Source: a virus
Lineage: Duplodnaviria; Heunggongvirae; Uroviricota; Caudoviricetes
IMG/VR virus record: IMGVR_UViG_2648501361_000004
Strand: one strand, 5' to 3'
DNA: 23,442 bases
Shown: positions 1-23,442 of the stretch, piece after piece
How the letters are laid out: every line of letters begins with the position of its first letter
Numbering within the stretch: position 1 is the stretch's first letter
Notes under the pieces: model-generated
What the model saw: only the letters and a program-made list of their open reading frames with translations
The model's database searches: none
What the model was told of the DNA's origin: nothing
Made by a program: the position numbers and the translations under genes

Positions 1-7924: not shown

Positions 7925-10123
7925 ATGGCAGAAAAAAAGATGACTGACTGGCATCGCAAGGTGCTGTGCAACTTTGATAATGCCTGGTCAGCAACGCAGG
8001 ATATGCGTGAGCAGATTATTGAGGCTCAACGTTTCGTCCGGGTATCCGGCGCACAGTGGGAAGGCAGCACAAACGCTGGTTACTCATTTGATGAAGGCAG
8101 GTTTGAGCATTACCCGCGCTTTGAACTGAATAAGATTGCCCGTGAATGTGATCGCATCATTGGCGAGTATCGACAGAATCGCATCAGCGTTAAATTCAGG
8201 CCGAAGGATGACAAGGCATCGGAAGCGTTAGCCAAAAAGATGAACGGCAAATTCCGCGCTGACTATCAGGAAACATCAGGTGGCGAAGCGTGTGATAACG
8301 CATTTGATGATGCTGTAACGGGCGGATTCGGTTGTTTCCGCATGTGTGCCGATTACGAAGATGAAATGGACCCAAGTAACGAGCAGCGACGCATCAGCCT
8401 TCTTCCTGTTTACGACCCAGCGACATGCGTCTTCTTCGATCAGGACAGCAAGCAATATGACCGTTCTGATGCTATGTGGGCTATGGAAATGTTCTCCATG
8501 ACGCCTAAAGCGTTCGAGGCTGAATACCCTGATTCCATCGCGGCAGGCCTTTCTCGTGATGAGACTGGCACTCAATATGACTGGTCAACGCCAGATGCCA
8601 TCTATGTTGGGCGCTACTACGAAGTTCGCATAGAGAAGGTGAAGCTCACGGCATGGCGCAACCCTGTTAGCGGAGAAACGGCAATCTATGATGAAGAGCA
8701 AATCAAAGATATTGTCGACGAGCTGACCGATGGTGCATTCGAACTGATTGGCGAGCGAACGGTGAAGAAACGCCGCGTTTATTGCGGCCTTCTGTCTGGC
8801 GCTGAATGGCTGGAAGAACCGAAGCGTATTCCGGGCGAACATATTCCTCTCATCCCGGTATATGGACGTCGCTCATTTGTTGATAATCAGGAACGAATCG
8901 AAGGCCACGCAGCAAAAGCGATGGATGCACAGCGTCTTGAGAACCTGATGGTTTCCATGATTGCAGATAACGCTACTCAGGCTGGCGGTGATGGCATTCC
9001 TGTAGTTGATGTTGACATGATTCCTGGTCCTCTCGCTACTCATTGGGCGGAGCGCAACAAAAAGCGCCCGGCGTTCCTGCCGATGGTCAGTCTGAAAAAC
9101 AAAAACGGAGATATTACTGCGCAGGCTCAGGTCAGCAGTTATACGCCTCCGACACAAATGCCTCCAGCTCTTGCCGGGCTATTGCAGTACACCGGAACGG
9201 CTATTCAGCAAATTACAGGTGCGTCGCAGCTTGAGAACATGCCGAGCAACGTTGCTACCGATACCGTTGATAGCATCTTTAACCGGATGGATACGCAGTC
9301 CTATATCTACATGGACAACATGGCTAAATCCATGCGTCGCGCTGGCGTTGTGTGGCTTTCTATGGCTCGTGAAGTCTATGGCAGCGATACGCCGATGCGT
9401 ATCGTTAATGAGGACGGCAGCGATGACGTGGCGCTGATGACTGGTGAAGTGGTTGACCGTCAGACAGGGCAGGTTATCGCGCTTAACGACCTTTCGCAGG
9501 GTAACTATGAAGTGACTGTCGATGTCGGTCAGTCGTTCGCTACTCGCCGTGACGCAACGGTTAAGTCGTTACTTTCCATGCTGGCACTTATCCCGCCCGG
9601 AACGCCGAAACACGACCTTGTATCGTCGATGATCCTCGACAATATGGACGGCGAAGGGATGGACGACCTTAAAGAATACAACCGCAATCAGTTGCTTCTG
9701 TCTGGAGTTATCAAGCCGAGAACGCCAGAAGAACAGCAGATGGTTGAGCAGGCGAAACAACAACAGGCCAGTCAGCCAGATCCGGCTATGGTTGCTGCGC
9801 AAGGTCAGCTTCTTGCTGGTCAGGCTGAATTGCAGAAAGCGCAGAACGAGCAGGCAGCCATTCAGGTTAAAGCATTCCAGGCACAGACTGATGCTCAGGT
9901 TGCAGCGGCAAATGTTGTGAAAATCCTCGCATCTGCCGATAGCCAGCAGAAATCTGATATCCGCGAGGCTCTGAAACTGCTCGGACAGTTCCAGCAACAG
10001 CAAGGAGACAATGCCCGTGCTGATGCAGAGCTTGTCCTGAAAAGTCAGGCACAGGGCCATGCGCAGCGCATGGACATCAGCAGCATCCTGCAAAAATCAA
10101 CTCAGCAACAACCACAGCAGTAA
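7925..10123 (+). CDS. Portal protein (P22 gp1-like)
   Basis: 732 aa; blocks TDYEDE..., YYEVR, KRRRVY, GEHIPLIPVYG, PEEQQMVEQAKQQQASQPDPAMVAAQGQLLAGQAELQKAQNEQ, DARADAELVLK and RMDIS align with P22 portal as recalled, including the long C-terminal helical extension. Confidence 0.93.
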   Translation: MAEKKMTDWHRKVLCNFDNAWSATQDMREQIIEAQRFVRVSGAQWEGSTNAGYSFDEGRFEHYPRFELNKIARECDRIIGEYRQNRISVKFRPKDDKASEALAKKMNGKFRADYQETSGGEACDNAFDDAVTGGFGCFRMCADYEDEMDPSNEQRRISLLPVYDPATCVFFDQDSKQYDRSDAMWAMEMFSMTPKAFEAEYPDSIAAGLSRDETGTQYDWSTPDAIYVGRYYEVRIEKVKLTAWRNPVSGETAIYDEEQIKDIVDELTDGAFELIGERTVKKRRVYCGLLSGAEWLEEPKRIPGEHIPLIPVYGRRSFVDNQERIEGHAAKAMDAQRLENLMVSMIADNATQAGGDGIPVVDVDMIPGPLATHWAERNKKRPAFLPMVSLKNKNGDITAQAQVSSYTPPTQMPPALAGLLQYTGTAIQQITGASQLENMPSNVATDTVDSIFNRMDTQSYIYMDNMAKSMRRAGVVWLSMAREVYGSDTPMRIVNEDGSDDVALMTGEVVDRQTGQVIALNDLSQGNYEVTVDVGQSFATRRDATVKSLLSMLALIPPGTPKHDLVSSMILDNMDGEGMDDLKEYNRNQLLLSGVIKPRTPEEQQMVEQAKQQQASQPDPAMVAAQGQLLAGQAELQKAQNEQAAIQVKAFQAQTDAQVAAANVVKILASADSQQKSDIREALKLLGQFQQQQGDNARADAELVLKSQAQGHAQRMDISSILQKSTQQQPQQ

Positions 10124-10213
10124 TTAACCCATAACGTGCAATGGCTGTCTTTATGAGGCCTGGCACCCTATTGCCTTCCGATGGGCTGAACATCGAGTAA
10201 ACAGGGGTAACAA

Positions 10214-11107
10214 ATGGACCAGATGGCAGAAAACACACCAGAAGTTGAAATCGAAACCGACGCGTCAGAGCAGATTCCTGATGATGTCGAACTGGCTGAA
10301 AAAGTCGAAACAGAAGATGGCAGTGAGTCCTCAGGCAATGATGCAGAGGAGGCTACTGAAACTGATGACGACGAATCAGAACAGGAATTCTACTTTGGTG
10401 ACGAAAAGCTGGATTCGCCAACCAGCGAAGATGGCGCTGAGCATGGACTGGTAAAACACCTGCGCAAGACGATTAAAGAGAAAGACCGCGAGCTGAAAGA
10501 GCTGATGCGTCAGTCTCAGAAACCCGTCGAGCAGCAGCCGGTAATCACTCAACCACCGCGAATGCCAAAACTGGATGATGAGGACATCGGTTTCGATGAA
10601 GAAATCTACCAGCAACGCATGGCTAAGTGGGCAGAGGATAATGGCAAGTACCAGCAACAGGAGATGGCTCGCAAGCAGAAGGAGCAGGAGCTTCAGGCTG
10701 CCTATCAAGAGCGATTATCCAAATATCAGCAACGTGTTAAGGCTCTCAAAGTTCCTGGCTATCAGGAAGCTGAGCAGGCCGTACTCGAGGAAATCCCCAT
10801 CGAGACACAAAACGCGATCCTGTTTGAGTCAGAGAAGCCGGAAATCGTTGTTCTGGCGCTTGGTCGCAACGCTGAACTGCGCAAGCAACTGGCAGAAGCT
10901 ACCAACCCCGTAGCAATTGGTCGTCTGCTGGAACGTATCGAATCGAAGGCCAGAATCATGCCAAAAGCAAAAACCACGGCAGCCACAACCCCGACGGTTA
11001 AGGGGAGCAACGGCGCAGTAATCAACAACCTCGACAAATTGAAAGCCAAGGCGCTGGAAACTGGTGACTGGACGCCGTATTTCGCCGCTAAAAAGGCAAA
11101 AAAATAA
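10214..11107 (+). CDS. Scaffolding protein (P22 gp8-like)
   Basis: 297 aa, highly acidic N-terminus, coiled-coil Q/E/K-rich middle, basic C-terminal tail. Sits between portal and coat. Confidence 0.8.
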   Translation: MDQMAENTPEVEIETDASEQIPDDVELAEKVETEDGSESSGNDAEEATETDDDESEQEFYFGDEKLDSPTSEDGAEHGLVKHLRKTIKEKDRELKELMRQSQKPVEQQPVITQPPRMPKLDDEDIGFDEEIYQQRMAKWAEDNGKYQQQEMARKQKEQELQAAYQERLSKYQQRVKALKVPGYQEAEQAVLEEIPIETQNAILFESEKPEIVVLALGRNAELRKQLAEATNPVAIGRLLERIESKARIMPKAKTTAATTPTVKGSNGAVINNLDKLKAKALETGDWTPYFAAKKAKK

Positions 11108-11125
11108 CCTATTGGAGCATTAAGC

Positions 11126-12379
11126 ATGGCTAACCAATTAGCAAAAGACCTTGAAATCATGTTCGAAAACTACGTTGAAGGCTTTGAGGCCGCCTGCGTA
11201 GTTTCCCGTAACGCTAAAAAATTCCGTCCCGGTGATACAGCAATGCAGCGAGCAGGTGATGTTCTGTATCGTCCGCAGCATTACCACATGAATATTGAGG
11301 AAGGCCTCGACCTCAGCAGCAAAACGCCAACAGCACTGGTTCAGCGCCTTGTTCCTTCAGTGTTCAAGGAGCCGAAAAACATTCTGTACACTCTGGATGC
11401 GCGTGAAATGCGTGATCCGGAACATAAAACTGAAGCTGGTCGCGCCGCAGGTATGCGCCTTGCTGCACAGATTGACTCTGACCTGATTTCCATGGTCACG
11501 CAGCGTGCTACTAACGTGATCACGATGGCTGACTCAACCGCAGGTACACAGGGCCGTGATTTGTGGAACTGTGCGGCAGGTATTGATGCCACCATGACGG
11601 CGATTGGTGTACCTCAGGGTATCAACCGTCGCTCTTTCTGGAACCCCTTCAACTACAAAGACCTTGCTGGCGAGCTTGGTCACCGTGCCTATGCTCAGGG
11701 CGCAACCCTGACAGCATACGAAAAAGCGCAAATCCCTCCGGTTGCGTCCTTCGATAGCTACAAGACCGATATTTCTGGTCGATTACCGAAAGGAAGCACT
11801 GAATCCTTGACAGTATCAGGCCAACCTGAACACAAGGTTGAAGCGAAAGATTCAAATGGTATGCCAGTTGATAACCGACAGGGGACTATTACGGTATCTG
11901 CATCTGGCTTGCAGGTTGGTGATGCGTTCACCATTGCCGGTGTGAATTCCGTACACCAGATCACAAAAGATACCACCGGTCAACCGCAGGTATTCCGTGT
12001 TCTGGCTGTTAGCGGAACTACCGTAACAATTTCTCCAAAGATTCTCCCTGTTGAAAATACTGATGTTGCGAGTCGTCCATATGCAAACGTCGATGCCAAA
12101 CCGGCAGAATCAGCAGCAATCACCATTCTCAACAAGAACGCAGCACCTGCTAACCTCTTCTGGGCTGATGGTTCTGTTGAGCTGATGTACGGCAAACTGG
12201 CATTCCCGACAGGTCAGGGTCCACAGGTAATGACAGCAACCACCGAGCAGGGCGCTACGCTGATCATGTCTTATGCCTTCGACCACATCAAAGGCGTAAC
12301 CACTGCTCGTTTCACCACTCTGTACGGTTGCTCTGTACTTGTTCCTGAATATACGGGCATCGTTATTGCCGGGCAGTAA
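11126..12379 (+). CDS. Major capsid (coat) protein (P22 gp5-like)
   Basis: 417 aa; C-terminal blocks YANVDAKPAESAAITILN and LFWADGSVELMYG parallel P22 coat (YANVNTSLADAMAVNILN, VFWADDAIRIVS) as recalled. Confidence 0.9.
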   Translation: MANQLAKDLEIMFENYVEGFEAACVVSRNAKKFRPGDTAMQRAGDVLYRPQHYHMNIEEGLDLSSKTPTALVQRLVPSVFKEPKNILYTLDAREMRDPEHKTEAGRAAGMRLAAQIDSDLISMVTQRATNVITMADSTAGTQGRDLWNCAAGIDATMTAIGVPQGINRRSFWNPFNYKDLAGELGHRAYAQGATLTAYEKAQIPPVASFDSYKTDISGRLPKGSTESLTVSGQPEHKVEAKDSNGMPVDNRQGTITVSASGLQVGDAFTIAGVNSVHQITKDTTGQPQVFRVLAVSGTTVTISPKILPVENTDVASRPYANVDAKPAESAAITILNKNAAPANLFWADGSVELMYGKLAFPTGQGPQVMTATTEQGATLIMSYAFDHIKGVTTARFTTLYGCSVLVPEYTGIVIAGQ

Positions 12380-12383
12380 TTTT

Positions 12384-12408
12384 GGTGGGGCTTCGGCCCC
12401 ATTTTTAT
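12384..12408 (+). terminator. Intrinsic terminator/attenuator after the coat gene
   Basis: GGGGC-TTCG-GCCCC hairpin (extendable by flanking pairs) followed by ATTTTTATT, 5 nt after the coat stop. Confidence 0.6.
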
Positions 12409-12420
12409 TGGGAGAAGACA

Positions 12421-12609
12421 ATGGCACGAACAATGCTCTATAAGCCTGGCAACATGATCACCTGTGGTCAGTTTGCTGTCGATTACGTCATTGTTGATGA
12501 CGAAGAAGTTAAATCTCACCTGAAAAAAGGTTGGGTAAAAACTCCTGAAGAAACCGCAACGAAGCAAAAAGTGGCTAAGGCGGAAGAAGATGGCGAAAAC
12601 GAAGGGTGA
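12421..12609 (+). CDS. Hypothetical small protein between coat and gp4
   Basis: 62-aa ORF from ATG 12421 with GGAGAAG RBS. The track start at 12382 would span the terminator hairpin, so the shorter start is preferred. Confidence 0.5.
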   Translation: MARTMLYKPGNMITCGQFAVDYVIVDDEEVKSHLKKGWVKTPEETATKQKVAKAEEDGENEG

Positions 12610-13051
12610 TCTCGTTCTAAAGGCTTTACGAAAAGCCGGGCTGTATTCCAATGCCACGTTGACAGATGCTGACCCTCAGGCAATTGAAGATGCCATTAAT
12701 GACCTCGAAGACATGATGGCAGCATGGCAGGCTAAAGGTATCGAGCTTGGATATCAGTTTGCTGATACAGAAAACGGCATCATGCCGTTACCTGACGATG
12801 ATTCAGGTATCCCTGCATGGGCAAATGATGGCGTCGCTTTGAAACTCGCTGTGCAAGTGTGCATGGATAACGTCATTCAGCCGTCAGACGCTCTCCTTAC
12901 CGCTGCTGACAGTGCATATCAGACAATCTGTATCGCTTTAACCAAAATACCACCACTTGAGCGGCGAAATGACATGCCTCGCGGTAGTGGTAACAAAAGC
13001 GCGTTTACGTGGAATCGGTTTTACATCGAGAAAGATGATCCGAGTACGTGA
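12590..13051 (+). CDS. Head-tail adaptor / tail accessory factor (P22 gp4-like)
   Basis: 153 aa; KTKGDLVLKALRKAGLYSNATLTDADPQAIEDAINDLEDMMAAW matches the P22 gp4 N-terminus as recalled. Confidence 0.88.
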   Translation: MAKTKGDLVLKALRKAGLYSNATLTDADPQAIEDAINDLEDMMAAWQAKGIELGYQFADTENGIMPLPDDDSGIPAWANDGVALKLAVQVCMDNVIQPSDALLTAADSAYQTICIALTKIPPLERRNDMPRGSGNKSAFTWNRFYIEKDDPST

Positions 13052-13060
13052 GGTGAATAA

Positions 13061-14479
13061 ATGCCGATTCAGCAACTTCCGCTTATGAAAGGTGTCGGCA
13101 AAGACTTTCGAAACGCCGACTATATCGACTATCTGCCAGTGAATATGTTGGCTACGCCCAAAGAAATCCTGAACAGCAGCGGATATCTTCGCTCATTCCC
13201 GGGCATTGCCAAACGTTCTGATGTGAATGGTATATCGCGCGGCGTCGAGTACAACATGGCGCAGAGTGCTGTTTATCGCGTGTGTGGCGGCAAGCTGTAC
13301 AAAGGAGAAAGCGAAGTCGGTGACGTCGCCGGAAGTGGTCGCGTATCAATGGCGCATGGTCGAACATCACAGGCTGTAGGCGTTAATGGTCAACTGGTCG
13401 AGTATCGTTATGATGGCACGGTTAAAACCGTCTCAAACTGGCCTACAGACAGTGGATTCACGCAGTATGAGTTAGGTTCAGTTCGCGACATTACTCGCTT
13501 ACGTGGGCGTTATGCGTGGTCAAAAGACGGAACTGATTCATGGTTTATCACTGACCTTGAAGACGAATCGCACCCTGACCGATACAGTGCACAATATCGC
13601 GCAGAATCGCAGCCGGACGGCATCATCGGTATCGGGACATGGCGAGACTTCATCGTCTGCTTTGGTTCATCGACTATTGAATATTTCTCCCTGACTGGCG
13701 CAACCACCGTTGGTGCTGCTTTGTATGTCGCACAGCCATCACTGATGGTGCAAAAAGGCATCGCCGGAACCTATTGCAAAACGCCATTCGCTGATTCCTA
13801 TGCGTTCATCAGCAATCCGGCAACAGGTGCGCCGTCTGTATACATCATCGGTTCCGGGCAGGTGTCACCAATCGCCAGCGCGAGCATTGAGAAAATTCTT
13901 CGCTCCTACACTGCTGATGAACTGGCTGATGGTGTGATGGAGTCTCTGCGATTTGATGCGCATGAGCTGCTGATTATCCATCTTCCGCGCCATGTCCTCG
14001 TATACGACGCATCTTCAAGCGCCAATGCTCCGCAATGGTGTGTACTGAAAACAGGTCTGTATGACGATGTGTACCGCGCTATCGACTTCATTTACGAAGG
14101 CAATCAGATAACGTGCGGCGATAAGCTGGAGTCCGTGACCGGGAAATTGCAATTCGACATCAGCAGCCAGTACGACAAGCAACAGGAGCATCTGCTGTTT
14201 ACTCCTCTGTTCAAAGCGGATAACGCCAGAGTTTTCGACCTTGAAGTTGAATCTTCAACTGGCGTTGCGCAGTACGCCGACCGCCTTTTTCTCTCTGCAA
14301 CCACTGACGGCATCAATTACGGTCGTGAGCAGATGATTGAGCAGAATGAACCGTTTGTTTACGACAAACGCGTTTTGTGGAAGCGAGTCGGGCGCATCAG
14401 GAAAAATGTCGGCTTCAAATTGCGCGTTATCACGAAGTCACCTGTCACTCTGTCTGGCTGCCAGATAAGGATCGAGTAA
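13061..14479 (+). CDS. Packaged-DNA stabilization / tail hub protein (P22 gp10-like)
   Basis: 472 aa, same length class as P22 gp10, at the syntenic position between gp4 and the tail needle. Confidence 0.8.
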
Positions 14480-15180
14480 TGGCTGATTCGAATCTCAACA
14501 CCCCTGTTATTGTGCAGGCGACGCGGCTCGATACATCAATCCTTCCACGCAATATATTCAGCCAGTCTTACCTGCTGTATGTCATTAATCAGGGGGCTGA
14601 TGTCGGCGCAATTGCCGGGAAAGCAAATCAGGCTGGTCAGGGCGCTTACGATGCTCAGGTGAAAAACGATGAACAGGATGTCGAACTGGCTGACCACGAT
14701 GCAAGAATCACCGCAAACACAAAAGCGATAAATCTCCTTGAGGTCAGGTTAACAACCGCCGAAGGGAAGATAGTTGTACTGCGTAGCGATGTTGATTACT
14801 TGCTGGATGAGGTTATCGATATTCAGGCGCATCTGGTCACTGTTGACCAAAGACTGGATGGCGTAGAAAGCGATATATCTGACATTAAGAGTGATTACGT
14901 ATCGAAAACCGTAACAGAATCGCAGTCTCTTGCGTCACCGCTGGATGTAAAAACATCATATTCAGTTGATGGAATTCAGGTCGTTGGAGCAAGGCAGACC
15001 GGATGGACAGCGGCCACAGGCACACCACTTCTTGGCTCATTCAACGCTAACCAGTCATACACGGTCGGCACTACGTACACACAATCCGAAGTCGCAGCTA
15101 TCGCTACAGGTTTGGAGCAGGCGCGGCAGCGTATTCTGGCGCTTGAAACAGCACTTAGATTACATGGGCTGATTGACTGA
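14479..15180 (+). CDS. Tail needle protein (P22 gp26-like)
   Basis: 233 aa from the ATG overlapping the gp10 stop. [77 protein letters not shown] and the C-terminal [34 protein letters not shown] match gp26 as recalled. The track ORF 14377..15180 is an upstream extension. Confidence 0.9.
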
Positions 15181-15635
15181 TGATTACATTCAAACCAACG
15201 CGAAACATCGACCTGATCGAAGCAGTAGGAAATCACCCTGACATCATCGCCGGGAGCAACAACGGTGATGGATACGACTACAAACCTGATTGCCGTTACT
15301 TTGAGGTGAACGTGCACGGTCAGTTTGGCGGCATTGTTTACTATCAGGAGATTCAGCCGCTTACATTCGATTGCCACGCCATGTACCTGCCAGAGATTCG
15401 CGGCTTCAGCAAGGAAATAGGGCTGGCGTTCTGGCGATACATTCTGACCAACACCACCGTTCAGTGCGTCACATCATTTGCTGCACGCAAATTCCGCCAC
15501 GGGCAGATGTACTGCGCAATGATTGGCCTTAAGCGTGTAGGAACCATCAAGAAATACTTCAAAGGCGTGGATGACGTGACGTTTTACAGCGCCACACGCG
15601 AAGAACTAATCGACTTCCTGAATCACGGGAGATAG
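15180..15635 (+). CDS. Tail accessory factor (P22 gp14-like)
   Basis: 151 aa at the syntenic position after the needle gene. Start overlaps the gp26 stop. Confidence 0.8.
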   Translation: MITFKPTRNIDLIEAVGNHPDIIAGSNNGDGYDYKPDCRYFEVNVHGQFGGIVYYQEIQPLTFDCHAMYLPEIRGFSKEIGLAFWRYILTNTTVQCVTSFAARKFRHGQMYCAMIGLKRVGTIKKYFKGVDDVTFYSATREELIDFLNHGR

Positions 15636-15637
15636 CC

Positions 15638-16330
15638 ATGTTATATGCATTTACGCTGGGCAGAAAACTGCGCGGCGAGGAACCTTATTACCCTGAAAAA
15701 GGCGGGAAAGGTGGCAGTTCTGATAAAAGCGCAAAGTATGCAGCAGAAGCTCAGAAGTATGCCGCAGACCTGCAAAATCAGCAGTTCAACACCATCATGA
15801 ACAACCTGAAGCTGTTTACTCCTCTGGCTGGGAAGTATGTCGGCAGCCTTGAGAACTTATCGTCTCTGGAAGGGCAAGGTCAGGCACTTAACCAGTATTA
15901 CAACTCTCAGCAGTATAAAGACCTTGCAGGTCAGGCTCGCTATCAGAGTCTGGCGGCAGCGGAAGCAACAGGTGGATTGGGTTCCACCGCAACCAGTAAT
16001 CAGTTAGCAACAATCGCACCAACGCTTGGTCAGCAATGGCTATCTGGACAAATGAACAATTACAACAACCTGGCAAATATCGGTCTTGGCGCTCTTCAGG
16101 GGCAGGCAAACGCCGGGCAAACATATGCCAACAACATGAGTCAGATTTCACAGCAAAGCGCGGCTCTTGCAGCGGCAAACGCCAACCGACCGTCAGCATT
16201 GCGGCAGGGTGTTAGTGGTGCTGCATCCGGTGCGCTTTTGGGTGGTGGCATAGCCAGTGCTCTCGAGCTATCAACTCCGTGGGGTGCTGGTATCGGTGCT
16301 GGTCTTGGTCTGCTTGGCTCGTTGTTTTAA
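15638..16330 (+). CDS. Ejection protein (P22 gp7-like)
   Basis: 230 aa, begins MLYAFTLGRKLRGEEPYYPEKGG, with a Gly-rich hydrophobic C-terminus. First of three ejection-protein genes. Confidence 0.8.
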   Translation: MLYAFTLGRKLRGEEPYYPEKGGKGGSSDKSAKYAAEAQKYAADLQNQQFNTIMNNLKLFTPLAGKYVGSLENLSSLEGQGQALNQYYNSQQYKDLAGQARYQSLAAAEATGGLGSTATSNQLATIAPTLGQQWLSGQMNNYNNLANIGLGALQGQANAGQTYANNMSQISQQSAALAAANANRPSALRQGVSGAASGALLGGGIASALELSTPWGAGIGAGLGLLGSLF

Positions 16331-16340
16331 GGGGTAATCA

Positions 16341-17690
16341 ATGGCTACGTGGCAACAGGGTATTAATTCTGGTGGTTTTCTGGCTGGAATTGGTGCGCAA
16401 AATGAGAATGCGCCAAAGGCAAGCGACATTAACGCAACGCTTGGTCTGATCCGCGAAAACAATGAACTGGCTCAATCAGGTGCAAATAACGTTGGTCTGA
16501 CCGCGTTACGTGGTCTGGCTGGAGTTGCTGATATTTATAAGCAGGACCAGCAACAGAAAGCGATTAATGCGTTCAATAAGGTTCATGCTGATGCATGGGC
16601 TTCTGGTGATCCATCGGGACTATTTAAGTTTGCCAAGGAAAATCCAGCGTTTGTTGCGCAGGCACAACAGGCATTTTCCGGTCTTAATGAGCAGCAACGC
16701 AACGATATGGGCGATTTAGCCATGAGGGCTAACGTCGCTCTTTCTCAGGGACCGGAAGCCTACAGTAAATTCATTACTGACAACAAGGACAGGTTAAATC
16801 GCGTGGGGGCGAATGCTGATTGGATGATTCAGACAGGTATCCAGAATCCAGAGCAGCTATCACACATGCTGACTACTATGTCTCTCGGTGCGCTTGGACC
16901 AGAAAAGGCGTTTGCTGTTCAGGACAAGATGGTTGGTCGCCAGCAGGAGCAGCAAAGAATTAACGAAACCATTCGCAATAATGACATGACGAATGCGAGG
17001 GCTATTAGGGGGCAGGATCTTTCCTATAAGGCTCAAATGGCAAGACTGAATCACGACAAGTATGTGTTTAAGCAGTCACAGGCGGCCCTTGAAAGAGCAG
17101 GACAACTTCAGGATATGGATGTTTTGTCTCTTAACTCACAGATAGCAGCGACGGGAATTGATCCTCTAACCGGTAAAGCTGCAACGTCAGCCAGAATGTC
17201 TCAGGCTAAGAGATGGCTTGATGGCAACAATAATTACAACAATGCGTTGATTACTGGTGAGCGAGGGATAGAGAAAATAGATTCTTTGCTTGGTAAGAAG
17301 GAGCTTGAAGGTATCGGTCGCTTCGAAGGAAGAAATATAGATGGCTTCACAAGTGCTGAAGGGCTTGCAAACCGTAATGCGATAGAAGAATTAAAGTCGG
17401 GTGCGTTTGTCCAGAACGTGCAGATTATGCGAGGTATGGGGAGCCTCTCCAATGCTGAAGGCCAAAAACTGGAAAACCTGATCGCGAAACTCGATATAAC
17501 ACAGCCTGAAGAGGTCGTCAGAAAACAGTTATCTGAAATCCGATCGCAATATTCTGTATTTCAAAAGGTTGCAGCAAGGGAGGCTGAATCAATGGGATAT
17601 AGTTCATCAGGTTATGACACATATGTTAGTGAGCGAAAATCAGGAAGCGACAGCAATAAGTCCGGTTTCTCGTCTTTATGGGGTGATTAA
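16341..17690 (+). CDS. Ejection protein (P22 gp20-like)
   Basis: 449 aa, Q/N-rich, syntenic between the gp7 and gp16 homologues. Confidence 0.8.
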
Positions 17691-19849
17691 TGGCTAAAGC
17701 ATGGAAAGATGTTATCGCTTCTCCACAGTATCAGGCGTTAACTGAAGAACAGAAAGCACAGGCTCAAGCGCAATATTTTGATGAGGTTGTTGCCCCTAAG
17801 GCTGGTGACAAATGGGCTGAAGCAAGAGATCAGTTTTATGCAGCATACCCTCCGCCTCAGCAGCAGAAAGAAGAACCATCATTGATGCAACAAGCTGGTG
17901 ATTGGCTCACAGGTGGTCAAAGTGCAGGGCAAATTGCAGAACAGGCTGGTCGTGGTCTGGTAAACATACCATTTGACGTATTGCAGGGTGGCGCAAGTCT
18001 GATTAATGCAATCAGCCAGGGGCTTGGCGGCCCCAAGGTTTTGGATGATGTTTATCGCCCTGCCGAGCGACCGACAGACCCTTACGCGCAAGCCGGTGAA
18101 ACAATTGGTGGGTATCTCCTGCCAATTGGCACAGCGGCAAAAGCTGCTGGAGCGACAGCAAAGCTCGCTGGAGATATCGGTTCCGCCGGAAACATGATTG
18201 CAGGTTCTCTTGCTGATGCTGCAAATCAGGAGGGCGACTTTGCACAAAATGCTGCCATTAACGGTGGTATCAATATTGGTGCTCAAGGCGTTCTTTCAGG
18301 TGTCGGGCGCGTTATTGCGCCAAGGGTTTCACAGGCTCTTGGTGGTGCAGCACTGAATTCTGCTAATGATGTTTCTAGGATGGCAAAGTCAGGTGCTGGG
18401 CGTCAGTCAATTGCCAGTCAGGCCGCTAATGTGTCCGAAGATGTAGCAAAAGCGGCTGAGTCTGCTGGAATTGATATAAACGCATTAACACCAGGAATGC
18501 GATCTGGAAGTCGTGGAATTGCACAAGCCGAAGGCGCATTGGCATCAACACCAGGAATTGTTCAGGACGCCCATCAGGCAGCATTTAACGAAATATCATC
18601 AAAGTTAAGTCGAAACCTTGATGAATTTGGGGCCGCATCTGGAACGGCATCAGAAAAAAGTGCGGCTATAAAACAAAGGATTCTTCAAAATCTTGATCAG
18701 ATGAAGGATGCCGAGCGCGCGGCATGGGATGACGTGCGGTCAACAATGCCAAATCAAAAAGCAAGAATGCTAAATGGTAATGCCGTTATTCAGGCAGAGC
18801 GATCTGCCGGCATACCGCTTACTCCTGAAATGAAACAGTTTGTTCAGGCAAACAATCAAGGTGGAGTAACATTTGACGGCATGAAAGCATGGAGAGCGAA
18901 ATTTGCTGATGCGGAGCAAAAATATAAGCGTAGCGGAGAGGCAAATGCGGCAAGGAGAGCAGGGGAAATACGCCGGGCAATTACTGATGATATGCGCACA
19001 ATGGCGGAAAACGGCGGATTTCTTGATGACTGGCAAAAAGCTAATGATCTGTCTAAAGCGAGGTTATCAGCACAAGAGAGTGCAGAGTCTGTTTTCGGGC
19101 GTGATTTGGCAACAGATGCACTGATTACGAATGGAGTAAAATCCCTTCAATCATCGTCAGCTAAAGGTCTTAATGGTCCTGCTGGATTCCATTCTATGAT
19201 CCGCGCGCTGCCAGAATCAGAGCGTGTTCCTGCTATATCATCAATGTTGCAAGATGCTATCTCGCATGGTGTACGTGGTGGTAAAGCTGATGCAGCAGGA
19301 ATTAACCATATCGCAGAGATACTCACTCCACAAAATGTAAAAGCCATTAGCCGATATTCCTCAGAGCTTGGAAGAATTGCAGATGCATATGGCACTCTTG
19401 CAAGAGCAGCAGTGAAACCTCAGCAGTATATTGAAAGAACAGGGAGAACTGCCAATGTACTACGCGATCTGGATGCCGGTTTATCCAACGTCACATCAAC
19501 AGTGTTAAATGCAATTGCCAATTCAACATCAGGTGCCATTGTTGGTGGAGCAGGAGGGGGCATTGCAGGCGCTGCCGCAGGTGCTTTAGTTGGCGCCGGG
19601 CTAAAAGGTGCTGTATCTAAAATTGCCACCACACGTAGTGGTCGGTATGCGATAGAGAAAGCAGTTCAGGAAGCCACGAAAGCAGTAAGAGCTGGCGGAA
19701 GTAAAGAAGCATTAGCGGCGGCGGAACGCAGATTTATGGCAAATAAAGCCGCCGTAAAAGCAATACGCGATGCAGTTGGAAACGAAGAGTTCAATCGCTT
19801 AGCGAGGGCTGGCATTGTAGCGTCGCTAAGCGGAATGGCACAGGAGTAA
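17690..19849 (+). CDS. Ejection protein (P22 gp16-like)
   Basis: 719 aa, Ala/Gly-rich with hydrophobic glycine-zipper-like stretches ([26 protein letters not shown]). Last late structural gene before the accessory island. Confidence 0.8.
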
Positions 19850-20173
19850 TTAATCATCCATGGATGTATTGAGCTTATCTCGTGTTGATGTGGCGATTTG
19901 TCCTACATTCCTAAGCCAAGATTTCAAATCCTTGATATTGTCATTGATTTCATGAATATCTTCTTTTTTTAATCTGTTAATATTATTCTCAATAATTTCA
20001 ATGGATTGCTCAATATCAGATATAGTGAATGATAGTTTGTTCTTCTCATCTTTTATTGAGTTTTTAAGTGCTTCGTTCTCAGTCTTGAGGTCAGATATCT
20101 TTTGTTTTAAAGATGCCAGTTGGTACTGAACCACAATGAGTGCGATAGCTATCGCGATAACTGTTGTATACAC
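19850..20173 (-). CDS. Small single-pass membrane protein with coiled-coil tail (unknown function)
   Basis: 107 aa from a GTG start with strong RBS (AAGGGGG). N-terminal hydrophobic helix YTTVIAIAIALIVVQY followed by heptad-like K/E/L-rich sequence. Last gene of an AT-rich minus-strand cassette. Confidence 0.6.
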   Translation of the reverse strand: MYTTVIAIAIALIVVQYQLASLKQKISDLKTENEALKNSIKDEKNKLSFTISDIEQSIEIIENNINRLKKEDIHEINDNIKDLKSWLRNVGQIATSTRDKLNTSMDD

Positions 20174-20195
20174 ACCAACCCCCTTAGTTGATATT

Positions 20196-20615
20196 TTATT
20201 TGTATGAAATCAACGAGTTAAGCTCCCTCTCATTTAGAGATTGGAATCTTTTTTCAGTTATATCAATGATGGCTGGCAATAGTTTTTTTACCTTCTCATG
20301 ACCATCAGGTTTAATGATAGCAATGATCTGGATATGAATTGGATATGTGTTGTGTACCGCAAATATCAAAAAGTTATCGCTAACTCTACGATGTATTGGC
20401 GTTGTTCTTAACCAAGGATCATCTACTCCAGGGATCCTGATGTGCGACTTGTAAATTCCCGATAAGACGGCGTGATGGTTTCTCTCAAACCCACCAATCT
20501 TACCAAGATAAGCTGAAACGGTGCCTCTGTTTTTGTAGTTTGCAAGAGCCTTCGCAAAGTATTGTTCTAATGGTCCAGCCGCTGCATCTACAACAATGCT
20601 TATGCGGTTTTCCAT
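20196..20615 (-). CDS. YafO-toxin-like protein (candidate type II toxin / mRNA interferase); family assignment tentative
   Basis: 139 aa; the C-terminal core VSDNFLIFAVHNTYPIHIQIIAIIKPDGHEK resembles, as recalled, the conserved YafO-family core (SD..LVY...LLIAIL.P..H). ATG start lies 16 nt upstream of the preceding gene's stop (coupling). Confidence 0.55.
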   Translation of the reverse strand: MENRISIVVDAAAGPLEQYFAKALANYKNRGTVSAYLGKIGGFERNHHAVLSGIYKSHIRIPGVDDPWLRTTPIHRRVSDNFLIFAVHNTYPIHIQIIAIIKPDGHEKVKKLLPAIIDITEKRFQSLNERELNSLISYK

Positions 20616-21181
20616 TTTGGTGCTTCCATGCCAAATCTTTTATGTGAATCTTCAACTGATTTCTTGAAGGAAGCCAACTCTTCTTCAGTGAACTCTTCAG
20701 GTTCAGCATATGATAGTGGTATGTGCTGCATTGCTAGCGTCACAAGCCCCATTGTTAGCCTTTTGTATTCTATAAAAGTATTGATTGAGTGGTTTTTCAT
20801 TGTTGTAAGAGTTGACATATGGGGCTTCCACGCATCGCTGTTCTCAGCGATGAAGAAGGTATACAACAGTTTCGCGATACCATAATCAAGCTTAGATATC
20901 TGATCGTTCAACATATCTACATCGTCATGTTGAATATTAAGTGAGGAAATATCTTCTTCTGTACCATTACTTAATATGTCAATGAATGTAATGTACTTTT
21001 TGCAAACTTCCTCTACAGGTGACATAACGCAGTAGATCTTGCTAAGAGCTTCAGAAGCCTGTTTTTTAGACAAAGAGCCGCTATGACTGCGATCAAAGTC
21101 TGAAATTGAACGCTCGATAGATGTTGATATGTCAGAAAAAACGTTTTCAATTTTTCCTGGCTCTTGATTCAGGATGGCCAT
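20600..21181 (-). CDS. Hypothetical protein, first gene of the accessory cassette (candidate partner/antitoxin of the YafO-like gene)
   Basis: ORF open 20600..21199 (GTG). ATG at 21181 with upstream AGG is preferred (~193 aa). Predicted helical, acidic protein with no recognised domain. AT-rich codon usage unlike the structural genes. Confidence 0.6.
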   Translation of the reverse strand: MAILNQEPGKIENVFSDISTSIERSISDFDRSHSGSLSKKQASEALSKIYCVMSPVEEVCKKYITFIDILSNGTEEDISSLNIQHDDVDMLNDQISKLDYGIAKLLYTFFIAENSDAWKPHMSTLTTMKNHSINTFIEYKRLTMGLVTLAMQHIPLSYAEPEEFTEEELASFKKSVEDSHKRFGMEAPKWKTA

Positions 21182-21241
21182 AACGCCTATCTCAATCACA
21201 ATGTATACCTTGTTATTTTATATCAACGAACAAACATTGAC

Positions 21242-21490
21242 CTATCTGGTCTCGTACATTTTTTTCAGGGTTTCAAACACCATCTTCTTAACAATTTCTG
21301 CTTGCTGATCAGCCATACGTTCTGCTTCGTCACGGTAACCTGCAATCGGTGATGGTTTTGATAGCGCATCCTGAACGATTTGTAATAACTCAGAGTTCAT
21401 TGACCTTCCGTTAGCCTCGGCTCTTAATTTCAATTTTTCTCTTACTTCCAAAGGCATACGGAAGTTAAAGTGCGGATCATCTCTAGCCAT
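21242..21490 (-). CDS. mnt: Mnt repressor (ribbon-helix-helix)
   Basis: 82 aa, MARDDPHFNFRMPLEVREKLKLRAEANGRSMNSELLQIVQDALSKPSP..., near-identical to P22 Mnt as recalled. Confidence 0.9.
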   Translation of the reverse strand: MARDDPHFNFRMPLEVREKLKLRAEANGRSMNSELLQIVQDALSKPSPIAGYRDEAERMADQQAEIVKKMVFETLKKMYETR

Positions 21491-21513
21491 GCCATCACTC
21501 CAAGTTAGTATCT

Positions 21514-21777
21514 CTAACTTTCGTCTTTATTGTTGCCATACATGCATTTCAACTTCTCAACATCATGTTCAAGATCTATCAATCGTGATGCTATAGTTGC
21601 AAGGTCTAGTGCTTGAATGTGTTTATTTTTTTCGGTCCATGCTTCAAGTGCAGCGACCATCTCAGCATTTAATGAACGAGAATTAGCCTCAGCCAGTTCA
21701 ATAAGACGTTCCTTTATCTCTACAGGAAGCCTCAGATTCACTTGAGGGTTTTTGTACTTACGATCAGACATCGGCAC
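21514..21777 (-). CDS. Second Mnt/Arc-like ribbon-helix-helix repressor with C-terminal extension
   Basis: 87 aa; PQVNLRLPVEIKERLIELAEANSRSLNAEMV is the Arc/Mnt RHH signature. Reads divergently from arc, directly upstream of mnt. Confidence 0.8.
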   Translation of the reverse strand: MPMSDRKYKNPQVNLRLPVEIKERLIELAEANSRSLNAEMVAALEAWTEKNKHIQALDLATIASRLIDLEHDVEKLKCMYGNNKDES

Positions 21778-21799
21778 ACCCTGAATAATTTTTTACCAC

Positions 21800-21857
21800 A
21801 GGATATGTAGGTGTCTATTGACTATCAATGCGTACCTAAATACTATGTATGCGTACC
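21800..21857. promoter_or_regulatory. Divergent back-to-back promoters with candidate operators (immI control region)
   Basis: Plus strand: -35 TTGACT 21818-21823, 17-nt spacer, -10 TACTAT 21841-21846 (Pant-like). Minus strand: -35 TTGATA (complement of 21823-21828), 17-nt spacer, -10 TATCCT (complement of 21800-21805). Direct repeat ATGCGTACC at 21828-21836 and 21849-21857 (21-bp spacing) and a palindrome GTATG-N7-CATAC overlap the promoter. Confidence 0.45.
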
Positions 21858-21876
21858 ACATACAGCGGAGGATGCA

Positions 21877-22017
21877 ATGAAGGTAAAAACACTGCGTATG
21901 CCAGAGAAGTTAGAAAAAATCCTTGAAGAGAAAGCAAAGGAAGAGTGTCGATCGTTTAGCGCAGAAGTAATTAAACGGGTGCTGGACAGCTTGAAGAGAG
22001 AGGGGGTGATGGTATGA
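21877..22017 (+). CDS. arc: Arc repressor (ribbon-helix-helix)
   Basis: 46 aa from ATG 21877 with GGAGGA RBS: MKVKTLRMPEKLEKILEEKAKEECRSFSAEVIKRVLDSLKREGVMV, parallel to P22 Arc (RSVNSEIYQRVMESFKKEG). The track ORF 21811..22017 is an upstream extension. Confidence 0.8.
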   Translation: MKVKTLRMPEKLEKILEEKAKEECRSFSAEVIKRVLDSLKREGVMV

Positions 22018-22217
22018 GTAAAGAATGTTGTTTCTGCGGCATTAGCGAATCAGACGCTGATCAAACATACATTTACTCTAAAGAAACAGGTCGGATGCTG
22101 TGTAGTGACTGCGTGTTGGACATCATAAGATACAAGCATCTTGGATGTTCTGCCAGCATTAGCAATATAGGTGAAGTATACGAAGGGAAAGATATAACTG
22201 ATAGAGCAGAAAGTTGA
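22014..22217 (+). CDS. Small Cys-rich (zinc-ribbon-like) protein between arc and ant
   Basis: 67 aa with CCFCG...CSDC...C. ATG overlaps the arc stop (ATGA), suggesting translational coupling. No homologue recognised. Confidence 0.55.
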   Translation: MSKECCFCGISESDADQTYIYSKETGRMLCSDCVLDIIRYKHLGCSASISNIGEVYEGKDITDRAES

Positions 22218-22280
22218 AGCCCCAACTGCGGGAACAGTCAGGGCTTCGGTATCGTAAAACCACGCATAGGAATTAACGAC

Positions 22281-23204
22281 ATGAAAAGTATAGCAACAGC
22301 AGTATCTACTATCAATGTACCATTCCACGGCGCAGAGCTTTATGTTGTCAATCACAACGGCGAACCGTATACCCCAATGAAACCTATCGTTGAGGGAATG
22401 GGGCTAGACTGGAAATCTCAACATAAGAAGATTTCTCAACGATTCTCGAATGGTATGGTGGAAATCACCATACCTTCTGCCGGTGGGGTGCAAGCCATGA
22501 TTTGTATGGCTTTACGAAAATTGGCAGCTTGGTTGAACAGCATCAGTCCTAACAAAGTCCGCCCTGAAATCCGCGACAAGGTAATCCAGTATCAGGAAGA
22601 GTGTGACGATGTGCTCTACGAGTACTGGACTAAAGGCCATGTAGTTAACCCACGCAAAGCTAAAAAGGCGTTGCAGGGTAAAATCACCACTGAACAGCAG
22701 GAAGCCATTAAACAACTCGTCATGAGTCGCGGTCAGTCTCTGCCAAAAGAAAAACAGGCTAAGGCGATGATCACCATGTGGTCGTCACTGAAATCCCATT
22801 TTGGATGTTCGTACAAAGAAATCAGTGAGGAGCAGTTTACCGAAGCACTATCACTTGCAGCTCGAGTTCCACTTGAAGGTGAGTTCATTGGCAAACAAGA
22901 GAAGAAAACCAACGAGCTTTCTGCAAAAGAAGTAAACAGCCTTGTATGGCTATGGGATTATGCCAACCGCTCACAGGCATTATTCCGCGAACTGTATCAG
23001 GCGCTAAAACAAATTCAATCGAACTATTCCGGCAGATGCTACGACTACGGTCATGAATTCTCGTATGTTATCGGAATGGCGAGAGATGTTTTAATCAACC
23101 ATACACGAGATGTTGATATTAATGAGCCAGACGGACCAACGAATCTTTCCGCATGGATGAGACTTAAGAATAAAGAATTACCTCCTTCAGTACATAACTA
23201 CTGA
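22281..23204 (+). CDS. ant: Antirepressor Ant (P22 Ant-like)
   Basis: 307 aa, last gene of the arc operon as in P22 immI, followed by an intrinsic terminator. Identification rests on size, position and general antirepressor N-terminal character. Confidence 0.75.
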   Translation: MKSIATAVSTINVPFHGAELYVVNHNGEPYTPMKPIVEGMGLDWKSQHKKISQRFSNGMVEITIPSAGGVQAMICMALRKLAAWLNSISPNKVRPEIRDKVIQYQEECDDVLYEYWTKGHVVNPRKAKKALQGKITTEQQEAIKQLVMSRGQSLPKEKQAKAMITMWSSLKSHFGCSYKEISEEQFTEALSLAARVPLEGEFIGKQEKKTNELSAKEVNSLVWLWDYANRSQALFRELYQALKQIQSNYSGRCYDYGHEFSYVIGMARDVLINHTRDVDINEPDGPTNLSAWMRLKNKELPPSVHNY

Positions 23205-23222
23205 TAGATAACCAACGCAACG

Positions 23223-23247
23223 ACCCAGCTTCGGCTGGGTTTTTTTA
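23223..23247 (+). terminator. Intrinsic terminator after ant
   Basis: ACCCAGC-TTCG-GCTGGGT hairpin followed by TTTTTTT. Confidence 0.7.
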
Positions 23248-23304
23248 TGCCCAAAATTCACCGTAGCCATGCTTCGGCGATTCCTTGTATCTGGAGCAAA
23301 TTAA

Positions 23305-23315
23305 ATGACAGACAT
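23305..23315 (+). pseudogene. Tailspike gene (P22 gene 9-like) 5' end, interrupted after nt 11 by IS1
   Basis: ATGACAGACAT (Met-Thr-Asp-Ile...) with GGAG RBS 8 nt upstream matches the start of P22-family tailspikes as recalled, at the expected position after ant. The reading frame is then broken by the IS1 inverted repeat. Confidence 0.5.
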
Positions 23316-23442
23316 GGTGATGCTGCCAACTTACTGATTTAGTGTATGATGGTGTTTTTGAGGTGCTCCAGTGGCTTCTGTTTCTATCAGCTGTCCCTCC
23401 TGTTCAGCTACTGACGGGGTGGTGCGTAACGGCAAAAGCACC
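23316..23442 (+). mobile_element. IS1 insertion sequence, left end (continues beyond the window)
   Basis: 23-bp terminal inverted repeat GGTGATGCTGCCAACTTACTGAT at 23316-23338, followed by the canonical IS1 left-end sequence and the insA start. Confidence 0.9.
23371..23442 (+). CDS. insA: IS1 InsA (N-terminal part, truncated by the window end)
   Basis: GTG start at IS1 position 56; translation MASVSISCPSCSATDGVVRNGKST matches InsA. Confidence 0.85.
   Translation, partial: MASVSISCPSCSATDGVVRNGKST

Follow-up and report, generated by a model that had tools for sequence, protein, structure and literature searches.

A YafO-family toxin homologue and a candidate antitoxin of an undescribed family form a two-gene module, separate from hkcB, in the sieA-equivalent segment of coliphage CUS-3

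In the 23,442-nucleotide stretch of viral DNA analysed here (IMGVR_UViG_2648501361_000004, hereafter the window), three closely spaced minus-strand genes occupy the segment between gene 16 and mnt, and the question they raise is whether they act together as one exclusion or abortive-infection system, as a preliminary description of the locus had proposed, or are separate modules. The 1.7-kb segment is that of coliphage CUS-3 (CP000711.1, 100% identity), and it recurs at 100% identity in the CUS-3-type prophages of E. coli UTI89, NU14, IHE3034, APEC O18 and others; prophages of this type were found in 44 of 5,426 complete E. coli genomes, including UTI89, RS218-type K1 strains and APEC O18. Its position corresponds to the sieA/orf59a segment of P22, where the order is mnt, orf59a, a terminator and then sieA with its own promoter. 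In the window, mnt (21242-21490, minus strand) encodes 82 amino acids with Arc and Mnt C-terminal domains (Pfam Arc, E 1e-27; Repressor_Mnt, E 2.5e-15) and stands directly upstream of ORF-A, outside the A-B pair. ORF-A (20600-21199, minus strand; 199 aa from a GTG at 21199; phrog_18235) is followed by ORF-B (20196-20615, minus strand; 139 aa; phrog_1651), and the two overlap by 16 nt (20600-20615), with the start codon of B falling within the final codons of A. After a gap of 22 nt, which carries the ribosome-binding site AAGGGGG (20185-20179) 5 nt ahead of a GTG start, comes ORF-C (19850-20173, minus strand; 107 aa; phrog_5962). No terminator was predicted between mnt and A or between A-B and ORF-C, and Rfam detected no RNA element within the three genes, its sole match being sar in immI. 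The GC content is 33% in ORF-C, 39.5% in B and 38.5% in A, compared with 48.7% in gene 16 and 48.1% in the whole window. Open reading frames, coordinates and the comparison with P22 therefore agree with the preliminary description on the slot and strand of the three genes, on their overlap, gap and strong ribosome-binding site, and on the AT-richness of the segment. Its reading of the segment as a horizontally acquired moron also fits, as the segment belongs to the P22-type 'ant moron', which the epsilon34 paper describes as being in rapid flux, with ten types among sixteen genomes. Protein-level homologues at 50-80% identity in other genera indicate that A, B and ORF-C are real genes and not chance open reading frames.

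The third gene can be assigned, by its sequence, to the known hkcB gene of HK620 and epsilon34, named in 2001. The encoded protein is 97% identical to epsilon34 gp14, 92.5% identical to the SEN22 homologue and 55% identical to HK620 HkcB, and ORF-C shares the position and orientation of HK620 hkcB and epsilon34 gene 14 with no substantive difference. Wherever it was found, including HK620, epsilon34 and SEN22, hkcB is convergent with gene 16 and abuts its stop codon with a gap of 0 nt. The protein is predicted to be bitopic, residues 4-22 forming its single hydrophobic segment and a charged, heptad-patterned coiled-coil region coming after it, and this bears out its earlier description as a single-pass membrane coiled-coil protein. 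Profile searches returned weak, architecture-type matches to Rz-like spanins and FtsL/DivIC. The function of hkcB is unassigned in all of these phages (PMC2629481).

The distribution of the genes separates hkcB from A and B. In CUS-3 the three are tightly packed on one strand with no predicted terminator between them, and 42 of the 44 E. coli genomes with A-B carry an hkcB that is at least 99% identical, all of which would suit a single three-component exclusion or abortive-infection system in which the membrane protein served as sensor or effector. However, the 42 genomes represent one clonal prophage lineage, in which all copies are at least 99% identical, and in other settings the association fails in both directions. 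Among IMG/VR P22-like contigs with mnt-A-B at 99% identity, four carry an HK620-type hkcB that is 51% identical to the CUS-3 allele and two have an unrelated 140-aa gene in the hkcB slot; in two P22-like prophages at a greater distance (A 67%, B 77-78%) A-B is present and hkcB is missing altogether, and the gene is absent from all inspected Pectobacterium, Xenorhabdus, lambdoid and other-phage loci, in which A-B is free-standing. Conversely, A-B is missing from HK620, epsilon34, SEN22 and at least 111 E. coli genomes that do carry hkcB; in those three phages and in other E. coli prophages, different cargo lies between hkcB and mnt. An hkcB-like sequence is present in 155 of the 5,426 complete E. 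coli genomes compared with 44 for A-B. Within CUS-3, 98.8% identity to epsilon34 ends at about window position 20189, just upstream of the hkcB ribosome-binding site, which indicates a mosaic junction between B and hkcB, and the GC content differs by module (33% for hkcB, 39% for A-B). These data show that the segment consists of two independent modules, the A-B pair and a separately travelling hkcB. The three-component model is essentially refuted by this distribution, and we give it hardly any credence. Co-occurrence within the trio holds for A and B, which are strictly linked, and fails for hkcB, which is distributed independently. For annotation, the locus is a caution: the 'ant moron' changes fast, and genes packed tightly in one phage are not thereby shown to work as a unit.

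The A-B pair, by contrast with its neighbor, stays together in every setting that was read. All relatives of A of the YafO type whose contexts were read lie directly upstream of a YafO gene, recognised by Pfam or by PGAP, and in the inspected loci of this type the two genes overlap or are at most 5 nt apart. The inspected loci comprise CUS-3/UTI89, a Salmonella P22-like prophage, Pectobacterium, Xenorhabdus, the Flyfo siphovirus and lambdoid prophages, with two further A-B loci beside these phage and chromosomal settings, and an adjacent, co-directional arrangement with the partner upstream is common to 13 loci. The order mnt-A-B is kept in all P22-like loci that carry the pair. In lambdoid prophages, one of which resides on an IncFIB plasmid, A-B directly follows a cI-like S24 repressor, and in a siphovirus and a 41.7-kb phage-like "plasmid" the pair is embedded among the clustered tail genes. 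In several Pectobacterium species A-B is a stand-alone island at the same site, between an ABC-transporter operon and gcvP, and on the Xenorhabdus chromosome its neighbours are slt on one side and an ABC-F gene on the other. Since Pectobacterium inherits its chromosomal copies stably, the pair is not phage-specific. All copies in the 44 E. coli genomes with A-B (of 5,426 complete genomes) are at least 99% identical and therefore constitute one lineage. Pairwise identities of A and B are closely correlated over 13 pairs (r = 0.98; Mantel, 0 of 5000), and A diverges faster than B, with a mean identity of 28% vs 46% over the same number of pairs. In most loci the ATG of B overlaps the W196 codon of A and its Shine-Dalgarno sequence lies within the G-M-E codons of A, which implies translational coupling of the two genes; W196 is conserved even where the overlap is absent, so it also appears to be constrained as a protein residue. 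Taken together, these data demonstrate strict linkage and co-divergence of A and B.

ORF-B had been read as a YafO-like toxin, and profile comparison sustains its place in that family. B matches Pfam PF13957 (YafO_toxin), for which the gathering score is 25, with 43.6 bits (E 3e-11), residues 26-122 aligning to profile positions 2-98 of 101, and in RefSeq genomes PGAP already labels it "type II toxin-antitoxin system YafO family toxin". In an alignment of 11 sequences that includes E. coli YafO, residues G38, H58, R77, D80, L83, P103, H106, E121 and F124 are invariant. However, B scored only 13.9 bits against the NCBIfam YafO equivalog PRK09885, for which the cut-off is 153, and BLASTP against E. 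coli YafO gave a marginal, 11-residue match (E 0.027). B is accordingly best described, at the level of sequence, as a member of a distant YafO subfamily and not as an orthologue of E. coli YafO, and its biochemical activity may differ from that of E. coli YafO, given the low equivalog score and the marginal BLAST similarity. An AF2 model of B, built from an 8-sequence alignment, had a pLDDT of 40, too low to serve for a fold comparison.

ORF-A is the less familiar member of the pair. The preliminary description had sized it at about 193 aa; the open reading frame is present, but 193 aa corresponds to an internal ATG, and the GTG start giving 199 aa is favoured because the Salmonella, Pectobacterium and Xenorhabdus homologues have an ATG at the GTG position, 8 nt past a conserved AAGG and thus with the same spacing. 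The first six residues are also conserved among the homologues. A has no match in Pfam, NCBIfam or PADLOC and no relative by sequence in the PDB, and none of 17 members of its family has a Pfam match, in keeping with the earlier view of a large partner outside any described family. When 1.84 billion representative proteins were searched exhaustively with a profile, only 18 relatives emerged, nearly all of 187-218 aa apart from a few fragments, and a scan of genome contigs recovered Pectobacterium alone. The AF2 model of A is an all-helical bundle (pLDDT 79.7, pTM 0.66). Searches with this model against the PDB and BFVD gave no significant fold match, and the model has a weak, generic likeness to FlgN-type chaperones and MukF. 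Neither Pfam nor the fold searches revealed a DNA-binding domain or a recognised antitoxin domain of the Phd/YefM kind in A, and A does not match YafN. Conserved across the family are A118, W124 and H127 (AExxxxWxPH) and P194-x-W196, and a closer subgroup has in addition an invariant IERSISDFDRSH at residues 28-39. A may be regarded as a candidate antitoxin, a roughly 200-aa, all-helical partner from an undescribed family. Its length of about 200 aa and its well-folded nature set A apart from the usual labile type II antitoxin.

Some properties of the two proteins would also be compatible with a pair that is no toxin-antitoxin system, in which B is a diverged, non-toxic protein of YafO fold, or A acts, for example, as a chaperone or an activator or is just an unrelated moron on the same transcript, and the linkage reflects another joint function. 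The distance of B from E. coli YafO in score and BLAST similarity and the pLDDT of its model point in this direction, as do the lack of a known antitoxin or DNA-binding signature in A and the likeness of its stable helical bundle to FlgN-type chaperones and MukF. However, B keeps all of the residues that are invariant with characterised YafO, among them two His, an Arg, an Asp and a Glu, and the gene order, overlap, coupling and faster evolution of A, together with the joint exchange of the A C-terminus and its partner described below, are hallmarks of type II toxin-antitoxin pairs. We consider it quite improbable that the pair is of another kind.

The exchange of partners was seen in a second subgroup of A, in which the N-terminal motif and the core are kept and the C-terminus is different (PxWVxSGxDFVxW). 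The next gene in these loci encodes a protein of about 125 aa belonging to phrog_5954, with the motif LPGRNKPSTGVS...HYHxG, no Pfam match and no detectable relation to YafO. Because the C-terminus of A changes together with the downstream partner, we infer that it is the partner-binding, neutralising segment. The PanA/DUF4065 domain is said, by Kurata and colleagues in 2022 and by Ernits and colleagues in 2023, to be a promiscuous antitoxin scaffold that swaps toxin partners. The A family is similar in that it pairs with two unrelated small proteins (YafO or the 125-aa phrog_5954 type) and in that its C-terminal segment changes with the partner; it differs in having no sequence or Pfam relationship to DUF4065 and in its range, with two partner types only among 18 representatives. 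A more specific reading of this modularity, which we put forward tentatively and consider unlikely, is that A is a modular sensor-antitoxin of a prophage abortive-infection system, an N-terminal module with the ERSISDFDRSH motif sensing a phage cue, a conserved helical core following it, and the swappable C-terminal tail caging either a YafO RNase or an unrelated phrog_5954-type effector. If so, different temperate phages would have plugged a new antitoxin/sensor family in behind their lysogeny repressors. The 130-aa partner of a distant A homologue (L009) had been considered a possible YafO relative on the basis of His motifs recognised by eye; a profile-profile probability of 0.1-0.2% led to its rejection, and its family is phrog_5954.

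In the spacer between mnt and A (21200-21241, minus strand) stand an extended -10-like element, TGATATAAA (21225-21217), and, 8 nt before the GTG, the Shine-Dalgarno sequence AAGG (21211-21208). The Salmonella, UViG, L009 (TGCTATAAT), Xenorhabdus and Pectobacterium loci share, at a conserved position upstream of A, a -10-like element (TATAAA, TATAAT or TAGAAT) with AAGG after it, and the extended form, TGnTATAAA/T, is found in the P22-like loci and L009. The extended -10 motif alone is not enriched in the window (4 found vs 1.6 expected, a number reached by 8 of 100 shuffles), and it is the positional conservation alone that counts in marking the spacer as a candidate A-B promoter with a very short leader. 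Given the conserved element and the lack of a predicted mnt-A terminator, A-B may be expressed from a promoter of its own, from Pmnt or by both routes. A palindrome with 15-nt arms over the ribosome-binding site and start of A (21194-21217) was considered as an operator and dropped, as it is not conserved in the homologous loci.

The account that we consider probable is that the segment holds two independent morons, with A-B a translationally coupled, type II toxin-antitoxin-like operon that has a new antitoxin family and would serve in defence and/or stabilisation, and with hkcB a separate gene. The layout of A-B is that of a type II operon, with a 16-nt overlap, co-directional genes, the partner upstream and inheritance as a unit. 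As to toxicity, neutralisation, expression and biological role, we infer the following course. By homology to YafO, B would be a ribosome-dependent mRNA endonuclease that shuts down translation (E. coli YafO is reported to cut some 11-13 nt past start codons), and A would be its cognate neutralising partner, from a new helical family of about 200 aa, whose conserved core and partner-specific C-terminal tail would keep B inactive. The operon, with its own -10-like element, would be expressed from slots transcribed in the lysogen, after mnt in P22-like phages and after cI-like repressors in lambdoid ones. If A were lost or titrated, for example when an infecting phage shut off host expression or when the element itself was lost, B would be freed, and the resulting arrest of translation would bring abortive-infection protection and/or stabilisation of the prophage.

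Stabilisation and addiction are the classical role of type II toxin-antitoxin systems on mobile elements, addiction modules are usually common on plasmids, and slots beside lysogeny repressors and moron slots are typical for prophage defence genes such as rexAB and sieA. A genuine toxin-antitoxin pair acting mainly in selfish stabilisation of the prophage or island, by post-segregational killing and with no anti-phage function, would conform to the classical role and to the stand-alone pair at one shared site in several Pectobacterium species, and to its presence in Xenorhabdus. It would also conform to the PADLOC-DB v2 result, in which B matched no model and A and hkcB gave coiled-coil noise only (E >= 9e-4, <17 bits); this same result upholds the earlier remark that the combination is not a described system. 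However, the pair turns up repeatedly right behind lysogeny repressors (mnt, cI-like), and phages of four different architectures carry it in moron slots; plasmids are nearly devoid of it, with 0 matches to A and 3 to B among 72,556 records; the two B matches that were inspected are phage-derived. Selfish stabilisation as the main function therefore seems doubtful to us, although the stabilising and defensive roles are not mutually exclusive. That the operon sits behind lysogeny repressors in four phage architectures and hardly occurs on plasmids favours an abortive-infection and/or prophage-stabilisation role for it. In this respect A-B resembles lambda rexAB, lying directly after repressors (mnt or cI-like S24) in slots expected to be transcribed in lysogens; it differs in being homologous neither to RexAB nor to any PADLOC model, and for A-B expression in the lysogen and defence are proposed functions.

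The nearest characterised system is yafN-yafO of the E. coli dinB operon. Like A-B, it has a toxin in PF13957, with the family-invariant positions common to both, and consists of two co-directional, tightly coupled genes with the partner upstream. Unlike YafN, however, A is all-helical, is twice the size and has no similarity to YafN or Phd; B is not the YafO equivalog (13.9 vs 153 bits); and yafN-yafO belongs to the SOS-regulated dinB operon, whereas A-B resides in prophage morons and small islands. In the survey of Leplae et al. 2011 (PMC3141249), YafO (n = 25) was paired only with Phd or with unvalidated partners, none of them on phages. "Orphan" YafO toxins without an identified partner have been described in Pectobacterium prophages (PMC6192338), and a later paper reports a YafO-like gene in a Pseudomonas tailocin cluster, its partner likewise not identified. 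Reviews up to 2020 list no YafO structure, and none was found in the PDB. Searches of the literature, including CUS-3 combined with YafO and the protein accessions, found no published description of the A-B pair. What these comparisons add to the known family assignment of B and the known hkcB is the A family as the cognate partner, on sequence evidence, of a phage-associated YafO subfamily, along with the modularity of its C-terminus and the repeated occurrence of the family behind repressors. YafO is among the least understood type II toxins, and the locus links a phage-borne subfamily of it to a rare, well-folded partner family. The A family as a coupled partner would explain the "orphan" toxins of the Pectobacterium prophages (PMC6192338), and in prophages of extraintestinal pathogenic E. 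coli the pair constitutes a concrete candidate for defence or stabilisation.

The separately inherited hkcB occupies the place of P22 sieA. Within the interval from gene 16 to gene 9 it is the direct, convergent neighbour of gene 16, in the same slot and orientation of the 'ant moron' as sieA, and both genes encode membrane proteins. SieA has 164 aa, spans the inner membrane several times and carries a conserved cytoplasmic motif, and CUS-3, which lacks sieA, is itself excluded by P22 SieA (PMC10883804). The likeness does not extend to the proteins: BLASTP of hkcB against P22 SieA (type A only) gave nothing significant, the FxRYPxEAxxFNK motif and multi-pass architecture of SieA are absent from hkcB, and the hkcB product, at 107 aa, combines a single hydrophobic segment with a coiled coil. 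From its juxtaposition to gene 16 and the sieA-equivalent slot, an envelope role for hkcB, such as exclusion of DNA entry, can be guessed at. The signals ahead of hkcB (20179-20221, minus strand) comprise, besides its Shine-Dalgarno sequence, a promoter-like TTAACT-17-TAAAAT (20221-20193) inside the 3' end of B, a weak match with 9 of 12 consensus positions.

The stop codons of gene 16 (+) and of hkcB (-), which encodes a small membrane protein, converge with 0 nt between them (window 19849/19850), and this exact junction is retained in HK620, epsilon34 and other prophages (L003, L004, L031 and L032). The hkcB and gene 16 alleles assort independently with the junction unchanged, and no terminator was predicted at the junction. 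In two P22-like viral contigs that carry a 99%-identical A-B pair (L026 and L027), hkcB is replaced by a gene encoding 140 aa (3443-3865, +) that had no PHROG match; this gene is a further uncharacterised cargo gene at the hkcB-slot hotspot.

The subgroup-2 A-like genes, relatives of ORF-A with a different C-terminus, are always followed by a gene for a protein of ~125 aa of the phrog_5954 family (L009 2065-2457; L033 801-1172; L035 1034-1411; L022 881-1123). LPGRNK and HYH are invariant in this family, which had no Pfam match and no detectable relation to YafO, and which is a candidate new toxin family. In one copy of the A-B pair (L020), the YafO gene is truncated to 78 aa (1243-1479) and the adjoining A gene is intact, a case in which the toxin has eroded and its partner has been kept. 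In a lambdoid prophage (L017), ~490 nt (3507-4001) separates the A-B pair from a cI-like repressor gene, and this interval holds several short hydrophobic ORF-like stretches, none of which was called as a gene.

The ribosome-binding site and GTG start of ORF-A are covered by a near-palindrome, ACAAGGTATACATTGT (window 21194-21217; 14/16). Because it is not conserved in the homologous loci, the near-palindrome is probably a chance or CUS-3-specific feature.

Two Mnt/Arc-type repressor genes lie in tandem on the minus strand, one encoding an 82-aa protein with the Mnt C-terminal domain (21242-21490) and the other an 87-aa Arc-like protein (21514-21777) only ~32% identical to it. Related P22-like loci carrying A-B have the 82-aa Mnt-type gene only, without the second. 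According to the 2008 epsilon34 paper, arc is apparently missing from CUS-3. In the window, an Arc-like ORF is present at 21811-22017 (+; Pfam Arc, E 7.5e-8), where PGAP called a 46-aa Arc protein. Its stop codon is overlapped by a 67-aa Cys-rich ORF (CxxC...CxxC; 22014-22217, +) situated between arc and ant, and the sar antisense RNA lies at 22212-22279 (-; Rfam, 84.6 bits). With the Arc-like ORF and sar, the immI region of the window looks complete.

Follow-up and report, generated by a model that had tools for sequence, protein, structure and literature searches.

The YafN-YafO module of Escherichia coli K-12, encoded in the order dinB-yafN-yafO-yafP, is a type II toxin-antitoxin (TA) system in which YafO acts as a ribosome-associated mRNA interferase. 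YafO is among the least-studied RelE-type toxins. The survey of Gerdes (2025) describes a family of about 1,000 members with an antitoxin-toxin gene order and a disputed dependence on the ribosome (PMC11980606). K-12 YafO is toxic on its own according to Zhang et al. 2009, as cited in that survey (PMC11980606). Leplae et al. 2011 associated toxins of the YafO superfamily with Phd antitoxins and also with unclassified "guilt-by-association" partners, and reported none of these toxins on phages or plasmids (PMC3141249). Mix-and-match of TA partners is an established principle. Autonomous, selfish chromosomal TA modules have been described in Photorhabdus (PMC13617665), and a 2026 study of Photorhabdus validated 50 TA pairs, with YafO among the toxin classes. 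Our literature search found no link of YafO to prophage hotspots or NetFlax, and no YafO structure.

The DNA analyzed here, a window of 23,442 nucleotides, matches Enterobacteria phage CUS-3 (CP000711), a prophage of UTI89/RS218 whose host is E. coli K1, at 100% identity, and equally the P22-like prophage of E. coli UTI89, NU14, IHE3034, APEC O18, and other strains. The plus-strand ejection-protein genes end at position 19849 and precede a string of five genes on the minus strand. Read in the direction of transcription, the string comprises an Arc-like gene of 87 aa (21514–21777; Pfam Arc, E = 3.4e-10), mnt (21242–21490; Pfam Arc as the N-terminal and Repressor_Mnt as the C-terminal domain), a partner gene encoding a putative antitoxin (20600–21199), a YafO-family toxin gene (20196–20615), and, as the last gene, hkcB (19850–20173; 107 aa). 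The toxin/partner pair sits in the immI-proximal part of CUS-3, between mnt and hkcB/gene 16, and arc, the sar RNA, ant, and the endosialidase tailspike gene lie beyond the minus-strand string. CUS-3 has two tandem mnt-type genes, and the 87-aa copy upstream of canonical mnt, of the ribbon-helix-helix type, lacks the Mnt C-terminal domain. Between arc and ant, a plus-strand ORF encodes a Cys-rich protein of 67 aa without a family match (22014–22217; MSKECCFCG...CSDC). The sar antisense RNA (22212–22279, minus strand; Rfam, 84.6 bits) follows directly and overlaps the 3' end of this ORF and the ant leader. An ORF of about this size is absent between arc and ant in P22.

The toxin gene starts with ATG and encodes a protein of 139 aa (WP_000431541.1) that contains the segments VSDNFLIFAV and IIAIIKPDGHEK. 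The original prediction had placed the ORF here and compared its product with YafO, and both points were confirmed. The protein matched Pfam family PF13957 (YafO_toxin) over profile positions 2–98 of 101 with 43.6 bits (E = 3.2e-11), the gathering cut-off being 25 bits. A profile of close relatives of the CUS-3 toxin matched K-12 YafO in hhalign with a probability of 86% (E = 5e-6, 20% identity), and the two segments named above aligned with K-12 YafO RTNDEAHLVYCQG...LLIAILKPEPHKL. The score against NCBIfam NF007377, the K-12 YafO equivalog, was 13.9 bits, below the 153-bit cut-off. Judged by its sequence, the protein is a member of the YafO family and not an orthologue of K-12 YafO. Its RefSeq/PGAP name is already "type II toxin-antitoxin system YafO family toxin", while the original CUS-3 record lists it as hypothetical.

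An alignment of 36 members splits the YafO family in two: the K-12 type of 132–134 aa and a second type of 136–143 aa, to which the CUS-3 protein belongs, with the motifs GGFERN, HI, PW, RxSDNxLVYAxH, QIIAIIxPDAH, and LNExEL. Residues H58, L83, and H106 are invariant in both subfamilies, and G38, R77, S79, P103, and E121 are nearly so. With K-12 YafO itself aligned, the invariant residues are H58, R77, D80, L83, P103, H106, and E121. Numbering refers to the full-length protein and is therefore one higher than in the alignment and model reference, from which Met1 is absent. The structural model (pLDDT 93.5) has a RelE/HigB-type fold, that is, the RelE/BECR type, and its best PDB matches are toxins of the RelE superfamily. 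The protein is basic (pI 9.65, net charge +6). A search of PADLOC-DB v2 with the toxin gave no match.

The gene directly upstream of the toxin gene, annotated as "hypothetical protein" (WP_000569748.1), begins at a GTG at 21199 (199 aa) or at an ATG at 21181 (193 aa), the latter being the length given in the original prediction. Met1 and Met7, corresponding to the two candidate starts, are both kept across most of the partner family. As read from the sequence, the 3' end of the partner gene overlaps the start of the toxin gene by 16 nt (20600–20615, minus strand). The ATG of the toxin gene is embedded in the AAA-TGG codons (Lys-Trp196) of the partner gene, with a GGAAG sequence 7 nt upstream.

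The original prediction also held that the usual YafN/Phd-type antitoxin is absent and that the upstream gene is unrelated to it, which agrees with all searches performed. The partner had no match in Pfam or NCBIfam and no similarity to YafN by BLASTP, and no RHH, HTH, AbrB, or Phd domain was detected with the two profile collections. It belongs to PHROG 18235, which has no assigned function. The only match in PADLOC-DB v2 was to PtuB, over 60 residues of coiled helix and not significant (E = 0.0043). The AlphaFold2 model is all-helical (mean pLDDT 79.7) and consists of a four-helix bundle (residues ~14–157), a low-confidence acidic linker (158–171), a C-terminal helix (172–188), and the tail SHKRFGMEAPKW, which is conserved and unstructured. 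Fold searches in PDB and BFVD returned generic helical bundles only. The protein is acidic along its entire length (pI 5.0, net charge -11). Given this overall acidity and the lack of any recognizable domain for DNA binding or of a known antitoxin type, classical operator autoregulation by the partner is doubtful. The acidity would argue against a DNA-binding antitoxin of the classical kind, while a novel mode of DNA binding is conceivable.

The partner family is rare. An exhaustive profile HMM search of 1.84 billion representatives recovered 18 clusters, none of them annotated, and a word-indexed search gave 16 matches. A scan of viral contigs with the partner found only CUS-3-like contigs and one Salmonella-like contig. 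W124, within an AWxPH motif, is the sole partner residue invariant among 13 divergent pairs. The C-terminal motif SHxxxGxxxPxW is the other well-kept element and is degenerate in three distant partners. Complementarity of charge between partner and toxin is confined to the CUS-3 clade.

In every complete Enterobacterales locus examined, a gene of the partner family, or an unannotated ORF assigned by its like size and position, lies directly upstream of the gene for the 136–143-aa YafO protein, and the pairing holds down to 12%–25% partner identity. Such pairs occur in E. coli, Salmonella (four contexts), Pectobacterium, Xenorhabdus (two sites), Photorhabdus, Pantoea, and Enterobacter, as well as in a Shigella phage-like replicon, a bat-gut siphovirus, and a metagenome. 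The close family, with 62%–68% partner identity, comprises Pectobacterium and a P22-like prophage of Salmonella; the Xenorhabdus partner shares 42% identity and is found at two different housekeeping sites. The exhaustive search also recovered distant partners from Photorhabdus, a soil metagenome contig, and a lambdoid prophage, and in each case a YafO_toxin gene comes next. Conversely, the gene upstream of distant toxin relatives (35%–42% identity) encodes 190–215 aa without a Pfam match and is recognized by a broadened partner profile with E-values of 5e-12 to 2e-28. The sole relative in the phage database and two "plasmid" relatives, both of which are phage-derived DNA, are arranged alike, their upstream ORFs of 190–194 aa being matched by size and position. 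A genome scan with a narrower toxin alignment found 10 loci.

When the collected loci were all scanned locally with HMMs, the partner lay immediately upstream in every complete case but one. The exception is Pasteurellaceae bacterium LFhippo2 (L025:2360-3318), in which the gene for a 142-aa toxin (34% identity) forms an ATGA overlap with an upstream ORF of 176 aa. The partner profile did not recognize this ORF; it represents a third type of partner or else one that has diverged to an extreme degree. In one Photorhabdus assembly (L013:1243-1479), the toxin is called as a truncated protein of 78 aa beside an intact partner, in keeping with the erosion of chromosomal TA modules, starting from the toxin, that has been described in that genus. 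In Photorhabdus (L012:5632-5940 and L013:2101-2409), the cassette adjoins a gene for a PirA-like insecticidal toxin and is near tailocin-like phage-tail-sheath genes.

The overlap of 16 nt recurs in Pectobacterium, Salmonella, and Xenorhabdus, and the junctions of the 13 divergent pairs range from -16 to +4 nt. Since the Trp is kept where the geometry of the junction differs, conservation of Trp196 is at the protein level. Partner and toxin identities are correlated across these pairs (r = 0.95, a value inflated by shared phylogeny), and the toxin is the better conserved of the two in 97% of pairwise comparisons. Within genera, where dS was measurable, dN/dS was 0.09–0.10 for the toxin and 0.14–0.19 for the partner. 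Both genes are under purifying selection, and both are conserved in five genera with saturated synonymous sites. This conservation and the low dN/dS values indicate that neither ORF is due to chance. The pair is thus bicistronic, co-oriented, tightly coupled, and conserved as a unit across unrelated contexts, with an upstream gene that evolves faster than the toxin gene and diverges together with it, as is characteristic of type II TA systems. The ~193-aa gene in which the original prediction saw a possible new type of neutralizing partner proved to be obligate to this YafO subfamily, co-diverging with it and translationally coupled to it, and is a putative antitoxin gene.

The residues in common with the toxic K-12 YafO are kept, the two genes form a mobile unit of 1–1.5 kb that leaves no space for a further gene, and the toxin is always preceded by a faster-evolving, coupled protein; hence a type II-like TA pair is the simplest description. 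We consider it probable that the two overlapping genes of CUS-3 make up a type II-like TA cassette with a novel antitoxin, likely serving exclusion or abortive infection and/or stabilization of the prophage. HK620, epsilon34, and SEN22 have kept hkcB but not the YafO pair, Salmonella L008 and all chromosomal islands carry the pair but no hkcB, and an Rfam search found no RNA in the cassette. Therefore, no third component is required, and hkcB was rejected as the third member of a tripartite TAC or other three-gene system. The hkcB gene has a strong Shine-Dalgarno sequence (AAGGGGG), begins 22 nt past the toxin stop codon, and abuts the gene 16 stop with its end, in what is the sieA region of P22. 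In its product, a hydrophobic segment at the N-terminus precedes a long coiled coil, and PHROG matches to Rz-like spanins were weak.

The cassette was found in five kinds of position. CUS-3 and a Salmonella relative carry it in the interval from gene 16 to mnt, where it is read in the mnt direction; in P22, this slot is held by sieA and orf59a. Two lambdoid elements have it right after the gene for the cI-type repressor, opposite to cro/cII, which is the position of rexAB in lambda. In P2-like prophages of Salmonella, it lies between gpA and the portal gene (gpQ). Rousset et al. 2022 identified this gpA-gpQ interval as a defence hotspot, in which P2 carries old and tin (PMC9122126). By position, the cassette thereby qualifies as cargo of prophage defence hotspots, these being variable, lysogen-expressed slots in which exclusion genes are known. 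It was also found as a moron among tail and baseplate genes and, outside phages, as chromosomal islands. Among 5,426 complete E. coli genomes, 44 carry the pair, in all cases intact, single-copy, and chromosomal. In 50,697 phage records the partner was found in CUS-3 only. A role in defence, taken by itself and on these positional and circumstantial grounds, has a little under an even chance.

The gap between mnt and the GTG of the partner gene is 42 nt in CUS-3, and the spacing is alike in loci L008 and L007 (43–45 nt). No sigma-70-like promoter was detected in these 42 nt by a consensus scan, and an internal promoter between mnt and the partner gene was rejected, inspection by hand having revealed only poorly spaced hexamers. 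Promoter-like sites known as consensus matches only are located at 21788–21828 on the minus strand and face the gene string, with a Pant-like site of the same standing opposite to them (21818–21846, plus strand). Pant and Pmnt overlap on the immI map of P22, and the CUS-3 promoter-like sites occupy the position of Pmnt. In the lysogen, the pair is probably transcribed from mnt, which is co-oriented and immediately upstream, and expression would likely be driven from Pmnt. Lysogenic expression is expected since the cassette is read in the mnt direction and sits in the sieA slot of P22.

The same toxin and antitoxin could also be purely selfish, stabilizing the prophage or island through post-segregational killing without any anti-phage benefit, and we regard this addictive role as possible although clearly less probable than the broader assignment given above. 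It would account for the bare two-gene inserts found outside phages. In Pectobacterium, the insert lies between an ABC-transporter operon and gcvP, and both here and in Xenorhabdus the inserts of ~1.5 kb contain only the two genes and lie between housekeeping genes, a pattern like that of the selfish TA modules of Photorhabdus (PMC13617665). The lack of a PADLOC match points the same way. However, no member of the partner family occurred in 72,556 plasmids, replicons on which addiction modules thrive, and phages of unrelated types harbor the cassette in three classical exclusion slots that are expressed in the lysogen. Selfish and defence roles are not mutually exclusive.

Two variant partners, P0016 and P0030, keep the body of the protein (residues ~1–155), and their tail is replaced by PEWVKSGxDFVKW. 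Partners of this type precede a phrog_5954 protein of 127–130 aa (L007:1455-2457 and L014:1728-2716), and the variant pair of L007 also follows mnt in a phage. The phrog_5954 protein had no match in Pfam, NCBIfam, or PDB. Its HHYHIG...VVHY...APHPP elements resemble those of YafO by eye, but a demonstrable homology to YafO was rejected after hhalign against both YafO profiles gave probabilities of 0.1%–0.2%. It may represent a second type of toxin on the same partner scaffold.

This reuse of the partner body upstream of an unrelated protein suggests a reusable module and raises the question of whether the partner is a sensor or co-effector and the YafO-like protein is inert alone, the two acting jointly on a trigger like AriA and AriB of PARIS. 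The size of the partner is in line with such a function, since a folded bundle of ~200 aa is far larger than needed to mask a toxin of 139 aa, and so is the lack of a DNA-binding domain of the antitoxin type. [quoted passage not shown] 2009, as cited in PMC11980606). We therefore find joint action of this kind rather unlikely. A broader proposal, which we offer tentatively, is that the helical protein founds an antitoxin/sensor family, in which the bundle body would sense phage or control its own stability, exchangeable tails would restrain at least two unrelated toxins, and temperate phages of at least three architectures (P22-like, lambdoid, and P2-like) would deploy the cassette from lysogen-expressed exclusion slots as an abortive-infection system.

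That the true antitoxin is another element, be it a small ORF missing from the annotation or an RNA of the antisense or repeat kind (type I/III), with the 199-aa gene as an unrelated passenger, was considered only in view of the partner's lack of a known antitoxin domain. It is very improbable: a passenger would not co-diverge or keep translational coupling, the partner is retained beside the toxin in every context even at 12%–25% identity, the chromosomal inserts leave ~240–380 nt of non-coding sequence upstream without a further called gene, and Rfam was empty in the cassette. Equally improbable is a lytic-cycle weapon of CUS-3 that shuts off host mRNA under the timing control of the partner, because, although phages encode RNases for host takeover and the toxin gene lies at the end of the virion/ejection-protein block, its direction of transcription is against that of the late operon and agrees with that of the lysogeny-maintenance gene mnt, and the same cassette is found outside any phage and directly after cI repressors.

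For the TA cassette, which we prefer, the following mechanism can be proposed. By analogy with K-12 YafO, the 139-aa product would be an endoribonuclease of the RelE/HigB fold that cleaves mRNA on or near the ribosome and arrests translation. The acidic helical protein of ~199 aa encoded upstream would be its cognate neutralizer, made first and stoichiometrically coupled to the toxin via the 16-nt overlap. The conserved C-terminal helix and the Trp-containing tail of the partner would most likely bind the basic toxin. The tail is proposed as the toxin-binding element since it is joined to the bundle by a flexible linker, is conserved in YafO-linked partners, and is replaced in P0016 and P0030; conservation of the C-terminal SHxxxGxxxPxW motif is the basis for choosing this segment. 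The four-helix-bundle body may have a further role, such as oligomerization, control of stability, or sensing. The biological role of the cassette would most likely be superinfection exclusion or abortive infection directed against other phages, and/or stabilization of the prophage.

The identity of the toxin is already present in public annotation and is not new. What is new is the definition of a distinct YafO subfamily of 136–143 aa, its obligate pairing with a rare, unannotated family of helical partners, and the recurrence of the pair in classical prophage exclusion slots. Nothing was found in the literature on the subfamily, the partner, or their accessions; the tables of the 2026 Photorhabdus study may include a tested relative. 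Presence of a YafO-family toxin on a phage corrects the 2011 view of the superfamily as not phage-borne (PMC3141249). A second YafO subfamily, never found with YafN, provides an easily cloned 1-kb system for studying how a putative non-canonical antitoxin would neutralize a RelE-fold RNase. The cassette is also a candidate prophage-encoded anti-phage module in clinically important E. coli of the K1/ST95 type (UTI89, RS218, IHE3034).

Among known systems, P22 sieA, lambda rexAB, and P2 old/tin have the same position and orientation as the cassette relative to gene 16/mnt, cI, and gpA/gpQ, respectively. This likeness is positional only, since no relationship in sequence or fold connects the cassette with these genes. 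Modular antitoxins, e.g., Panacea/PanA, serve several toxin families. The cassette resembles this concept, and TA-type abortive infection, in that the partner body is reused with a different tail, but the partner has no similarity to DUF4065/PanA or another known antitoxin domain, and the variant loci, like the toxin types, number only two. The RelE/ParE (BECR-fold) toxins HigB2, HigB1, YafQ, and RelE with their antitoxins are among the systems closest to the CUS-3 pair. Compared with YafNO of K-12, the CUS-3 toxin shares ~20% identity with YafO and forms a separate subfamily with its own motifs GGFERN and LNExEL, while the helical partner of ~200 aa is unrelated to YafN, a Phd/YefM-type protein of 97 aa. 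Likewise, the pair resides in immunity/exclusion slots of prophages, whereas K-12 yafNO belongs to the SOS dinB operon. Having neither a Phd/YefM-type antitoxin nor the dinB context, the CUS-3 pair is not a YafNO module. Common to both are the PF13957 domain, the core His/Arg/Asp/His/Glu residues, the antitoxin-then-toxin gene order, and tight coupling of the two genes.

Follow-up and report, generated by a model that had tools for sequence, protein, structure and literature searches.

A probable cassette swap in the immI region of phage CUS-3, and an intact P22-type mnt gene without its operator

The immI region of coliphage CUS-3 is probably a hybrid formed by a cassette swap. An alternative cassette, comprising the Mnt-like gene mnt2, overlapping divergent promoters, three repeated boxes, the Arc-like gene arc2 and the optional gene orf67, would have replaced exactly the Pmnt/Omnt/Oarc/Pant-arc segment of a P22-type region. 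The P22-type sar and ant would have been kept on the right, and an intact mnt, deprived of its promoter and operator, on the left. The P22 immI region is a textbook genetic switch, and its repressors Arc and Mnt are model proteins for DNA recognition by a beta-sheet. The mosaic is a new version of this well-known type of switch. The window, that is, the whole analysed stretch of 23,442 nucleotides, is 100% identical to CUS-3 (CP000711.1; genome of 40,207 bp), and both ribbon-helix-helix (RHH) genes are already named mnt in that GenBank record. The region contains the following features.

19850-21199, minus strand: accessory cassette downstream of mnt, encoding a 199-aa unknown protein, a 139-aa YafO-family toxin-like protein and hkcB
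21242-21490, minus strand: mnt, P22-type, 82 aa, intact, with the operator absent in cis (orphan)
21491-21534, minus strand: recombination joint, consisting of a 23-nt spacer with the mnt Shine-Dalgarno box (21491-21513) and a lineage-specific mnt2 tail (21511-21534, NNKDES and stop)
21514-21771, minus strand: mnt2, Mnt-like RHH protein of 85 aa (87 aa via the GTG at 21777), candidate cognate maintenance repressor of this immI type
21800-21828, minus strand: Pmnt2, candidate leftward promoter with -35 TTGATA (21828-21823) and -10 TATCCT (21805-21800), from a promoter scan
21804-21864, no strand: 61-nt control core with three direct ATGCGTACCTA-type boxes in 21-bp phase, from a repeat finder
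21818-21846, plus strand: candidate rightward promoter of arc2-orf67-ant (TTGACT, 17 nt, TACTAT), from a promoter scan, kept across genera
21877-22017, plus strand: arc2, Arc-like RHH protein of 46 aa (Pfam Arc, 3e-8, 33.8 bits, cut-off 20.4)
22014-22217, plus strand: orf67, small Cys-rich protein (PHROG 7150, function unknown), optional cassette member
22212-22279, minus strand: sar antisense RNA, P22-type (Rfam RF00262, 84.6 bits with gathering threshold 43, E 1.4e-17, full length)
22281-23204, plus strand: ant, antirepressor (Pfam P22_AR_N, 1e-45; P22_AR_C, 5e-29)

The region occupies the same slot as in P22, between gene 16 and the tailspike gene. It has the immI layout, with mnt2 on the left and arc2-orf67-ant on the right, and the same layout is present in at least ten genera. 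The two co-oriented minus-strand reading frames of the original prediction, 21242-21490 (82 aa) and 21514-21777 (87 aa from GTG), are both present, and both encode RHH proteins of the Arc/Mnt type, as judged by Pfam Arc and structure matches. The gene order is indeed non-canonical: in phage epsilon34 and E. coli APEC E19035, mnt and arc are direct divergent neighbours. Leftward co-transcription, which had also been proposed, is the simplest reading of the gene arrangement. The promoter scan found no promoter-like or terminator-like site on the minus strand in the 23-nt gap between the two genes, and mnt is probably read from Pmnt2. No terminator-like site was found between mnt and the accessory cassette either, and this cassette probably belongs to the same leftward transcription unit. 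However, the 87-aa gene had been taken for an insertion beside a resident mnt, whereas many prophages that have no P22-type mnt carry it as the usual divergent partner of the 46-aa Arc-like gene. The P22-type mnt appears to be the odd one out, the swap having apparently removed its promoter and operator. It had been allowed for that the 87-aa gene might be the usual neighbour of arc with a known role; comparative genomes bear out the position, while the role follows from position and not from experiment.

The 82-aa protein is an 83-87% orthologue of P22 Mnt. It contains both the RHH domain (Pfam Arc, PF03869, 1.1e-27) and the C-terminal tetramerisation domain of Mnt (Repressor_Mnt, PF11423, 2.5e-15). 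It matches the P22 Mnt structure 1mnt over 75 residues (E 2e-40) and the structure of the C-terminal domain, 1qey (E 3e-7). Residues 2-12 (ARDDPHFNFRM) are identical to those of 1mnt and of the Mnt proteins of epsilon34 and E19035. Arg2, His6, Asn8 and Arg10, the operator-contact residues according to P22 Mnt genetics, are all kept.

The search for Omnt was made with the 17-bp P22 operator AGGTCCACGGTGGACCT, which overlaps Pant and adjoins mnt. Neither the window nor the complete CUS-3 genome, whose best site has 5 mismatches out of 17, contains a site with four or fewer mismatches. In the window the best site has 6 out of 17; there is no Omnt-like site with five or fewer mismatches at 21200-21241, where the original prediction placed a possible Mnt site ahead of the accessory cassette. 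Half-sites GTGGACC occur as three isolated chance copies, all in structural genes and none near the locus. Oarc is absent from both the window and the 40,207-bp genome, and neither operator was found in any tandem locus searched. As positive controls, perfect copies of Omnt and Oarc were recovered between mnt and arc in APEC E19035, and in epsilon34 Oarc was perfect and Omnt had a single mismatch. Since neither operator occurs anywhere in the 40-kb genome, Mnt is an orphan in cis and, judging from the sequence, seems to have no target in CUS-3 itself. It also has no promoter of its own: the homology to canonical leaders stops 20 nt upstream of the mnt ATG, and mnt2 is found there instead.

The start codon of mnt2 is the ATG at 21771 in GenBank, in PGAP annotation and in all homologues, which gives a protein of 85 aa with the N-terminus MSDRKYKNPQ. 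This protein, Mnt2, has a Pfam Arc match of 3.4e-10 (40 bits, cut-off 20.4). It also aligns to P22 Mnt (1mnt, E 2e-5) and to Arc (E 4e-4). The RHH fold expected of the 87-aa frame was found with AlphaFold2 and Foldseek. The model (mean pLDDT 79) contains helices 17-29 and 34-48, and the proposed C-terminal extension is a predicted helix, 57-79. Foldseek ranks highest the Arc-operator complex 1par, the Arc structures 1bdv and 1baz, AmrZ and CopG, all with probability 1.00; owing to the small size of the protein, the E-values are weak (0.016 at best). The C-terminal helix has hydrophobic residues with 3-4 spacing, its sequence is unrelated to the C-terminus of Mnt, and the Mnt C-terminal domain PF11423 has no match in Mnt2. 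Both proteins belong to PHROG 795 and have weak FitA-like_RHH matches in Pfam, but they are only about 32-34% identical.

Homologues of Mnt2 (141 proteins of 77-85 aa) were found across Enterobacterales. Positions R4, Y6, K7, P9, Q10, N12, L13, R14 and L15 are invariant, and mnt2 always adjoins the conserved control core. The beta-strand of Mnt2 is PQVNLRLP, with Gln, Asn and Arg as in Arc, whereas that of Mnt is PHFNFRMP. The second operator specificity that had been predicted is supported by the differing strand, the missing Omnt and the conserved ATGCGTACCTA boxes in the control region. Mnt2 is a candidate cognate maintenance repressor of the alternative cassette, a role suggested by its position and conservation. 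Because Mnt2 has the strand residues of Arc, an Arc-type operator was also considered in the CUS-3 control region; there is only a wrongly spaced TAGG..TCTA pair, and no Oarc with five or fewer mismatches.

The three boxes of the control core are box A at 21807-21817 (degenerate, GTAGGTGTCTA), box B at 21828-21838 and box C at 21849-21859, and they overlap both divergent promoters. Their 21-bp spacing is wider than that in the Mnt and Arc operators. The palindrome ATTGACTATCAAT (21817-21829) contains both -35 hexamers, and the dyad TGTATG-N7-CATACA (21846-21864) surrounds box C. The -35 hexamer and the TAnnCT -10 pattern of Pmnt2 are kept across genera. Compared with 12 further loci from various genera, the core shows 77-95% identity and the mnt2 coding DNA 48-80%; the control core is better conserved than the cassette's own genes. 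The motif TGCRTACC occurs twice in the 40-kb genome, both times in the core. Upstream of genes for Mnt2 homologues that have no Arc and Ant neighbours, GATACCT/GGTACGC boxes still lie over the gene's own promoter. We infer from co-conservation only which RHH protein binds which box.

As in P22, the CUS-3 maintenance repressor candidate is divergent from a small Arc-type repressor and ant, and the two promoters overlap face to face. The P22-type sar and ant and a true mnt orthologue are shared as well; sar spans the ribosome-binding site of ant, and a Psar-like promoter (22315 to 22287) matches at 10 of 12 positions. However, the whole promoter/operator/arc segment is different. P22 has one 17-bp and one 21-bp dyad, whereas CUS-3 has the three direct boxes, its candidate repressors are Mnt2 and Arc2, and its mnt is second in the operon, apparently with no target. 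The prophage of APEC E19035 is a sibling K1 prophage, in which Mnt differs by one residue, the cargo is the same and both P22 operators are perfect.

The mnt2 gene and the control core were found without a P22-type mnt in SEN22, in three E. coli prophages (PK8217, ISHS7 and Z0117EC0133), in siphovirus-type prophages of Klebsiella and Morganella and in nine further genera. Hosts of such cassettes include Salmonella, Yersinia and Photorhabdus, and most of the cassettes have an Arc-like divergent gene. Homology to CUS-3 covers mnt2, the control core and mostly arc2, and cargo is co-transcribed after mnt2; the Mnt2 proteins of the E. coli, Salmonella and Klebsiella examples are 73-95% identical. 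Unlike these cassettes, CUS-3, its 44 E. coli relatives and a Salmonella lineage have a P22-type mnt after mnt2. Annotation of these cassettes goes no further than "Arc family DNA-binding protein" or "regulatory protein", and searches of the literature turned up no work on either the tandem or the Mnt2-type cassette.

The left breakpoint of the swap is defined to within a few nucleotides and the right one to within a few tens. The left joint lies 20 nt ahead of the mnt start codon; homology to the leaders of canonical mnt genes stops at about 21510, where Pant -35, Oarc and Omnt come next in those leaders, and homology to prophages with mnt2 only begins at about 21519-21536. The Shine-Dalgarno box in the spacer is GGAG. 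The spacer AGATACTAACTTGGAGTGATGGC is identical in all tandem loci, Salmonella included, and the joint is identical in six mosaic backgrounds. The mnt2-mnt tandem is present in 45 of 5426 E. coli genomes and in the Salmonella lineage, and all E. coli carriers are near-identical in the mnt2 region and in the 5' part of mnt. The tandem goes back to a single origin.

The following mechanism is probable as part of the hybrid model. In the lysogen, Mnt2 would bind boxes B and C, which coincide with the spacer and start site of the rightward promoter. It would bind as RHH dimers that the C-terminal helix links into a higher oligomer, like that of Mnt. Occupation of the two boxes would switch off arc2-orf67-ant and free the overlapping weak leftward promoter, from which mnt2, the P22-type mnt and the YafO-like cargo would be transcribed in this order. 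The degenerate box A in the spacer of the leftward promoter may provide autoregulation at high Mnt2. After infection, Arc2 and sar would damp ant, as Arc and sar do in P22.

If Mnt acts at all, it would act only in trans, silencing ant of Omnt-type phages that superinfect a CUS-3 lysogen; we rate this slightly on the doubtful side of even. Targets for such action circulate, as 173 of 5426 E. coli genomes contain the P22-type control region; a target resident in the same genome is not evident, as none of the 45 E. coli genomes with the tandem has a second P22-type mnt locus (one place per record). Tentatively, we suggest that CUS-3 moved its own ant to the control of Mnt2 and Arc2 and kept Mnt as a guard, expressed by the prophage, against superinfection by Omnt-type phages. 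Lysogens with P22-type immI could then not silence the incoming CUS-3 ant, because it is under the heterotypic Mnt2/Arc2 pair. A prophage could gain from silencing foreign ant genes, since antirepressors inactivate the repressors of other prophages (PMC3121763). Such trans-acting crosstalk is described for the LexA-controlled antirepressors of the Gifsy phages (Lemire et al. 2011, PMC3121763); we infer the link to CUS-3, and an Mnt-type guard is not known to have been described. Another possibility, short of probable, is that mnt is a neutral and young recombination leftover without function in CUS-3, which owes its survival to the chance position of the left breakpoint just upstream and which will decay. 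This agrees with the absence of a cognate operator from the genome and with the single recent origin of the joint and its near-identical flanks. Further, about 100 of 145 Mnt2-type immI regions of E. coli have no mnt, and mnt is dispensable, since the Mnt2-type prophage PK8217 keeps only a 25-residue C-terminal remnant. There is also a precedent in the lone mnt-like genes in the immI remnants of phages L and ST64T, for which the authors left open the choice between another function and a remnant (PMC8022706, PMC2629481); the gene of phage L is regarded there as possibly a remnant (PMC8022706). As in CUS-3, a Mnt-family gene is kept there without its canonical partner elements; however, L and ST64T lack arc and ant, whereas CUS-3 has ant under a different set of repressors. 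On the other hand, mnt is intact, with unchanged contact residues, in all six sequence types examined (E. coli and Salmonella), and the tandem makes up about 31% of the Mnt2-type regions. Heterotypic Mnt tandems also recur independently in Xenorhabdus and Arsenophonus. In two Xenorhabdus species the order is mirrored, with the Mnt-like gene proximal and the Mnt2-like gene distal. Mnt2 boxes are absent from the vicinity, and purifying selection acts on the distal gene (dN/dS 0.19). The Arsenophonus tandem is accompanied by a third RHH gene. The intactness of mnt says little about selection, because the tandem is young and its flanks are near-identical. Nor are the allele diversity and dN/dS of the tandem mnt (0.04-0.21) informative as evidence of selection, as both come from homologous exchange with canonical phages, by which divergence was imported in the 3' half of mnt.

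The remaining explanations assign one or both proteins to the phage's own operons or to its cargo. The original prediction had both repressors acting on the ant operon and/or the accessory cassette, via two operators or Mnt/Mnt2 hetero-oligomers. The genes are adjacent and probably co-transcribed, and both proteins have C-terminal helical tails. However, there is no Omnt-like site in the control region, at 21200-21241 or in the genome, the proteins share little identity and have unrelated C-termini, Mnt2 has no Repressor_Mnt match, and in most hosts the Mnt2 cassette does without Mnt. Moreover, the same accessory cassette follows mnt in the canonical prophage of APEC E19035, with no operator between. 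We found nothing that supports heteromeric regulation, and the model as a whole is improbable. It is more improbable still, to the point of being hardly credible, that one of the RHH proteins is an antitoxin or autoregulator of the downstream toxin module and not an immI repressor. RHH proteins are common antitoxins, the 139-aa YafO-family gene (Pfam YafO_toxin, 3e-11) lies downstream in the same orientation, and the weak FitA-like matches would fit. But the place where an antitoxin gene is usually found, overlapping the toxin gene, is taken by the 199-aa gene, whose product is not of the RHH type. In addition, mnt is orthologous to P22 mnt, mnt and mnt2 are each found beside a range of unrelated cargos (PIN, Panacea, GmrSD/HEPN, HicA), and the presence of mnt2 tracks the control core, arc2 and ant rather than the cargo.

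The Mnt2-type cassette would represent a second, widespread specificity class of immI, with its own repressor pair and a conserved 61-nt core common to podovirus-type and siphovirus-type prophages across Enterobacterales. The intact Mnt without an operator provides a clean testable case of immunity-module exchange. It bears on a possible stacking of repressors by prophages against foreign antirepressors, and on induction and crosstalk in ExPEC K1 strains (UTI89, RS218, IHE3034). If the guard function tentatively suggested above is true, CUS-3 would confer dual immI immunity, and stacked heterotypic Mnt genes could be a general class of defence against antirepressors that has gone unrecognised so far. 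The operon slot that they would occupy is the one used by SieA, TA-like and GmrSD/HEPN cargo; the mirror order in Xenorhabdus and the third RHH gene of Arsenophonus may be compared.

The arc2 gene is unannotated in CP000711, and PGAP names it "Arc family DNA-binding protein" in E. coli genomes. Its homologues are divergent from mnt2 in most loci, and its presence answers a remark in the literature according to which CUS-3 "apparently lacks arc". The product of orf67 was considered as a member of a known zinc-finger family, but only a weak RNF4/RING-like match was obtained (E 0.005). It bears no similarity to the 89-aa product encoded at the corresponding position of E19035. Missing from ISHS7 and Z0117, orf67 is present in CUS-3, PK8217 and TW14425.

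Over window positions 19800-23315 the sequence matches Enterobacteria phage CUS-3 (CP000711.1) at 100% identity; this phage is a P22-like Lederbergvirus that resides as a prophage in the E. coli K1 strain RS218. The two co-oriented ribbon-helix-helix (RHH) ORFs of the original prediction are indeed present on the minus strand, and both already carry the label mnt in the GenBank record of CUS-3. The order of elements is P22-type mnt, then mnt2, the boxes of the control region, arc2 and orf67, then P22-type sar-ant. The features are as follows.

19850-21199, minus strand: cargo cassette (199-aa protein, YafO-family toxin-like gene, hkcB)
21242-21490, minus strand: mnt, ORF of 82 aa
21514-21777, minus strand: mnt2, ORF of 87 aa from GTG
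21877-22017, plus strand: arc2, 46-aa Arc-like RHH protein (Pfam Arc, 3e-8)
22014-22217, plus strand: orf67, lying between arc2 and the sar terminator, small protein with a CxxC...CxxC pattern (PHROG 7150, no function assigned)
22212-22279, minus strand: sar, P22-type antisense RNA (Rfam RF00262, full length, 84.6 bits)
22287-22315, minus strand: Psar-like promoter (TTGATA, 17 nt, TATACT, extended TG) inside the ant start

In GenBank, PGAP and all homologues, mnt2 starts from the ATG at 21771 and encodes 85 aa. The 23-nt spacer between mnt2 and mnt contains a GGAG Shine-Dalgarno box, and nothing resembling a promoter or a terminator was found between these genes on the minus strand.

The 82-aa protein is a true Mnt. 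It matches the Pfam domains Arc (1e-27) and Repressor_Mnt (2.5e-15) and aligns with the structure of P22 Mnt (1mnt, E 2e-40). The sequence of the N-terminal arm and strand, ARDDPHFNFRM, is the same as in P22 Mnt and includes Arg2, His6, Asn8 and Arg10, known from classical P22 work to read the operator. In RefSeq phage records (e.g. NC_011976, NC_004348) and PHROG 795, orthologues of Mnt are commonly labelled 'partition protein ATPase', apparently through the spread of a wrong annotation for this 82-aa RHH repressor.

The 85-aa Mnt2 is a Mnt-like protein distinct from Mnt. It has 32-36% identity to Mnt and Arc, with matches to Pfam Arc (3.4e-10), 1mnt (2e-5) and Arc (4e-4), and a Pfam search produced no match to the Mnt C-terminal domain model. 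The strand PQVNLRLP places Gln, Asn and Arg at the Arc positions Gln9, Asn11 and Arg13, as against His, Asn and Arg in Mnt. The RHH fold assumed in the original prediction is supported by an AlphaFold2 model run with 44 homologues (mean pLDDT 79), where RHH helices are predicted at 17-29 and 34-48, followed by a long helix at the C-terminus (57-79) whose hydrophobic residues are spaced in a heptad-like manner. In Foldseek, the model matches best to the Arc-operator complex, Arc mutants, AmrZ and CopG.

A protein search yielded 141 homologues of Mnt2 (77-85 aa) in Escherichia, Salmonella, Yersinia, Citrobacter, Klebsiella, Tatumella, Pectobacterium, Serratia, Morganella, Shewanella and Xenorhabdus, with invariant N-terminal residues R4, Y6, K7, P9, Q10, N12, L13, R14 and L15. 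Mnt2 is part of a separate, widespread cassette. Salmonella phage SEN22 has no P22-type mnt; its mnt2 lies immediately beside, and divergent from, a gene for a 46-aa Arc-like protein, and ant follows that gene. E. coli PK8217, ISHS7 and Z0117EC0133 have prophages with the same layout. Siphovirus-type prophages of Klebsiella and Morganella have an equal mnt2/Arc-like layout with cargo genes after mnt2. Hence the initial suggestion that an RHH gene had been inserted beside mnt is largely refuted: mnt2 is the normal neighbour of the Arc-like gene in this lineage, with a role inferred from its position.

The segment replaced in CUS-3 is exactly Pmnt/Omnt/Oarc/Pant-arc. Neither the window, nor the complete CUS-3 genome, nor any tandem locus (a locus with mnt2 followed by P22-type mnt on one strand) contains the P22 operators of Mnt (Omnt, AGGTCCACGGTGGACCT) or Arc (Oarc, ATGATAGAAGCACTCTACTAT); the best match to Omnt has 5/17 mismatches. 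As positive controls, phage epsilon34 carries a perfect Oarc and an Omnt with one mismatch, and E. coli APEC E19035 has a K1 prophage (L043) with perfect copies of both between mnt and arc. The latter prophage, with canonical immI, carries the CUS-3 cargo (hkcB, YafO-like, 199-aa) after mnt, and its Mnt differs from that of CUS-3 in one residue. The alignment puts the left joint ~20 nt upstream of the start codon (ATG) of mnt; from there, canonical phages continue with the -35 hexamer of Pant, then Oarc and Omnt, and CUS-3 with the mnt2 3' end. Since a full-length P22-type sar is present, the right boundary is just left of the sar terminator. The small gene orf67 shows weak RNF4/RING-like similarity only (E 0.005); it is found in the cassettes of CUS-3, PK8217 and TW14425, is missing in ISHS7 and Z0117, and bears no relation to the 89-aa gene that occupies this position in the E19035 prophage.

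A 2008 paper (PMC2629481) states that arc is apparently missing from CUS-3 and that ant must be under some other control. This is explained by arc2 being merely unannotated in CP000711, where it sits inside the 'bsq2' boundary sequence feature; RefSeq PGAP does annotate it in E. coli genomes. The tandem could already be seen in the annotation of 2007, and in PGAP all three small genes are now called 'Arc family'. A literature search found no paper interpreting the tandem or describing the Mnt2-type cassette or its operators. The tandem locus is a variant of immI, not a new kind of system.

Two overlapping face-to-face promoter candidates and three direct repeats in exact 21-bp phase are located between mnt2 and arc2.

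21818-21846, plus strand: rightward promoter candidate (TTGACT, 17 nt, TACTAT)
21828 down to 21800, minus strand: leftward promoter candidate (TTGATA, 17 nt, TATCCT)
21807-21817: box A, GTAGGTGTCTA, degenerate, in the spacer of the leftward promoter
21828-21838: box B, ATGCGTACCTA, in the spacer of the rightward promoter
21849-21859: box C, ATGCGTACCAC, at the rightward start site

The palindrome ATTGACTATCAAT contains both -35 hexamers, and the dyad TGTATG-N7-CATACA surrounds box C. In an anchored comparison of 13 loci from 12 genera, the 61-nt core 21804-21864, which accompanies mnt2, retains 77-95% identity to CUS-3, whereas the adjacent mnt2 coding DNA retains only 48-80%. Box A, degenerate in CUS-3, reads ATGCGTACCTA without any mismatch in several genera. 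The motif TGCRTACC has only two copies in the 40-kb CUS-3 genome, both in the control region. Mnt2 homologues of Moellerella and Providencia (L018-L022, about 3900-4000) have no Arc/Ant neighbour and lie near a umuC-like gene; boxes GATACCT-GGTACGC-GATACCT, spaced by 10-11 bp, overlap their own mnt2 promoter. This suggests that the boxes are a Mnt2 recognition element also outside immI. As these Mnt2 proteins keep the boxes without Arc/Ant, we infer that the boxes are probably bound by Mnt2 rather than Arc2.

In the lysogen, Mnt2 would bind boxes B and C as an oligomer of RHH dimers, blocking the strong rightward promoter and relieving the overlapping weak leftward one, as Mnt does in P22; box A might serve for autoregulation. 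After infection, Arc2 and sar would restrict ant. The leftward transcript would also include P22-type mnt and the YafO-like cargo, as there is no terminator-like site between mnt and the cargo cassette. The cassette occupies the slot of sieA in P22. The 199-aa protein (PHROG 18235, no function assigned) is encoded by a gene overlapping the YafO-like gene by 16 nt, the YafO-family protein has 139 aa (PF13957, 3e-11), and the last gene, hkcB, encodes a predicted coiled-coil protein. An antitoxin role for either RHH protein is very improbable.

The retained P22-type Mnt has no cis target in CUS-3. Regulation by both repressors through a second operator or heteromers, as originally proposed, is accordingly hardly to be expected, the Mnt operator being absent from the genome. 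One possibility, just short of an even chance, is that Mnt acts in trans, silencing ant of superinfecting Omnt phages; such phages are common in E. coli, K1-specific ones among them, and antirepressors act across prophages (PMC3121763, PMC7380047). A trans-acting guard, if true, would make the locus of higher interest. Mnt could also be a young relic, which is only slightly less probable. The PK8217 prophage (L004, 1510-1599) retains only the last 25 codons of P22-type mnt (about 64% identity) downstream of mnt2 and two cargo genes, which is evidence that Mnt2-type regions can lose mnt. The dN/dS of mnt is low (0.04-0.21), but in the tandem neither this nor its intactness can count as a sign of selection, because the joint is recent and of single origin and mnt mediates exchange with canonical phages.

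Among 5426 complete E. coli genomes, 173 have the P22-type control region, 145 the Mnt2-type region and 45 the tandem. Identical CUS-3 copies account for 36 tandem carriers (e.g. UTI89, IHE3034, NU14, APEC O18); the other nine, of four further sequence types, differ in ant genes, tailspikes and cargo (PIN gene, Panacea-domain pair, small ORFs). The tandem also occurs in a Salmonella lineage with P22-type tailspike. The 23-nt spacer is identical in all carriers, and their mnt2 and 5' mnt sequences are nearly so; the joint therefore arose once and recently. Divergence starts within the mnt 3' half and is complete past mnt, which now acts as a homology arm for cargo exchange with canonical phages.

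Two Xenorhabdus species (L026 and L028, 3745-4234) have a reversed tandem. The proximal 82-aa Mnt-like gene, beside a divergent Arc-like gene, encodes a recognisable Mnt C-terminal domain and a different strand sequence; the distal 77-aa Mnt2-like gene follows after 7 nt (dN/dS 0.19 at dS 0.62). The local control regions contain no Mnt2 boxes and hold their own repeats. In Arsenophonus (L016, 4001-4582) mnt2 is followed by a third kind of RHH gene (79 aa). Thus heterotypic stacking of Mnt-type genes is not unique to CUS-3.

A hot spot for cargo lies just past mnt2 or mnt.

L012-L014, 4266-6136: Morganella, GmrSD_N gene and HEPN gene
L007, 1174-2432: TW14425, hypothetical gene and PIN gene
L040 and L041, 2096-2963: STEC346 and VTB96816v, convergent Panacea-domain pair
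L003, 3772-4626: SEN22, YcfA/HicA-like pair

Mobile elements interrupt ant in three Mnt2-type regions.

L003, 1455-2602: SEN22, transposon
L007, 3527-6030: TW14425, IS66
L042, 3996-6222: MFDS1019527, IS2

Follow-up and report, generated by a model that had tools for sequence, protein, structure and literature searches.

The DNA analysed here, referred to as the window, is a stretch of 23,442 nucleotides, and its positions 1-23315 match Enterobacteria phage CUS-3 (CP000711.1) with 100% identity, corresponding to positions 28775 to 5461 of that genome on the reverse strand. CUS-3 comes from E. coli K1 strain RS218. The remaining 127 bases, at the end of the window, are an IS1 end and not cloning-vector sequence. 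The proposed control region discussed in this work belongs to the 'ant moron' or immI region of CUS-3, which lies between a DNA-transfer gene and the tailspike. Here, an intergenic region of 105 bp (21772-21876), located upstream of ant and sar, separates the gene RHH87 on the minus strand from the gene RHH46 on the plus strand.

RHH87 (21514-21771, minus strand) is a Mnt-like repressor gene encoding 85 aa from an ATG, or 87 aa from an upstream GTG, and scores 40 bits against Pfam Arc. On the same strand, positions 21242-21490 hold a P22-type mnt gene of 82 aa (Pfam Arc 96 bits, Repressor_Mnt 56 bits). RHH46 (21877-22017, plus strand) is an Arc-like repressor gene of 46 aa and scores 33.8 bits, the Pfam Arc cut-off for the RHH87 and RHH46 scores being 20.4 bits. 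A Shine-Dalgarno sequence, GGAGG, is read directly upstream of it (21867-21871, plus strand), and a GGAG-like motif is present at this position in all relatives. The stop codon of RHH46 is overlapped by the ATG of ORF67 (22014-22217, plus strand) in the form ATGA. ORF67 encodes a Cys-rich protein of 67 aa, which matches phrog_7150 over its full length (E 3.4e-50) and has no Pfam or PADLOC match; a PADLOC defence scan of the neighbouring ORFs returned coiled-coil noise only. The antisense RNA sar (22212-22279, minus strand) is recognized by Rfam RF00262 (84.6 bits, E 1e-17; the gathering score is 43) and lies opposite the ant ribosome-binding site, with a promoter-like site from the promoter scan nearby on the minus strand, from 22315 to 22287. 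The antirepressor gene ant itself (22281-23204, plus strand) is annotated as ant in CP000711 and contains both P22_AR_N (155 bits) and P22_AR_C (101 bits). It would be the cargo placed under the control of the switch.

In the GenBank record of CUS-3, both RHH46 and ORF67 are unannotated, and positions 21790-22271 are labelled only 'bsq2; boundary sequence'. The record can now be corrected: an Arc-like gene, a further small gene, sar and the proposed control region are all located there. A GTG-started ORF of 68 aa (21811-22017) was considered as a coding explanation and rejected, its frame not being conserved, with relatives that are open in another frame or interrupted by stops.

The module is rare among sequenced phages but common in prophages. 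In the phage collection, CUS-3 alone covers the module query, and Salmonella phage SEN22 matches at 80%. Most of the module is present in 56 of 5426 complete E. coli genomes, and relatives of RHH87 are found in Arsenophonus, Phlomobacter, Xenorhabdus, Photorhabdus and Chimaeribacter, as well as on at least 80 viral contigs. In more than 150 instances, the site was without exception found between two RHH repressor genes. Within the intergenic region, the CUS-3 core of 66 bp (21798-21863) shares 77-92% identity with its counterparts in prophages of Arsenophonus, Xenorhabdus, Photorhabdus and Chimaeribacter. When CUS-3 is compared with these other genera, the RHH87 protein is 44-55% identical and the RHH87 gene 52-58% identical at the DNA level overall, with third codon positions at 34-41%, that is, saturated. 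The core has thus been retained against a saturated background, which argues for strong purifying selection on the DNA itself, and no reading frame is conserved across it. From 172 instances, 40 distinct versions of the core were obtained, and the 35 haplotypes in register among them were used for the pattern of constraint.

Two promoters are predicted back to back within this core. According to the promoter scan, the rightward promoter, P(+), has the form TTGACT-17-TACTAT, with its -35 at 21818-21823 and its -10 at 21841-21846 on the plus strand. The leftward promoter, P(-), has the form TTGATA-17-TATCCT on the minus strand, with its -35 at 21823-21828 (TATCAA on the plus strand) and its -10 at 21800-21805. 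Each presents 9 of 12 consensus matches and a 17-bp spacer. The predicted start of P(+), at about 21853, is 24 nt before the RHH46 ATG, and is separated by about 60 bp from that of P(-), at about 21793. The initial annotation had proposed divergent overlapping promoters, with the hexamers TTGACT and TTGATA abutting at 21818-21828. The hexamers are indeed read directly from the sequence at these positions; they have one base in common and lie in the palindrome ATTGA-CTA-TCAAT (21817-21829). Two back-to-back sigma-70 promoters are likewise upheld by the haplotypes, but they are not overlapped in the manner of Pant and Pmnt of P22.

Hexamers of this kind carry no weight alone, because they are equally common in shuffles: a stretch of 2.3 kb contains five hexamer pairs of 9/12 quality against 4.6 expected, that is, no enrichment. 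The support comes from the constraint observed in the 35 haplotypes. Five of the six positions of the P(+) -35 are invariant and the sixth varies in a single haplotype, and the P(-) -35 is nearly invariant. The P(+) -10 is TACTAT in 24 haplotypes, TAATAT in 8, TGCTAT in 2 and CACTAT in 1, which gives TAnTAT in 32 of 35; TAATAT is the form present in Arsenophonus, Xenorhabdus and Photorhabdus. The P(-) -10 appears in variants including TATCCT, TACTAT, TAATCT and TATTCT, and follows TAnnnT in 34 of 35 haplotypes, where T1, A2 and T6 are kept and the three middle bases are free. Fixed outer positions with a free middle, as in TAnnnT, are a known signature of the sigma-70 -10. The nearly invariant -35 hexamers, together with the TAnnnT and TAnTAT patterns, thus support two sigma-70 promoters, of which P(-) would be the weaker.

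The promoters are interwoven with repeats. The sequence ATGCGTACC is found at 21828-21836 and again at 21849-21857, 21 bp from start to start, exactly where it was first reported. The repeat is longer than was then claimed, and extends to 14 of 16 positions between ACTATCAATGCGTACC (21821-21836) and ACTATGTATGCGTACC (21842-21857). When the 105-nt intergenic region was shuffled 2000 times with its dinucleotide composition preserved, an exact direct repeat of at least 9 arose in 35 shuffles, and a 16-mer pair with at least 14 matches in only one. Additionally, TGCGTACC has just these two sites in the entire 40-kb CUS-3 genome. Conservation across genera is stronger evidence against chance than these repeat statistics of CUS-3. 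In fact, ATGCGTACC hardly varies, from E. coli through to Photorhabdus, at positions that are unconstrained by the promoters, and is therefore operator-like.

Three boxes of 10 bp can be recognized, here named L, R1 and R2, which follow each other in a 21-bp phase and approximate the palindrome TAGGTACCTA. Box L (21808-21817) is TAGGTGTCTA in CUS-3, with a CUS-3-specific G in place of A at 21813, and TAGGTATCTA in its usual form; it lies in the P(-) spacer and abuts the P(+) -35. Box R1 (21829-21838), TGCGTACCTA, lies in the P(+) spacer and abuts the P(-) -35, and box R2 (21850-21859), TGCGTACCAC, covers the predicted start of P(+). In Photorhabdus temperata, box L is the perfect palindrome. 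L mirrors R1 across the double -35, with the centre at 21823, and three 21-bp units cut from 21804 align in register in every genus. The 9-mers of the initial annotation correspond to R1 and R2 with a one-base offset. Its proposal that the repeats are RHH operators is favoured by their near-invariance at positions that the promoters leave free, with the amendment that the candidate operators are three boxes and not two, L having been missed.

Across the 35 haplotypes, T1 and T5 of the box are kept without exception in the 105 box instances, and A6 in 104 of them. CGTA at 21831-21834, in R1 and the P(+) spacer, is invariant, and so are GT.TGC.TA downstream of the P(+) -10 and T..GTA..T in the P(-) spacer. 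A spacing of 20 bp between R1 and R2, along with a 16-bp promoter spacer, is seen in two haplotypes. The boxes are unequal, as R1 and R2 are invariantly TGCGT on the left, against the palindromic TAGGT. These left halves could represent two half-site types for two proteins, and not one shared box.

Box R2 is embedded in a dyad, TGTATGCG-TAC-CACATACA (21846-21864). Its inner part is the palindrome GTATG-N7-CATAC (21847-21863), which extends to TGTATG-N7-CATACA at 21846-21864. As described previously, this palindrome covers the start near 21853; however, it does not span the plus-strand -10 (TACTAT, 21841-21846), the extended form beginning on the last base of the hexamer. The left side of R2 is invariant, and 21858-21860, in the right arm of the dyad, is the most variable stretch of the core. 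Because this right arm is so variable, the evidence favours the direct repeat over the palindrome. A LexA box (CTGT-N8-ACAG, with up to 2 mismatches) is absent from the intergenic region, and LexA control of ant is rejected on this ground. NikR-like half-sites were also looked for, and none were found.

The repressors encoded on both sides of the core are distinct members of one family. Among solved structures, RHH87 is closest to Mnt (1mnt, E 1.9e-5). The Gln-Asn-Arg triad of Arc recurs in the RHH87 recognition strand, PQVNLRLP, which is invariant in 14 of 14 aligned homologues, Chimaeribacter included, and one relative on a viral contig has PQVNLRMP, a Leu-to-Met change. The invariant recognition strand thus matches the invariant boxes. 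A model built from the single sequence, whose quality is limited (pLDDT 74, pTM 0.33) and which was used for the C-terminal helix only, predicts after a short linker an amphipathic, heptad-patterned helix at residues 57-79, which resembles the tetramerisation helix of Mnt. Over 39 residues, RHH46 and P22 Arc are 36% identical, and Arc structures match RHH46 at E ~1e-3; it is a true Arc homologue, and its RefSeq name in E. coli genomes is 'Arc family DNA-binding protein'. Its recognition strand is KTLRMP, SSVRFP or VSVRMP, depending on the lineage. In the covariation analysis, these three strand types were accompanied by no consistent operator change; the sole correlate is C or A at 21843 in the -10, with L090 as a counter-example. 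All 80 viral-contig relatives of RHH46 adjoin an RHH87-type gene and have the box core in their upstream region, and none among these 80 was an informative chimera separating RHH46 from its RHH87-type partner.

The P22-type Mnt had initially been listed among the candidate ligands, and it must be considered whether this protein (21242-21490) binds the control region. Its gene is an intact member of the Arc/Mnt family with its own Shine-Dalgarno, immediately downstream in the RHH87 operon. The CUS-3 protein is 83% identical to P22 Mnt, and residues 1-13, which include the strand setting Mnt specificity, are unchanged, yet the operator for which they are suited in P22 is missing. Omnt, AGGTCCACGGTGGACCT, has no match with up to 3 mismatches in the window, or with up to 4 in the entire CUS-3 genome. 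Most relatives of the module are without a P22-type mnt, and the boxes are still kept. Recognition residues that are kept while Omnt is absent point to RHH87 and RHH46 as the likely ligands, and binding by Mnt is highly improbable. Oarc, ATGATAGAAGCACTCTACTAT, the operator of the Pant spacer, is similarly without a match, at up to 5 mismatches in the entire CUS-3 genome, which bears out the earlier view that the operators are unlike those of P22.

The mnt gene can be called an orphan, with no cognate operator in CUS-3. The similarity of this gene to P22 breaks off exactly at the start region of Pmnt, which, along with the absence of Omnt and Oarc, makes mnt a promoterless passenger behind RHH87. 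Transcription of mnt is probably shared with the RHH87 gene ahead of it, and its product probably does not act at 21800-21876. P22-type modules with Oarc and Omnt circulate in E. coli, and in their mnt genes the matched stretch (the first 111 nt and the leader) is identical to the orphan of CUS-3.

The segment 21800-21876 is very probably a two-way promoter and repressor-docking region that silences ant. The gene content, with an arc-like gene, a mnt-like gene, ant and sar, is that of P22 immI, and the CUS-3 module therefore belongs to that kind. We consider it likely that 21798-21864 is the bidirectional control region of a non-P22-type immI module, consisting of back-to-back promoters and operators for RHH87 and RHH46. 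The initial interpretation is thereby partly supported, being largely right but incomplete. A literature search found no binding, footprint, transcript-start or other characterisation of the module. The anatomy and its conservation are observed directly, and we infer the promoters, the pairing of proteins with boxes, the oligomeric states and the signs of regulation.

The proposed mechanism would operate as follows. P(+) would drive RHH46, ORF67 and ant, and P(-) would drive RHH87 and the orphan P22-type mnt. Spaced by 21 bp, or two helical turns, the boxes would be exposed on one face of the DNA, each of a size and symmetry that would suit one RHH dimer. In the lysogen, RHH87 made from P(-) may oligomerise through its C-terminal helix and bind R1 and R2 cooperatively, by which P(+) would be shut and ant kept off. 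Occupation of L by RHH87 would limit its own synthesis. After infection, RHH46 would be the first product of P(+), and may bind the same or overlapping boxes as a negative feedback, like Arc in P22. Repression of Pant is known to favour Pmnt in P22. In CUS-3, the polymerase sites abut, so silencing of the stronger P(+) should free P(-). Points against this reading are the frequency of such hexamers in shuffles, the unequal boxes, the RHH46 recognition strand that varies without a corresponding change in the operator, the 20-bp spacing in two haplotypes, and the short linker ahead of the RHH87 helix, given the 21 bp that one tetramer would have to span.

The dyad on the start site allows the region to be divided differently, as a P22-like layout of two operators. 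The dyad of 17-19 bp, GTATGCG-TAC-CACATAC (21847-21863), would then be the operator of an RHH87 tetramer and the counterpart of Omnt, and L with R1 the operator of RHH46, which would repress both promoters like Arc, with the identity of R1 and R2 being partly incidental. In P22, Omnt is a palindrome of 17 bp on the Pant start, and the dyad does match it in size and in position on the promoter; the outer GTA...TAC of the dyad is kept in all genera, and its symmetry is better in some relatives, with GCG-TAC-CGC in E. coli Z1323 and others; L and R1 are also symmetric about 21823. However, the same dyad has its right arm at 21858-21860, the most variable part of the core, and in L076-L079 this arm is replaced. 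The 14/16 match of R1 and R2, the strongest repeat in the region, would be left unexplained, and in the parallel module of E. coli MS196-1, described below, both repressors have one recognition strand in common. We regard a division into two such operators as unlikely.

Other readings dispense with the repressors altogether. The conserved bases might serve RNA polymerase only, as hexamers and UP-like or discriminator elements, with the repeats arising as by-products. In favour of this, all of the repeats either overlap a promoter element or abut one, and ACTAT is found at the -35/-35 junction as well as in the -10. The spacer of a sigma-70 promoter is normally free in sequence. In the 35 haplotypes, by contrast, neither CGTA in the P(+) spacer nor TGC.TA at +1 varies, and the middle of the P(-) -10 is free; moreover, RHH repressor genes stand on both sides in all of the more than 150 instances, and ant must be off in lysogens, as established for P22. 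Promoters without operators are for these reasons very unlikely. The palindromes might also act as RNA, either as a 5' hairpin on the ant-operon transcript or as a terminator of leftward transcripts, and the terminator scan does list a minus-strand hairpin from 21864 to 21846 with a T-poor tail. Neither strand folds better than its shuffles (z-scores +0.38, +0.10 and -0.58), the P(+) transcript would hold just half of the dyad, and the variation of the core contains no compensatory pairs, which leaves an RNA role with hardly any probability. The Rfam scan returned sar only.

Beyond the preferred reading of shared operators and divergent promoters, a linked pair of ideas is put forward tentatively, as possible and less than probable. 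The first is that a single box type serves two RHH repressors: the paralogues may differ in oligomeric state, the long coiled-coil protein being used for maintenance and the short one for feedback. The second is that displaced Mnt-type genes are cross-immunity genes. When one such module takes the place of another, the displaced gene may be kept, promoterless, behind its successor, because it silences the ant of phages with the other immI type, whether these invade the cell or already reside in it. The idea of cross-immunity draws on the orphan mnt of CUS-3, on a gene of the 85-aa class in MS196-1, which is of CUS type and has only 17 nt of its own leader, and on the P22-type modules in circulation.

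Arc and Mnt of P22 are reference systems for beta-sheet DNA recognition and for antirepressor control. A CUS-3-type sister switch with other operators would offer a ready comparison for the evolution of RHH specificity and of switch wiring, as it differs in promoter geometry and possesses a Mnt-like protein with the Q-N-R strand of Arc. A 2008 comparison in the epsilon34 genome paper described CUS-3 as apparently without arc and, for this reason, as needing another control of ant (PMC2629481), a statement that is corrected by the Arc-like RHH46. CUS-3-type prophages are found in K1 and uropathogenic E. coli, where the switch would influence induction and cross-induction, with a modest practical consequence.

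Several known systems can be set beside the CUS-3 module. In the LexA-controlled antirepressors, such as those of the Gifsy phages, 186 Tum and SPC32H, the antirepressor is silenced in the lysogen by a promoter-bound repressor. Control in CUS-3 is proposed to be exerted by phage-encoded RHH proteins instead, and there is no LexA box. A likeness in principle exists with the multi-site RHH operators. The met-boxes of MetJ, the sites of CopG, the heptads of the omega repressor and the NikR half-sites two turns apart are short subsites, symmetric or repeated, each taken by one RHH dimer and phased to place the dimers on one face, with cooperative binding. They belong to unrelated regulons and have unrelated sequences, so that the likeness to CUS-3 is in principle only; CopG and Arc serve as examples of RHH operators in the literature (PMC2724298).

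A closer parallel is the prophage module of E. coli MS196-1, which is equally uncharacterised. It encodes a 79-aa Mnt-like protein and a 46-aa protein of the YlcI/YnfO family, with the gene order and the sar-ant segment as in CUS-3. TTGACT is preceded by one palindromic box, CTACACAGTGTAG, and two copies of CACGGTGTAG, spaced by 21 bp, cover the -10 and the start. As in the CUS-3 module, the left box has the best palindromic symmetry. MS196-1 differs in the box itself, CACRGTGTAG, in the distance from the first to the second box, 36 bp against 21 bp in CUS-3, and in having one recognition strand, PLGIRIP, in both repressors. By analogy, this parallel module supports the proposal of a shared box with two repressors.

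P22 immI remains the nearest system of reference. Both P22 and CUS-3 have divergent RHH genes around a short control region upstream of ant, with an Arc-like small repressor first in the ant operon and a longer Mnt-like repressor opposite. In both, sar covers the ant ribosome-binding site, and operators, which in CUS-3 are candidates, lie in the spacer of the ant promoter and on its start. In P22, Arc on its operator represses both divergent promoters, Pant and Pmnt (PMC2724298). The differences are several. The operator sequences of CUS-3 are unrelated to those of P22, Oarc and Omnt being absent, and its three related boxes are phased by 21 bp, whereas P22 has two unrelated operators. The Pmnt -10 of P22 abuts the Pant -35, with starts about 36 bp apart; in CUS-3, the -35 hexamers abut and the -10 hexamers face outward, with starts about 60 bp apart. 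The Mnt-like RHH87 carries an Arc-type Q-N-R recognition strand, and an additional Cys-rich gene separates the arc-like gene from ant. The comparative evidence is strong, and by this evidence the CUS-3 module is very probably a differently wired variant of the P22 immI switch.

Intact and carrying its own Shine-Dalgarno sequence, the P22-type mnt gene lies at 21242-21490 on the minus strand, with comparison loci in L009 (1466-1717) and L181 (1590-1720). Neither of the P22 immI operators, Omnt or Oarc, was found in the 40-kb CUS-3 genome, and the P22-type mnt of CUS-3 is an ‘orphan’. Among 5426 complete E. coli genomes, 45 share with CUS-3 the junction between this mnt and RHH87, the gene of the Mnt-like 85-aa repressor. 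The mirror case is E. coli MS196-1, in which an RHH87-type gene stands behind a different Mnt-type gene and has retained just 17 nt of its own leader. Intact P22-type Oarc and Omnt are present in E. coli CFSAN061770, which is 100% identical to the CUS-3 orphan mnt over a 130-nt match comprising the leader and the first 111 nt of the gene. The orphan mnt may provide cross-immunity against the antirepressors of other phages, or it may instead be a mere scar of module replacement.

Between RHH87 and the Arc-like gene, the leftmost of three candidate operator boxes, box L (21808-21817), differs at base 21813, which is G in CUS-3 and its identical copies and A in every other haplotype of the noncoding core. 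This is box position 6, where A occupies 104 of 105 box instances, and the G makes L a weaker candidate box. On the minus strand, the same substitution converts TAGATA to TAGACA, which together with AAAAAT forms an alternative promoter predicted by the promoter scan (21817..21788).

The CUS-3 GenBank record names this region ‘boundary sequence’ and leaves two genes unannotated, the 46-aa Arc-like gene (21877-22017, plus strand) and a 67-aa Cys-rich gene (22014-22217, plus strand); the start codon of the latter and the stop codon of the former overlap in the sequence ATGA. The Cys-rich product contains a CxxC...CxxC arrangement and matches phrog_7150 (E 3e-50), with no Pfam match; its gene is missing from most relatives of the CUS-3 module. 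Full-length sar antisense RNA follows at 22212-22279 on the minus strand (Rfam RF00262, 84.6 bits), facing the ribosome-binding site of the antirepressor gene ant on the opposite strand, and a promoter-like site with a 10/12 match lies within the start of ant (22315..22287, minus strand). The sar terminator segment of CUS-3 is 97-100% identical to those of P22 and epsilon34, whereas the arc-like gene upstream is unrelated in DNA.

Within the ant moron, a 139-aa minus-strand ORF (20196-20615) has a Pfam match to YafO-family toxins (43.6 bits, E 3e-11), and is preceded and overlapped by a 199-aa ORF (20600-21199, minus strand) with no family match. The two may form a toxin-antitoxin-like pair; a PADLOC scan returned no convincing match for them. 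At the other end, CUS-3 sequence stops after the first 11 nt of the tailspike gene, whose ATG is at 23305, giving way to the end of an IS1 element (23316-23442; 100% match to the IS1 of thousands of plasmids), and the endosialidase tailspike is therefore disrupted by IS1 in the present prophage copy, unlike in deposited CUS-3.

A distant module, in an Armatimonadia MAG (L019), carries three GGACCACGGTGGTYC-type boxes upstream of an RHH87 relative, spaced 26 and 23 bp, with TTGACA between boxes one and two. The repressor has a Mnt-like N-terminus (MSRDDPQFKLRLP), and the boxes are near P22 Omnt in sequence. An arrangement with three boxes around the ant-side promoter seems to be widespread, and the two operators of P22 may be the exception.

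Follow-up and report, generated by a model that had tools for sequence, protein, structure and literature searches.

Gene content of the immI region

The window analysed here (the whole 23,442-nt stretch of IMG/VR record IMGVR_UViG_2648501361_000004) is 100% identical to Enterobacteria phage CUS-3 (CP000711.1), a Lederbergvirus, or P22-like phage, whose host is E. coli K1 strain RS218. Pfam searches recover in this window the layout of an immI region, that is, mnt-type genes on the minus strand and, divergent from them, a plus-strand arc-like gene followed by ant (Table 1), with two ribbon-helix-helix genes standing in tandem on the minus strand where P22 has one mnt. The arc-like gene scores 33.8 bits against the Pfam Arc model (cut-off 20.4, E 3e-08) and corresponds in the RefSeq record of UTI89 to WP_000865489.1 (‘Arc family DNA-binding protein’); in CP000711 it carries no annotation. 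The antirepressor gene that ends the operon segment shown in Table 1 bears the label ant in CP000711.

Between arc and ant lies a short cysteine-rich ORF, whose start overlaps the arc stop codon (ATGA) and whose own TGA stop forms the base of the hairpin discussed below, the predicted sar terminator. The ATGA overlap is an arrangement of translational coupling to arc, and the product carries the motif CCFCG...CSDC. The ORF matches phrog_7150, a family of unknown function, over its full length (3.4e-50), and is left without annotation both in CP000711 and in RefSeq UTI89. A Pfam search returned no family for it, even at E 10, and a homologue search returned only five near-identical clusters. 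BLASTP against an approximate sequence of the ClpX zinc-binding domain aligned the CxFCG motif only (E 0.027), and the search against PDB gave marginal matches to the RNF4 RING finger (E 0.005–0.45). The product is probably a small zinc-binding protein.

A promoter scan places divergent promoter-like sites, which are consensus matches only, at 21800–21846. The candidate Pant promoter (21800–21860 region) is overlapped by the divergent promoter-like site of the minus strand, and also by two 16-nt direct repeats (ACTATCAATGCGTACC and ACTATGTATGCGTACC) spaced by 21 nt, which are plausible candidate operator sites for Arc/Mnt-type repressors. Farther to the left, the gene at 20196–20615(-), whose 139-aa product has a YafO-toxin domain (Pfam, 3.2e-11), overlaps the end of the gene for a 199-aa protein of unknown function (20600–21199(-), phrog_18235). 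Both genes belong to the ‘ant moron’, which is flanked by the DNA-transfer gene and mnt, and may represent toxin–antitoxin or defence cargo. The segment 22014–22330, which runs from the Cys-rich ORF into ant, is matched in 649 of 5426 complete E. coli genomes, with at least 80% of it covered in 371 of those 649.

Table 1. Genes, predicted RNA features and candidate promoters around ant in the CUS-3 window (coordinates are those of the window)
Feature	Coordinates	Strand	Basis
Mnt-type gene	21242–21490	-	Pfam Arc + Repressor_Mnt (Mnt C-terminal domain)
Second ribbon-helix-helix repressor gene, 87-aa Arc-family protein	21514–21777	-	Pfam
Candidate Pant promoter, TTGACT-17 nt-TACTAT	21818–21846	+	Consensus matches only; convergent with Psar
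arc-like ribbon-helix-helix repressor gene, 46 aa, first gene in the ant operon	21877–22017	+	Pfam Arc
Cys-rich ORF, 67 aa, between arc and ant	22014–22217	+	phrog_7150
Predicted sar antisense RNA gene, about 69–70 nt	22211–22280 (3' end in UUU 22210–22212)	-	Rfam; blastn to P22
3' tail AACUUU after the terminator stem	22210–22215	-	Short U-tract, identical in P22
SL2, predicted intrinsic terminator hairpin of sar	22216–22247	-	Fold (-22.2 kcal/mol); P22 alignment; covariation
SL1, 5–7 bp stem, loop with anti-Shine-Dalgarno UUCCU (22268–22272)	22251–22280	-	Fold; SL1 types
Predicted sar target: ant Shine-Dalgarno AGGAA (22268–22272) and start codon (22281–22283)	22268–22283	+	cis-antisense
ant, antirepressor, 307 aa	22281–23204	+	Pfam P22_AR_N 1.1e-45, P22_AR_C 5e-29
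Predicted Psar promoter, inside ant codons 2–12	22287–22315	-	-35 TTGATA, 17-nt spacer, extended -10; consensus match

One hairpin, two strands

The sequence GAAGCCC-CA-ACTG-CGGGAA-CAGT-CA-GGGCTTC is present at 22216–22247. Folded as plus-strand RNA, it gives a hairpin of 7 + 4 bp interrupted by a 2x2 internal loop, with a free energy of -17.7 kcal/mol (z -3.9) that none of 200 shuffled sequences equalled, which bears out the original prediction of a long imperfect stem-loop at this place. The same prediction had remarked on the missing U-tract of the plus strand, and there is indeed no T-run 3' of the hairpin on that strand, either in the window (GGTATCGTAAAACC) or in any of 12 sequence variants. 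Its positional statements fared less well: the hairpin does lie near the stop of the Cys-rich ORF, directly after which it had been placed, but it overlaps this codon (TGA, 22215–22217), G22216 and A22217 being the first two bases of the stem, and the spacing to the ant ribosome-binding site, given as about 35 nt, is 20 nt when measured from the end of the hairpin to the Shine-Dalgarno (AGGAA, 22268–22272) and 33 nt to the ATG (22281).

On the minus strand, the same segment forms 14 consecutive base pairs, three of them G·U, around a 4-nt UCCC loop (-22.2 kcal/mol, z -5.75). Two C/A positions of the internal loop and one loop-closing position turn into G·U pairs on this strand, and it is because the C/A appositions become G·U there that the minus-strand stem runs uninterrupted.

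A probable sar RNA gene antisense to the ant leader

Across the 23.4-kb window, RF00262 (sar) is the sole Rfam family found at gathering thresholds. The match, at 22279..22212(-), spans the entire model (positions 1–68 of 68) and scores 84.6 bits (E 9e-17), about twice the gathering score of 43; P22 sar itself reaches 97.8 bits. Blastn aligns window positions 22210–22296 to P22 15021–15106 with 82% identity, and the P22 record (NC_002371) annotates sar at 15021..15090(-), its terminator at 15021..15058, its promoter at 15097..15125(-) and the start of ant at 15091. The predicted 5' end of the CUS-3 RNA, G22280, adjoins the ant ATG at 22281, a layout that matches the P22 annotation; the ends assigned to it here (22280 to 22211/22212) are derived from this annotation, from the 68/69-nt length of the P22 RNA and from the promoter geometry. 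Because the arrangement is cis-antisense, the Shine-Dalgarno and start region of ant is fully complementary to the 5' part of sar, and the anti-Shine-Dalgarno UUCCU on the minus strand faces AGGAA at 22268–22272.

The predicted promoter, located at a position equivalent to the annotated P22 Psar, combines a -35 element TTGATA (22315–22310) with a -10 element TATACT (22292–22287), the latter extended to TGcTATACT (22295–22287). With 10 of 12 consensus matches plus the TG, it is the top site of the region in the promoter scan, and its -10 ends 7 nt upstream of G22280, with the same geometry as between Psar and the sar 5' end in P22. All 80 IMG/VR ant loci, and CUS-3 as well, show the pattern TTGAT(A/T)-N17-TGCTA(T/A/C)ACT, and in this set the hexamers are kept even where N-terminal Ant residues or codons differ. 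P22 and 611R6 have the extended -10 only, with a weak -35 (GTGTTA and GTGTTC, respectively), and EC.P3 likewise shows the -10 only.

As a whole, the 71-nt RNA folds to -29.8 kcal/mol on the minus strand (z -5.1, none of 200 shuffles as good), compared with -20.2 kcal/mol (z -2.2) on the plus strand, and the minus-strand minimum-energy fold consists of SL1 and the 14-bp SL2 followed by AACUUU. SL1 is weak when folded alone (-5.7 kcal/mol, z -1.6). The U-tract after SL2 is limited to UUU within AACUUUCU, and a simple terminator scan did not flag the site; the same AACUUU occurs in P22, where the site carries the sar terminator annotation, and in most relatives the stem is followed on the minus strand by a clearer and longer U-run (e.g., GCUGUUUUU, AACUUUUUU). 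The 3' stem-loop SL2 fits the description of a predicted Rho-independent terminator whose U-tract is short, as in P22.

Every defining feature of sar that is open to testing in sequence is found at 22211–22280(-), and it is very probable that this segment is the CUS-3 counterpart of the P22 sar gene, orthologous to it and specifying an antisense RNA of about 70 nt that is encoded in cis. The hairpin at 22216–22247 is its predicted terminator stem-loop (SL2), and not an mRNA element. The element is an already described regulator that simply went unannotated in CUS-3. The original prediction had suggested a possible counterpart of P22 sar, and the full-length RF00262 match, the P22 alignment and the near-consensus promoter at the place of Psar all support this idea. 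The sar-like antisense RNA that it envisaged also stands, with the functional strand now read as the minus strand and the hairpin as the terminator SL2. As for the parallel drawn with the arc–ant interval of P22, it holds for sar but not for the interval itself, because in CUS-3 an extra 67-aa ORF separates arc from ant.

Conservation of fold among ant relatives

The original prediction had proposed a covariation check across related prophages. This was carried out on 80 viral contigs encoding Ant relatives (85–99% identity), together with P22 and CUS-3, which yielded 26 distinct sar regions, and both SL1 and SL2 persist in this sample with compensatory changes. Terminator hairpins of quite different sequence are found among the relatives, such as, on the plus strand, GAAGCCTCAATGG-CTGCAA-CCATTGAGGCTTC or AAGCCCAAGCTA-TTGCGAG-TAGCTCGGGCTT. 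For SL2, the MAFFT alignment of the 26 distinct sequences has 98.6% of cells paired and both-sided changes at six pairs; none of 500 shuffles reaches its covariation score, and sliding the 3' arm by 1–3 columns lowers the paired fraction to 34–49%.

This alignment was used for SL2 only, SL1 being tabulated from per-sequence folds. The SL1 that RNAalifold returned from the whole-region MAFFT alignment was discarded as spurious, because MAFFT had misplaced gaps in the SL1 loop. In the tabulation, all six SL1 sequence types have a 6-bp helix at sar positions 1–6, with 36 of 36 cells paired, a count that is biased towards pairing, since every helix was read from the predicted fold of that same sequence. 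Pairs 1, 4, 5 and 6 show changes on both sides, whereas pairs 2 and 3 show wobble changes only. Five of the six types have their anti-Shine-Dalgarno (UUCCU or UCUC) wholly inside the SL1 loop; in the remaining one (L034) it overlaps the last stem pair.

Sar-like RNAs also occupy this position, about 70 nt upstream of ant, in eight loci (L005, L011, L033, L034, L048, L063, L065 and L075); they have the same Psar and the same two-hairpin fold, with divergent SL1 and SL2, and score below the RF00262 gathering threshold. Natural sar diversity is thus captured by the Rfam model only in part, most of the divergent sequence classes falling below its threshold. There are at least six types of SL1 and five of SL2, and they combine differently among relatives, so that the 70-nt sar gene is itself mosaic.

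Another case is Salmonella phage S107, where positions 1489–1600 of the contig (L083) give a sar match of 48 bits with a Psar-like TGCTACAAT. The downstream gene is annotated as ‘Rha protein’ and is unlike the Ant of the window in sequence; translation from the annotated start, at 1489, would run through the sar hairpin, and the true start is likely the ATG at 1574, which is preceded by AAGGAAAT. Because the sar of this phage precedes a gene so unlike that Ant, the sar cassette seems to be associated with downstream genes of more than one kind.

Antisense RNA, mRNA element or module boundary?

Could the hairpin act instead in the plus-strand arc–ORF–ant mRNA, without involvement of an antisense RNA, by attenuating transcription, stabilising the message or being processed by an RNase between the Cys-rich ORF and ant? 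The plus-strand hairpin is indeed more stable than chance would give, with the energy and z-score stated above, and since it is the mirror image of sar SL2 it must occur in the ant mRNA, where it could affect the rate of sar–mRNA pairing. However, in all 12 variants the RNA of the minus strand is more stable than that of the plus strand, by 5–11 kcal/mol, and the G·U pairs of the minus strand correspond to A·C mismatches on the other (45 G·U pairs on the minus strand versus 10 on the plus strand over the 12 variants). This asymmetry between G·U and A·C indicates that selection acts on the minus-strand fold. The dedicated promoter predicted on the minus strand, together with the Rfam match, accounts fully for the element. 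A plus-strand attenuator or terminator was rejected on its consistently weaker fold and on the absence of a T-run from every variant, window included, and the attenuator or processing site offered by the original prediction is likewise unsupported in view of the missing U-tract and the G·U asymmetry; we regard such a role as very improbable.

A different reading takes the conserved sequence as mainly a recombination ‘boundary sequence’ between mosaic modules, the RNA being incidental. CP000711 indeed labels window positions 21790–22271 as ‘bsq2; boundary sequence’, and among relatives at least 10 unrelated contexts are found upstream of the hairpin, with an abrupt switch after which hairpin, SL1, Psar and ant stay similar. 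A pure linker, however, predicts conservation of sequence and not compensatory changes of base pairs, whereas SL1 and SL2 change in sequence yet keep their pairing, along with the promoter hexamers and the U-run. An incidental RNA is in our opinion extremely improbable on these grounds, and a role as module boundary is in any case compatible with sar function. The preferred reading is that of a sar gene on the minus strand.

A variable slot between arc and the sar terminator

The stretch from arc to the sar terminator varies among relatives. In some of them the Arc-type gene ends right at the hairpin; otherwise the slot holds one of at least five unrelated small ORFs, of 67 aa in the window and 73, 89, 80 and 57 aa elsewhere (the variants compared upstream of sar hairpins being those of L010, L022, L043, L014, L087 and L088, together with window 22014–22217(+)). 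The TGA stop of the extra ORF straddles the edge of the sar terminator, its T preceding the stem and its G and A being the first two stem bases, and the A-rich last codons of the slot ORFs encode the sar U-run on the other strand. It is a speculative and rather unlikely proposal that the junction between arc and the sar terminator is a preferred slot for cargo genes, and that the sar classes are specificity groups conferring heteroimmunity at the RNA level. If it were true, sar pairing or termination could also influence the expression of the cargo gene, and the sar of a prophage would silence the ant of a superinfecting phage only within the same class.

Proposed mode of action and its P22 background

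In the proposed mechanism, RNA polymerase would start at Psar within the first ant codons, on the opposite strand, run leftward over the ant start region and the Shine-Dalgarno, and stop at the G+C-rich SL2 (22216–22247) followed by AACUUU. The loop of SL1 would display the anti-Shine-Dalgarno UUCCU, and SL2 would serve as terminator and probably stabilise the RNA. The whole of sar would pair with the leader of ant mRNA, covering it between position -1 and about -70 and reaching into the last codons of the upstream ORF; this would bury the ant ribosome-binding site and block translation of the antirepressor, which would help the phage to establish and maintain lysogeny. The stop codon of the Cys-rich ORF, with the one or two codons before it, would presumably lie within the duplex too. 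In P22, Psar is suppressed while convergent transcription from Pant is active, and sar acts mainly after Arc has repressed Pant.

What has been computed here for CUS-3 is the family match, the promoter, the two-hairpin fold, the covariation, the strand asymmetry and the synteny; synthesis of the RNA, its pairing with ant mRNA and the repression of ant translation are taken from work on P22, from which we infer the CUS-3 transcript, its ends and its effect on ant. PMC12197685 and PMC7968456 describe P22 sar as an RNA of 68/69 nt whose pairing with ant mRNA blocks the initiation of translation, and the former presents it as needed for lysogeny to be properly established. Small-RNA sequencing detects sar in P22 infection (PMC13397905), sar is annotated in the P22-like phage epsilon34 (PMC2629481), and it belongs to the immI region with mnt and arc (PMC11016777, PMC2629481).

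The CUS-3 element resembles P22 sar in being antisense to the ant leader in the same orientation, with a 5' end that abuts the ant ATG, a promoter that lies within the first ant codons and shares the extended -10 (TGCTATACT), two hairpins with the anti-Shine-Dalgarno in loop I, and a terminator hairpin that is identical but for one loop base and is followed by the same AACUUU tail. It differs in the sequence of SL1, which is almost wholly different while the helix is kept, in being about 1 nt longer, in a Psar -35 that is nearer to the consensus (TTGATA versus GTGTTA in P22), and in overlapping the 3' end of the 67-aa Cys-rich ORF, whereas P22 sar overlaps arc. The surrounding immI regions also differ, that of CUS-3 having two mnt-like genes and an additional ORF between arc and ant, and so do the hosts, E. 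coli K1 for CUS-3 and Salmonella for P22.

Other phages make comparable RNAs. The OOP RNA of lambda ends at an intrinsic terminator, as does sar; it overlaps the 3' end of cII and acts via mRNA cleavage, whereas sar covers the 5' leader and ribosome-binding site and acts on translation initiation. Both are short cis-antisense phage RNAs with their own promoter and a part in the lysis–lysogeny decision (PMC12197685). The c4 RNA of P1 and P7, likewise small and structured, protects lysogeny by blocking the ribosome-binding region in an ant mRNA, but it is trans-acting and recognises its target through short complementary stretches, probably in loops (PMC12197685), while the CUS-3 element is encoded in cis and complementary over its full length. 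The Rfam scan of the window revealed no sequence or family relationship between c4 and the CUS-3 element.

Implications for CUS-3 and its hosts

The presence of sar in CUS-3 mostly confirms textbook phage regulation, and part of its value lies in annotation: the CUS-3 GenBank record labels the stretch only as ‘boundary sequence’, and the UTI89 RefSeq record carries no annotation for either sar or the Cys-rich ORF. The CUS-3 prophage is associated with neonatal-meningitis E. coli K1. A comparative paper of 2008 took arc to be apparently absent from CUS-3 and suggested that ant must be under another kind of control there than in P22 (PMC2629481). The arc-like gene, the predicted sar gene and Psar found together here counter this suggestion, and because all three are present, control of ant in the CUS-3 prophage is, as far as can be read from its sequence, most likely P22-like.

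Follow-up and report, generated by a model that had tools for sequence, protein, structure and literature searches.

An IS1 junction 11 nucleotides into the endosialidase tailspike gene of a CUS-3 prophage segment

The prophage segment and its junction with IS1

The window analyzed here is the whole stretch of 23,442 nucleotides. When the window was compared over its entire length with phage CUS-3 (CP000711.1) by blastn, a single alignment was obtained in which positions 1-23315 correspond to CUS-3 28775-5461 with 100.000% identity, 0 mismatches, and 0 gaps. The homology to CUS-3 stops at 23315, directly after nt 11 of the tailspike gene siaK1. CUS-3 is a P22-like, K1-specific Lederbergvirus that resides as a prophage at argW in E. 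coli RS218, and the phage plaques on the K1 strain EV36 (PMC10461980). Apart from the interrupted siaK1, the genes of the window do not differ in sequence from those of the CUS-3 record, which annotates them as intact. The window comprises a partial ninB, the nin genes, Q, and the lysis, terminase, portal, scaffold, and coat genes, followed by those for the head completion and ejection proteins, the accessory genes, mnt/arc/ant, and the first 11 nt of siaK1. In siblings with identical proteins, the Pfam domains P22_portal, P22_CoatProtein, P22_gp7, Phage_P22_gp16, Arc/Mnt, and P22_AR were identified, and the intact tailspike of the siblings carries Head_binding and endosialidase domains.

The late genes follow the P22-type order, with immI (mnt, arc, ant), a terminator, and then a tailspike gene with a head-binding N terminus. 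Both the gene order and the ant-terminator-siaK1 junction are the same in the window and in CUS-3. The last complete gene ahead of the junction is ant, and the spacer between ant and siaK1 is 101 nt in the CUS-3 record. A clear intrinsic terminator was found within this spacer (23222-23241 followed by a T-run; Table 1), and the records of epsilon34, Emek, and P22-pbi annotate a "terminator" at the corresponding place. The immI region of the window is more elaborate than the mnt-arc-ant arrangement of P22. Between 21242 and 22217, the minus strand carries two ribbon-helix-helix repressor genes, one of 82 aa with Arc and Mnt C-terminal domains and one of 87 aa with Arc only, and on the plus strand ahead of ant there are a 46-aa Arc gene and a 67-aa ORF of no assigned function.

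Table 1. Positions in the window of the features around the junction between the CUS-3 segment and IS1
Feature	Coordinates	Strand	Basis
CUS-3 prophage segment	1..23315	+	100% identity to CP000711.1; gene list per CUS-3 record
ant (antirepressor, 307 aa)	22281..23204	+	P22_AR_N E 1e-45, P22_AR_C E 5e-29; ant in CUS-3 annotation
Intrinsic terminator in the ant/tailspike spacer	23222..23249	+	Terminator scan: 8-bp stem, GC-rich, T-run
siaK1 Shine-Dalgarno GGAG, 8 nt 5' of the ATG	23293..23296	+	Sequence reading
siaK1 first 11 nt (ATGACAGACAT), heading the 10-codon ORF MTDMVMLPTY*	23305..23315	+	CUS-3 annotation, blastn, translation
GACAGACAT, putative left copy of a 9-bp target-site duplication	23307..23315	.	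Inferred; required by WP_280136271.1
IS1 nt 1-127 (IS1B/IS1R type), ended by the window edge	23316..23442	+	127/127 to R100 IS1
IS1 left terminal inverted repeat GGTGATGCTGCCAACTTACTGAT	23316..23338	+	nt 1-23 of the 768-bp R100 element; directly abuts target DNA
insA 5' part, GTG start, VASVSISCPSCSATDGVVRNGKST...	23371..23442	+	R100 transposase CDS start at IS1 nt 56

CUS-3 itself goes on with siaK1 (981 aa), neuO, int, and attL, but in the window IS1 is found instead after siaK1 nt 11. The junction reads ...TCTGGAGCAAATTAA ATGACAGACAT and then GGTGATGCTGCCAACTTACTGAT..., with ATGACAGACAT at 23305-23315, and the last 140 nt of the window are ...TCTGGAGCAAATTAA ATGACAGACAT GGTGATGCTGCCAACTTACTGATTTAGTG.... 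The intact siaK1 in CUS-3, whose annotated CDS opens ATGACAGACATTACAGCCAATGTG, continues from ATGACAGACAT into TACAGCCAATGTG. When 23316-23442 was compared with plasmids, a 127/127 match to IS1 was obtained in more than 5000 plasmid records (E = 8e-60). The IS1 of R100 is 768 bp long and extends from GGTGATGCTGCC... to ...GTTGGAGTCATTACC. The IS1B/IS1R copies that flank the R100 r-determinant match the window over the first 127 of these 768 nt and share the insA start, and the 24 visible insA codons are identical to the start of the annotated IS1B transposase CDS. The insA gene is oriented as siaK1, and a promoter-like site at 23323-23350 overlaps the left inverted repeat. Because the foreign DNA begins at base 1 of the inverted repeat, the boundary is a transposition junction rather than a random chimera. 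The first-pass annotation had placed IS1 11 nt into the tailspike gene, with the terminal inverted repeat and then the insA start right after the tailspike start. This description is borne out in both parts: the identity to CUS-3 ends after siaK1 nt 11 and R100 IS1 nt 1 follows, and the repeat occupies 23316-23338 with the GTG at 23371, which is IS1 nt 56.

The portion of IS1 present in the window is exactly 127 nt. This number is the largest default k-mer of SPAdes, and a de Bruijn contig that passes from unique DNA into a repeat stops one k-mer into the repeat. A short-read assembler therefore probably failed to extend the contig through the repeat, so that the window stops 127 nt into IS1. 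The absence of the far side would then be an assembly limit, and the stop itself would carry no biological information. In all likelihood, the window represents a complete short-read contig with repeats at both edges. Its start (1-140) lies within a mosaic ninB/ninE junction that is common to many lambdoid prophages, and a second repeat edge at this position would be consistent with that location.

The far side of the element

The exact pattern of the left junction gave 0 matches in genome_contigs, metagenome_contigs, and viral_contigs, and 0 matches were likewise obtained in these three collections with a right-junction pattern in which a duplication of 0-20 nt was allowed. By megablast, neither the real left junction nor the modelled right junction was present in 5,426 complete E. 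coli genomes. The same search returned only unrelated IS1 events in the strains 1070/13 and MLI104K1.

The right junction was modelled as a simple IS1 insertion with the usual 9-bp duplication, GACAGACAT, and with the remainder of siaK1 intact. In this model, the element would be flanked by the duplication, with insA in the direction of siaK1, and it would be joined on its far side to GACAGACATTACAGCC.... Across the modelled junction, the siaK1 frame is open from IS1 nt 740 onward and an in-frame TTG occurs at nt 755, so that a gene caller would predict a protein consisting of MESLP followed by SiaK1 residues 2-981. An exact-sequence look-up in NCBI nr identified this predicted protein as WP_280136271.1, a 985-aa "phage tailspike protein [Escherichia coli]" that matches the MESLP-SiaK1 prediction exactly. 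A second entry, KNX99103.1 / WP_052956553.1, is 970 aa long, starts at Met12, and is otherwise identical to CUS-3 SiaK1; it lies on a 363-kb contig. The exact-sequence look-up yielded no entry for products restarting at Val8 (GTG) or at Met19.

The five residues MESLP are explicable only by TTGGAGTCATTACC followed by G, that is, by the right end of IS1 together with a 9-bp duplicate of the target in the window. The existence of WP_280136271.1 thus indicates that the matching right junction, followed by all of the remaining siaK1, is present in at least one sequenced E. coli. The site, the orientation, and the CUS-3-identical sequence are all the same, which makes a common origin of the window and the source of WP_280136271.1 likely, and it is chiefly on this protein that the reading as a simple insertion is based. 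An intact remainder of siaK1 just past IS1 is strongly indicated for the window as well, because the IS1-derived MESLP start and residues 2-981 are recorded together in this protein.

Expected effect on the tailspike and alternative readings

We consider it probable that the junction was produced by a single, recent, simple transposition of a 768-bp IS1 into the 5' end of siaK1 in the resident CUS-3 prophage of an E. coli K1 strain. The native Shine-Dalgarno sequence and ATG lead into an ORF of 10 codons (MTDMVMLPTY and a stop), and the 768 bp of IS1 would lie between this native ribosome-binding site with its ATG and the body of siaK1. The tailspike gene of P22-type phages is late and is transcribed by Q/gp23-antiterminated transcription through the ant terminator. 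The antiterminated late polymerase probably reads through IS1 too, so the distal part of siaK1 is likely to be transcribed. The sole in-frame start ahead of residue 2 is the TTG in the right end of IS1, in the context TAAAACACTATCAATAAG TTG, or ...CACTATCAATAAG TTG as it is also given for the modelled junction. Because this TTG is not preceded by a Shine-Dalgarno sequence, the tailspike is expected to be produced at a very low level, if at all.

The tailspike is the receptor-binding and capsule-cleaving protein. It is also the last component that is added to virions of the P22/Sf6 type (PMC9728967). An induced lysogen would lyse and would shed DNA-filled particles without tailspikes, and such particles could neither bind nor cut polysialic acid and would be non-infectious. 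The repressor, immI, and the lysis genes are unaltered, and neuO, which lies ~3 kb further on with its own promoter region, would presumably be unaffected. Because the rest of the window is identical to plaque-forming CUS-3, siaK1 would be the sole defect in this part of the prophage. A tail-defective prophage is thus a reasonable reading of the locus.

A comparable phenotype is known from P22, where gene 9 mutants produce filled heads that lack the last-added part and do not adsorb, and the same phenotype would be expected here. In classical work by Israel, Anderson, and Levine, P22 heads without tailspike reportedly became infectious once purified tailspike was added. The lesion in the window is an IS insertion at codon 4, in contrast to the nonsense mutation of P22 gene 9, and a low-level restart is conceivable.

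Such a restart is one of several ways in which a simple insertion could still be accompanied by some infectious particles. They might arise from a TTG-started MESLP-SiaK1 made on antiterminated late transcripts, from a second, intact siaK1 at another place in the genome, or from precise excision of IS1 in a subpopulation. The in-frame TTG and the open frame across the modelled right junction would permit a fusion, the NCBI pipeline names the 985-aa product a tailspike protein, and even a low level of the MESLP-SiaK1 fusion might still assemble. The 9-bp direct repeats would permit rare precise excision of the element. Furthermore, some K1 strains, such as CE10, have CUS-3-like elements at two sites (PMC9659370). 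However, TTG is a weak start codon and has no Shine-Dalgarno sequence here, and the N-terminal extension may disturb the head-binding interface, because residues 4-16 at the extreme N terminus of the Sf6 tailspike take part in an asymmetric head-binding interface (PMC9728967). There is also no sign of a second siaK1 copy within the window. We regard residual infectivity as unlikely.

Alternatively, IS1 could mark a rearrangement. The element might have deleted or inverted neighboring DNA, either after its insertion or by intramolecular transposition, or it might belong to a composite transposon as one of its arms. The DNA past IS1 would then be something other than the remainder of siaK1, and siaK1, neuO, and int could have been displaced or lost. 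The window stops inside IS1, and two complete genomes contain IS1-bounded deletions at this spot in P22-like prophages. In MLI104K1 (NZ_CP116923.1; L010 5383-6150), the dsdX-argW locus consists of a truncated dsdX, IS1, a tailspike gene, two hypothetical genes, intS, and tRNA-Arg. Here, IS1 is oriented as it is in the window and is inserted ~30 nt into another P22-type tailspike allele, but all DNA on the side of the left repeat up to dsdX is deleted, whereas the window retains that side. In the annotation of MLI104K1, too, the tailspike CDS has its start within the IS1 right end. In 1070/13 (NZ_CP171474.1; L002 5001-6141), IS1 lies within ant of another P22-like prophage, again oriented as in the window, and an IS1-bounded deletion joins early-left genes (cIII, kil, erf ...) to 'ant-tailspike-acyltransferase-intS. 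The left-repeat side of IS1 is deleted in this strain and the insertion point is inside ant, in contrast to the window, where the insertion is at siaK1 nt 11 and nothing is deleted on that side. In both known deletions, the tailspike side has been kept, and the left-repeat side of the window is untouched prophage. WP_280136271.1, moreover, needs an undisturbed right junction and a full-length siaK1. A rearrangement is therefore unlikely, though not negligible, and the window may represent the stage that precedes deletions of the MLI104K1 and 1070/13 type. An artefact of assembly or sequencing, in which a chimeric contig conceals a prophage that is intact in the cell, is very improbable. The junction is situated at the extreme end of an apparent short-read contig and was not matched in any of the DNA collections searched, but a random chimera would start at exactly IS1 nt 1 in only about 1 in 768 cases, a false join at k = 127 would require a shared 126-mer, and the matching right junction is independently recorded as a RefSeq protein, WP_280136271.1.

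Prophage decay, exclusion genes, and significance

The lesion can be compared with those in related prophages. The exact Ant protein is present in ~2,300 blocks of the assembly collection, and 29 long contigs were read. In most of these 29 contigs siaK1 is intact. In GCA_053711215.1 (L007, 7524-8781), an IS3 element of 1,258 bp with a 3-bp CAG duplication is independently inserted at siaK1 nt ~499, and there are two similar cases besides. In GCA_964045115.1 (L006, ~8790), a 2-nt deletion at siaK1 nt 1766-1767, outside a homopolymer, changes GATAATGTAG to GATAGTAG and divides siaK1 into ORFs of 592 aa and 398 aa; six similar cases were found besides. The neuO heptanucleotide repeat region is shorter at the L006 locus as well.

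A parallel sample of siblings was anchored on the coat protein and read in the same style. One of its members has a split gene for the large terminase (L013, 4912-6798), and in another (L014, 4882-6683 and 16563-18725) an IS21-type element (IstA/IstB) separates the terminase gene from the portal gene and the gp16 gene is in three pieces. These terminase, gp16, and IS21 lesions indicate that decay of CUS-3-like prophages strikes several late genes. Given the terminase, gp16, and IS21 lesions of the coat-anchored sample, there is no evidence in these small samples, whose members are not independent of each other in phylogeny, that decay favors siaK1. The 90% cluster of SiaK1 also contains endosialidases of 1,039 aa (P0005/P0011) with a quite different N terminus, MTVSTEVDHNEYTGNG.... 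In other prophages of E. coli, the endosialidase body is thus fused to a different virion-attachment module.

CUS-3-like prophages that are in decay yet retain neuO have been described (PMC9659370). They belong to the same family and occupy the same locus, and when a virion gene is lost the lysogenic-conversion cargo may stay. In contrast to these decaying siblings, the window has one lesion and no other change, and thus represents at most a first step of decay. Both partners of the junction are known sequences, and it is already known that IS strikes on the virion genes of a prophage are a textbook first step of decay; they have been noted for CUS-3-like elements.

The first-pass annotation had also read the locus as a domestication-like state that keeps an exclusion module. 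This part of its reading is not supported, as there are 0 differences from CUS-3 over 23,315 nt and no sieA-type gene is present. A domesticated prophage, with several lesions and its host-beneficial genes kept, was rejected as a description because IS1 is the only change relative to CUS-3. The lack of any other difference in 23,315 nt points to a single, very recent event and not to a state that has been maintained for long. Among the ORFs between gene 16 and mnt, neither a SieA-like gene nor an exclusion gene recognized by PADLOC was found with Pfam and PADLOC. These ORFs encode a coiled-coil protein of 107 aa, a YafO-toxin-like protein of 139 aa, and a protein of 199 aa with no recognized domain. 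Homologues of sieA have been reported only from P22-like phages of Salmonella (PMC10461980).

The interval between gene 16 and mnt, which is the position of sieA in P22, is occupied by the YafO-like ORF and its neighbor. The 139-aa ORF (20196-20615, minus strand) matches the Pfam family YafO_toxin with an E value of 3e-11. Upstream of it and overlapping it by 16 nt is the 199-aa ORF (20600-21199, minus strand), which has no Pfam domain and no significant PADLOC match. The pair could be toxin-antitoxin or abortive-infection cargo of CUS-3. In some related prophages (L012), a YafO-like ORF is accompanied by a 188-aa partner and the orientation is reversed. The documented exclusion and conversion gene of CUS-3 is neuO, which is situated 3' of siaK1 in the CUS-3 record and hence beyond the window. 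NeuO is a phase-variable polysialic acid O-acetyltransferase that lowers the susceptibility to K1 phages (PMC13001214, PMC9659370). The gene has its own promoter region (PMC9659370), and its expression should be independent of siaK1.

That the loss of siaK1 was selected rather than neutral is an attractive idea, but the small, non-independent samples speak neither for nor against it, and we think it quite improbable. If CUS-3 were induced spontaneously in a few cells, free endosialidase would be released and would remove the protective K1 capsule of sibling cells, and lineages without siaK1 but with neuO and immunity would then fare better in the host. The IS1 at nt 11, the IS3 at nt ~499, and the 2-nt deletion at nt 1766 would in that case be parallel adaptive events. 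An excess of lesions in siaK1 over the remaining late genes among K1 lineages would suggest that an enzyme which degrades the capsule is selected against in a pathogen that depends on being encapsulated.

For the simple IS1 insertion that we prefer, the significance is mostly confined to the strain. An annotation pipeline that starts the interrupted gene at the TTG of IS1 may report an intact "phage tailspike protein", and the lesion would thereby be hidden. The strain would probably shed neither infectious K1-specific phage nor free endosialidase, and O-acetylation of the capsule by neuO, which affects resistance to phages and to neutrophils, should continue.
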